Below, in pieces: positions 1-64,000 of a stretch of 64,000 nt of DNA. Positions within the stretch are counted from its first letter, which is position 1. Each line of letters opens with the position of its first letter. The DNA is from Adineta vaga. Lineage: Eukaryota > Animalia > Rotifera. Below the pieces are notes generated by a model. The model searched no databases. It was not told the DNA's origin and saw only the letters and a list, made by a program, of their open reading frames with translations. Made by a program: the position numbers and the translations under genes. The DNA is taken from assembly GCA_021613535.1 (NCBI GenBank), contig CP075492.1, forward strand, positions 124,001 through 188,000, read 5' to 3'.

Positions 1-365
1 CGGCACCTAATATTAATACAGCAAAAATAACTTTTGCGATGCGTAATGATCCATCGTTTTGGTATTTAGATGTTTTTTCAATCGTAAATAGTTCAGGACA
101 TCAATTCTTATCCAATAGTGGTTTTGAAACAGGTGACCTTACAGCTTGGACATATTGTAATCCTAACAATGCGACCCATGCAGGTATAGTTGACAATTCA
201 AATCCTTATACAGGGTCCTATGAATATGCAGATGGATCAGTAAATGCAAGCGACTATTTAAGCCAAACATTTAATGTTATACCGTATAATAATTATACTG
301 TTAAATTTTGGCTTTCAGCTGCCTCCAACAGTTCATCATCTGCTTTCGTCACTATCTCTTCTTGA
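1..365 (+). CDS. 3' part of a protein with a carbohydrate-binding-like (CBM/galactose-binding-like) domain, cut by the window edge
   Basis: ORF contains NSGFETGDLTAW...YLSQTF...YTVKFWL, typical of such beta-sandwich domains; reading frame runs off the window start. Confidence 0.5.
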   Translation, partial: APNINTAKITFAMRNDPSFWYLDVFSIVNSSGHQFLSNSGFETGDLTAWTYCNPNNATHAGIVDNSNPYTGSYEYADGSVNASDYLSQTFNVIPYNNYTVKFWLSAASNSSSSAFVTISS

Positions 366-667
366 ACATATTATGTAACATTTATCATAAACAGCAAATT
401 TATCCTGTGCACATTTCATAAGTTGTGAAAGACAATGAGCGGTGTCACAACTCATTCGGTTAACAAATATTCCAGAAAAAGAGAACAAAATACCCAATAC
501 TTCATGAATTTTGTAATAAAGCCTTTTTTTCTTTCTTTTCTGTTCTCGAATAGACATATTGCCTAGCAAATTATATTGAAGATGTAAGTATTTCATCTTA
601 AACGATAGATTTTTTATTCAATTTCAAAACTAAACTAATCAGAATTAATTACGCAAAATAAGATTTT

Positions 668-1521
668 TTAATTATCATGTTCAAGAACTTCGTGGAAAAT
701 GACTTCTTCATGTTGAAATTCTAAATGAGGATCAAATTCACATTTACGTACCACTTGAATTGAACTTCCAGCATAATTTTGAATACACCATTGTTCTTCT
801 TTTCCTGTATTGTTATCCTTGTGAACATAAGATAATCGTTGTGCTTTATTTTTATTGTATGTAAAATAAGCTATATTAGGATTGCTGACATTACAATCAT
901 AACTTGTAATCAATGTTTTGTATTTAACGTAGGTATCTAAAAATAAATGTGTCAATATAAAACTATTCTTTTTTTTTAATATTTCTGACAGATAACAATT
1001 TTAAATTGTCATAATTACAGATTTTAGAGAAATCATCTTCGAGTACTTGACAAGGAAAAAACATTAGGAAAATAACTCACCTGGTTCATATAGATTAAAA
1101 CTACCAACTTTTACACACACTTCTTGAATAAGAACACATTGATTAGTTAACGGATGCCATATCATACCAGCATTTCCAATCAAAACAAACAAAGAGTTAT
1201 TCCCTTGATATCTAAGTTGGGCTTGTTCTGGTGTAGTAGCAGTTCCTAGAAGTATTGTACCTGTAATACAATTAAATACATTTGAATTTTATTGAAGTAA
1301 GAGATGTTATACTTACAACCAAAAAGTGTTGACCACATAGGATCAGGATGTAAAGTATCGTTTGGAAAACGATATGGTGTGCCTGGAAATGCACAACGAC
1401 CATTGTCTGTTGTCCATCGAAATTTATATGTTTCAACTTCAGATAGTAAATGAATAGGTATTGAATATGTAATAACGATCGATATAACGAACAAACACAG
1501 TATATTGACGAAGATAAACAT
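668..1521 (-). CDS. Multi-exon secreted Cys-containing protein of unknown function
   Basis: Signal-peptide-like start (MFIFVNILCLFVISIVITYS); GT-AG introns separate coding segments near 1314-1521, 1081-1246 and 668-937. Confidence 0.55.
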
Positions 1522-1588
1522 TTTGCTTGTAAAAGAATTCTCAATATTGATTTGGTTATTCGACTATATGCAGCATCAATTTATACGT

Positions 1589-1650
1589 TGGGTGGGTGTG
1601 GGTGTAAGTGAAGAAGATATACCTACACCCACACCCACACCCACACCCTC
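1589..1650. repeat. Inverted telomere-like tract (TGTGGG arm / AT spacer / CCCACA arm)
   Basis: gggtgggtgtgggtgt-aagtgaagaagatat-acctacacccacacccacacccacaccctc. Confidence 0.85.
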
Positions 1651-1653
1651 AAG

Positions 1654-1998
1654 ATGGTAAAAACTGAAAACTTATCGTTTATAGCTGCTGAAGAAACATC
1701 GACTGCGGGAATTGAAAAAGCAATGATGAAAGTAGTGATTAAAATAATAGAAAAACTAGTAGATAGAATAACTGAAAACGTAGCTGAAAAGATTCCATTT
1801 ATTGGAATTTGCTCCGGTATTGGATTTGCAACATGGAGAATCTTAGAAAATCCCGCATTTTCCTCAGCCTATGTCAAGGCAGGTTTTGAAATGTTATCTG
1901 GCATTGCTTCAACTATTCCTGGTGTTGGTACAACCTTTTCAATCGCTATTGACATTGTTCTTGTAGCGTTCGATATAAAAGAGGCAATGCAAAATTAA
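1654..1998 (+). CDS. Hydrophobic helical protein, probably a 5'-truncated fragment
   Basis: 114-aa ORF with Gly-rich amphipathic segments (KIPFIGICSGIGF, STIPGVGT); starts 3 bp after the telomere-like tract, leaving no promoter or UTR space. Confidence 0.45.
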   Translation: MVKTENLSFIAAEETSTAGIEKAMMKVVIKIIEKLVDRITENVAEKIPFIGICSGIGFATWRILENPAFSSAYVKAGFEMLSGIASTIPGVGTTFSIAIDIVLVAFDIKEAMQN

Positions 1999-2328
1999 CA
2001 ATTTCCATTCAACTAAAAACATAAATATTTTACACAAATAATTTTTCTTCCATAAATGTTTTTCTTGATTAAATCTTCATGAACATGATACAGAAAAGGG
2101 TGATGGTGTGGATGAAATTATGATATGAGCATCGTTCTCTGACGCAACCACAACTTCATTTCAGTTACACTATGGCAAATACACATGATTTCGATATGTT
2201 GTTAGCATCAAAGCACATGCGCTGATAAGCGTTTTATGTACTGAGTAAACCAAAAGTCGTAGTTCAAAATTCCTTTGTTGTTGTAGAGTATTGCACGATT
2301 AAAGTAAGAAGATCTGAACGATATTAAA

Positions 2329-2548
2329 ATGGAAAACTCACCTCTAACCGCACTATCACCAGAATTGATTTATCACATATTTGACTACTACGATATTCAA
2401 AAGACTCTTCTGCCTGTTCGTAGTGTGTGCAAAATACTCTATACCATGGTCAGCACCTACGATCGACTTGCATTTACATTTAATTCAAAATCAGTCTGAA
2501 TTATGAAATCTGTTTCTCGAATCCTTCGGTCAGAAAAAGTGATATAGA
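2329..2548 (+). pseudogene. F-box protein remnant
   Basis: Translates MENSPLTALSPELIYHIFDYYDIQKTLLPVRSVCKILY..., then in-frame stops. Confidence 0.65.
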
Positions 2549-2897
2549 TGCAGATGGTGGGTTGTCTATGTATTGAGAAAAAGTCATCAATAGTATAATG
2601 ATTTTAGTTAAGTTACAAGGATGTCGACGCTGATAGAATCCATCTTTTTTACAATTCGTTCTATCGAGAACCGCAGCGCTTGTATAGAAAACGATTCCTA
2701 ATTCATTCCAAATCTTGGAATCTGTTCTTTAATATTTATTTTAACGTTAATTTTGTGTATTTTATTCACGTGCACTCGCGATGCTCTATTTTGTTTTTAT
2801 TATAAAGTGTATACAAAGTCAATCACTGAAAATTTAGAATTGAGATGTTACAGATTTTAGTGATAAACCAAAATATAGTTTGTAGAAAAATGAATAT

Positions 2898-4300
2898 TTA
2901 AGCTATGACGAAGCGAAATAAAAGAGCGATAGCAGTAAAGAGTCCAAAGAGATCTCCTTTCGCACGAAATGCCGATGCATGAATCGAATCGCTGTCGAAA
3001 CATTGAAAAAATGACACATAAATATTTTCGTAAGTTTTCCAAATTTCTTGCGTCAAATCAATGGGTGCGTTCGTATCTGCATTTGAAAGAATAATCACAC
3101 CTATATTGTTTTTATTGACCAGCATCACATGTGCCATACCTGGCAATTCTCCAGCATGACCAAAATATCGATCACCGTTACTTGCAGTTACCCAATACCA
3201 ACTAAGAGCATATTCTAATCGGCGCTGTATCGTAGTATTACTGGCCGGCCATTGGTTATAAAGTGGTATGACACCACCGCCGACTACTGTTCGTATTTCA
3301 GCAATGGATTGCGAACGAAGAATAGACGATCCATTATTGAGAAACATGCGAAGATATACGGATAAGGCACGAGCCGACATACGCCACAGACCGGCTGGAT
3401 AGCCACTAAGACTGAAAGGTGAAATGTGTAGCCATGTAGGAAAATTGTCCTGAAAAGAAAACGATTAAAATCAATTCGACTAATTATTTTCATGCCTTTT
3501 ACCGAGATCTGAGTGATATTCAATTGTGACATGGCTCGATGATAATTTTCAAAATAGACTACATTGGGTGCATAAGCATAGCTCTTGACAAGATCATTTA
3601 TATTTTCAAAATCAGACAAACGCACACCAGTTTTTGTGATATCAATACCAATTGGTTTCAGAATTTTTTGTTCGACATAATCGCTGTAGCTCATCTTTGC
3701 AATTCGTTCGACAACCAATGCAGCTAGCGATGAACCCTGATTTGAATACAATGACACACTGCCGGGTGGCTTTGGCAACCAGTTCGATGTGTTTGGATTC
3801 ACATATTTGAAACACATGTCAGCCAACGATTCATTGAATGCTTCGTCGCCCGATTTAAAAAAAGTATCTTCCTCTTGACGATTGATAGAGATCGAAGCCG
3901 AGTGCGAGAGTAACTTGCGTAGAGTAATCGAATGCGAAGGATAACGCGGATGGAAGATGCGTCTCTGCGGTTCCGATAAATATTGATTAATGTCGGTATC
4001 AAGATCAACGAGTTCTTGCTCGACAAGTTGCATAACAGCAATGCCTATGAAAGTTTTCGAAATCGAAGCAAGAGAGAAAATGGATTTGTCAATATCTATA
4101 GGCTCTCTCGGTGATAAAGATTTGTGGCCGACAGCTTGTTCGTAGAGTACGTGGGTAGCATTGACCACGATGATTGCAGCGCCTGGTACATAGATTTTCT
4201 CGAGAGATTGTTCTATCCATTGTGGATTTGGACAATTTGAACCATTGCTAGTTGCAATATTGAAAACAAGAGCAAACATAATCAACAATAAGCATACCAT
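2898..4300 (-). CDS. Secreted beta-lactamase-family (class C/AmpC-like) serine hydrolase, 2 exons
   Basis: SISK (SxxK), LLSH, YSN and HAG motifs; signal peptide; GT-AG intron at 3450-3502 joins the two ORFs; hydrophobic C-terminus. Confidence 0.9.
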
Positions 4301-4528
4301 TCTTAGTTTTGGTTTGACAAAAAAGTATTATTCTTCACTGAGATAAGTTTAGTCATGATAAAATACTATATATCATATGAATCATGAATAAAGCCAAAAG
4401 TAAATACGGAGAATGTTGTTTCGTTAACGTCATCTTACGCTTTTTATATTAATTCTGTTGATCTTATATATCAACACCACAGTGATGTCAATATTTGAAG
4501 ATATACTGATAGCGATAAATTGAAATAA

Positions 4529-4818
4529 ATGCCGGGTGAAGCAAAAATTTTGTTGATAACTTGACTTGAGAAAATAATAAAAACTTGATATTACAAAAGT
4601 AAATAGACTATTATGTCAATAATTGGCCTTCTTGAGTTAAGAAAAAACAAAACTATAAGCCAACATGAGTTATTTTGAGAACAAGAATTATCACGAGAAT
4701 CCAGTATTAGAGTTTTGCTAATGTAAATATGAGAGTCAAGTTTTTATCATTTTCTCAAGTCAAGATAGCAACAGAATAAAAAATAAAAATGTTGCAAAAA
4801 TTGTGTTTCACTCGGCAT
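4529..4818. mobile_element. Degenerate MITE
   Basis: Inverted ends atgccgggtgaagc / gtttcactcggcat plus internal inverted blocks (cttgacttgagaaaat / attttctcaagtcaag). Confidence 0.65.
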
Positions 4819-5815
4819 AGTATCTGATTGTTTTGGTTGGTGATAATCAATAAATGATAAAACAGCCTGACTTATTTATCGAAGACAGGGATCAATTCGC
4901 TACTTTCTACGGATAGATAATTTACTTATTAATCTTTTAGAATCAAATCTTATCATAATTTTAAAAAAAATAGTTTTTTATCTATTACACAGAATGCTAA
5001 TTTGTAAGTGTAACATTCGATAATGGATCTAACTTGTTCTTCTTTGTGTGCCTTTTTACAGGCAAATACATTTTATTGTCAAAATGCATAAAGAATTGTT
5101 ACGAAGCTACTTGAGAATTTTTAGAAGAAGAAATCGAAACGACTTTATTGTTTTCACAATTATTTCAAGTCACAAACACGTATTTTATATTCATCCATTT
5201 AAAGATAAAATTGTTTAACACATAATTATTGACTGACAATTTCCTCATTCCGCAGTAACTATTGTACTTTGTAACTTTAACTTATCTAATCATTCAATTG
5301 AAATATAGATTTAACCTCTTTTTATTGGTTTTGCAGACATTTAATGCTTGAGAGTTGATCTTCCTTCTAATTTTACCATAGTTTCATCGGATGAACCAAA
5401 ACGTCCAAAGTTATTATCAACCAAATGTAAATTAAAAAATATTTGAAGAAAACGATCTGTTGACATTAGAAAAAGTAACAAACTGTATTCAATAAGCAAT
5501 CGAAATAGTAAAAGAAAACAATAATTCTATTACACTGCCACGATCAATAGAGAAGTAATATATGATGACACTCTATGCAGTATTGCAGCGAAGAAGAAAA
5601 GAATCTTTGAGAAGGACCTATACGACTTTCCAGGCTAACATTTTAATGTAAATAAAAACAATTTTCTCTTTGTTGAACATTTTCATGAGAAAACTAAAGG
5701 AAATTTTCTCTCTTTTATTAACGTGTGAAAAATCTTGGACATGTTTTTTTTTCGAAATTTTTGGAAATACAATTAATACGCAAAATGTATACAATCTCTT
5801 GAAAATCGTTATATA

Positions 5816-6770
5816 CCGGGTGTACCAGAAGTTTTGCGACATTTTGTGCTTTGTTGATATCTTGACTAGAGAAAATGATAGAATCCTGAATTTTCTTTTC
5901 AATGATAGAGCGAGAAAAGCTGTACAAAACATGCATTAGAGAATCTCTATTCTCCAGTTGGAGCAATTTTCTTGCGGTCATTAGTAAGTGCCTATGCAGT
6001 GCTATGATATCCCATTGTATACAGACGAATACGAATGCACTGGAGCCACTTTCGGTTCTTTTTCCCGAATTTGTACACAGAGATAGTGTTGAGCTTTTGA
6101 CGGCGCATCTGTCAAAAAAAAATTAAGTTATTTTTATTCGTCCTAATCGCCAGAGATGCAAAACAAACAAGATCATCATAAATAAGGCATTACATGATTA
6201 ACTTGGTAGTTATCCATCTTGTGTTCAAAAAAAACTGGGACGTATAAATTTGTACGAGTTTGTTCTCACTTATTTTGTAGTACTTTCAACGGCGCATCTC
6301 ATAGAAACAAAATTTATATTTTATCATTTTTAGAAACGACGATATCTTGAAAATAAAAGTAAAATAGAGCATAAAAATAGGACCGCTAATTGTAGAGTTT
6401 TTAGTTTTCAGAAGGAGAAAACCGGTAGAAGCTGGTATTCGTAATTCCGTGGTATAGGTCCGAAAGAGCTTTCCATTGCACCTCTTTTAAAAAAAGAATT
6501 AGGTGTAAATCATCTCTCAGTATTAATATATATGAAAAATATGAAAAAATGGGCACGCAATTTTATTGTGTGGGGACGTTGTAGCACTGTATAGGCACTT
6601 ACTAATGACCGCAAGAAAATTGCTCCAACCGGAGAATAGAGATTCTCTAATTCATGTTTTGTACAGCTTTTCTAGTTCTATCATTGAAAAGAAAAATCAG
6701 GATTCTATCATTTTCTCTAGTCAAGATATCAACAAAGCACAAAATGTCGCAAAACTTCTGGTACACCCGG
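5816..6770. mobile_element. Non-autonomous Tc1/mariner-type element (MITE) with ~190-bp TIRs
   Basis: TA|CCGGGTGTACCAGAAG ... CTTCTGGTACACCCGG|TA; near-identical long TIRs; TA target duplication; no transposase. Confidence 0.9.
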
Positions 6771-7213
6771 TACTATATCATATGAAAATATTTCACGATT
6801 TGTACTTATGTCTTTCTATTTCCTAACCTGAAATGAATAATCATTGAAAATAAAATGTGTAAAATTTTCTTTTATTCATTTCTTATCTCGTGTTTGAAAT
6901 CTAAAGGTAGAAGACACACGTGGCACAGAAAAAAAAAGATTTTTTTTCTTATCATGTACGCACTAAATAAGTTTGAAATTATATAACCATCATACAGCTT
7001 TAAATGGAACAAATAACACACCACCAATGTGGTAATTCCGAAGAAAATAAAAGAAAAAAGTTCATAACAGCAACTAGTTGGTGAGTGAAGAAAATAAACT
7101 ATTAATATATGATTTTTTTTTAATTTTCATTTATTAAATAGTTTCATCTTAATCATCGATTTTATTCACTTCTTGTCGAATCAACGTTTCGATTTCAAAT
7201 CTACATTCCTCTT

Positions 7214-8804
7214 ATGTCTTCATCATCTTTTGATTCTTACAATCGAGACATGATTATACCTAATCAACAACGTATTCATTCTATCGAAATCCTAAATTCT
7301 TTTATGTATGATGATGAAATACTTTCATTATCAAACAAAATATCTCTTCGAACTTTAATTGTCGAAAATATTGAACGAAATCGTATAAAATATCTTCTTA
7401 ATCAATTAACTTCATTATCATATTTATCTTCACTGACCATTAGTACTGTTGATCGAGTTGAAAATAAATTCCCTATTTATCAACAAATATTTCATTTACT
7501 TTCGTTACGATATTGCAGATTATCATTGGGAGATAATCAACATTACTCCAACATATCATCATGTACTAACAACAAACAAAGTTCAATCGAACATCTTGTT
7601 ATTGATGATAAAATAAAATGTTCTGAACTAAATGATTTTCTTTCAAATCATCCTCAATTACGTCGTTTATCTTTAAATTTATACTGCGGATTTCAATATA
7701 CACAATAAAATATATCTTGCAGTGTTTTGAACCATTTGACATATCTTTCTCTTAGATGTAAATGCGATATAAATTTCAATCCATTGAAATAAATTCTTAT
7801 CAATCATTTTCCTTCTGTTGAAATTCTACGCATAACTGGAGAGATGAATTTAATCGATGCAAACAAATGGAAACAACTCATATCAACATATTTACTCAAA
7901 CTTCGTATATTTGATGTTATGTTCTAAATACATTTATATAGTGACATCGAAGAATTAGCATATGAAGAACAAGTTAATTTATTTCAATCTTCATTTTGAA
8001 TTCAACGACAATGGTTTTTGCGATCTACGTTGGATAGAAAAAGACTTTCAAAAAGAGGAAATTTGTATACAATAAATCCATATAGGTAAATATTATTGAT
8101 GAGATTATTCACAGAGATGATATGATTATATACGTTGTATATTTCAGAAGAAAACATTATCAACTATATGAACAAGTCAATGAAATAAATAATGAAAATG
8201 AAAATCCAATCATTTTTAAATTAGTTCATCATCTGAGAATTCACAGTGTGAGGGAACCATAAATCATAAACATATCGATTATTTTCCAAATGTAACTCAA
8301 CTGACTCTTTCAAATGATTTTTCGCTTTCAAAAGATAATAAATCAATCAGAAATGATCTTAATCGTATTTTACCTTTACAACACTTAAAAACTTTAGTAA
8401 TCAAATGTTGTTATTATCCTTTTTCAAAACTGGTTGAACTATTATGTGTTATGCCTAATCTTCAAACATTAACGTTTCAAACAATGCTTCTTTTTACAGC
8501 AGAGGTAAGAAGATCTGTTGAAAAAAATGGAAATTTTCAATCTTTATGTAATACAAATCGTGTCACAACTGTAATTTGTGAGAAAGACACAATTGACGAT
8601 GTCGAACTATTTTTCAAATTATTTCCCTATTTACAACATCTTGTCATGAATATTTCAATGAATAATATGGAATCAATATTACGATTTTCTTTAGACAAAA
8701 ACAAACGTCATCTAGTATTGTTAACTTTTTTATTATCTTGTTCAATGTCTCTTGAAAATGTAAAAACACTTATTAAGTCTGGAGCATTGTCTTTTGATCA
8801 TCTA
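7214..8804 (+). pseudogene. F-box/LRR-like protein pseudogene
   Basis: LRR-like segments (LSYLSSLTI, SSIEHLVI, PQLRRLSL, PNLQTLTF); stops at ~7706 and ~7997; intron ~8086-8147; ends at a telomere-like tract. Confidence 0.75.
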
Positions 8805-8864
8805 GAGGGTGTGGGTGTGGGGTGTGGGTGGGTGTTTATCATTAACCCACACCCACACCCACAC
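8805..8864. repeat. Inverted telomere-like tract at a gene-gene junction
   Basis: gagggtgtgggtgtggggtgtgggtgggtg-tttatcattaa-cccacacccacacccacac. Confidence 0.9.
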
Positions 8865-10989
8865 GTCGACATTGTTCATCCTTTGATCTCAATACTTTTA
8901 CTTGCAAGAATGATTAACAATTATCTATTGAACACCGATGTAATCAATATATTGATTGTATCAAAGGAGAAGATGAATGGGCATGTGATTTTCAGAATAC
9001 AATGTATCCAAATCGATTAAAAACATTTTCTCTGAAAGAACAATTATTTTCATCAATATCATTATCGCCTATTAAACGACAGATAACTAATACTATCAGC
9101 GATGATGTTTTATTTCACTGTCATCGAGGTATTTTAATTCGCGAAAAACAAAACCATGATTTTTGTCTTTGTCCTCCAAGTTATTTTGGAAATCGTTGTG
9201 AGTGGCAAAGTGAACGAATAACACTTTCATTTGATAGTGAAATTTTGAAATCAACAGTTGATTCAAATGTTATTTACCGTATGATTTTTTACTTAGTTAA
9301 CGAATATGAACGACGAGTATTGGATTTCGAAACATTGCTCTATGCTCCATTTATTCATTCAACTTTAAAACATATTATTTACTTAAAATATCCACGAGAA
9401 TATCTTCTTCGATCACCTCAAAATCGACAAATTGAACGAATTTCAATTTATGTCGATGCTTATATTGTTACACGTACATCAGTAAAATATTCAATTTCTT
9501 GGTATTTTCCAGTTCTATTTCCTTTTCTACCTGTCAATCGTCTTGCTTTTCGTCTTTCTTTTCAAGAACCACGTGATATAAATCGAACTAGATGTTCTCA
9601 ACTTGATTGTAAGAATGGTGGTCTTTGTCAAACTTATATAAATACTGATGAAATATTTTGCTATTGTCCTCTTAATTTCTCTGGTTTGACTTGTGAAGAA
9701 CAAGTAAAATATGAAAATCTTCAATGTCACATACATGCACAATTGATTAAACGTTTCAATCATACTTTTTGTCTTTGTCCATTTGGTCGTACAGGACGAA
9801 ATTGTCTTGTAAAATATGATACTTGTTCAAATCTTTCTTGTTACAACAATGGTACATGCATTCCAGGTGATGATCGAACTAAACAATATATCTGTCAATG
9901 TTCAAAAGAATATTTTGGTAATCATTGTGAATATCGCAATGCAATTCTTCATGTATACATATCAGAACGAATAAAGATTGCGCCGATTTTAAACATTCTT
10001 ATGCTTCATTGACCATCTAATGCAAAAAGTTTCCTTTTATATCGTAATTCATTCCTTTTTAGGAATATCCAATGAAATACTCATTTTACTATAATTGAAG
10101 AAAATCAACGGTTTTTATCTACGTTTATTTTTGCTCAAATAATTGATAATCATGAGTCAACCTATGGAACTTATTATTTATTACATTATACAAATATCGA
10201 AAATTTAACTGAATTTCAAACATAAGTTGTATCTGAAAAATGTTGTTATCATGTGAATGAATATCTTAATAAACAAATAATACAAATGACTTGGTTGAAA
10301 AAAGTCAAAATTTATCATAAATATTTCATATATGTTCAATATTTGATTTTTTACTTTCACTTCTTGTTTCTACATGTGATTGGTTAACAACATGTTTAAC
10401 ATGTGAAAGAATAGCAAGTGTTATTTTGGATATCAAATTTAATAAACAGTATAGTATTCGTCTTGTTAAAATAATTAGTCCATTGATTTTTCTTATTCTT
10501 ATTTTGACATTAATTCATCAATTATTTTCTCATCATCTCATTACTGATCCTCGTAATGATGCTCGACAATGGTGTGTTGTAAAATATCGTTATGAATGGC
10601 TTCAAACATATGATATTGTTATTAAATTTATTCATTCTATAACTCCATTTTTAATCAATCTTATATCTGTAATAATTTTGTTTGTTACATGTGCTCGTAA
10701 AAAGCAACGAATACGTGATAAAGTGAAATATTCAATTATATTTATTAAACAAGTTCGTCAACATAAACATCTTCTTATCAGTCCATTCGTTACTACAGCT
10801 TTCAAATTACCATTTCTTATAGTTCAAGTTTTATTCAAATGTATCATAGATAAATGGCAGTTACATATATCTCTCATTGCTTATTTTATTTCAAATATTC
10901 CACTTGCAATAACGTTTATCATTTTCGTTTGGTTTTCACCATCATATTATAAAGTTTTTGTGAAAAAATGCATCCGACGATTCATTTAA
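8865..10989 (+). pseudogene. 5'-truncated LDLa/EGF-repeat 7TM GPCR pseudogene
   Basis: LDLa remnant (HRCNQ..DCIKGEDEWAC), several EGF repeats (CLCPPSYFGNRCE, CYNNGTC), C-terminal TM helices; internal stops and frameshifts at 10010-10430. Confidence 0.8.
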
Positions 10990-11283
10990 TATATTCTGAA
11001 GAATACGGGTTTTAACTTGACCATCTGAATATTTTAGAATGGCCAAAAACCTAGAAAAAGATTCGTTCTGATCCCTTTCAAATATATAATAAATATTATA
11101 TATCGTACTTCTATTGTTTGTCCTTTCTATATAGAACACATTTATTCTATTGTTATCAGTTATAGTAAACACAACACGAACACATTTTTACTTTATTATA
11201 ACATGTTTGAGAAGATATTTGTTTTTTATACAGAATAACTAAATTGATTACAAAATTTATTTTCCAGTAAGTTTCAAATCAAA

Positions 11284-12228
11284 ATGAAGAATTTTCTTCA
11301 ATTATTAATATTATATTTTTACATTGTTTTAAATGCTATCAATTGTATACAATCAGCTCCAAATGGTTACTTATTAGGAGCATCATATGATCCTGTATCG
11401 GGTTCGAATGCAATATTTAAAATAGATCCGTTAACAGGAAAATTTACAGTACTCACACCATTTACAAACTACAAAGCATACGATGTAACTTATGATTTTA
11501 TTCATAAAATTTTATATGTTTTTGGTAGTAAAGCAACGCTATTAGGAAACGAAGCACCATTATCAGTGATGGTAATTAATCCATTGAATGGTACACAAAC
11601 ATATCGACCAATTACGACGGAACGTTATGCTGAACTATGGGGTTTACGTGTTGATAGTAGTACAGGAATATTATATTCAGTACAAATGAGTGATGCAATG
11701 GAAAGTCCAACAAGTATCGTTCAGATCGATCCAAATAAATTTATAGCTAAACGATGGGTAAATATAACCAAAGCTACTGGTGTACAACCAAATTCTATGG
11801 CTATCTTTTTCAATTCAACAGATCATCAATATTTTGTAACAGTACCTTATGACAATGATTATCTTGTTGGTATTGATATTACGAAACGAAAAATTATCAG
11901 TGAAATTACAGATTCAATTTTACCAGCATATTTATGTTATGATAATAAAACAAATGCTTTTTATGGTATGCAAATTTTTCTAAAAGAACGTGGCTGTCGT
12001 TTAGTGCGTTTAAATCCATATAATGGTACCATGAATATTTTATCTAAAGATTTTAAAGATTATTTACCATCGACTGGTGATTGTCATGATGGATATTATT
12101 TTACAATGATTGTCGAAGGTTTTAATAAGCAAAATATCGTTACATTTGATTTAAGCAATAATGCAAAAATAATAGCAAATAAACGAGCAGAATCATATTT
12201 AGATGCATTTGCATTTGCTCCAAATTAG
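11284..12228 (+). CDS. Secreted beta-propeller-like protein, intronless
   Basis: 314-aa intact ORF with signal peptide and repeated blade-like motifs (IDPLTG, YDFIHKILY, VDSSTGILY, YDNKTNAFY). Confidence 0.75.
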   Translation: MKNFLQLLILYFYIVLNAINCIQSAPNGYLLGASYDPVSGSNAIFKIDPLTGKFTVLTPFTNYKAYDVTYDFIHKILYVFGSKATLLGNEAPLSVMVINPLNGTQTYRPITTERYAELWGLRVDSSTGILYSVQMSDAMESPTSIVQIDPNKFIAKRWVNITKATGVQPNSMAIFFNSTDHQYFVTVPYDNDYLVGIDITKRKIISEITDSILPAYLCYDNKTNAFYGMQIFLKERGCRLVRLNPYNGTMNILSKDFKDYLPSTGDCHDGYYFTMIVEGFNKQNIVTFDLSNNAKIIANKRAESYLDAFAFAPN

Positions 12229-12405
12229 TTATAAAACATTTCTTTTTGTATTGTGCTTGTTTTTGTTTTCATGACAATTTCAAATAGATAATATTGTTTT
12301 ATTCTCTTTCCTTTGCTACTCTCAAAGAAACAATCTTTATTAATACTCGATATATAGTAGCACACAATATCAGGTGCACTATATTCAACATTTATTTTTT
12401 GAAAT

Positions 12406-13184
12406 TTAAGAATTACATTCTTGTGGAATTGCAAAGATACTTCGATCTACAATATCTTCAACAAAATCACTTGTTATTGTTGTTAAACTTTCTCCTAGAA
12501 TAAATATTAAATTTGTTTTTTCATAAAAGTCAAAACAAAGTATTACCAGTTTTTCCAAGAAATGTTGTTTCAAGTACAGTACAAGTATCTCGAGAAACTT
12601 TTCGATAACTCAGACCATAACCTCTAGCTATCCATAAATCAGCAAGAATTTCTTTTCCATTTTGATTATACAATGATGAATCGACATAAGTTTCATATTC
12701 TGAAAATAAAAGAATAAAATTTAAAATAAATCATATTGAAAATAATAAATTTTTACCAGAAATACAATTCTCGAATGGATAATCGATATTGTCTTTTAAA
12801 CACAAATTTTGATCAGACAAAATTGTATATCGTACTTTGTTGTTAAAATCAAAAATATAATGAGAACGACTTATACCAGTAGATATCGAATTATTTGTAG
12901 GTCCTCTTCTTGCAATTAAACCATTTTCAAGATCATGTACGTCTTCATCTTCATACTATATTGAAATTTATTTTCAAAGAATAAATTATTTTTCTTAATA
13001 TTTGTATAAAAATATTTACAATAAATGTTTTCGTCTCTCCATTTGGTAATACAATTTTAGATGTAGCTTGTAATTTTGCACTATATCGTTTTGGAAAACA
13101 ACAACGTTCAGGTGGAGTTTCTAATGGTTTAGATAAACCATCTGTAATGAAAACTAAAATAATCAATAATTTGTATTGAAACAT
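12406..13184 (-). CDS. Ependymin-related (EPDR-like) secreted protein, multi-exon
   Basis: Signal peptide, N-terminal CCFPKRY, DFNNKVRY..C, C-terminal IFAIPQEC*; GT-AG introns. Confidence 0.65.
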
Positions 13185-13515
13185 AAGTGAAATTTCTTGC
13201 TTGCTTGTTGAATGAATGAAAATACTTGATTATTTTCATGGTATTTATAGGAAAATCAATTGTGAGTATATTCGATAAAAGTCATGTCTAAAAAATCGTA
13301 TTATATATCAGAATACACAGAAAAGGAAGAATATATCATGATTCGAAGATTTATTTTTAATAGACAATGATTAGTGCGAGACGAATATACGAATATTATA
13401 TTTCTCGGAGTACTATTCATCTTTTGTTCTATAATTTTGGATATAAATTGATTATTTGATTGTTTCATAGTATTAATTCATCGATGCATTTTTATACTTA
13501 GGAACATAATATTCC

Positions 13516-14024
13516 CTTTATTGTTTCATATTCTTTTGAAAACAATCCATTCACTCCATCTCGAAAAACTTTTGACGTTTCATAATACAAATAGAAATTG
13601 ATTGATACGATAATGGAAATCTTTGCAATTTTAACTGAACTCAACTGTTTTCGTTTTGCTTGATGACATGAACAAAAATATCGATCGATCGAACTTAAAC
13701 AAAGTATTGCAAGTGAAATTAAGCCTACTGTATCATATGAATAGTAAATTATTCGATACCATAAGATAACCGATAATTCTGAACCATTATGTCCATAAAC
13801 AAATCCAATAAAAGTTGGAATATAATTTTAAAAAAAAGTATGTTTACTAAATTAAATATATCTGCGACCAATAAATAGAGCGTACAAACACTGTCTTTTA
13901 AACGAGCTAAGAAAAGAATAATATTGATTATGTTACCAAAAAGACCTAGGAGAATGGTACTACCCCAGCCATAAATATAAATTTGATTAGTAATGTAATT
14001 TAGAGTATCGACAGAAACTATCAT
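13516..14024 (-). pseudogene. Rhodopsin-like GPCR pseudogene with internal deletion
   Basis: TM1 GLFGNIINI and TM3 SIDRY, then a direct jump to TM7 INFYLY..SKVFR; frameshift near 13800. Confidence 0.7.
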
Positions 14025-14619
14025 GATGTTCTTTTTAGAAGATAGTAGTGTGTTGAAAAAGAATCATAAACTTTTTATTTCATAATTTACCGAAAATAGA
14101 ACAACATAGAAAAAAAAGACAGCATATGAATGTTCAATTATAAATTATTTATATGTTATTGCGGACTTTGAGTGATGAGATCTCGTTATTCCTATACATT
14201 ATCAATTTTTTTTCATTTGATCATTTAAAAATAGAAACAATGATGATTCATTCACATGGAAATTGGATTAAAAATAACAATTGAGATATAAAAAAGAATC
14301 ATCACCTACCGAAACTAAATGAGAATTAATATAATATTAAAAACAATAGATTTTCTTTAAAACTACAATAATTCAATTTTTAAGTTCTACATGAAAAGTT
14401 AATTGAGTAAATTTTCATCAAGACAAATCCACACATTTTTCTACATAAAAAAAAAGAATTTTCTTCTCACGTATAAAACAATCGTCTTTTTCTTCAGATA
14501 CTCTATTGTTTATTTACAAATATAAACTTTTTATTCAGAAATATTAAACAATTCGATTCAAAATGTATCTACATATTAATGCAAAATTATAATTCATATT
14601 ATAAAGTCTTCTTTTTCTT

Positions 14620-15155
14620 ATTTATAGAATATTGATAAAGAAATGTTTATCATTTGATGAAACTTGTTCTTTATATTATAATGATCATCAAATGAAATAA
14701 CATTGATCAAAATAATATTTTGTATGTATTAGATACAGGAAATAATCAAATATAACGAAGTATTTCCAAGTCAACACAGGAAACAACATTTATAGATGAT
14801 ATAATGTTGAATCAATCATTTTATTGTAAATCTCTATTATTTTTTCTTTAAATGAATTCTAGTAACTAATATTCAAGGTGATTTCAATGAAAATCTTTAT
14901 ATTCTTGATCGAGGTAATACTCGTATTATTAAATGGATTTGGTAATGCAGAAAATCCATTAGATATATCGAAGAGAATATTTGCTGATACAAATAGTGAT
15001 TGATCAAACAGGAATATATTGAGATAATTCGAGTCTGTTTTATAATCCATTGTCAATGATTGGAGATAAAAATCAAAATTTATCTTTATTAAATGGAAAT
15101 GGTTTAAATCAATTAACTTATTCATATAATTTTAAATTTGATTCATATGGTTTGA
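14620..15155 (+). pseudogene. NHL-repeat protein remnant
   Basis: Fragments LYVLDTGNNQI* and NLYILDRGNTRIIKW, with stops and frameshifts. Confidence 0.6.
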
Positions 15156-15675
15156 AAATTCATTTTATTTGATTTTATTAATGAATGTAACAAGTGTAAC
15201 ATCAGTAACGACGCGTCGAGTAACAATTTTAAGTAAATAAGAAATTCATTATCGAATATTTTGTATTCGTTTTAAGTTTTTAGGTTTAATAAGATATTCA
15301 TCCAGTTCGATAATGATTTCAACTTTACCAATTATAAAGAACGGATTTGCATAAATTTCTGCTGATAATAACCTTCAATGGTTATCAATTCTTATTTTAA
15401 TTAATGATTAATTCATATACTTACTTTTGCGTTTTTGTTTTATCAAAACTGATTTCTTAACCTACACAATATTAATATTCTCAAACGATGAACAACATAT
15501 ACCTGTCAAGATATGATCTGTTAGATGATTTCTAAGATTTCAGTTTATTACGATCCTGTACCCTCAAACTATTCGTCAATATAATGATCATCACACATTC
15601 AAAAATAAAAAATAAAAAGTAATTGAAAAAGCTTGATTAAAGTGATAAGAAGAAAAAGTGTCAAAATGTTTCATT

Positions 15676-15952
15676 TTAATTTTTCAGAATTCTTTCCATT
15701 TGTTTTTTATTTCTTGTTCGTGCTTCTATATTTGATGGTTTAAATGTATTAGATAATTTAGTAAATGTAGCATATAAAGCTACACCTTGTGCTGGCATCA
15801 TAACAACGAATAAAAGAGCAGTCATTAATGCAATAGGTTGTCGACATAATTCTTCTTAAAATTATCAACAAATCAATACAAATTGACATATAAAATAGAC
15901 TTACAAAATCTTTTGGAGATATTGGAGACAATATATATTCAGTTGTTGTCGT
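15676..15952 (-). pseudogene. Last two exons of a membrane protein gene, 5' part missing
   Basis: TTTEYILSPISPKDF / GT-AG intron / EELCRQPIALMTALLFVVMMPAQGVALY...KN*; cut at the telomere-like tract. Confidence 0.6.
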
Positions 15953-15993
15953 TGTGGGTGTGGGGTGCGTTAATGATAAACACCCACACCCTC
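15953..15993. repeat. Inverted telomere-like tract between two decapitated divergent genes
   Basis: tgtgggtgtggggtgcg-ttaatgataaa-cacccacaccctc. Confidence 0.85.
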
Positions 15994-17113
15994 AAGATTC
16001 ATGAAGGATTAGGTGGAAGACCAATTGGATTGATTGCTACGAGTTATGGTGGTACACCAATTGGATTATGGATGCCACGAGATGCTTTTCTTAAATGTTA
16101 CCCGTCATCGTAAGTGGGAAATAATCTTTTAAAATAATTCTTCGGATAAATATAACGAATAGACTTAAAGTCAAAGAGAATGGCTGATCCAATGACAAAT
16201 TCAAGTTTATATAATGGAATGATTCATCAATTTACACGAATGGTTATTTATGGTGTTATTTGGTATCAAGATGAATCAAATAGTGGAAGAAATAATGATA
16301 AATATGTTTGTACATTTACAAATTTAATTCAATCATGGAGACAAATATAGAATCAAAGAACAAATGGAATAACAAATATTCAATTTCCATTTGGTTTTGT
16401 TCAAGTAAGAAATATTTTCTCTATATAGAATTGTTAAAAATTCAAATTTTCGTTATCAACAAATTCCAATACAACAACATTTTATGGTTTTCCATGGATA
16501 CGTTGGCGTCAAACATTTGAAATTGGTTATGTACCAAAATAATGTTGTTCCAAATGTATTTATGGCTGTTGCTTTAGATTTACGTGATGATCCTTTTGAG
16601 TAGATATTTCATTTGAATTTTTATTGAATTTAACACAAACAAAATTTCAGTGTTCATCCTCGAACAAAGCATGATGTTGGTTATCGTTTATCACGAGCAG
16701 GTTTAGCGGTTGCTTATGGTCAAAAAGTCGAATATCAAGGTCCAATTGTATCAAATGTTAATTATCAAACTGATACAAATACGCAGTTACTTCTATTGAA
16801 GTACGAAACAGAAATGGATTTCAAGTAAAAATTTCATTTTTTTCCTTAAATGTTAAATGAGTTTACACGTTATTTTTTTGAGGTTTGTTGTCAAGGTGCT
16901 CAATGTCGAAGTGATACTATATGGTTGTCTGCAGAGATTACTAGTAATAATGCATTGAGTGTCACAATAAAAGCACCAGATCTATGTAATGGAAAATTAC
17001 TCTATGGTATTCGTTATCTTTGGTTAGAAACACCATGTCCATTTAAACAAGCAGCTATTTATAGTTCAACAGATTCAAATTTACCTTCACCACCCTATTA
17101 CAAAGTTTTATAA
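15994..17113 (+). pseudogene. Sialate O-acetylesterase (SIAE-like) 3' half, pseudogene
   Basis: GRPIGLIATSYGGTPI, LYNGMIH, VIWYQDESN, FGFVQ, VHPRTKHDVGYRL, GIRYLW motifs; several introns; in-frame stops; N-terminal half absent. Confidence 0.85.
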
Positions 17114-17415
17114 ATCTGTTTTTTTTACTTTATTCAAGCTCGACAAAATACAATATAAGACAAAGAAAATTTTTCTTATAAAGTTGTTGAAACTTAATTC
17201 GTACTTCTTTTTCAATATTTCATGTACTCTGCCTTGCATCACAATAGAAAATAACAATCTTCTGTGTAAAACTGTAACATACAGTCGTTACAAAATAGAA
17301 AGCATGATTAGTATGAGTATAGTTAAATATAATAATAAAACCTATGTTCACCCTTATCTTTAAAAATTTAAAAAAAAAATTTCACAAGTCCTTCAATAAT
17401 TTTTTGAGTCTCGGG

Positions 17416-20275
17416 TAGAGATATGCGTGACTACGATTTTTAGTCACGGTCACGATATGGTCACGAAACATCTAGTCACGGTCACAGTCACGGTCACGGA
17501 CAGTCTTATATAATCGGTCACGGTCACGGTCACGAAGATTTTATAAAGTTAGTCACGGTCACGGTCACGAAGATTTTATAAAGTTAGTCACGGTCACGGT
17601 CACGAAGATTTTATAAAGTTAGTCACGGTCACGGTCACGATCAGGATCATGCAAAACACTGTAACTATAAGATATCATACGTTTTTAAAAACTCCCAGTC
17701 TTAGTTGAAAATACAATGATGGTAAGTGGCGATATCTATCAAATGAATATTACTATAGGCGTCTTTTTCCTGACTAATAGTAATTTTCAAGTATCCAATA
17801 AATACTATCAGTGATTTATAATTCAACTGAAATAAAAAAAATGGTTTTGAATTTTCTTTGATCGAATGTTTAATTAGACTCTCTTATTCTTGGTTTACAT
17901 ATTATGGTTTCGGAACCACTGACGCGTACTCAACTTGAACTTCTTCTAAGAAATAATGACAAGTCGATCAAATTGAAAAAAATTGAACAGACTGCTCGTG
18001 GTTCATCGTTTTTACCTGCATTTAGTCTCATTATTGTAAATGATGTTACTCAAGGTTTTGTTTTATGTGATAAATGTCGATCAATCATCACCTATAAAAC
18101 TGCAACTGGAACTGGAGGTTTGAAAAAACATTTAATATCTTGTGAAAAAAGTACATCATCATCAAATACAACACAATCAACTCTTACGACGTATTATCAA
18201 AAGAAGAAACCACCAGTTTTACCAGAAAAAATTAAGAAAGAAATAACTGATGCTTATGTCGATTTTGTCGCATTAGATGGTCGTCCATTTGAAATTCTAT
18301 CTGGTGTTGGTTTCAAACAATTTCTTCAAGTAATTTACAATGTAGGAAAATCATCACTAAATACTCAATCAATTACAATTTCCGATTTTTTACCTCGTTC
18401 TTCAACAGTAAGTATATTGATGTCTTTGAAATGATGTGATTTTATTTATGATCACCACAGGTTACTCGTCGAATAGATGGAATATATGAATTTAGAAAAA
18501 AACAACTTATTACCTGGTGTAAAACACTTCATAGTTATACAGTTGTTGTTGACATGTGGACAGAAAAATTTAGTGGTAAGCTTTTCTTTAACAATAATTC
18601 TTATAATATTCTTAATCGAAATTTAGGTGTACATTTTTGTGGTGTTACTCTTCGTGCAATTGATTCTGACTTTCATTTACATAATTTTTGTCTTTGTTGT
18701 AAACCATACACATTAGAAAATCAAACAGCACCTAATGTCCGAAAATTTATTGATGAAATATTAGCTGAATATGGTCTTTCATTGAATTCGAATTCATTCG
18801 TTGTGACAGATAATGAACCTAAAATGATTGCAGCTTTACGTGGTGCTAATCGTGTAGGTTGTAGTGATCATTATATTAATAAAATACTAGAACATTCATT
18901 TACTATATCGAAGAATAATTGTGTTGAAGTAATTCAAACATTTGACATTATTAAAGGTCTTGTAGCAAATTTTCGTCGATGTCATCGACAAGTAAAGTTG
19001 TCAAGGAAACTTCAAACGTATAGTGCAACTCGTTTTAGTGGAGTTTATTACATGCTGGTGGGTTACGTGAATTAGAAATTCACTAATTACTAAGTATTGA
19101 TTTATAACATATTTTAGAATGTTTTCAATTTAACTTACAACGAACTTGTCGATGCTTTCGCTGGTTCTCATAATGATGATTTTGAATCGATTGATAAAGA
19201 TTTATTATGTCAAATATGTGATTTTCTTAAAGTGTTTGATAAAATTATTACAATTTTAAGTGACGAAACTCAACCAACAATTCAAAAGGTTATACCTTCA
19301 CGAATGGCTCTAATTGATCATTGTGCACCAAAACCAAATGATGCATTAAGTATCATTCAATTAAAAGATTTTTTAAGTAAGTGCTTGTGTGCCAGTACGT
19401 TCACTAATAGAATCCTGTTATTTACATACGATTCATTCATAAATATTTTATACAAAAATAAAGTGATCTTTGCAATAACCTAACATATAAGATCGAAGTA
19501 TATAATAGTCGACATTGTGTGAGATCCACAATCTATATAAATTTTCACTAAAATTATCTAATTATTTATATATCCTACGCGGTAACTCGTAGTCGAATAA
19601 TTAATTACCAGAATATTCTTTCTCATAGCTATTTTTCTAATTTTTATTATATAGAAAATGAAATTAAAACTGAATGGCATATTTTACCTGAACATTTACT
19701 TTCAACACTAATTCATCCTCATTTACGAGATTTTGGTGGTGATCAATGTTTAAAAAATCAAGCTATTCGATTATTAAAATCAGCTGTTGATTCTACAAAT
19801 GGTTCATCCAATAATAATCTATTCACTTGTGATTCATCTTCTTCATTAAATGTTGATATACTAACAACAAATACACAACGGGATATATTATCTGTATATT
19901 TTGATAAACCACGAGCTGCTAAAGCACCACTTGATGAAGTACAAGCATGGCTACAAAATGATTTTGATTCTGAAATGGTCGATGATGATTTATTATCATT
20001 TTGGAGAAGGAAAAAAAAAGATTTTCCAACTATAGCTATTATTGCTCAATTGCTTTTTTGTTGATTTTAATTCAGATTAATAATAAATATGAACATAACA
20101 AGAGCATATTTTTGATCTCGTTATTGAGCCCTAACCGATCCAGTTTTGATGAACCACGTGACCATGGCTAAAATTACTCGGTCACGGTCACGGTCACGGA
20201 GATTTTCCTAAAAATGGTCACGATCACGGTCACGCGTGACCGTGACCGTGACCGTGACCATTTTGCAGATCACTA
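17416..20275 (+). mobile_element. hAT (Ac/Hermes-like) DNA transposon
   Basis: Imperfect TIRs TAGAGATATGC / GCAGATCACTA; GTCACG subterminal arrays at both ends, including a 35-bp unit x3; encodes a transposase; no 8-bp TSD visible. Confidence 0.9.
17904..20065 (+). pseudogene. hAT transposase, multi-exon, C-terminally truncated
   Basis: BED finger (CDKC...LKKHLISC), DGRPF, VDMWT, VTDNEP, CSDH, TRF; dimerization domain breaks off after FW...FPTIAIIAQ without the SERxFS motif. Confidence 0.85.
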
Positions 20276-20677
20276 CTGAGGACTCATGAATCTACCCGAA
20301 AATGTGCCATAATACATGTGTTCGACCTTTGACTCTGCGCAAACAGACACGCAGAGGTACAAACAATTTTTTTCATATGATCCTTCCTACAGTCTAGGGA
20401 ATAAAGCGAGTGTAAGTATGAGTATCCTATCGTCAACTAAATCCTCACCTACACCCACACTGGCCGTCAAAAATGTAACGAACAATAGAAAAAACTATGC
20501 CCGCTATAATAGTTCAATAATCGAACAGAATTCTCGAATGTACAATGTAATATATAGAAACGAGATTATTCTTATAATTTAATGATTAAATACAATATGA
20601 GAATTGAATGAGTATAAAACACACGTCTGTTTCAAAGTGTAAATAGTGTTCAACAAAAAGCAAATATTTTCAACATT

Positions 20678-20727
20678 GAGGGTGTGGGTGTGGGTGTGGG
20701 TGTGGGTGAGGGTGTGGGTGGGTGTGT
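20678..20727 (+). repeat. Telomere-like (TGTGGG/TGAGGG)n tract
   Basis: gagggtgtgggtgtgggtgtgggtgtgggtgagggtgtgggtgggtgtgt. Confidence 0.9.
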
Positions 20728-21197
20728 TTGAACAAATAAATACCATAACCAGTTTCAACTTATTTTCATAAGTCTATTGATCAATTATCCATCACCACCA
20801 GCGTCATCACTTTTTTTATTCGAATTTTACCAGCGATTGACATTATCACCACAGTCACCGCCGATGTCTTTTCTACGGTTCGACTTGGATTTTGATAAAG
20901 ATGAACGTGCTACTGCTGCTGCTCAAGACAAGGAAGCAGTGGTGGTGATGTTGATGGCGGAGGAAGAAGAGAAGAAGAAGGAGAAGAAGAACTTATTGTT
21001 CTCTTGTTCGGGCAACTTTTAGCTTTTTACTTGAAACATCAAACATCATTCATGACTTTTGTATTGAATTTTTTGTTTTCTTTGGTATTCTTAATTGATT
21101 CAATTGAGAATATATCTATTTGAAAAATAAAAATTTGTACTCAAACTGGATTTAAGATAAGAAGAATACAATTCTTTTCATTTATCTTTAGATAAAA

Positions 21198-23514
21198 ATG
21201 TCTGATAACTTGCAGTCGAACCAACAAGTATCAATTGAACAAGGGATGGAGCATTCAAATGGTGAAGATGCAGCACAATCATGTGCAGTAACTCTACCAA
21301 TTCGAATAAGTGAACGGAGACAAAAGTATGGCATCCGACCGGATGAATATAGCATCATCGAAGATCCTAAAGATTGGAATTCAGATGAAGCAAAAAATGA
21401 AGTAAGCAGTGATGATAGTAGTAGCGTCGTTGTAGAACATAACTCAAAGAAATATTTTATTCTTGTTTATTTTAATAAATAGATGATGATGATGTTGAAG
21501 ATAATGATGAATTATCTTCCTTATCATCAACATCATCATCATCATCATCATCGGCGTATTGGGAGGAGTTCATTAGGGAGTTAAAAGAAAAATATCCCAC
21601 AGAACAGCAATTAGTTCGTGGAATTATGGATGATTATTGTGGTCATCCATTGGAGATCTTACAACAGCAGCTGTTCTTATCTTCAATATTACCGAAGCCA
21701 TCGGATGAAGTGGGTGTGGGTGTGGGTGTGGGTGGGTGGGTGTGGGTGGGTGTGGGCGTGGGTTTATTCATGTTATTCAACACCCATACCCACACACACT
21801 CCCACACCCACACCCACACCCACCCTCACCCACACCCTCACCCACACCCTTACATTCTCAAATATATGATCTCCATAGAATGCATTATCGTTCCAACAAC
21901 GAATTTATTCGGAGTGTATATCGAGGACAAAATCTAAGTCTGGAGCAACTCAACTATCTTATTTCAGTTTGGAAATCAAATAATACAACCACTACAATGA
22001 CTACATTCAGTTCAACATCACTTGATCCTAATATTGCATTGAATTTTGCATCTTCTGCAGATGGTTTAATCTCTTGTCGATTTGAAATTATCATTACTGA
22101 TAGTTATAACAATGAAAAGAAAATAATGGTTCGTCATGAACAAGTGTTCGCTAATATTACTTCACTGTCTGCTATGCCCGATGAACAAGAAGTACTCTTT
22201 TCTCTTGTTACACATTTTCGTAGAGAACATATCGAATATGGAAAAAACCGATCTGATCGTCCTTGGGTACTAATTATACTCGAACTCGTCACAGGCGCAC
22301 AGAGAAACCGTCGTTTTAGTGATTATGATATTATCAATCAGATCGGAATGGTAGAAGATTCACAAATTTACACCGATATCTTGAATATGAAGTCAAATTC
22401 AACAATACGAACTGGACAATATGGTGGAATAATTTAAAACGTCGATGGTCATTAAGCATTGAAAATGAACAACCGTTAAATTTAACATTCTATGATTGTT
22501 TCACCAACGATAAATATTGGTCAAGAAAAGCAATTGAAATGCACAAAAACCTTCTACGTTCTGTTTCTATAATCGAATCAAATCGGTCATCTTTTCCTAT
22601 TTTATTTCATGAATCTAAGGTTTGGGAAACGTTACCCACGAGATGGATCGCCTTGTTCAAAGAATATTTAGAAAAATGTTGCACATTGGACACCAAAGAG
22701 GTCGTTATACTTCTTTCGACGGCTGGACAAATGTATGGAAAGATTGCAGATACGGAATGTGCATTGAAATGCTATAATAAAGCATTGGAACTAAATGCGA
22801 ATGACAAGTACCAGATAAATAACACGATACAAAAGCAAATAAAAATTTTACACAAACCTCCCAAACCCATTCGAACAGCGGCTAGCGAGCGCATACCAGT
22901 ACCAGAAAATCATGAGGAAGAAGTTTTCGAAGTGTATGAAATACAGGAAAAGCTCCAATCAATTTACCGAATTTTCAAAGATTACTCTGCTGACATGTCT
23001 TCTATACAAACGCATCTAACACGAATCAATGTATCGCTTCAGTTTTTTTATCGCTGCGCAAAGGCATATATTATCGACAAGCACTTCGATAACGGATGGA
23101 ACTAACAATCGTTCACCTTCGCGTTGGCGTTACGAGAAGTATATGTATGAATGTGTCTTTATTGGACAATTAAAACATTATTTGCAACTATTGCAGACTA
23201 AATCAATAGCTGTTACCTCCGGTGTTCTTCCTCAAATTGATCGACTGATGAAAAAACTTACCGTGCTCATCGCTATATGTACTGTTTATATATGTATCGA
23301 ATCGGTTAGTGGCGAAGTTAATGTAAACAATATTCATTTTATCAACATGATCAATACAAAAACGAAACAACACATTTTCTTCGATGTTTTCAATAGCGAT
23401 CTTCTAACTGGTTTAAAAGCACTTAAAGAAGAAAGTCAAATTACTGGAAAATCTTTTGTTCCTATTCCAGACGACATGAGAATAGGTCCAACGATTATTG
23501 GTCATTTTTTATAA
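21198..23514 (+). pseudogene. ADP-ribosyltransferase-domain/TPR-like protein pseudogene
   Basis: R-S-E motifs VYRGQ, FSSTS, DEQEVLF; TPR-like ALKCYNKALEL; frameshifts; interrupted by a telomere-like tract. Confidence 0.8.
21710..21850. repeat. Longest inverted telomere-like tract, inside the ART gene
   Basis: ~55-bp G arm, spacer ttattcatgttattcaa, ~70-bp C arm. Confidence 0.9.
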
Positions 23515-24516
23515 TATTCTTTGTACTCGAGCTAAAATTTTCAGCTATTGATGATTTTATTAAACTAGACTTCTTAATAGAAAGCATTCCATTCGTTTTC
23601 AGTTGGATTTTGAAGAAACAGATTAGATCTTCGTAAAAAGACATGCCAAAACTGCCAGAGAGGTCTCATTCATTAAAAACAAAGCGTGATGAAATCATCC
23701 CTACCGTGGACAGGTTGAAAAGGAACATTACGTAATAAAATTCTTTCAATAAAAGCTTAGACATAACAGTCATTTCTGCATATGCACGTTTGTTGCTAAA
23801 TATGTCACTAACACATGCACTTCGAAAACGATACCATTTCATAAAAACAATGTGCTTTCATATTCTGGTCTATTTTCAAAGAGAAAATAGATAATAGAAT
23901 CATTTTATCAAATCAATATTATAATGGAAACCTCATATAGACCGACAACGTATCTTGAGGATGTAGATAATTGAAAATGTGGTTTATCTTTCAAATATCA
24001 ATATCGTTAAAGTCTTCATTGCACTATACTTACGTATTTTCATAAATGAAAGTTAATTGAAAGATCAGTATCATACACAGTTTACAGACACTGATAGTAC
24101 GTTCTTAATTAACATACACATGTTCATTTCAGGATACATCGGCATGAAATCTCGATTAGTTCAACCGTATGTATAAGGTCAAACGAGAAATACTGTACTC
24201 ACTCACACTTATCTTATCTAACCGATTTTAATTCAGCTTGTCTGTAATATCAATCTGTGTTCGAAAGATAACGAGTAAAGAAAAAGAAATTATATTTGTA
24301 TCTGACAACAGCTAATGATAAAAATTTGTCATTCATAGAAATCAATCTATTCTGATCCACACATAGTATATTATCAGTTGACTGCAGTCTCTCTGTAAAC
24401 TAACATTTTTCTGATTTTCAATTACTATAAAATCCTACGAAACGAATTGATCCAACTGTAAAATAAAGAAACAACTGATTCAATAGAAAAATTTTATTTT
24501 GAAGCAATTTATCATT

Positions 24517-25438
24517 ATGTCATCCGAAATTGATTTTCTCCAATCATTAGCATTAACACAAATGTATTTATATCAAGTTGGTGGTGTGTTTTTGATGGTT
24601 ACTGGTAGTATAGATTGCATACTTAGTTTGCTTATTTTTGTCGAAGAAGAATCTTCGTCAAAACCCATGTTCAATCTATTTTATTGCATATAATATTGTT
24701 AATCTTTTTCAAATATGTATATCTCTTTTAAAAAGCAATATTAGCATATGGTTATAATACCGAAATTTCAATATCCAGTACCAGTTTCTGTCGTTTTAGT
24801 TATTATTTTGGATACACTCAGTCCATTTTATCAGACTTAGGCTTCAATTGATCGAATGTTAGTCACTTCACGAAATGCACGAACACATTGACTTAGTAAT
24901 CATCATCTGGTGTATAAATGTATCATCAGTAGCGCAATATGTTGCATGTTATTTCATAGTTATACATTAATTTTCTACAATGTTATCGAAGTTATACCGA
25001 AGTATTATATTTGTTATTCTAATTAATTGTGAAGTCTATTTAACAATTGCAAATTATTATGGATTAACAAAAACCATCTTAATACCAATATTAATGCTTA
25101 TCTGTGAAGTATGTACAATTAAGAATATTCAATCTGCACATCGTACAAGAGTTATTCCTTTATCGACGGTCACTGATAGTGTTTTGAATCCTCCACGTTC
25201 TAAAGATCATTAACTGATTAGAATTTTATTTATCAATGTTACTATTTATATTATTTTCAATCTATTTCCCGTGATTGTTTCTATTTATAAGTAGATGACT
25301 TATTATCAAATAAATTGGTTTTTAACGAGTATAAGTTATTTTATTTATTATGTTCCAATTTCTATTAGTTGTTATACTAATTTAATTGTATCGAAAACAT
25401 TTAGAAATGAGATTAAAAATCTACTTTTATGCAAATAG
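24517..25438 (+). pseudogene. Rhodopsin-like orphan GPCR pseudogene
   Basis: ASIDRMLVTSRNART motif, TM segments, C-terminal NLIVSKTFRNEIKNLLLCK; multiple frameshifts and stops; paralog of 51594-52304. Confidence 0.8.
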
Positions 25439-26337
25439 ATTTTCTATATTTCAAAATATAAAATAATCAATCTAATCTTGTCTTTCTTTTTCTTTTTTGT
25501 CCTTACCATTATTAACCTTTCTATCTTTTTTTCTTACACATGTTCTCATTTGATCTATACTAACTGAGCACGAAGGAGAACTCTATCAATTTCTTTTCCA
25601 TTTGTTCACTTTTTTATGTTTAAATACTTTGTATTTTCATCAATAAAAACACTCATTTTCTGATGATTTCTATTTCACTTATTTAACTATTTTGTTACGG
25701 AAGAAATTAATCCTGTAGTTCGGAATGTAAGTGACAGTTGTCGACGAGTATTTTTGTGTCGATATTGAAGAAATTATGGTAAACATATTTCGAATGATGA
25801 ATATGTGTCTTCAGTAGATAAGATAACAATCACGACCTTAATTTAAATCTAATAGAAACGTACAGATTATATTAAAATGAGAACAAATGTCTATATTATC
25901 ATGGTAACCATGGAAGTTATCAGAAACTAATAGTTAGATTATAGTCATTGTATGGAAAAATGTAACATTGCATATGAGTGTCATTCCGACAAAAACTTAA
26001 CTTGTTAATTGTTGAAAAAAGTGGATTCTTGTATCGACAATTCATTAATGATCATTTTGTCAAACAAATCGATCATGTCATTGAAGTAACTGCGAAATAG
26101 AAACAAAGACATGTCGATCAATAAAAAAATCATCTTGTAACGATGAAGTGTTAGTGTCAAGAAATTTTCTACAGTTTTACATGAAGATGGATATGATGAT
26201 GAAAATAATCATTCATTCACAATCTCAATCAGGAGAAAACTCAAATACTATCGAAAGAGAAGATGAAAATATTTAATGTATTTCAAATTGAATAAAGCCA
26301 GCGATGTTTTATAATTAAAATATTGTTTAGTAAATAA

Positions 26338-29300
26338 TTATGTGCATGAGTTTATAAAAATAGATAATTCGTTAGATATATCACTGATTACTGCCAGATC
26401 CAATTTCTTATCATTATTAAAATCACCTGATCTAACAAAATTTGGATGATTATTGACTTTATACTTTTGTTGAGCTCCAAATGTTCCCTTTCCATTACCG
26501 AGAAACACGCTAATAGTATTGTCACCATAATTGGCTGTAACTAAATCCACTTTGTTATCATTGTTCCAATCACCTGATAATATCGAATTTGGATATGTAC
26601 CAGCCTCAAATGTAGATGCAGTATAAAAACTTGCATTTCCATTGTTAAACAATATGGTAATAGTACTTGGGCCGATACCGATCACTGCCAAATCTAGGTT
26701 TGCATCGTTATTAAAATCACCTGATGTCACATCGAATGGATCGTTACCAGCTGCATATTTTCGCTGAGTCTGAAATATACTGTTTCCATTACCGAGCAGT
26801 AAACTAACAGTATTTTCACCTTCATTGACTACTACCAGATCAAGTTTATTATCATTATTAAAATCACCCAATAGTAAACTTCTAGGTCTACTGCCAACCA
26901 TATATTTCAGTTGAATTTGAAATGTTCCATCACCATTGCCAATTAATAAGCTAATAGTATCTTCATTTAGATTAACGGTTGCTAGATCGACCGTGCTATC
27001 ATTATTGAAATCAGACATTATAATAAATCGTGGACCGTTACCGACGGTATATTTCTGTTGAGTTTGAAATGTTCGATTTCCATTATTAAGCAATACACTG
27101 ACAGTATTCTCAGCGAAGTTAGCTGTTGCTAGATCAAGTTTGTTATCATGATTAAAATCACCTGATATCACTGACCATGGTTGATGACCAGTTGTATACT
27201 TAATTTCAATTATAAATGTTCCATCACCATTCCCAAATAGTACACTTATTGTTTGTTCATCGATGATGGCTACTATCAGATCCAATTTATTGTCATGATT
27301 AAAATCACCTGATATTACATAATATGGTCTGCTGCCAACTACATATTTTATTTGAGTCTGAAAAGATCCATTTTGATTACCAAACAGGACGCTGACAGTA
27401 TCCTCTCCTACGTTGGTTGTAACTAGATCTAGGTTGCTATCATTATTAAAATCACCTAATATTAAAGTCATTGGTCCACTACCAGTCGTTAGCAAATCTT
27501 GCGATTGAACCGTTCGATTTCCATTGAGAAGTAAAATACTGATGGAATTACCATATAGATTAGCCGTTGCGAAATCTAGTACTTTATCATGATTGAAGTC
27601 ACCTGATATCACATCGACTGGCGCAAGTCCAATGACATACTTCATTACCATTGAGAAAGTTCCATTGCCACTACCGAGAAATAGGGTGAGTGTATTTTCT
27701 TTTTCAGTACCCACCAAAAGATCCAATTTATTATCATTGTTATAGTCACCGGTTATTATAGAACTTGGAAAAACACCAGCTGCATATTTGTACTGAGTTT
27801 GAAAAGTTGCATTTCCAATGTTGAGCAGCACACTAATAGTGTTGTCAACAGAGTTAGCGACTGCCAAATCCGGTTTACTATCATTGTTAAAATCACCGGA
27901 AATGACTGCAAATGGTGCAGCACCGGTAGCATATTTTATTTGCGTCTGAAAATTACCATCTCTAATACCAAGAAATATACTGAGAGTGTTCTCGCCACGA
28001 TTAACCACTACTAAGTCTAATAATGTATCGTTATTCAAGTCGATTGATATCATATAATAGGGGTTATAGCCTGTATTATATTCACCTTGGATTTGCAAGC
28101 TTCCATTTTCATTACCAAGCATTATACTCATGGTACTTTGACCTTCGTTAGCTACTGCTACGTCCAGTTTACTGTCAAGATTGAAATCACCTGACACCAT
28201 CGAACATGGATTAATCCCGGTCCTGTACTTATATAATCCTTGTAGCGTCCCATCCCCATTACCAAATAGTATGGTCACAGTATCTTCATTGTGACTGACA
28301 ACTGCTACATCAAGTCTTTTATCATTGTCGATGTCACCGGGTGTCAACGATATTGGATTGTTACCAGTGTGATAAGTAGTTGAAGATGTATAAGGATTTG
28401 AACATATATTCACTAAAATTTTATACAAATCAAAAGTATATTAATCAATAGAAGATGTAAAAGAAATATTAAAAAAAAATATACATGTATTGCTTGTATT
28501 AGTGCTTTTACCAGCTCTGGAACCTAAAACACTACCAACAATAATTGCTGCGAGAAGCAGTATTGTTAATGAACTGATCGGAACGAAAAATTTTTTTCGA
28601 CGAAACCATCTCTTTCTAAACAATTGAATAAGAAGGTTTTATCAACAATAAAAAGATTATTCACTCTATTTTTGGATAAAGTAATGCATCTATAGATACA
28701 GAAATCAATGAATTAAAAGTGTTTCAATGAAAATGTTTAAATACCTTTGAATGGGAGCTCAAATAAGCTTTGTTCGGGTATCTTTTGTTTCAGATGAATG
28801 ATGTACATATCAGATTCTTGAGGTAATTTTGCTCGCATTTCCAGATATGTTCCCGGAAGTAAGAGAATTTCGTCTTCGGTAGCATAATGTGAATGAGGAC
28901 GTATGTCTCTACCATTGATAATCTCGATAGAAAGGAGAGTTCTTGTACCAGTATTGCCGAAGAAGAGATTACTCTTCATTACACGAAGATTCGTTGTAGA
29001 TGATGAGAAAGCCCACCATATCTTATGACATCCATCTGGAAAATCGTCACTAATATTTTTTTTTACTCCACGCCAAACAATCTGTGAAGATGCACATGGT
29101 ATTTTGACTAAAGCAGTGAGCAAAAGTTTTAGATATTTAAACCACAACCGTAATGCTTCATGATCAGATTTTGTAAGAGCTTCATTGAGAATGAAATACA
29201 GACTTTTCTGTCTGCTTTCCCATTCCATAGTGTAGAGACGAATCGATGCTGATTCATCGCGAGTCAAGTCATCGGCTGGTACTTGTGCAGTTTCTTTCAA

Positions 29301-29510
29301 TGCTGTCGAAGCATATTTCATTATATTTTCGACAGTAGAGACCAATGTTCTACATGCATCGAGAAGCGAATCACATGTCTCCTGAGCGTAACCATTAAAC
29401 GGACAAATTCTATTCGAACTGTCAGGATGAGATATTCTCGAATTTTCAGAATCCGACAGTAATAGACGAGAATTCACATGCATAGTACCTAATTCAATGT
29501 TTTCACTCAT
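26338..29510 (-). CDS. ART-domain / transmembrane / FG-GAP (VCBS) repeat protein, 4 exons, ~1000 aa
   Basis: Exon 1 ART (IRLYT, VWRG, FSSST, EDEILL); ~25-nt microexon near 28665-28689; TM exon; final exon with ~14 GDFNNDxxLD repeats; GT-AG junctions keep the frame. Confidence 0.85.
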
Positions 29511-30293
29511 TTGATCAACAAACGCTTCACTACTGTTTTTTTCTTCTTATCGGGATGGTTTTATTATCTAGAACAAAAAGACATAAAGAATAGGGAAAAA
29601 GAGCATCATTTCAAAACATATCAACAAGAAAATTAACTAAAGTCTGATGGACAAATATGCATTCTACCGTCTTATTATAGAAAGAAAATATGAAAAATGA
29701 AGAAACCAACATCGAAGAGATTGTTTTTCGCGACACTTTCCTCTTTAATTACCATGCATTTATGATACATATCACGCAAAAAAAGTGTAAATGAGTCTGA
29801 CTCATGTTTATCTTTCGCAATCACAAGAAAGATACGATAAATATCATATATTAAAATAAATGAGGTACCCGTTTTACTACCTTTTTCCTTTTTAGACTAA
29901 GTATGACAGCGTTAATGATGTATTAGAAAAAACGACTCGTTTATTTTTTTTATCTGTAGAAGAAATGCCAGGTGAGACAGCGAACATGAAAGCATCAAAC
30001 TATAGAAAATTTCATTGCGGATATTATTTATCTATTGGAATCAAGGGGGGAAAAGCGATTTATGATTTAGTGATTTGAAATGATTTAAGGTGATTTAAAA
30101 CTCATGTAAATCAAGCTTCACAAGAGGAGTTCAAGATGGTACAAGATTACTATTTTCCTAAAAATACACGTGGATCATATAAATGCTAGTACTTATTTTT
30201 TATTCAGATAGCCTATCAAGTAATTATTGAAATAAGCGGCCAGTCGATATATGTGAAAAGTTAGGAATCTACGGATGCACAAGTCATAGATTT

Positions 30294-30315
30294 GAGGGTG
30301 GGTGGAGTGGGTGAG
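30294..30315 (+). repeat. Short telomere-like tract adjoining a hammerhead ribozyme
   Basis: gagggtgggtggagtgggtgag. Confidence 0.65.
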
Positions 30316-30321
30316 TCAAGC

Positions 30322-30369
30322 ATACCAAGACGCGTTTCGACCTTGCTGAAGGGCCTCATCAGTTGGTAT
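30322..30369 (-). ncRNA. Type I minimal hammerhead ribozyme (PLE-type)
   Basis: Minus strand ATACCAA-CTGATGA-GGCCCTT cagc AAGGTC-GAAAC GC GTC-TTGGTAT: full catalytic core, 7-bp stem I, stem II, palindromic mini stem III. Confidence 0.9.
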
Positions 30370-32551
30370 TGATTATGTAATCACTCAGATGCTCGAAAGA
30401 TCACAAGTAAATTACTTAATCTGCAGAATTTTGAGAACACTGAAGTGTTCTTATAGCAGATATCTATATAACAGTGGTGAGTCAAGCACACACTGAAAAA
30501 AAAAGGAGTTCTACCGAACCTAAAAGGTTTTCTATGCTTCCACTGAACGATTTTAAGTTCAGAAAAGTGAAAAACGTTTCGTGCTTGATATACTAAACTA
30601 TTTTAAGTTCAGCAGGCTCGAGAAGGTTCGGCAGTTGAGAGCAAAAAACCATCTGAAGGTTTTCTATGCGATTCACGAAACCACCGATAGTTCTATAATA
30701 TGTTCACAGAATTATCAGCGGTTTCGCAATCTAACGACAGGTTTCGTCTATCGTCTACCAAACTATTCCTATTTTCGTAGGCCATTTGATGGTTCAGGAG
30801 AATTTACACTATACCATCGGTGGTTCGTTAGTTTTGAAAAAGTTCAGGAGATTTTAAACTAAACCAAACGTGGTTTCGTCCGAGTTGGCCGGAATCAATA
30901 ATAAGTTCACGAATCCTTAAAAGCTCAGTATATTTAATGTAAAATCCTTCGGAGTTTCGTATGTCAAATGAAGGTTCAGTATATTCAATACCGATCGATC
31001 ATGAGCTTCGTACAACATACACGAATCTTTACAAGCTTCAAAAATTCACCAAAAGTTCAGCATGTTCATTACGAAACTCATCATGGCTCTGTATGTCATG
31101 TGCTGAACCAATGACAGACTATGTATGTTTCAAAAAGTTCAGAATAATTCATGCGAAACTTTTTATCACCCGATATTGTTTCTGAAGGTTCGGTTTTATG
31201 TACAAAGAACGATTCATAGTTTCGAATAAATCCATAAAGGTAACGTACAATTTATACAGAACGATTACCAATTCAGTCAGAAAAACGAAGGTTTCGCACA
31301 CATAGTGCCGAACATTCTTTGACTTAGTCAGGCTAGTATTGGTTTTGTGCGTTTTATACGGAAGCAGACATAGTTCTGTCAGTTTCAAGACGGTTTCGTA
31401 CTTTCAGCATAAAACCTTCAGAATCCAGTAACTCGTCTGAAGGTTTCCTTGTCATCACACAGAACGATACATAGCTTCGTATATTTGAACGTAGTTTAGT
31501 ATAACTTCTGCGGAACCATCAATGGTGTCGTATTGTGGCTTAGGGTTGGGCAGATTTCTTGCCTAACAGTCCAAGGTTTCGTATACTCACTCATGGTTTG
31601 GTAAAATTTATACAAAACTATCAAGGGTTCGGTTCAACTTCTGCGGAACTATCAGTAACTTCGTACACTAGCCTAAGTTTTGGTAGGATTTATTCTAAAC
31701 TGTCCAGGGAATCGTAAAGCGAGTAAAGGTTTGGTAGAGGTTCTTCGAAACCATCGACGGTTCCGTACACGTACTCATAGTTTGGCGAAAATTATACGAA
31801 ACTGTCAACTGTTTCTTATCATTACGCTAGGCTCCATAGAGTTTTTGCCAAACGGTCGCTAGCTTCGTACATTGGCCAAAGGTTTGAGAAAAAATGGCCC
31901 TAAACTATGATGAGTTCTGTATGGTTGTAACAGGTTCAGTATAGCTTTCACGAAACAATTCACAATTTCGTAGAACAAGTGGGGGCTTGGAAGAAGTTTC
32001 AACCAACTATCAACTGTTTCATACAGCGATTCAAGGTTTCATAGGATATATTCAAATATATGAACATACTCCTATACTTTGAAGTGGTTCGGTGTAAGTT
32101 GTACGAAACGATGAATGCACTCGTGAGGACTGTTAGAGATCAGCGGACTTTCTACCAAACCATTGACAGGCGTCATTGGTTCATTTATCAAACGGAGAGG
32201 ACTCAGTGAAATGTATGACTATTCGCATCGGCCGACGTCCATTTTTCAATAGACCGTTAGATGAGATCCTATAAGTATCAATGCAGTTTTCATTCAATAT
32301 TCTTTTCTTATATTTTTCACTAGTCTGTCACGTATAGCTTTTCAAATTGGCCGACGTACACTTCTCAATAGGCCGACACGCAATTTAGTAAATGATAATA
32401 TGTTATAAACTACGTTCTATCTTCTTGACTGTTTAGAATCAACGTCAATGGAGTCATTGGGATGGCCAACATCTACTCACACCTTCACAGCACCTTCAAG
32501 TGCTGGTGAAAATATGAGTGGACCTTCAAAAGATACTTTTGAAGAATATAT

Positions 32552-35500
32552 GGGTGAATTGCGCCCGTATTGTACCGTTGACTTTACAACACAAAAGTCA
32601 ATATATCTCAGCTTCTATTCGACAGATTTTTATAATTTTTTTTTTCAAATACTTGTCAGAGTCTATTCAATCTACCAAACAATTATAAAGCTTTTCTATC
32701 TGTCGTGATTATGAAATTTTCCAATGAAAATATAAAAACTCATGCTTTATGGCGCCATCTATCGACGAAAAACGCCTCACCAGTCTCAAATTTTGATTGG
32801 ATAATTATAATTTTTTTCAACGGTTTTGTAGTTAAGACTTTCCTCTTTCTAATGGTATAAGTTGATGGCAGGGTTGAAATCGATTTGAATATCAAATCTT
32901 GCAAAAACTATGCCGACATTCACTTCGATCGTTTTTGTCACGTCAGATTAAATTCGATCTATAAAAGCTAAATTGAAAGCAAACTAAAATTTATTTTTTA
33001 CGTTAAATAGCTGAAGGGTCGAGAAATATTTTGATAAAAAAAATTTCTAAAAGCCTTATAAATTCAATGAAAAAAGTCGAATTTAGGGACGAGAAGTAGT
33101 CATTGTCGTACTAAATGTCACGTCAGATTTTCTATTTTGTCTGTTTGATATCTCGAGAACTACTCATTATTTTTCTCTAATTTTTTTACCATTTTTAACT
33201 AACTATGAGCTAAAACTATGATAAAAATTTCAGCTCTGAAAAACGTACCGTTGAAGAGAAAACGCACTTTTACTTCAAAAATGTCACGTCAGATTTTTTC
33301 GTAAGAAAATGTCACGTCAGATTGAGTCAACAAGTATTTTACGAAAATAAATATTTTGTCTACCTTGTTGAATAGAAAATAGACGCTCTATGGCAGAGGA
33401 ATGTTAATAAATTAATCAATCAAGATATTTGCCTTCATATCATCATAGCATTGGAGAACACATAGAAAACTTGAACTATTGATAAAGGCTTATGTATACA
33501 TTTATGCATGTAAATATTTCATTTCTGATCAACTTTAAGATTAAATACTATTTTCAATGAGCTCAAAAAAAACAGCAAAGAGCGCAGCTGCTGTGTATAG
33601 TCAAAAATATCGTGAAAAAATTCGAATGAAACGATTACAAAGTAAAAACTTCGATAAACAGTATAAAAAAAGCGTAGCAGCACGACAAGCATTATATCGA
33701 GCAAAAAAGAAACAACAACAACAACAACAATTACCAACTATATCAACATCGTTAACAAAATCTGATGTTCGGAAGATTGAAGGCATTCATCGTCGTCGAG
33801 TGAATACAGCAAAATTACATTCAGAGATACGTAAATTACAAAATTTAACTAATCAATTACAAATAGAGAATAAAAAATTAAAAGCACAATCAGTGCCTTC
33901 TGCATCATCAGCATCACAACAAACCATAACAAATAACACAACAATTACATCACCATCAAAAATTCTTCTCCAAAATCTCAGTCCAAATGCTAAAGGTCGT
34001 GCCGTCGCACGTATGATGCTGCAAAAGCCTGATTTACCACGGGGTAGTAATAAAGCTATTCGAGATAAATTTGGAATCAATGTAAGTTGTTGATCATTTT
34101 CTTATATCTCTATTATTGAGAATTTTTTTCATCCAGTTATCAAATCAAAATTTACCATTAACAACAACGACTACAACTTCAAGAGAACTCGGTTATATTA
34201 TTGAAGAATTTCTAAATGATGATGAGATAACTCGATTGGCACCTGATAAAAAAAAGTCATTGATGGTAAACAGGTTCGATTTCTGTTAAGTCATTTGATA
34301 AATCTGCATCAGAGATTTATATGCGAAATGAAGTATGATTGCTCGTATTCAACTTTCACACGACACATCCCATCCTATATTATCTCACCGAAACCGAGTG
34401 AATGGGGAACCTGTCTTTGTATGACATGTTTAAACCCGCAATTAAAAGTGGAAAGACTTCATCAGTTGAAAAATGTCCAACCTATTTTGCACAATTTGTC
34501 AACTTTAATGACAAATGACTTATCATCAATCATTGACGATGAAAGTAAGATTGAAGAGATATTAAATGAGCTAAAACTATTAGAAACGGAAACGTTTATG
34601 ATTACTTATGTGCAATGGATTAAGAAGAAAAGTGAACAAAGCAGTGGTTTACATTCGACGAAAACAACGATTACAGATAAAATGAATACCTTTTGCATGA
34701 AATTCACTGAAGAAATATCCGTAAGTATTTCAAAACAGGAACAGAGGAGGGACAAAGTATCTGTATCATTCATTATCAATTACTTATTATTTAGAAATTT
34801 CAAGAACACATGAAATTCGTTCGTGCTCAATTTAGAGGTGCAAAATTACTTCGACAATCAGCATTACGGGATGATAATGTAATAACTTTACAAATTGACT
34901 GGTCAGAGAACTATCATCTAAAACAAGCGAGAGAGGAACGCTGTAAGTTGTCATAAAAACTCGACTGATATCATTTAAACATACTCTTAATGTTATTCTT
35001 TATTTATAGCTGCTTATTATTATGAGCAACATATTTCAATAGCGACTGGATATGTATGGCAGAAGGATAATTGTTTTAGTTTTGGGTGTCTGTCTGATGA
35101 AACAAGTCATTTATCAGAGAGTACATGGGCAGCTATTGATGACCTATTAAATGAATTGTTAGATAAAAAAGCTGCAAAACAAATTACTGAACTAAATATC
35201 ATATCTGATTCTCCATCTAGTCAATACAGAAACAAAACCACCATCTACTTTTTGAAAAATTATGCTACTAATAAACAACTTACAATGAGATGGTTATTTC
35301 TGGAAAGTGGACATGGTAAAGGTGTGCCAGATGGAGTTGGCTCTACCCTTAAACGATTATTTGATGATGTAATTCGATTGAATCCGGATGAAGTATTCAA
35401 TGGTGTTGATGATTTATTACATAAAATAAAGGATTCAACAACTATTCGACTTTATTCTTATACGAAAAAAGACATCGATGCACTCAAAGAAAATATTCCA

Positions 35501-36172
35501 TCACTAACAACAGTTAAAGGTACATCTCTGTTTCACGAAATAATTGCAAAACCAAATGGACAAATCTTTGCCAAAAATAGATCAGATGAACAAGAAACTT
35601 TAATAAAAATCAACTTTTAGGATCTTCATTAATAATCGAGACAGTATGGTTGATCCTGTTTTTTTTCTATTCAAATCAACTTTTTTTGTGTACTATCAAT
35701 AATGTCTTTCTCAGATACGTTCTCGTTGTAAAAAATTTTTAATGAAATAAACATTGACATTATCGTTGAAGATTCTCGTTCTTATTGTTGTCTCGAAGAA
35801 ACGTTATCAAAAAAAGACAGAAGCTACTCAGTGTATCTCTCAGAAAAATATGTTTTGACAACTATAATAATGATAGTATATGATGATATCTGATTGCTAA
35901 AAACTTTTTTTCAAAATAATTCGATTGAAATATAAACTTAAGGTAAATATTTTTAATTAGAAATTTCGTTTTACCGACCAACATGAAGTTATTCATCTAT
36001 TTCAAAATGGTTGATTTTCTCGTAAACAAAAAACTTGGTAGTTGGGAAAATGCTCAAAGTATATACAACAAATATAGCTCTATCGAACGTGCAGGTCAAA
36101 TTTCTTCTCTATTTACTTTTATTTTTTTTCCGTTTTTTTTCTCGAACGGTACAATACGGGCGCAATTCACCC
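32552..36172 (+). mobile_element. Sola2-like DNA transposon
   Basis: Perfect 28-bp TIR GGGTGAATTGCGCCCGTATTGTACCGTT; ATAT 4-bp TSD; repeated TGTCACGTCAGATT motifs in the left arm. Confidence 0.85.
33557..35620 (+). CDS. Sola2-like DDD transposase, multi-exon, one apparent frameshift
   Basis: CLCMTCLN, IDWSENY, SDSPSSQYRN, GHGKGVPDGVG motifs; introns at ~34082, ~34721, ~34943; -1 shift in the A8 run near 34250. Confidence 0.8.
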
Positions 36173-36593
36173 ATATTCTGAAGTGGCTGAATACGGAGCC
36201 TGTAGGATGATAATTAAAAAAGGGGTGTTTCACTAAATTAAAAGGAGGATTGATGCAGAGAAGGTTTCGCAGCTATGGATTATCACCGAACCTTTTTTAA
36301 GATAGATTCAGAAGGTTCTGTACAGTACCTGTGGTACGAAACCTTTTTCCTCATCATGAAAAAAATTTTCGTAGTAAACCTTTGCTACGGACTCTCAGTT
36401 CTCAAATTTTTTACTAAGGTTTTATCCGGAACCTTTATTGTACTAAACCAAAAAAGGATCGTCCCGTGTATCGGCGGAAAGATCCTTTTTTGGTTCGGTA
36501 AAACTCCTTTTTTTTCAGTGTGCATGTACACCTTAAGTTGCACAAAATCAATTCCTTTCAGTAGAGGGGTTAGCAACGCCCACGTTGCGTTAT

Positions 36594-37181
36594 TTATTCT
36601 TTAAGAGAAAACCAATCTTGAATAACTAAATGTGTTATTGAACTAAATTGTTCTGTTTGAAATGGTACTTCTAATGAATTCGATTCTTCTTTTATTGATA
36701 TTTTAAAATATTTTAATGAAGATAATCGAAATATTTGTTGGTATAAACAAGTTTTATTCCAGATAAAATAATTACAAAATAAAATTAATGAAGAAAGGTT
36801 AGATAAGAATAATAGACTTTTACAAAGATCTTCTAAATCTCTTGTTAAAATATCATCAATAATTAATGTTTGAAGATGAGTGAATTGTGAAATAACTGAA
36901 GGAGATGAAAAAAAGAATTGAATAACAAATGGATTTGATAAATGAAGTGATTCAATTCGATGTTGATTTAGAAGAATTAGATTTTTATAATAAAAATTAA
37001 CTATTGGTTTTGATATTGAACCAAGATGAATTTGAATTGGTAAAGTTGAATTAACGAAAAGATTTTGAAAACGTTGATTAAGATTAACAAAAATTGCATA
37101 AGATTGAAAATAATCAAAATATTCAAATATTTCATAAACTATTTCATTTGCAGGATCTTCAAACTTCACTTTTTTTATCAT
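36594..37181 (-). pseudogene. F-box/LRR-like protein, 3'-truncated
   Basis: FEDPANEIVYEIFEYFD...NLNQRFQNL, LRR-like repeats; stops abruptly next to the mobile-element block. Confidence 0.7.
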
Positions 37182-37789
37182 TATATCGATGAAATAACAA
37201 AAAATGATAGGATAACACCCACTGTCTTTGTAAAAAACTAATAAAACAACTTGGAACAAAATATGTGAAATCAACGTGTGTTGTTTTTTTCCTTCTTCTG
37301 ATATACATACTACAAACAAGAAAAATGTTTTTTTTTCCTCTGAATTGATTATGTATGACTCATCTTGTGAGAGGGACTGAGGGAGATAATACGTTTGCAA
37401 TACACAAAATTATGAATCATTGTTTTATTAGGGTTTAAAAACCTAGAATAAAATAACTAATACATTATTTATGTTTCGCTATAAACGAATGGTTGAACTT
37501 TGATCCATCACACAATCGATAGATATATTTTGCGATTAAATTGCATTTTTTTATCTTTTCATATAAAAATGAATCAAAACTTTCGATTGGTAATCAATGT
37601 AAAAATACTATTTTTTTCGGTAATTATATCTGTTTATACAAACGACTTCAAGATGACGACGTGCATGAATAATCGTTGACATTTGAATCTAAGCAAATTA
37701 GAAAGTAATTCCGAAGAATACAATTCGATATTGTTCAATTCTGTCTTTCAATAGTCTATTAGAATGTCCTAGTGTCAAAATAAATGAAA

Positions 37790-37837
37790 AGGGTAGGTGT
37801 AGGTCAGGACACCACGACGATACCCATACACCCTCAC
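37790..37837. repeat. Degenerate inverted telomere-like tract
   Basis: agggtaggtgtaggt...acccatacaccctcac. Confidence 0.5.
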
Positions 37838-38373
37838 TTATCCTCCTTATCAACTAAATTGTTGTCAAGTCAATCAATAATAACAGAAGTATTAACGATA
37901 AAATCAACCTCCACAATATGATCGTTATACAAAATCTTTTGTGCGAAGGGGTGTGGGTGAAGAGTAATTGATGATCAAAGAACAAGACTCACATCTATTA
38001 CTATTCAACAAACTGTACTTTATACATAAGAAGAAAACATTCATTGTTTTAAAAATATCTCAAATCTATTTTTTAGTAACTTTATTCTTATAGAATTCAA
38101 CAGTCTTCATTCATTAAAATAAATTGATATTATAATTTATATATTAACAACGATTTACATGACTTATAGAATATTTAACCTATGACAAGTAGAAGTCAAA
38201 TAAAAATAATTCTAATAAACAACAAAACTTTTTCATAATTAGAATTTATTTAATGATATTGAATAATCTTTTTGATCAATATCTGAACTCATAATGTAAC
38301 TGAGCCATTATCTTGAAATTAAAAATAATAAAAGATTCTTTAGTACTCTTTATTTCAAATAAATACGTAGTTT

Positions 38374-38958
38374 TTAAATATCAACACAAAATCGTAGCAG
38401 ATTCTCTTCGAACAATTCAGCCCAAATTTTTTGTGCTGTTTCAATAATCATTGCGTCTTGTTCTTCAGATTTAACTTTTTTTATTTCTAATGAATGTGTT
38501 GTTTCCATGTGGATCTCCCAACCATGAGAGTCACCGTTCATCTGGCAACGCGCCGCTTGTTCCTGTGCCCTTTGTAGTCGCTCTTCATCGGATGACAAAA
38601 AGAAGAAGCTCTTTTCTAAATCGAAAGCGTATTTTTTGCAGATACGGGTAACTGAATCGGGAATATTTTCAGATGATGACTGTGCAACAGGAACCATTAC
38701 CCAACCAAAGCGATCACTTGTTTTGTCTGAGTAAGGAAATGTAAAATATCGACCACGTGTTAAATCTTCACGAAACCATTCAATATCATCTTCAATATCT
38801 GTTTTACAAATTTCCTGTGGTGTCAGATATTTGAGGAGGGAGTCGAATCTGCAGTTCAGACGGGCGAATGAATAGTAGCGATCGTGGAGACGGAGTTTTT
38901 TTAAGATGATAATCAGCAATTCATCTGGCAAAACTTCGAACTTTGTAGTTGAAGACAT
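38374..38958 (-). CDS. F-box-like protein with unknown C-terminal domain
   Basis: MSSTTKFEVLPDELLIIILKKL...FARLNCRFDSLL; open frame. Confidence 0.7.
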   Translation of the reverse strand: MSSTTKFEVLPDELLIIILKKLRLHDRYYSFARLNCRFDSLLKYLTPQEICKTDIEDDIEWFREDLTRGRYFTFPYSDKTSDRFGWVMVPVAQSSSENIPDSVTRICKKYAFDLEKSFFFLSSDEERLQRAQEQAARCQMNGDSHGWEIHMETTHSLEIKKVKSEEQDAMIIETAQKIWAELFEENLLRFCVDI

Positions 38959-40790
38959 CGGTGAATGGTTCAGCAATATGCGAAGCGACGAGAAATTCTT
39001 CGACGACTTTTAAACGGCTAAATAGAAAATGAAATTCAAAAGACAGAATAATACATTCTCGCTTCATTCTCAAACGACAATCGTGCCTTGATAATGATGC
39101 GAAATGAGAAGAAGGACGCAGCAAACTTTGTTCTATACATTCAAAGTACATTGCAAAATAACTTAGAAAATTCTTTTCACCATGTTTTGAGAAGATTAGC
39201 AGAACAACAAAATAAACTCAGTACGGAACAACATGCTGTGGCAAAAAATCTGACGAAGAAAGAAAAATGAAAAGAAGGATTGAATGATTATAAAGGTGAG
39301 AAATTTGATATTTCGATTTTCTCTGTGTAAAGCTGAAAGCAAACCATGTGGTGACTGGCGGAGGACAATATTTCGTAAGAACAGAAGTTACTCCTGTATC
39401 TCGAAGGTAAAATCGATGACTAGGAAAACGACGGCGAAATGCGGGGTGAGAACAGCTGCCATGACCGATATCGTCTGTCCTTACGAAACGCTCTATGAAA
39501 AAACCCAAGATTTGGATTAAATCACCCAGGATTATTGCCCGTCTAATACCAGATACAAATTCCCTCCTTGGCCAGAGTTGAATCACTGGTTATCACTTTT
39601 TTTCGATTTTTTTCTTCCTTATTTCGGGAGTGCAAGAAAAGAAGTGATATAGCAGTTGATCGAGCTCGCTTCGTTCTACAAAACTGTATCTATGGCTTCC
39701 TCTCAAAGGTCACAATAATTTATAAAATACGAAATACTATGCTTTTAACATCATCCCAACACCTCTACTTGGTAGAGTTCATGATATATTTCAGTGATAC
39801 TATCCCTTTGCCATCTAGAGCGGTTCCAAAAGAACTACTGATGAAACAACTATTGAGATTGAGTATTGGTGCCGTCAATATCGACAAATCGATCAGACGC
39901 TATCTTTTGCTTTTTGGCAGTTCGTTGAGAAGGAGTAGAAGGAATGGTTTGAAAAAATTCTGTTAGGCTTTCCGTAAAACTGATGTGGTTCGGTCAAAAA
40001 ACTGCTTACAAAGCTCGCAGATGTCTTGCTTTGTATAAAATTGGTCGCTCCATAACTATGAGTAATTGACACATTATTTTCTATTTATTTGCAGGGGTTG
40101 AAGAGCCGAGACCGAATTTTAGAAGCCCTCCACTGATCACTCCGTATTTTACCATATCTTATATACCACAGTCTCTTGAAACCTGTGAAATTTATACAAT
40201 TCACTAGTAAACATTCTCCTCGATGTGTATTACCCAGAACGTCTCCGAAATATATACGACGTAGAGACAGAAGAAGACTTTTAGGACAAAACTAGTTTTT
40301 TCAAAATTATCGGTTTTATAAGTCGCATATCTCGAAGTGAACACAATGTAAAAAAAACGTTTTTTTTACCAATCGGCAGCCTTTGGAGTTTACTACAAAA
40401 AAATGTTCTTACAGTTTCTGAATCGTATACTTCCTTTATTTTCTGCAATCGTTTTTTCAAGGTGCATTCCAGTGGAGGAAGAGCAAAGGGTTAATCAGAT
40501 TTTTAACTGCTAAAAGTCGAGTACAAGCGATTAAATTTTTGATGAAGATACTATAATGGATTAGATCCGAAAAAATCTGATTCAAGTCGGATGAAACGTG
40601 TACCACTATACTTAATTATAATCTGATGTTTTACACCATTTTTTTATGTGAGAAACGCTGTTCTCAGGAGATTAGAAATAATATCTACAGACAACTCGTT
40701 CTGTGGTGATCGTTTCATACGTGTAGGACTCGAAAAGACGTTTCAACTATTCAACTTCTAATTCGAGTTTTAAACTTCTAAATCTTTCAG

Positions 40791-42043
40791 TTTAGAATTC
40801 GAGTACTCGAGTTTTAAACTATTCAACTTCTAAATTATAGCAGGGTAACTGAGGTTGTGGAACTCAAATCTAATGTTAGTTTTTACTAATTAGCGTGTGC
40901 TAGCAACTTACTAATAACTAATTAGTAAAAGTTACTATTTTGCATGAAGCTTCACCAAACGGTAGTCGATGTCGACGAACTCTAATCTGATGTTAGCTTT
41001 TACCAGTTAGTAACTGTTAGTAGCCTTATAGTAACTTATCAGTAAAAACTACCATTTTGCATAAAACCTGACCAAAAGGTAATTGATGTCGGAAAAATCG
41101 AATCTGATGTTAGTTTTACTAACTATTAGATACTAGTAGCTCGAGGCGAAGGGTGTGGGTGAAGGCAAAATACAAAGTTCGGGTGAGGGTGAGGGTGAGC
41201 GTGAGGGTGCGGGTGCTAGCAGAACACGAAGTGAGGGTGAGGGCAAAGCATAAAGTGAGGGTGATGGAGTTGAACGGCAAAATACAAGCAATTGTGCTTG
41301 AAATATTCTTCGTTACGTGACGTCGTTCCTAATACTCTAAAAAATAGACTTTGAAAGCATAATAACAGAAGTATTCAGTTCAGAAGTTTCCAAGTTGAAT
41401 AGCGTTAAACTCGAATACTCGAGCTCGGTTAAATCTTATAGAAAGTCATTGTTCATATATTCCTCGAAAAAGATACGCACGGAAAAACCGCGAACGCACG
41501 AACATACACTCATTTTTTTATAAGATTTCCCCGACGGATAAACCTCCTTTCATTGGAGAAAATAGCTAGTCTAATTTACCAACTCGCCACTAACTGGTTA
41601 AAACTAACACCGGATTCGAGTTCTTAAACCTCAATTACCTCTTGGTCAAGCTTTGCGTAAAACAGTAATTTTTACGAATATAATACTACTAAGTTACTAA
41701 CTAGTTACTTATCTGTAAAACTAACATCAGACTCGATTTTTCCGACATCAATTACCTTTTGGTCAGGTTTTATGCAAAATGGTAGTTTTTACTGATAAGT
41801 TACTATAAGGCTACTAACAGTTACTAACTGGTAAAAGCTAACATCAGATTAGAGTTCGTCGACATCGACTACCGTTTGGTGAAGTTTCATGCAAAATAGT
41901 AACTTTTACTAATTAGTTATTAGTTAGTTGCTAGTACACGCTAATTAGTAAAAACTAACATTAGATTTGAGTTCCACAACCTCAGTTACCCTGCTATAAT
42001 TTAGAAGTTGAAAAGTTTAAAACTCGAGTACTCGAATTCTAAA
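40791..42043. mobile_element. Foldback-like element with ~330-bp inverted arms
   Basis: 40791-41119 is the near-perfect reverse complement of 41715-42043; arms are built of ~117-bp subunits. Confidence 0.85.
41143..41266 (+). repeat. Interrupted (TGAGGG)n tract inside the foldback spacer
   Basis: gggtgtgggtga...gggtgagggtgagggtgagcgtgagggtgcgggtg...gtgagggtgaggg. Confidence 0.7.
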
Positions 42044-42448
42044 TTATAAGTTTAGAATTCGAAGAAGAAGTTTAATACTCGAATCGAATTAACGATTTCT
42101 ACACTACTCATATGAAGCAGGTGGTGACGATTGATTATCGATATATAATGAACTTTATCTTAGATTCTAAACATACTAGTTACTTTAATACTATATCATT
42201 TGCTAATCACATGTTATTTCCCAAATTCCGGATTTTTAGGCCACTTTGATTTATTCGATGCTAGTTTAATGGGCATATTTGTCCAATACAAATTTGAATA
42301 CGAGTGGCTCGCAGTGCTTTTGAAAGAGTGAATCATCAGAGTTTCGCTCTCTTCGTGCGACAATTTCCAAAATAAGAATAACAGTTCTGGAAGCATTCCT
42401 ACTCAAGTTTTAGTTTCGGAGATATTGTAAAAATAATTTTATTTTAGA

Positions 42449-43024
42449 ATAGTACTGAGTGCCAATGTGCTATTGACCAGACATGCGGATGGAAATCATC
42501 TTTCATAAATTTCAACGATGACCACGAAGTTATATTTGTGTACGTGTTGCCTGGCATATATGGGGGATGTTATCAGATCAATACTTTGTTTCAATCGACA
42601 CTTGAATGCTTCTACGATCAAACATGTATCAACATGATACAGCACAATTGTGGATATTCTACTGATGAATCTCAATTCTCTCTTCTTAATTCAACTTTGA
42701 ATACAATCAATGAAACAGTAAGAAATACTTTCATTCTTTCTAACTTTTCACGTGTATCTCTAGATCGAATCGATTGCCAACCGCCTGATGATTAATAACT
42801 GGCGGACAATTGTCAATTTTTCCGCCTATTTTAAGTCTTGTGCTCCATCGTTTTGTACTTACCAATATACACAACATCATAGTTTCACCTATGTGATTCT
42901 TACTGTTGTGGGCATCTTCGGTGGACTGATAACAGCATTACGATTTTCCGTTCCAATCGCCATTCAAATTTTTCGAAAGATGAAAAAAGGTACTGACAAC
43001 GAAGTGTTTATTTATGTTGTGTGA
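42449..43024 (+). pseudogene. 3' exons of a Cys-rich transmembrane protein
   Basis: GCY..FQSTLECFYDQTCIN / intron / W..NFSAYFKSCAPSFCTY + TM (GIFGGL); upstream exons not evident. Confidence 0.65.
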
Positions 43025-45060
43025 AAAATGTGTGTTCGACTTGAGACTGTTTAAAACAGAGATCTTAACTTGGCATTAACGTTCAGTTATTATTAGCATA
43101 ATGATAATGTTGATGAATCCTTAGACAAAAAGAATGCCAGTCACTTAATGAAAATCGAATTCCTCCAATAGATTATTTGTGTTCTTTTCTGCATGTTCGA
43201 CCATCACAAATAAGAAAAACCATTCTATTTGAGAATTTCATTTCCGATAACAGATCATCGTCCTTGTGTTTAGGAGAAGTAACAATGCTAGATTTATGCT
43301 AATACTGATATGACATTAATGTCAAAGTACTCGATTAGTTTTTTAATGCCGAAAAGAACAATGGCCTCACATATACGAAAATTTGAACGCACATCCTCAT
43401 CCCTCTTTGGAACTGTTACAACTTCAGTAAGAAATGTAATATTCCTGGAGTATATAGATAGAGTGTCTCTCGTAATAGATGCGGTATCTATACAAAGAGA
43501 TACGAACACATCTACGAATTCTCCTGTAATGCACGTCTACTCAAAACAGAAGCATTCATTTATCTTTTTCAACTTTAATAAAAAAAAGTATCTGCATTTC
43601 GTCAACATTAATGCTTTAATAATACCCCTAGTTGAAAATACACTGTTCCCGTAATGAATTGGCTCTTTCACAAGTTGTTTTTTTTCAACAGCTTCTTTTT
43701 TGTGATACTTGAACTTCCCTTTACTGATTTTTATCCACATTGACAGAACTAGAATTTCCTACCTGTTCTAATCAATCGACAAGCTATAGTGGTCGTGTTG
43801 GATTTAATGTTCGAAACGAAGATAAATACATTCGCTCTACATCTCGTGCGTACCTTATGAACGAACACGAACTTGAGGAAAAGAGGTCACTAACCAATGA
43901 CTTGAATGATTAGAATGATACTTGAACAAAGACGTCTAGATGCTGAACATTTGCATAAGATAAAGAAGACGGATAATCCTGTGTCTTTTAAAATTCGCTT
44001 TGATTAGTGAATTACAATTCTTCTAGTGAACCTGCGCAACATTTTCGATAGTTATACAATTGGGAAGATTTCCGAAATCGAAGGCACGAACAACCTCGTT
44101 CCATGTGCGGTAGAAATATGTTGAGTGTTCGTGACTAATGCTCCTTTCTCTGTTCTAGAATGTAACATCTAGGTGATTTCTAACTCTGGTATGGAGACTG
44201 GTTGAGTGAGTCGTCCCTTGAATTTCTTTTGAGATATAACGTTACGATTGCTTCTGCAAGATTTCTCTCATGTATCGGTAATGACAAACACTTTGGGCCT
44301 TAGAACCTCTCTAAATTCCAGAACCAACATTGGCTAATTTGTTGTCGTGACAAGTGGACGAGCCCAAGTGTGCCATTTCGATCCGACGAACTCATGTGTG
44401 GAGGACAGAACTATATACTGTTCACCAGTTATGAGCAAATGAGCAGTTTAATATTTTACTTCGTACACGCTTCGGCACATTTCAACACAAGTTTTCCTTT
44501 CGCGTTTATTGCTTGAGATTGATCATTCCTTTGTATATATCGACGGGACAAATCTATGCACCTATCGTTTAAATTCACTCACAACTTTATAACTTTACGC
44601 CGCAAATGCGTTTTGCAGACCTTTTTCACATTACAATACACTTCCTACGATCAGCCTTCAACGGCAACTGCCAGAACCTCTTGTTTACTCTCGATGTTCT
44701 CATTGTATTTGAAAGATTTTATTCATACTCTGGGATTATGATCGTACTCCATGGGATTCGGAATCCCAAAAATCCGCCGTTTCCCCCTTGACTGCTTTAC
44801 TGAACAAACACACTTTTTCTTATTCCATACATCAAACTCATAATTTTCTTTATTCATAAACTTACTTATTTATTCTTTTCCAGATTTATCACTACGCTCC
44901 GGAAAAGTAAAACATCAATATTCTTCGACAGCCGAAAATCAACAACTCTATACTTCTTAAACAAAACAGTAACAGTTTTCTATCTACATCCAGTCCAGAC
45001 TTAACAAAAACATCGAAACATGTCATATAATCGCTTTCAATTATTGTCTTATTTTGTAAA

Positions 45061-45088
45061 CTCACCCTCACATCCTCATCTCACCTTC
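45061..45088 (-). repeat. Degenerate (TGAGGG)n tract
   Basis: ctcaccctcacatcctcatctcaccttc. Confidence 0.5.
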
Positions 45089-45336
45089 AGGGCTTTGAAG
45101 TGATGTATATAAAAAAAAGAACAAAAAGAAGATCACTCCCTATATACGGACAAGAAAAGAGAACAGAGAGAAAGAATGATATCGAAGATAACATTCTTTC
45201 TCTAAAAGCAAACGAAACAGAGGTCTGGAACACTACATGAACAGAAAGAAGAAGAAGAAGAATATATTCGGACGTGATGTGGGAGAGAGAAACAGTAGCG
45301 AGGATGCTCGTCATCGCTAAGAAAGAGAAATAAGAG

Positions 45337-47793
45337 TTACAACTTCATAATATAAATAAGTGCATAAAACGGTGGATGTAAATCAATTGTTGATGATGTT
45401 GCTGTATGTGTATGAGGTTGATTTTGTCCACTAGGTCTTATTTTATGTGTATGTTTGCAAGTGGGACAAAGATCGTGAGTACGATGAGCCAAATATCGAC
45501 CATCAGTCGTTACAGTTACCCTTGTATCTCGTGCGGAGGGAAGATCATAATATATCTCTTGGATATCTTCAGTCGCAGTTATACCACCATGATTATGACT
45601 CGGCATTTGTGATTCATTTAATGTTGTCTCATGGACCGTAACTAATGGTACTACAACTGATGACCCACCAGTGGTATGAGGCTGTGCTTGTGCATCAGAA
45701 CCTAAATTAGTAAAATAACATAGATTTTTATGTTCACCTCAAGAGACGCTGCTCACCAGAACCAATAACAAATTTATCACGCAAATCTGGAGTACCATTA
45801 GTACCGTCGCATATTTCCCAGCCGAGAGGAATTGCATTTTCTGTACCATTCCTTAATCAGAAAGGATCAAAGATGGTACTTTTTACACTTATAAAAATCA
45901 AAGAGTTATTTTCTCACCATAGAATAATACTTCCGCTAGGTATAATGTTTGAAGGTTCGACTGTAAAGTCCACTGGCATATTGATCATACTAACTGCACG
46001 AATTATTGCACCATTTGTCTTGTCAATAGTCAATTGTTTTGAGATAATAGCCACTTGAAGACGATCTGTCAAATCGACTAATTCATAGACGTGGAACGAT
46101 TTTGGAACAAATTTTTCGCCTGTCCATTGAAATTCAGTCTGTTGTTGAGAGACTAATCTTTCTATTTCGGTTAAAGAGAGGATATCATGATTTATTTCCA
46201 TAAGAATGTCATGAAAGGAGTTCGAAGAGGACGATGAAGAACCACCTGAACCTCCTATGGTGATTCCAAGGAATGAAGCACTTCCACCACCACTAGCCGA
46301 GTTGCTGTTGCTCAATGTTTGTAAATTTTGTCTATTGAAATCGAAATATGTATTTGTATAATTATGTCGTTTAGTTTCAGTATCATTGTAAGTGAATACT
46401 TTACTAAGCTCCGATGTTAATCGATCAGGATTTAAATCGAACGGAGATCATATTTGATCGAATAATGCTGCATCTAGCGTAATTTGTTGTGCAACATTCA
46501 TACCTAATACAGACAAAGATATCACTGTATAACACAATTAAGTCGATACTTCCGAAATTCAAGTCCCCTGTCTATCAGATAGTTGCGCTGCCTACACAGT
46601 TTTCATACAACATATAGTTGTCTCCGCTGAAACAGCAGATTTCAAAAGCAGCATGATGCGGAAACGTCGGTGCGCAGCGTAATTCTAATCGCTTTTAAAC
46701 AATCTGTACGATGTGTTCTGCCCTCTTACATCATCCATCTGAGGTCACTGACAATATTTTCCTGGGACAAAACTGAATTTTTGCGGGAGTGAAAAAAAAA
46801 TCTCACAAAACTACAGCGCTTTCCTGCCACACGTAGAGGAGAACGATTTTAAAAGTAACAAAGTCGGCTAGTTGTGCTCTACGAATGAATGGCGTGATTC
46901 GCCAGATCGAACAAAATGTCAGCAGATCGATGCTTACCTTGTTGTAACAACGAAATAAATTGCTCTTCTAGGCCATTGATGAGAGACGCTGTATCGACAT
47001 TTATATTTTCCATATAAATCATTTTCTTGACATTTGTTATATAGTTTTCAACAAATTTCGATCCTTGGTTACGATGAATATATTGTGCGGTTGTACTACC
47101 GCCATCGACTATTGTTTTGCTCAGTACACTTTTTAACTGGTCACTAGTAATTGAAACGAAATTCGTTGTCACATGTTTAAACCCAGCAAAATAGAATGCA
47201 ATTTCAATTTCATAGTCACCATTAGCAACCTTTTGTACGATAAGCTCAGCAGTTTCTTTTGATGAACACTGAAATCGGAATGTCATTGTAAGACTGTTTG
47301 GATGCACCACACGGTAAGGATGTACACCGCCCACTGGTGATGCTGTACCACTTACAATAAAAGCCATTAGAGAGTCAATTATCAATGGAGCCACAGTCCA
47401 AGATTTTGAATACTGTGAAACATTTGTATCATATTTATCGACAATTGCTGTGCGTGCTAATTCTTGAATCTCTGGGTTGCCTAGTATTAGTGTCAGCCGT
47501 ATTTCAACGTCAGTAGACCATATCCAATTATCGTTCAAACCATTCTGTGAGGGTGCCATAATTGGTACATAATAAAAGATCCATTTTTGTGGTGTTAACT
47601 TATTTTCATTTTCATTTGCACGTGTACCATAAATATAGACTTGTGCACCTCGATAGTCCACTATTGTTAATATCTGTGTATTAACAACGGATGTAGCAAG
47701 ACTTGTATCATTGATACTGATCACAGGTTCACCGTGAATCAAGACGTTCAAGTTTAATAGAAGACAGAAAACGAAGTAGAAAAGCATAGTCAT
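45337..47793 (-). pseudogene. Secreted protein with C-terminal phage tail-collar/fibre-tip-like domain, 4 exons, one premature stop
   Basis: Signal peptide; spliced C-terminus PSGSIILWNG..IPLGWEICDGTNGTPDLRDKFVIGSG...QMPSHNH...HTH...PPFYALIYIMKL; TGA at 46448-46450. Confidence 0.8.
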
Positions 47794-47958
47794 GTTTTAT
47801 AGAAGAAAATAACGTTAACAGACTCTTTCACTCCATCTATATATGTATACATTAATAAAGTGCATTGTCAGAGGTAAAGGCGATTTTTATCTCGGAGTGA
47901 TTCCTTATCTTATGCATCATTATATAAACCTGACTCATTCTATAAATTACTTCTTTCT

Positions 47959-48056
47959 CGTGGGCGTGCCAAATACTAAGAGGTGTAGGTGTGGATGCGC
48001 CTGAGAATAACTAATCTAACACAGTCGCCCAACCTCACCTTCACACCCTCACCCTA
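47959..48056. repeat. Degenerate inverted telomere-like tract
   Basis: gaggtgtaggtgtgg...cccaacctcaccttcacaccctcaccct. Confidence 0.55.
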
Positions 48057-48599
48057 AAAAAAAGTGGATGTTCTGTGTGTAAAAGAATTTAATAAAAGAA
48101 ACAACACTTTCTTCTCTCCTTGTTCTCAAATGAGATATTTCCCAACTATTTTTTCTTGGAATAAAAGAAACCGTTGTTGATTTTGTAAAAATAAATATCA
48201 AATATTCAATTATAGATTTTTTTATTTAAAAGAATTTTAAAGTTATTTTGATTTTAAGTGATAAATTTAAATAAATATTTGAATTATAATATCAATTAAT
48301 ACTAACATTTAGTTTTCTTTATATTGATATCGATTATCTATAAATAAATAAACTTTATCTTCTTCTAAATTGTAGAAAATTATTAATATTGTTCTTGTTC
48401 TTGTTCTTATTTATAAAATCATTGTATTTAATAAACTTTAGTTAGAAGAAAATCAATTTAATTATATCAAAACAAAATATTTCGAAATTTAATTAAAATT
48501 TATTGATTTTCAAGTTAAATCTTTTGAATAGAAAATCAACAATCAAAACCTTTCCTTCTCTTTTTTCAGAAAAAAACGATAATTTTAATCTAAAATTAA

Positions 48600-50240
48600 T
48601 TAAAATTTTTGAATTCGCTCATTTCTTGCATCAACAACATAAAGATTTCCTTCTAAATCAAACGACATACCATGAGGATAATACAATTGATTTGAATTGT
48701 CTCCATATTCATTTCCACCAACAATTATTTCACCTTCTTGACTTCCTTCATTCCAACGCATTATTCGATGATTCTCATAATCTGCAACATAAATCTGACC
48801 ATTATGGTCAACAGCCAATCCTTGAGGAAAATACAATTGATTAAGATTTTTTCCTCTTCCATTTCCACCAGCAACAATAATTCTTTCTCGAGCATCGCTT
48901 CTCCATTTCATTACACGATGATTATAATCATCTGATACATAAACAGATTGTTCATTATCGACAAAGATAAAAGAAGGAGAATTGAGTTGATTAAGATGAA
49001 CACCTCCACCATTTCCACCAGCAACTAACGTTCCTTCTTTCCCTGTTTCTTCAATTTTCCATCTTCTCACTTCATTTTTCCCCCAATCAGAAACATAAAT
49101 AAATCCATATTTATCCATTGTTAAATGCGAACAGTAGATATTCTCAATAATAACTTCTTGTTTATTTTCATTCAATAGCCATCGAATTATTCGTTTATTC
49201 CCTTTATCAGCAATGATCACCGAATGATTTTGTTGATCGACAATTACATCTGTTGGATATGACAATTGATCCATTCTCTTTTCCTCTCCATTTCCACCTG
49301 CAATGATTTCTCCTTCTATTGCATTGTATTTCCATTTCACAATACGATGATTCAACCAATCAGCAATATAAATATTCTTGTCTTCATCAATAAACATTCC
49401 CGAAGGGTCTTTAAGTTGATTTAATTCGTCTCCTTTTCCATTTCCTCCAGCAACAGTCAATGCATTTTGTTTCCATTTGTTGAATTGAATTTCTAAGAAA
49501 GAAATGAATAAAAATTCTTTATTTATCTTTACTAAAAATGAGTTTTCTTGATCGATTATTTAATTAAATTAGATAATAAAATAATGAATATTTCAGTTAT
49601 ATTTTACATACTTTTATTTCTTGTAATTCTAGTTTTATTTGGATATTTTATTCGAATAAAATTCCAATAAAAAATGAAAATAAAGAATAAAAGAATTGAT
49701 AAACCAATAAATAACATCAGACATTTTTTTAATAATAATTTTCTTCTCAAAGATAAATTATTTTTATTTTCATAATTATTTTCTTGTTGAATAAAACCTA
49801 ATTGAAATATTAATAAAAATAAAATAGAAAATCAATGTCTCTCCTCACAAGAATTTGCAGTTAATTCATCTTTATTATCATTTTGATTTAATATTATTGG
49901 CATAATTAATGATAAACTTTGTATTGATTGATTTTCATTTAAATGTTCTAAACTTTAAAGAAAATGAGAGAAAATTAACTCAAAGAAAATATTAACCTTT
50001 TAATAATTTCGATGCATCAAAACATTGAATTTGATGAAAAGCATTGATAAGAAAAGTTAAATCTTCATTATTTATTTTATCCTGATTAAAAAGTGAATCC
50101 ATATGATTAAATGATGGATCATTTTGAATTCTTTGTGAAATATCATTATTAAGATAAAAATCAAGACGTTTTTGGTCATCGTTTGAAAGACGATGTTGAA
50201 GTCTTAAAAGAATTGAATGTAAATGAAGACTATGCATTTC
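48600..50240 (-). CDS. Transmembrane NHL-repeat (6-blade) protein, multi-exon
   Basis: VAGGNG..LNQL..P and IYVAD..NHRI repeats; upstream TM exon near 49670-49720; 5' boundary approximate. Confidence 0.75.
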
Positions 50241-51304
50241 TAAGATAACCAAGTGCTTGTGGTTTTTTACTTGAAATCGAAAAGGTAAATGTATTGATTT
50301 ATATATAAAATGGTACATGTATATTGATTAGAAATATAAAGATGATTTGAAAAAATGTTATATGATGCCATTTGAGAGAAAATTTCGTTTATTTTTATCT
50401 GTTGATTTATTGATCAACATATAGACAAAAATATATTATCTTTACTTTTCATTGTTTTCATTCATTTTAGTCTCTATAAATGAATTCATGGGAAACGTAT
50501 CACATTCACATTGACCTTTCTAAATTGAGCGGTTTATTAACAGTATTTACTATGTTCTACCCTTATTAAAAAGCGGAAAATCAATTCTTCATATATATAT
50601 ATATATATTCTGATAGGCCGTCTTCTATTTTATCGAACACAATATACAAATGAAATAATTGAGTTTAAAAGGTGAACTTGAGTCCCACTCAGTACGGTCT
50701 TGCTGAATCTGGGTGACTGATGCTATAGGAAGTTTTGTACAGAGTCGCTTGCTCTATCTTCTGGTATATTAGGAATATCACCCGGCTTCGATTTTCAATC
50801 GTTAAAGAATCTCAAGACGTATGTCTATTTTCTAGGCCTAAGTCGGTATTTAGAGGGGCGTGGATACAGGAGACAATATAATGTACAACTCAAACCCATG
50901 CTCATCCGTAATTCCTCTGTCAGAAAGATAAAGATAATTCTATTCATCAACTACAACAATGTTGATGTGGCTAAGCGTGTATATTTTCAGTCTAATCATA
51001 GCGACAAAATTGATGATAAAACGTCATTGGCTTGCAGAGTGATCACAATTATTTGGATTACATACAGTGAGAACATTACTATAACGTTGCATGGAGTCAT
51101 TAAAAATGTAGGTTTATGAAATGGATAACATATAAAATCAAGAGGATAACGACACTCCTGTACTCCAGAGTATATTTCACATTGGCCTCTAACACCTTAA
51201 GTTTTCCTGGATATTTTCTACTATACTTCTCTTACTTCAGGTGTCTTAGAACTTGTGTTTCAGATCTTAGAGTGTGCGAATGTGGTTTTTACTAGAGAAT
51301 ATGT

Positions 51305-51330
51305 CCACACACCCTCACCCACCCACTCTC
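51305..51330 (-). repeat. Short telomere-like tract
   Basis: ccacacaccctcacccacccactctc followed by aagatgg, the same flank as at 1650. Confidence 0.65.
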
Positions 51331-51593
51331 AAGATGGAAATATATTCATTCAAATGAAGAAAAAACATTGTTTTAACTTATATTTTGCATTCGACAAATA
51401 CATAATATTTATTGTTGGAAAAATAATTAATTAGAAATAGTACGACAACAAGTTTACATAAGATTAAAAATTGTTTGATTATAATAAATATAGTGACTTG
51501 ACGATACAACAATCAATTGTTACTCTATAATATTGACTTCAATTATAATGGAGTTGATATTCAACTTTGACGTTATTGATGAATATAACAAAT

Positions 51594-52304
51594 TTATTTG
51601 CACATTAAATTATTTTTAGCTTCATGCCGAAACGTTTTTGATACAAACAAATTATTATAAAACGTAATACAAAATGGAATAAAAACGAAAAACGTACTTA
51701 CACCAATCATAAGCTTTTGAACTTGGCTATCAACAACACTTTTTGAACTAATTGGACTAATTTGTCCATATACTAAAATAACGGACAGCATTAAAGAGAA
51801 AAAAAGATAGACACTGGTATCGACAAGTACAATTCGAATCAGTAGACGATCCTTGAAATGAATAGCTCGCAATTCAGTATTTTTTGCTGTTTGAATGTTT
51901 TTCAGAACAAGAATGGGACGAACACGACCTATATTCCGAACATTTCTTATGGTCCATAATCCAAAAATTAACATCAATAAAGGAATAAGAATTCCTTTGA
52001 CTATAGCTGTGTAATAGCTTATAAATCTGTAATAGTTACCAAACTGGAAAAAGCAAAAATTAACACCAGGTGCAGTTGGTTGAATAAGAACCAGGGCTAA
52101 TGTATGGCTTTCAGCTAACAAACAAAATAATGTGACACACGTGATGCATAAATAAGCAAGACGATGAGTACTTCGTTGTCTTGTGAGAGCATTTCGAGAG
52201 GTAACTAATACTCGATCAACTGATGCCAATATTATGTAAAATGGACCTAGTATGTCGAACAAAAGCAGTGCATAAAAACGAAAACGACAAAGAGTCAGAT
52301 TGTA
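51594..52304 (-). pseudogene. Rhodopsin-like GPCR lacking TM1-TM2
   Basis: Open from YNLTLCRFRFY (before TM3) through ASVDR to TM7; upstream sequence replaced by a telomere-like tract. Confidence 0.85.
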
Positions 52305-52408
52305 GAGGGTGAGGGGTGAGGGTGTGGAGGGTGGGTGTGAGGGTGTGGGTGTGGGTGTGGGTGAGGGTGAGGGTAGGTGAGGGTGAGGGTGGGTGAGGGT
52401 GAGGGTGG
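52305..52408 (+). repeat. Mixed (TGAGGG/TGTGGG)n tract, ~17 units
   Basis: Directly visible; abuts the truncated GPCR. Confidence 0.9.
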
Positions 52409-53169
52409 ATATAGACTGTAGCTGTAAACATCATTCTTATAATTATACTCATATCTTCAAGAAAATGAATTATTTGTATAGAATTTCAAATAATATTTAA
52501 AGTATATGGTGTAATGTGATAAAAGATGTAAATAAAACAAAAGTAAATGTTGCTAATATAAGATGTGAATGAACATTTAATATTTATTCTTTCTTTTAAA
52601 AAAATATAAATTAGAAAAATGTTTTCTTTTCTTCTCTTTTATCATGGTTGACGTCAAAAGATAATGGAAAAGAGATTCTTCTATCATTTATGTGTCATGA
52701 ATAAATAGAAAGAGAAAAGAAAAAAAATACTTTTAAAGATCATAGAAATTATTAATTTTATGTAAAGTATTTCACAAATAAAGTAAGGCAAATGTTTTTT
52801 TTTATTTGAAAAATCTTTTTAAGAAATAAATTCAATAGAAGTTAATCACTAAATTCGAAGAATATACTTATTGTTAAAATATTAAAAAAACTTTGACGTT
52901 GAAGAAAGAATAGAAATAATATTGATTATATACAAATTTTTATTATTTCTCTTTAAAAAATTAAAATGATTGATTTATATTTAAGAAATGAACTATACAA
53001 AACTTTTTTGATAAAATTATTTCAAAAAAGATGTTGCATATTGAAATAAACATAAGTTTTTATTTTCGCACATTCAAACCGATTACAAATCTCGTATAAT
53101 TTTCGTGAGCAGTAAAATTAAACCACTTTGTGAATAGTTTTAAAAGCTGGATCGATGGAAACCACGTTT

Positions 53170-54300
53170 TGAATAATGGTATTCATCAAAACTTCGGCTT
53201 CTTTTTCTTTTCTTAAAATCAATTTCATTGTTCACAATAGTATACGAAACAATCTTCATGGAGAAGAATATTTCATCTTCATCTTCAAAATTAGTCTTAT
53301 CATGAAGTTCAGCAAATAGGACTGAATAAAATGATTGAATATTTATTGTACTTTCATATACATTGTCAATAAAAGCATCTCCAAAAAAGATTCGTGCTAT
53401 ATAACGATCGGTTATTGTTGATAAAAAAAACTACTTATTATTATCAAATTTCCTTGCCTCGATATACTGTTAAATTTGAACAATTAGACATCTGTAATCT
53501 TTTTAAATAATCAACTTGTATAGCAGCTAATTGATCAGTGAAGATCTTGAATGAAATAACGGAATTTATATATTGGAGTCAAATGTTAAATCACCTTGAA
53601 GATTAAAAAATAGATTTATGAGATATAAAATATTAAATTTTTCGATAGAAATATTTGAACATATTGATGGTAAACATTGATAATCGAAATGATTCACTTA
53701 GTAAATATCTCATTTTTAATCTTGGGATAGGAAATTCTTCTCAATAAAAATTTCGTGAGTTGTACAATTTGAAGATAATTCACATGAACAATTATTATCA
53801 TAAATCATCACAAGACATCATAGAAAGATATTGAAAATTTATTTGATATATTAATGTCATTAATGTGATGATGAAAATCTTCTTCGGAGAATAGTTCAAC
53901 AGTAATTAATAATGATTTGAGAAATACATCAATTGTATTATTATCTGAATCTTTTGATAATCATTTTTTGAATAAATAGATAAATTACAATTAAAAAACA
54001 ATGATTAAAATTAAACAAATCTATATTTGTATCTTTCTAAAATGATTCAAATCTTTTCTTACTGGATGAAATATTGATATAATTACAACAGATTCATTAT
54101 ATTTTTATATTATTTGTAAACATGAACATTTTAATTCATTGTCATAAATATTTTGTACTGTTTGATTAAAACTAAATGATGATTGAATAATTGTATAGAA
54201 AATAAGAATTATCAAACTACAAAGAAATAATACAATATAAATACGAGTTACCCATTAACGATGTTGCTAAGTTGAATTATTTTCTTTCAATAATAATTCA
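53170..54300 (-). pseudogene. Degraded Cys-rich transmembrane protein gene
   Basis: TRIYIVLFLCSLIILIFYTII TM, NELKCSC, ESVVIISIFHPV-like segments with many disruptions. Confidence 0.45.
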
Positions 54301-54680
54301 ATATTTATTGAGTATAAAGTTATATTTCATTTTATATTTAGAAATCAATCAGTAAATTAACTTCAACGTAAAACTTTATTTGATACATATACATGTATAA
54401 GAATATTTTAGTAACAATCGTCTAAAACATGAAGAACACATTCTGTTTTTGTACAGTTGCTTTCATTCATGTAATAACGACAGAAAAAGATAAATATGTC
54501 GAAAATCGTACGTGTTTATCTTTCTTTTTTTTTCCTTCTATGTAATAATAATAGATAAGACTCAAAAAGATTGTAGATATTTTTGTCTTTCTCTATTCTT
54601 ATTCATCATATAATAATATATAGATAAATATACGATTGATATTTTTAACTAACAGTACAATTTGATTCTCTATTATAAAG

Positions 54681-55665
54681 ATGTCGAATACAAATAGTTC
54701 AATAATATTATTAGAAATGCTTCCAACAGAATTATTTTATAAAATATTCGATTATTTATCTTTTCATAATATTCATTTCGGTTTCTTCAAATTAAATAAA
54801 TATATTAATAATATCATTAAACATTACGATAATTATAAAGTTTGTTTTAATAATTAATATTTTGATTTTTTTTATATCTAAAGAAAGATTATTTTCATTT
54901 ATTATAGTTTGATCACAACAATTTATTTTTTAATATTGATCAAACAAAATTTCGATTTTTAATTGTTAATCGTAACTTCAAGGAAAATTCCTTTTTCAAC
55001 ATATATCCATTGAATTCATTCACAGATCTCATCTATTTGGAAATTTATTCGATGAATTCATCATTCTTCACTGAACAAATTACGTTTTATTTAAATCAAT
55101 TGAAATGTCTAAAAACATTTAAATGTAATTTAAAATCATATAAAAACAATAATTCAATTCAATTATCTCCAATTCATATATTTGATGCTCAATCTGATTC
55201 ATTAATTCGTCTAATTGTACTTTTCTGTAGTGATTATTATCATATTGATCCACTTTCCGTTCCCAAAATAGTTCATTTTTCAAAATTACGATATTTAAAT
55301 TTATATAATATATCATTTGTTGATCTTATTTATCTCATAAGAATGTTACCACAACTTCGTTCAATTATTTGTGGTGTTTGTACAACATAATGTATTCCAA
55401 TATAGATATATCTTTATCAACAACATTGATCACTCATATTGATCTAGATTTCACGTACTATTCCGTAGCAAGTCATAAAGAACATATAAAACGATTTTAT
55501 TTTGAATTATATTATGAACCCGGCAGAAATGAAGATTTAGAATGGAATGATTTTAAAAATTCGTTTAATAACATATTTTGGCGAAACAAAAATGCAAAAA
55601 TAAAGCGTGAATTTGCTCTTAATGAATATGGAGAAGACACTTGTTATTTTATTGTTGATATTTAA
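54681..55665 (+). pseudogene. F-box/LRR-like protein, frameshifted
   Basis: LLEMLPTELFYKIFDYL F-box; intron ~54839-54907; LRR-like segments in different frames. Confidence 0.65.
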
Positions 55666-56309
55666 TAAATTACATAAACTTTGTAGTTGCACATAGAATT
55701 CATCTATGAAATATATTCTTTATGTAAAAATACAAAAGTTTCATTTAATTTGTGATAAGAAATGGAAAGTTTTCATCTCATTTACAGTTCTATGTACAGA
55801 TAGATATTTTATTAATTATTTCCAGAAAACCTAATAGATGATTCTCTTTCTATAACTTATATATAAATTGATACTATTAAAATTTTAATTTCATATGTTT
55901 TTATAGTATTCGAATCGTCTAGACGAGTTATTTGACTTATTACAGAATAAATCAAGTAAAATCTTCTGTAGTTCAATATATTTAGTCTTTAATAATAAAT
56001 TTGCGTTACTTTATATCTTCAATCAATGACTAAGGTTTAATTGTGTTTATTTCATATATAACTATCATTGTTCTCTCTTTTCTACGTAATCAATTCTTAC
56101 AACATATACAAGACAAATTTTTTTCTTTCTTTATCTTGAGTTTATATTTAACTTATTTATGTTATCATCAGTTGAATTATTTATCATTACATAGTAGGTA
56201 TTTTCATAAGATAGAAATGATGGTTTTTTCCTTTATTTTTATTATATGATTATCTTTTATATTTAAATACATATTTTGTCATTAATATCAGAGTAAATTT
56301 AGAGTTCTA

Positions 56310-57719
56310 ATGGAAACTAATGAATGTATTGTACATAATTCTAAATATCGATCAAAATTTAATCATGCTGTTAATTTAATTCGACGTGATAAAAATTATG
56401 AAGGACATATTTATTATGAATTATCTAAAAGATGTTGTTCATGTCATGGAAAAAAAGGTGAATTTTATATGATAAAAATACATAAAATATTTATTTTTAT
56501 TTTAGGTTTGAATATAATTGATCATAATGTATTAATTAATATATGTGATGAAATTGTTTTGGATCGATTAAAAGAACAAAAAATAGATAAAACTGTTTAT
56601 GTTTGTATTCTTCCATTCGAATCAGAAGCAAACTTTGAACAACGTCAAGCAAAGACTGGTTGTTTCGTTGGTAAAAAAGGTGAAAATTTAATTACTTTAC
56701 AAGATAAATATGATATTCATATTCATCTTGTTAGTAAACGTTCTAATAGAGGATTTATTAAAAGATGTCTCAATATAAAAGATCGTAGTGAAATGCATTG
56801 CATAATTTATGGACCTAATCAATATGTGTTAATTCAAAGAAAAAATAAATTGATGTTAAATACAAATCCTATTGATGAAATAAAACAAGAAATTATTAAA
56901 AAATGGGAAGAAACAAATGAAAATCAATTGATTGAAAAAGAATTGAGTTTTGATCAAAATCAATTTCAATTTGTATCTCTTTCATACATAGTGAAACATC
57001 GATCGATAATTAAACATTATGAAATAATGGACCGTTTTCTAGGAGAAAAAAATGAAAATTTACACAAATTAGAAGATCAATATAATGTTCGTTTACATGT
57101 TCTTAAAGCTGACTGTTTTAGTTTTAAATACAAATATTTTCAAAAACTTCTTCAAATTCCAGAAGGTAATTTTGATCATTTCTTTATAGTTATTACTAAG
57201 AAAAACAAATTAATAACAAATGAAATTCCTATTGATGAAATTAAAGAACAAATTATTAAACAATGGAAAATAGAAAATATTGAATCAATTAATTCAGATG
57301 AATCATTTCCATTCATGTCTCTTTCATTTGATCCAAATAGTTTTACACCGGAACGTATCAAAAAAGTTTATCGTTTTATTGGAAGAAATCATCAAAATCT
57401 ATATGCATTGCAAGAAAAATATCATATTTATATAGAAATTATTTATGAATATCCGAGAGAGAATATTCCAATGAAATCTACGAAATTATTAGATAAAGAA
57501 AAAATACATAAAATTTATTTATTAATCACAAATAAAGACAAATCAACAATGAATGAGATTTATTTTGATCAAATTAAACGAGAAATAATTAATCAATGGA
57601 AAAAAATCAAAGAAATTGATTCTGTTACAAATATGTCTTATAATAATCATGCTGTATCATCGAAACAACCGGATATTGATTATCAATGGCAGGAAAAGAA
57701 GTATCGCCGTTGGAAATGA
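56310..57719 (+). CDS. Protein with three divergent KH-like repeats
   Basis: FVGKKGENLITLQDKYDIHI, FLGEKNENLHKLEDQYNVRL, FIGRNHQNLYALQEKYHIYI, each followed by (P/F)..IK.EII..W; probable in-frame 48-nt intron at 56458-56505. Confidence 0.7.
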   Translation: METNECIVHNSKYRSKFNHAVNLIRRDKNYEGHIYYELSKRCCSCHGKKGEFYMIKIHKIFIFILGLNIIDHNVLINICDEIVLDRLKEQKIDKTVYVCILPFESEANFEQRQAKTGCFVGKKGENLITLQDKYDIHIHLVSKRSNRGFIKRCLNIKDRSEMHCIIYGPNQYVLIQRKNKLMLNTNPIDEIKQEIIKKWEETNENQLIEKELSFDQNQFQFVSLSYIVKHRSIIKHYEIMDRFLGEKNENLHKLEDQYNVRLHVLKADCFSFKYKYFQKLLQIPEGNFDHFFIVITKKNKLITNEIPIDEIKEQIIKQWKIENIESINSDESFPFMSLSFDPNSFTPERIKKVYRFIGRNHQNLYALQEKYHIYIEIIYEYPRENIPMKSTKLLDKEKIHKIYLLITNKDKSTMNEIYFDQIKREIINQWKKIKEIDSVTNMSYNNHAVSSKQPDIDYQWQEKKYRRWK

Positions 57720-58164
57720 ATTTTTTCATTTTCATTTTCATTTAAAATTTTTAACAATTAACTTTTAATACTTTGTTATTTAGATCAAGTTGTTCATAAA
57801 AAGATTAATTAATTAAAATAAAGAAATCTGTTATTATCGATGATTTTTATCAAGTTTTCTCTGAAGAATAAAATCTCTAAGGTTAATCAATAACACAAAA
57901 GGAGATATACACACGAGCAAGTTAAAGGATAAAAGTTCTAATATAAATAAACGAAACCAAAAGAAGAGAAAATTCTAACAAGTCAATTTTTAATTTATAT
58001 AGATGAATCATTTTTCAATAATAATGTAATAAAACAAGAAGAAAAAAGACAATACTGACCAACATCTAACTATATGAATATGATCTGATAAGTATAAAGA
58101 CTATTAATATTAAAAAATACGAATTATAATTGTTTGTGTATTTCTATCAAGAAAAACGAAGAAA

Positions 58165-58280
58165 ATAGATTTTAAAATTCTTCCTAATGAATTTATTAAT
58201 GAAATATTTGAATATTTTAATGTTTATTATATTTATCAAAGTTTTGATTATCTTAACAATCGATTTCGCAACATTAGTTA
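58165..58280 (+). pseudogene. F-box remnant
   Basis: FKILPNEFINEIFEYFNVYYIYQSFDYLNNRFRNIS*. Confidence 0.55.
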
Positions 58281-59596
58281 ATCATTTTTCTTGATGCGTC
58301 ATATTTTTTATTAACTTTTGAAAAGTATTTGCATACATCTAAATTGATTCTATATTTCAAATCAATGAATATAATCATAATAAAATTACATTAGAATAAG
58401 ATAGTAAAAATAATAGACGAACATTACAGAATATAAACGGTATAAATCCTCATCGCCGAAAATCGACGATCTGCATTTCGGCCAAATATCCTTTCGGCAA
58501 AGTGTTTTTCGGCGATGAGAGATACAACTGTTTGTCGAATCATCTAATTTATCTATAAGTAAAATTGCATCATAAATTGTTTTACCAATGACAACACCTA
58601 CACCCTCATGAGTCACTTGGAAATTATTTGATAGATTTTTTTGCTGTTCGGTTTGATCAAATACAAACCAACCAAATATATCCTGATCGATTATTTCATC
58701 TGTTTATTTCTTTTTTGTTAATTGTAAAATAGAGATGTAATGTTGGTACATTTTATCTGTAGATTACAAATATCAAAGTGCTCGTTTTTAATCAAAACAA
58801 TCAGACTATTTATTTTGTTTCCATTAATATTATCAACATTCAAAAATTTCTAAAAACTATATTTAAATAATAGTTACATTTTATGACGAATATTTTGCAC
58901 TGATTGTTTTATGTTAAGATACTGTAACAAATCAAATATGAATATAAAAAAAGTATCGCTTATTATCTTATACATACCATTTAGAATACAATATATGTTT
59001 TAAAACATGAAAGAAATTTCTTATTTGACGCAAATTTCAGTTGGAGAAAAAAAAGATTACTTGTTTTTTTTTCAAATATAAAAGTAAATCAATGCATTTG
59101 TTTACTTCTCTCTTTCGGTCTTTATGCATTAGTTACTATACAAACATTATTATTTGTTGGTTGTCAAAAAAAAAAATTCCGAAAGGAATAAAAATAATGA
59201 CTAATACTCATTGCTTGACTTCAACAGGGAAAAACCCAGCTGAACTTGATATAAATAGTGAAAGAAAAATGATTCAACTCTTATTAGTCTTTAAGAAATA
59301 GAATTTTTCAGATTTCATTATCTACTATTTGTTCCATGATACCAACATAAGAAATTTTTTGTATTTCAAATCAGATAGTTTGGCTTTCTCTCACTGAAAA
59401 TCAGTATCGTTCTAATAAATAATTTGAAACACGCATCTGTCATTCACCCTTAAGCAAAACTGGATGTCAAGCATGTTTTTTATTCTTGTTTTATAGGTAG
59501 GACAAACCGCAACGCTGATCTGAACGAGTATACCGTACACAAATCGTGACTGACATTTGACCGTGTCGTGTACAAAGAAGCTAATTAAGCATTAAA

Positions 59597-61353
59597 ATGG
59601 GACAGAAAAATAGAAAACCATCTGAAAACACTAAGGATGTAAGTAGATGTATAAAGTGTAATGTCACAAAATTTTTGGTCTAATTTAGTCTTCGGAACAG
59701 ATCCCTCTTCGTTCCCTCGCGAACTCGGAAGCTCTCCCATCTACAAATAACACTAAGTAATATGAATATAACTTGTCTATTGAATAAATACATCTGTTAA
59801 TATTAGACTCACACCAAAATCTCGGTTTATCCTCGTGTTTGTAATTATCGTTATTTCAATACTGGTAGTGGCAAGTATAGTTGTGGTTATTATTGGTATT
59901 CATTCAAAAAAGTTTATGAAAAGCAGAACAACAGCAGGTAATGTTTAATATTCATTTATGAATAGTATTTCCTAACAATATGAAGCTCCTTAATAACAGT
60001 TAATTTTGCAGAAAGTTGTAATTCTAAGACGATCACTATATTTCTTCGATTATTTTCATCGGATAAAAATATCGTTGAGTATCAATGATAAAATATTGAT
60101 TGATTTCTTCTCTTTAAACATATTTTTTCATGTTATAATGAATCATTCTACTTCCAAGATACAAATACTCGTAATATATTGCTGCAAAATTGATAAATTA
60201 TTGTGATAGTGAGAAAGTCAGTCTTTAGTTCATTCTTCATTCATAGTCATAGCATATGAGGCTCTTCTCAGTCAATTCTCTTGGAATTGAATTATTGACT
60301 ATAGGCACAACGACGACGACAAGCACAACCACGATGGAATCCATAACTACGACGATAAGTACAACTACAAGGAGATCCACAATCTATGCTGAAAACATCA
60401 CAATCAATGCTGATCAATTTTCATACCAAAATACCAGTTCTAACCCTATTCCACCCGTACATGATAAGAGATGGAGACAAAATGGAACTACTATTGTTGA
60501 TGGAAATATAGAAAATAATACGTTGGACATACTTTTTGATCCTTTTAGTATCTATATTGATAATGATATGCAAGCAATTTATATCACTGATTATTATAAT
60601 CATCGTATTGTTGAATAGAAATATAATACAATGAAAAGTCAACTTGTTGCGGGTGGTAATTCGAATGGAAGTCATAACAATCAACTGGATAGCCCAACAG
60701 ATGTAATTGTTGATAAAAAGAATAATTCACTTATCATTTGTGATTCTCAAAACCAACGAATAGTACGATGGCCTCTTAGAAATACTGCAAGTGGACAAAC
60801 GATTATTTCGGACGTTTATTGCTACGATTTAGCCATCGATAATAATGGAGATCTTTATGTACTAAACGATGACAAAGGTGAAGTGCGACGATGGAGAATA
60901 GGAGATAAAATAGGAACAGTAGTAGCAGGAGGAAATGGACATGGTAATGGTCTCAATCAACTCAATGTTCCTAATTCTATATTTGTCAAAGGTGATTCAC
61001 TTTATATATCCGATGCCTTCAATCACCGTATTATGAAATGGACAATAGATGAAAAAGAAGGCATTGTTGTTGCTGGTGGGCATAGTGCAGGAAGCAATCT
61101 CACACAATTGAATTTTCCTTCGGCAGTGATTGTGGATCAGTTGGATGATATTTATGTGATGGATGCAGGAAACAATCGAATAATGCCTTACACGAACGGA
61201 TCTCGCTTAGGTATTATGGTCGTTGATGGGAATGGAATTGGACAGCGACCTAATCAGTTCCAAAATCCCAGAGATTTTGCACTTGATGGGCATGGTAATC
61301 TTTATGTCGTTGATAATCACAATAAACGAATACAAAAATTTGAAGCTGATTGA
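59597..61353 (+). pseudogene. Transmembrane Thr-rich stalk + NHL-repeat protein with a premature stop
   Basis: TM exon ~59820-59937, Thr-rich linker, six NHL blades; TAG at 60616 where Trp is expected; 5' boundary approximate. Confidence 0.7.
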
Positions 61354-62099
61354 AATTGAAACAGCTATTTTTTTATAGACGATTTTTGATGAATAGAAAC
61401 GTTTTTATGTGAAAAAAAAACGCAATAAAACTAGAACAAAGATAAAATTCTAATTGTGAATAATGACACTACTGTTTTTAATCGTAAAATAAAGGCACTG
61501 TTGAGCATTGGTATACAAATTGATGGATGTAATTATTCCATTTATCTAAAACTTACCCCTCCTTTAGAAGTTAAAATTTTAAATAATATAAACCCCAATT
61601 AATCATTTGATTTCTATAAAAGTCAACTTTCTTGTTTCTATTTCAATGCATATTGATTCTTGCTAAACATTCATGTTTTAAAGTTACTTTTACTTTTTTC
61701 TGATTCATATTTGAATGTCTTAGTGAAAAGTATTTTCTGTTATATTTAAAACACAATAGAAATTGGATGAATAAATAAAATTTGAATTGAGAGTATGATT
61801 GAGGGCCAAAATAAATTTAGTTATATTGTATATATGGAATTTCTTTACTTCAAATAACTGATCTATTCATGTTTGATATCATCAAATTTTTGAGGATAAG
61901 CATGTGTGCTCCTCTCGATGACTCACTCAAAATATATTATTACAATATCATACTGAAATATAAAAAATTTATACTAAATAGATAAGATGAGTTACCTGTT
62001 GTCATTCTTACGCTGCGGATAAAAATAAAATAAAATTTGACACATTTTCATTTGTTTTATCTGTAAAACTGAGTTTATTTTCTTTAACATCATTTTCAA

Positions 62100-62385
62100 A
62101 TGTATAGAAATAGAGCGTATATTGAGTATGACTTTGACAATAATAGATCACCCAAATGTTGGCATGATCGTCAATTTAAGATTATTTGCATCATTATTTT
62201 AATACTAATAATAATTGCTATTACATTTGGTGTTTTGTTGAAGTTTGTTATTCTTTCCCCAAATAAATCAGACAGTACCACTATTACTACTATAATATCA
62301 TCAACATTAACATCTACATTGATAACTACATCTAAATCCACGACAACATCGACAACTACTACTACTGCTACTACTCAAAAATCGG
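62100..62385 (+). CDS. First exon of a type II membrane protein with Thr-rich stalk
   Basis: TM IICIIILILIIIAITFGVLL, poly-Thr, then GTAAGT donor. Confidence 0.65.
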
Positions 62386-62404
62386 GTAAGTGATTAAGCT
62401 ATTT

Positions 62405-62592
62405 CCCAGGTCGAGCATTACGACGATCGTAAACGGCCGTATACGACCGTTTTCGATGACGTTTACGACCGTAAACGGCTAAAATACGACCGTATACGTG
62501 CCGTAAATTACCGGTTTGGTATGGGCCGTATTCTTGCGGCGACGGCAGTATTCACCGCCGTTTACGATCGTATTTCTACGTAACCGACCGTT
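62405..62592. mobile_element. One end of a CCCAG-terminated non-autonomous TIR element
   Basis: Abrupt GC-rich block of repeated CGTAAACGG/ATACGACCG motifs in both orientations; the other end is not seen. Confidence 0.5.
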
Positions 62593-62642
62593 ATGATTAG
62601 CAGACTGTCATAAAAATTCTGATTTCTCACGAATTTCATCAG

Positions 62643-62843
62643 AATTACATCAGGATTACACTAGGATTACATCAGGATTACACTAGGACTACATCAGGAT
62701 TACATCAGGATTACACTAGGATTACACTAGGATTACATCAGGATTACACTGAGCAATCCTAGTTGAAAGCCTAGGAGCAATCCTAGTTGAAAGCCTAGGA
62801 ACAATCCTAGTTGAAAGCCTAGGAACAATCCTAGTAGAAAGCC
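62643..62843 (+). repeat. Two abutting minisatellites: 11-bp (ATTACATCAGG/ATTACACTAGG) x~10 and 24-bp (CAATCCTAGTTGAAAGCCTAGGA[G/A]) x~4
   Basis: Directly visible tandem units. Confidence 0.9.
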
Positions 62844-64000
62844 AAAATCGCACCTATATATATAGAGTGTATTTCTGCAAAACAAATCGGTGAATGAATA
62901 CCCGACCAAGATTACGAATTGCGAATTTGTAATCTTTGACTAAAAAAGCAGATGAAAGTAACTATTTTCTCGATTTATGATGATTACGAGTGATTCCCAG
63001 GATAGAAATCGGTTTACTTGTCAGTGCTGAAACCATAAGTTCTACCGAAATACGTTTATGAGAAAGAGTTTACCTTATTAAATGTTTATTATATATGTAT
63101 GCTAGAAACATATAACTTGTAATGTAAACAAAGAAACGGAGCTTTCAATAATAATCTTCAATAATTATACAATAAATTAACAATATTTGCGAACAAAATA
63201 CTTGCAACATATACTTCTTTCACAGAATTATATATCAGTTGTTTTCCGACAATACTTAGAGTTATGAAACTTCGAAAATTTAGCGTCAATTACAATTTGC
63301 AATAGGTATCCAAAAAGGAATGTCGTAATATAAAGATATCTATCGATTGCTTATGGTATATCTCATTTTTTTGGTCGAACTTTTTAATGGCTGTCGTACG
63401 GAACGACTTGAACTTCTTGTTCCTGTCCGATTATAGCTTAGTTCACGTATGTGCAGTTCATCCTATAACATCATCTTCGAATAATAAGCTTTCTTCAATA
63501 AGATCTTCAGCAAAATCATGTCGAGTTGATGTACATTGAACTAGCTGAGATCCGCTTTCACACCCTGTTTTACCAGTTTATTCAAGAGGTGATGCCAATA
63601 TAATGTTTCAGGTCTAATCTTATACAAACTTGCCCCAAGTGGAAGACTCAGCGGAATAAGTTTCAGTATTTTATTACTACATTCGTCATTTTCCATGCTT
63701 ATTACAAAATCATAGAATAATCTTCATTTGGACAAACATATTTTTAAACTGAATTTTAAATTATTGGCTTTTAGTTTCTTTTATTTGTCGATAAAAGCTT
63801 CAAAAAATGTGTATGCGAAAAGAATTTTATAAAGCAAAGGATGGTGTCGATCTCAATAGCTTTTTCGAAAATTTGTACTCTTTTTCGCAAATTTGAAAAA
63901 ATGTTCAGAAACTCAACTCTCTGCCAACGAAGTTCTGATTACACCACTAAACTTAATAAAAGTAGTCTTCATCCTGAATGACAGTTTACAGCAATCGTAT

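Follow-up and report, generated by a model that had tools for sequence, protein, structure and literature searches.

In the endonuclease (EN)-deficient Athena elements and the giant Terminons of Adineta vaga, the Penelope-like elements (PLEs) closest to the locus analysed here, a minimal type I hammerhead ribozyme stands immediately before a short telomeric stretch in reverse complement, (ACACCC)n or (TCACCC)n, as summarized in reviews (PMC6431247, PMC8557442, PMC7761336). According to the same summaries this tail permits attachment to G-rich overhangs (PMC6431247, PMC8557442), and copies whose 5' parts are cut off by telomeric repeats stand in head-to-tail arrays (PMC6431247, PMC8557442, PMC7761336). 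Our comparison with Athena/Terminon elements (Gladyshev & Arkhipova 2007; Arkhipova et al. 2017) is made through reviews by the same authors and covers what those reviews relate. The telomere repeat of A. vaga is TGTGGG (PMC7943196). Hammerheads are also carried by the pseudo-LTRs of endonuclease-bearing (EN+) PLEs, for which a loopless palindromic helix III permitting dimers is on record (Cervera & de la Pena 2014, as cited in PMC7761336); minimal PLE hammerheads cleave as dimers (PMC7761336). Metazoan non-LTR retrozymes, for which dependence on PLE/Terminon reverse transcriptase (RT) has been proposed, are small (∼150-300 nt) non-coding units with a type I hammerhead, and features of their own are canonical hammerheads with loop-loop contacts, long tandem arrays and stable circular RNAs (Cervera & de la Pena 2020, PMC7229834; PMC7761336).

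The window (the whole stretch of DNA that was analysed, 64 000 nt) covers C3:124001-188000, where C3 is its contig; the genome-wide searches reported below cover 100.8 Mb in six contigs. It has a G+C content of 31% and contains more than 10 tracts of the (TGTGGG)n type, on both strands. Amid these tracts, 154 kb from the near end of the 20.35-Mb contig, lies the locus at 30294-30488, which is very probably the 3'-terminal module of an EN-deficient PLE of the Athena/Terminon kind, left as a stump of ∼180 bp. The kind of element is already known, being the published Athena/Terminon 3' end in A. vaga. As in the elements described in the reviews (PMC6431247, PMC8557442), a minimal type I hammerhead directly precedes a reverse-complement telomeric stretch, and attachment to a G-rich tract, 5' truncation and a head-to-tail arrangement are shared as well, as perhaps is a subtelomeric setting; furthermore, close relatives of the copy lie downstream of a Penelope-like RT, one of them (L082) with an open reading frame (ORF) that has no endonuclease domain. 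Unlike them, the window copy is only ∼180 bp long, has no ORF and has a body that matches no RT-bearing copy; it is internal, has the opposite orientation for the contig end to which it is nearer, and its tract is irregular. The likeness to Athena/Terminon elements, suggested in the preliminary description of this stretch, is borne out by the combination of hammerhead and reverse-complement telomeric tail, in the orientation expected for priming from a G-rich 3' end.

The hammerhead occupies 30322-30369 of the minus strand and, as had been noticed from the sequence at the outset, it is a minimal type I hammerhead whose core and helices are intact (it is identified by Rfam family RF00163, by a family model, R1, and by covariation among 20 copies, see below). 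Helix I has 7 bp and pairs 30363-30369 with 30322-30328; the CUGAUGA box follows at 30356-30362; helix II has 4 bp (30352-30355 with 30339-30342) and a loop of 9 nt; GAAA is at 30335-30338; helix III is a loopless palindrome, ACGCGU, at 30330-30335; and cleavage is predicted after GUC, between 30329 and 30328. All the parts that define type I are present, namely CUGAUGA, GAAA, a cleavable GUC and helices I and II, with the structure open at helix I. The match to RF00163 has 20.3 bits (E-value of 0.036 on 601 nt, in a relaxed local scan), below the gathering score of 34, which is why an Rfam scan of the whole window at the gathering threshold is blank. A low score is expected because this variant (the minimal PLE type) has no helix III loop, and among the 73 of ∼10 000 genomic candidates that were scored, the best copies reach 33.6 bits at most. 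Model R1 gives the window copy 66.1 bits, with the window sequence itself included in R1. The minimum free energy (MFE) fold of the monomer is not a hammerhead and is not better than those of shuffled sequences (z of −0.86); the homodimer is predicted to be 7 kcal/mol more stable than two monomers. If the window hammerhead cleaves at all, it would act as a dimer, since its helix III is a 6-nt palindrome without a loop. The check by Infernal and RNA folding proposed in the preliminary description yields a match to the family that stays under the gathering score and a monomer fold that is not that of a hammerhead.

A linker of 6 nt, GCUUGA on the minus strand (30316-30321), separates helix I from the C-rich tail of the element, and related linkers are present in its closest genomic copies. 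The tail is the minus strand of a telomere-like G-rich tract of 22 nt on the plus strand (30294-30315), irregular and of the GGGTG type, and it starts 13 nt after the cleavage site. A telomere-like tract just past the hammerhead had been described before, at a distance of 7 nt; the tract is confirmed and the linker is counted here as 6 nt. On the other side of the ribozyme lies a non-coding body of ∼105 nt (30370-30473, minus strand), which is almost unique in the genome: a genome search with the unit gave no match beyond the ribozyme, except for a block of 25 nt of the body that is common to the window unit and to a short unit at C3:16274 (L053) and is found nowhere else in the genome. No ORF was found in the unit at 30294-30488. 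The body is followed by a second, partial terminus (30474-30488, minus strand), which consists of the linker and CTCACC, then AC; 13 nt of it are a direct repeat of 30310-30322. A search of the whole window for this 13-mer finds just these two positions, 30310 and 30476 (0.02 occurrences are expected by chance), and a repeat at these two positions around a unit of ∼166 bp was reported correctly in the preliminary description.

The hammerhead belongs to a family. A strict core pattern has 35 matches in the genome versus one for a reversed control; most of the 35 lie no more than a few Mb from a contig end. They make up two sets of copies: about half have the helix I strand, the linker and a C-rich telomere complement, and the others have no tail. 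Ribozyme and tail are also seen at C3:648480. For the tail-bearing set, a pattern made of the 3' half of the ribozyme, the linker and CTCAC has 11 matches in the genome versus none for the control. The pattern permitted 11-19 nt between the cleavage site and CTCAC; the actual distance stays at 12-14 nt in every one of the 11 matches, although these come from subfamilies whose helices differ. In an alignment of 20 copies, 82% of the cells pair, versus 72% in shuffles and 17-40% when the partners are slid, and at eight pairs both partners have changed. Covariation in these copies extends to helices I and II and to the palindromic helix III; the central pair of the palindrome is CG in eight copies, GC in eight and UA in two, and because it switches between these states we take the palindrome itself to be conserved. 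A conserved palindrome fits the dimeric mode of cleavage of minimal PLE hammerheads. These observations decide another alternative, that a chance match to the hammerhead consensus happens to stand beside a chance C-rich run. The score under the gathering threshold and the monomer fold that does not exceed its shuffles speak for such a coincidence, which is nevertheless refuted by the excess over the control, the conserved linker and spacing and the covariation, so that we give it practically no credence.

The tail-less second set is a different repeat, which is found in inverted pairs ∼390 nt apart and has GUA as its cleavage triplet (e.g. C3:2140572/2140966 and C5:1000424/1000814; L057 and L072). 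This family is probably an endonuclease-bearing PLE, as inverted pairs at such a distance are typical of EN+ PLE insertions, and its presence in the genome lends something to the idea that the window locus preserves part of the pseudo-LTR of a canonical EN+ PLE, inserted by its own endonuclease, with the C-rich stretch a coincidental target. That reading is nonetheless very improbable. The inverted-pair family differs from the window copy in helix I and in the downstream sequence and has no C-rich tail; the window copy groups with the tail-bearing set, with which it has the linker and the spacing in common, and it has neither an inverted partner nor a tandem ORF. Compared with the EN+ pseudo-LTR hammerheads on record, which it resembles in helix III, it lacks a pseudo-LTR, a GIY-YIG endonuclease ORF and any partner in tandem or inverted arrangement, and it does have a telomeric tail. 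The mention of a Penelope pseudo-LTR in the preliminary description is therefore not upheld: a second ribozyme and an ORF are both absent from 30294-30488, and the second repeat is only 13 nt long. Other copies of the hammerhead do exist, however, contrary to the outcome by which that description would have been overturned, and about half of them carry the telomere-complementary tail.

Two of the relatives lead to the RT. Upstream of one of the closest relatives (C1:16343822; L047/L082) there is an RT ORF on the same strand, which ends ∼720 nt before the ribozyme. It contains the motifs YLPKAHK...PLRPIIS and YIDDIF, which we take to be Penelope-like; its match to the Pfam family RVT_1 is sub-threshold only. 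The encoded RT is 64-78% identical to bdelloid proteins (from Rotaria and Adineta), and the ORF stops where these homologues stop, with no endonuclease domain. This identity and the TGTGGG-type tracts mark the genome as that of a bdelloid rotifer. A sequence search of PDB with this RT relative gave weak generic RT matches only, which do not indicate the clade. In the second relative (L055), RT sequence is present as a diverged fragment, located ∼280 nt upstream of the ribozyme. At the first of these loci, an Athena-like RT ORF is seen as two 5'-truncated copies in tandem on one strand (1575-4026 of L082, i.e. C1:16344574-16347025), with a single hammerhead terminus downstream. In the window, a tblastn search found no RT or other Athena/Terminon ORF, so the window copy is either a truncated stump or non-autonomous. 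Its ∼105-nt body has no match among the RT-bearing copies, and its tie to an autonomous parent is accordingly through the terminal module only. To the earlier question of whether copies abut telomeric tracts or RT ORFs, the genome search gives the following answer: other copies of the ribozyme do abut such tracts, an RT is found upstream of two close relatives, and the body has no other matches save the 25 nt.

On the left, the G-rich tract abuts the 5' part of a MITE-like element with terminal inverted repeats (TIRs), here called M (30042-30293, plus strand), which ends exactly where the tract starts. The TIR and the first ∼250 nt of M match other genomic copies. Two of these (L075 and L076), whose upstream flanks are different, extend by over 200 nt beyond the position equivalent to 30293; the missing continuation of M was sought in the window and was not found. 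Because M stops at 30293 while these copies continue, we regard the left flank as a broken transposon capped by the tract. A minus-strand ORF just to the left of the locus (28737-29510) encodes an NAD:arginine ADP-ribosyltransferase domain (PF01129, E-value of 2e-7).

On the right, the partial terminus adjoins a TIR DNA transposon, B, with a span of ∼6 kb (30489-36522). B itself is ∼2.4 kb long and non-autonomous, with TIRs of 29 nt that are 93% complementary, and it has many genomic copies, with 66-87% identity and unrelated flanks. Nested in it is a TIR element of 3.6 kb with perfect TIRs of 32 nt (32548-36176), than which B is older; the ORFs of the nested element (33557-35620) have no Pfam match. 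The 2 bp on either side of B (CA and TG) have decayed so far that they neither establish nor rule out a TA duplication. To the right of B there is no hammerhead and no continuation of the second terminus. As to the junction between B and the terminus, B may have inserted later into a second copy that was longer, or the terminus may have been joined to an end cut by transposase. The minus-strand genes to the right of B were considered as Terminon ORFs and ruled out, as they have no Pfam matches and their paralogues have no consistent ribozyme downstream. One of them, with its 3' end beyond B (36594-37400, minus strand), resembles F-box/LRR-type genes on visual inspection and is a member of a large multigene family. 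Further to the right, 40834-42000 is a near-perfect inverted repeat with arms of 286 nt that are 99% complementary, made of tandem units of 117 nt.

Read along the plus strand, truncated transposon DNA gives way to the G tract and this in turn to the reverse-complemented element, which is the orientation expected for priming by the G strand. This order of truncated M, G tract and element fits a cDNA that was primed from a telomere-healed break and later became internal. From the structure we infer the following course of events. A break would have arisen inside M, and telomerase would have added ∼22 nt to the broken end. The 3' end of the element's RNA would be made up of the minimal hammerhead fold, a short linker and a C-rich tail that matches the telomere repeat in reverse complement, and by this tail such an Athena-type RNA could anneal to the exposed G-rich 3' end. 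An Athena RT, supplied in trans, may then have extended the DNA end by copying the RNA, and the product strand would consist of the G tract followed by the reverse complements of the linker, the ribozyme and the body. Copying would have halted after ∼166 nt, through 5' truncation or because the template was short, and a second priming or a template switch might have added the first 13-16 nt of another terminus. Finally, the end would have been rejoined to other DNA, with the TIR transposon B now at the junction. Priming on a telomere-capped internal break, as proposed in the preliminary description, is in keeping with M being cut exactly at the tract; the break itself is deduced from this structure.

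The orientation of the copy limits how it may have arisen. The G strand at 30294-30315 is directed away from the near contig end, and serial addition at the present end predicts the opposite. The locus is therefore not a simple addition at the present telomere, and since its orientation is opposite to that of serial end addition, internalization or inversion must be assumed. In the genome as a whole, ∼11 out of 18 tail-bearing copies (by our reading of the pattern matches) have the orientation expected for their chromosome arm, and the remainder, including the window copy, have the opposite one. A further point against the reading as an Athena/Terminon stump is the tract itself, which is irregular and only 22 nt long.

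A second, decayed Athena-type 3' end is found in the window at 20680-20775 (minus strand), in the same orientation as the copy at 30294. It consists of a G tract of 46 nt (20680-20725) followed by the reverse complement of the 3' half of a hammerhead (∼20740-20775), in which, by eye, helix II, GAAAC and the helix I strand are kept and the CUGAUGA box is lost. The half has a weak partial match to model R1 (10.1 bits, E-value of 1.7) and resembles the type of another genomic copy (L051a). A scan of the whole window with R1, with filters off, revealed this decayed half and no other intact hammerhead. No ribozyme was found beside the telomeric tracts of the window other than those at 30294 and 20680. 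The suggestion, made beforehand, that the hammerhead would tie the tracts of this stretch to real exposed 3' overhangs gains a second case in the decayed end.

Several of these other tracts have a structure of their own. Three are two-armed, with a G-rich run, a short spacer and a C-rich run (1590-1648, 8807-8860 and 21712-21849); they have the look of two capped ends fused head to head, and no hammerhead was found beside them. One short spacer, TTATCATTAAC, occurs beside telomeric tracts twice, ∼7 kb apart (8836-8842 and ∼15950-15990). In addition, GA/GGGTG is the start of many G tracts, in the window and at genomic loci, and CCCTC followed by AAG or AAA is the end of many C-rich tails, in unrelated flanks. 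Such recurrent ends suggest that de novo repeat addition favours one register, or that the junctions themselves are subject to a preference.

The 13-nt redundancy at the two ends of the unit might be explained in another way, by a dedicated non-autonomous element of ∼157-177 nt, a retrozyme-like hammerhead unit that borrows the Athena machinery and whose tandem or circular RNA would be primed internally, at CUCACC, by a telomeric overhang and copied through a little over one turn. In rotifers, small retrozyme-like repeats that carry type I hammerheads have been reported (PMC7229834), and it has been argued that retrozymes are non-autonomous PLE derivatives (bioRxiv 10.64898/2026.07.22.740005). 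Two consecutive termini are indeed seen at three loci, 166 nt apart in the window, 177 nt apart at C3:19.516 Mb (L038) and 157 nt apart at C3:16.2 kb (L053), none of the three units has an ORF, and the 25-nt body block is restricted to the window unit and that of L053. These hints of a tandem arrangement at related loci, together with the small size, the lack of coding sequence and the type I hammerhead, are what the window copy has in common with non-LTR retrozymes. The upstream ribozyme is still there at L038 and L053, which have two ribozymes each, while the second copy in the window amounts to 13 nt; tandem units each with a hammerhead, as in a retrozyme, are thus not found at the window locus, which has one minimal ribozyme in 1.08 units.

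We nevertheless consider such a dedicated unit unlikely, if worth keeping in mind. It is represented by just two or three loci, whose bodies are otherwise not significantly alike (for the window unit and the unit of L038, a z of 1.5, with 40 out of 500 shuffles as good). The ribozyme cores of L038 and L053 are mutated. In prediction, the RNA of the 166-nt unit folds no better than its shuffles (z of −0.43) and is not unusually stable, unlike the rod-like circles of retrozymes, and a telomere-complementary tail like that of the window copy is not reported for retrozymes. Moreover, consecutive tracts in other copies are spaced 69-535 nt apart; the lengths of 157-177 nt may be part of this spread of truncation lengths, and a serial addition of truncated copies yields an identical structure. 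At the window locus, an extreme 5' truncation of an autonomous copy and a dedicated non-autonomous unit of ∼160 nt are indistinguishable. A more specific version, to which we assign a distinctly low probability, takes the units of 166, 157 (C3:16.2 kb) and 177 nt (C3:19.516 Mb) for a small retrozyme-like partner of Athena with a telomere-complementary priming site of its own: overhangs would prime on its circular or multimeric hammerhead RNA, and the copies would come to slightly more than one unit. If true, this partner would tie the biology of retrozymes directly both to telomere-targeted reverse transcription and to the way in which bdelloids heal internal breaks.

If the locus is the 3'-terminal stump of an Athena/Terminon-kind element, as we think very probable, the window copy is a clean example of the published mechanism by which telomere-seeking PLEs attach. 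The distance of 12-14 nt from the cleavage site to the tail, like the palindromic helix III with its covariation, provides a constraint for testing how the ribozyme fold and the tail cooperate. The tracts at 30294 and 20680 would then be evidence of former real 3' ends that could be extended by an RT, and together they favour a view of the window as a patchwork of breaks that were healed and rejoined.
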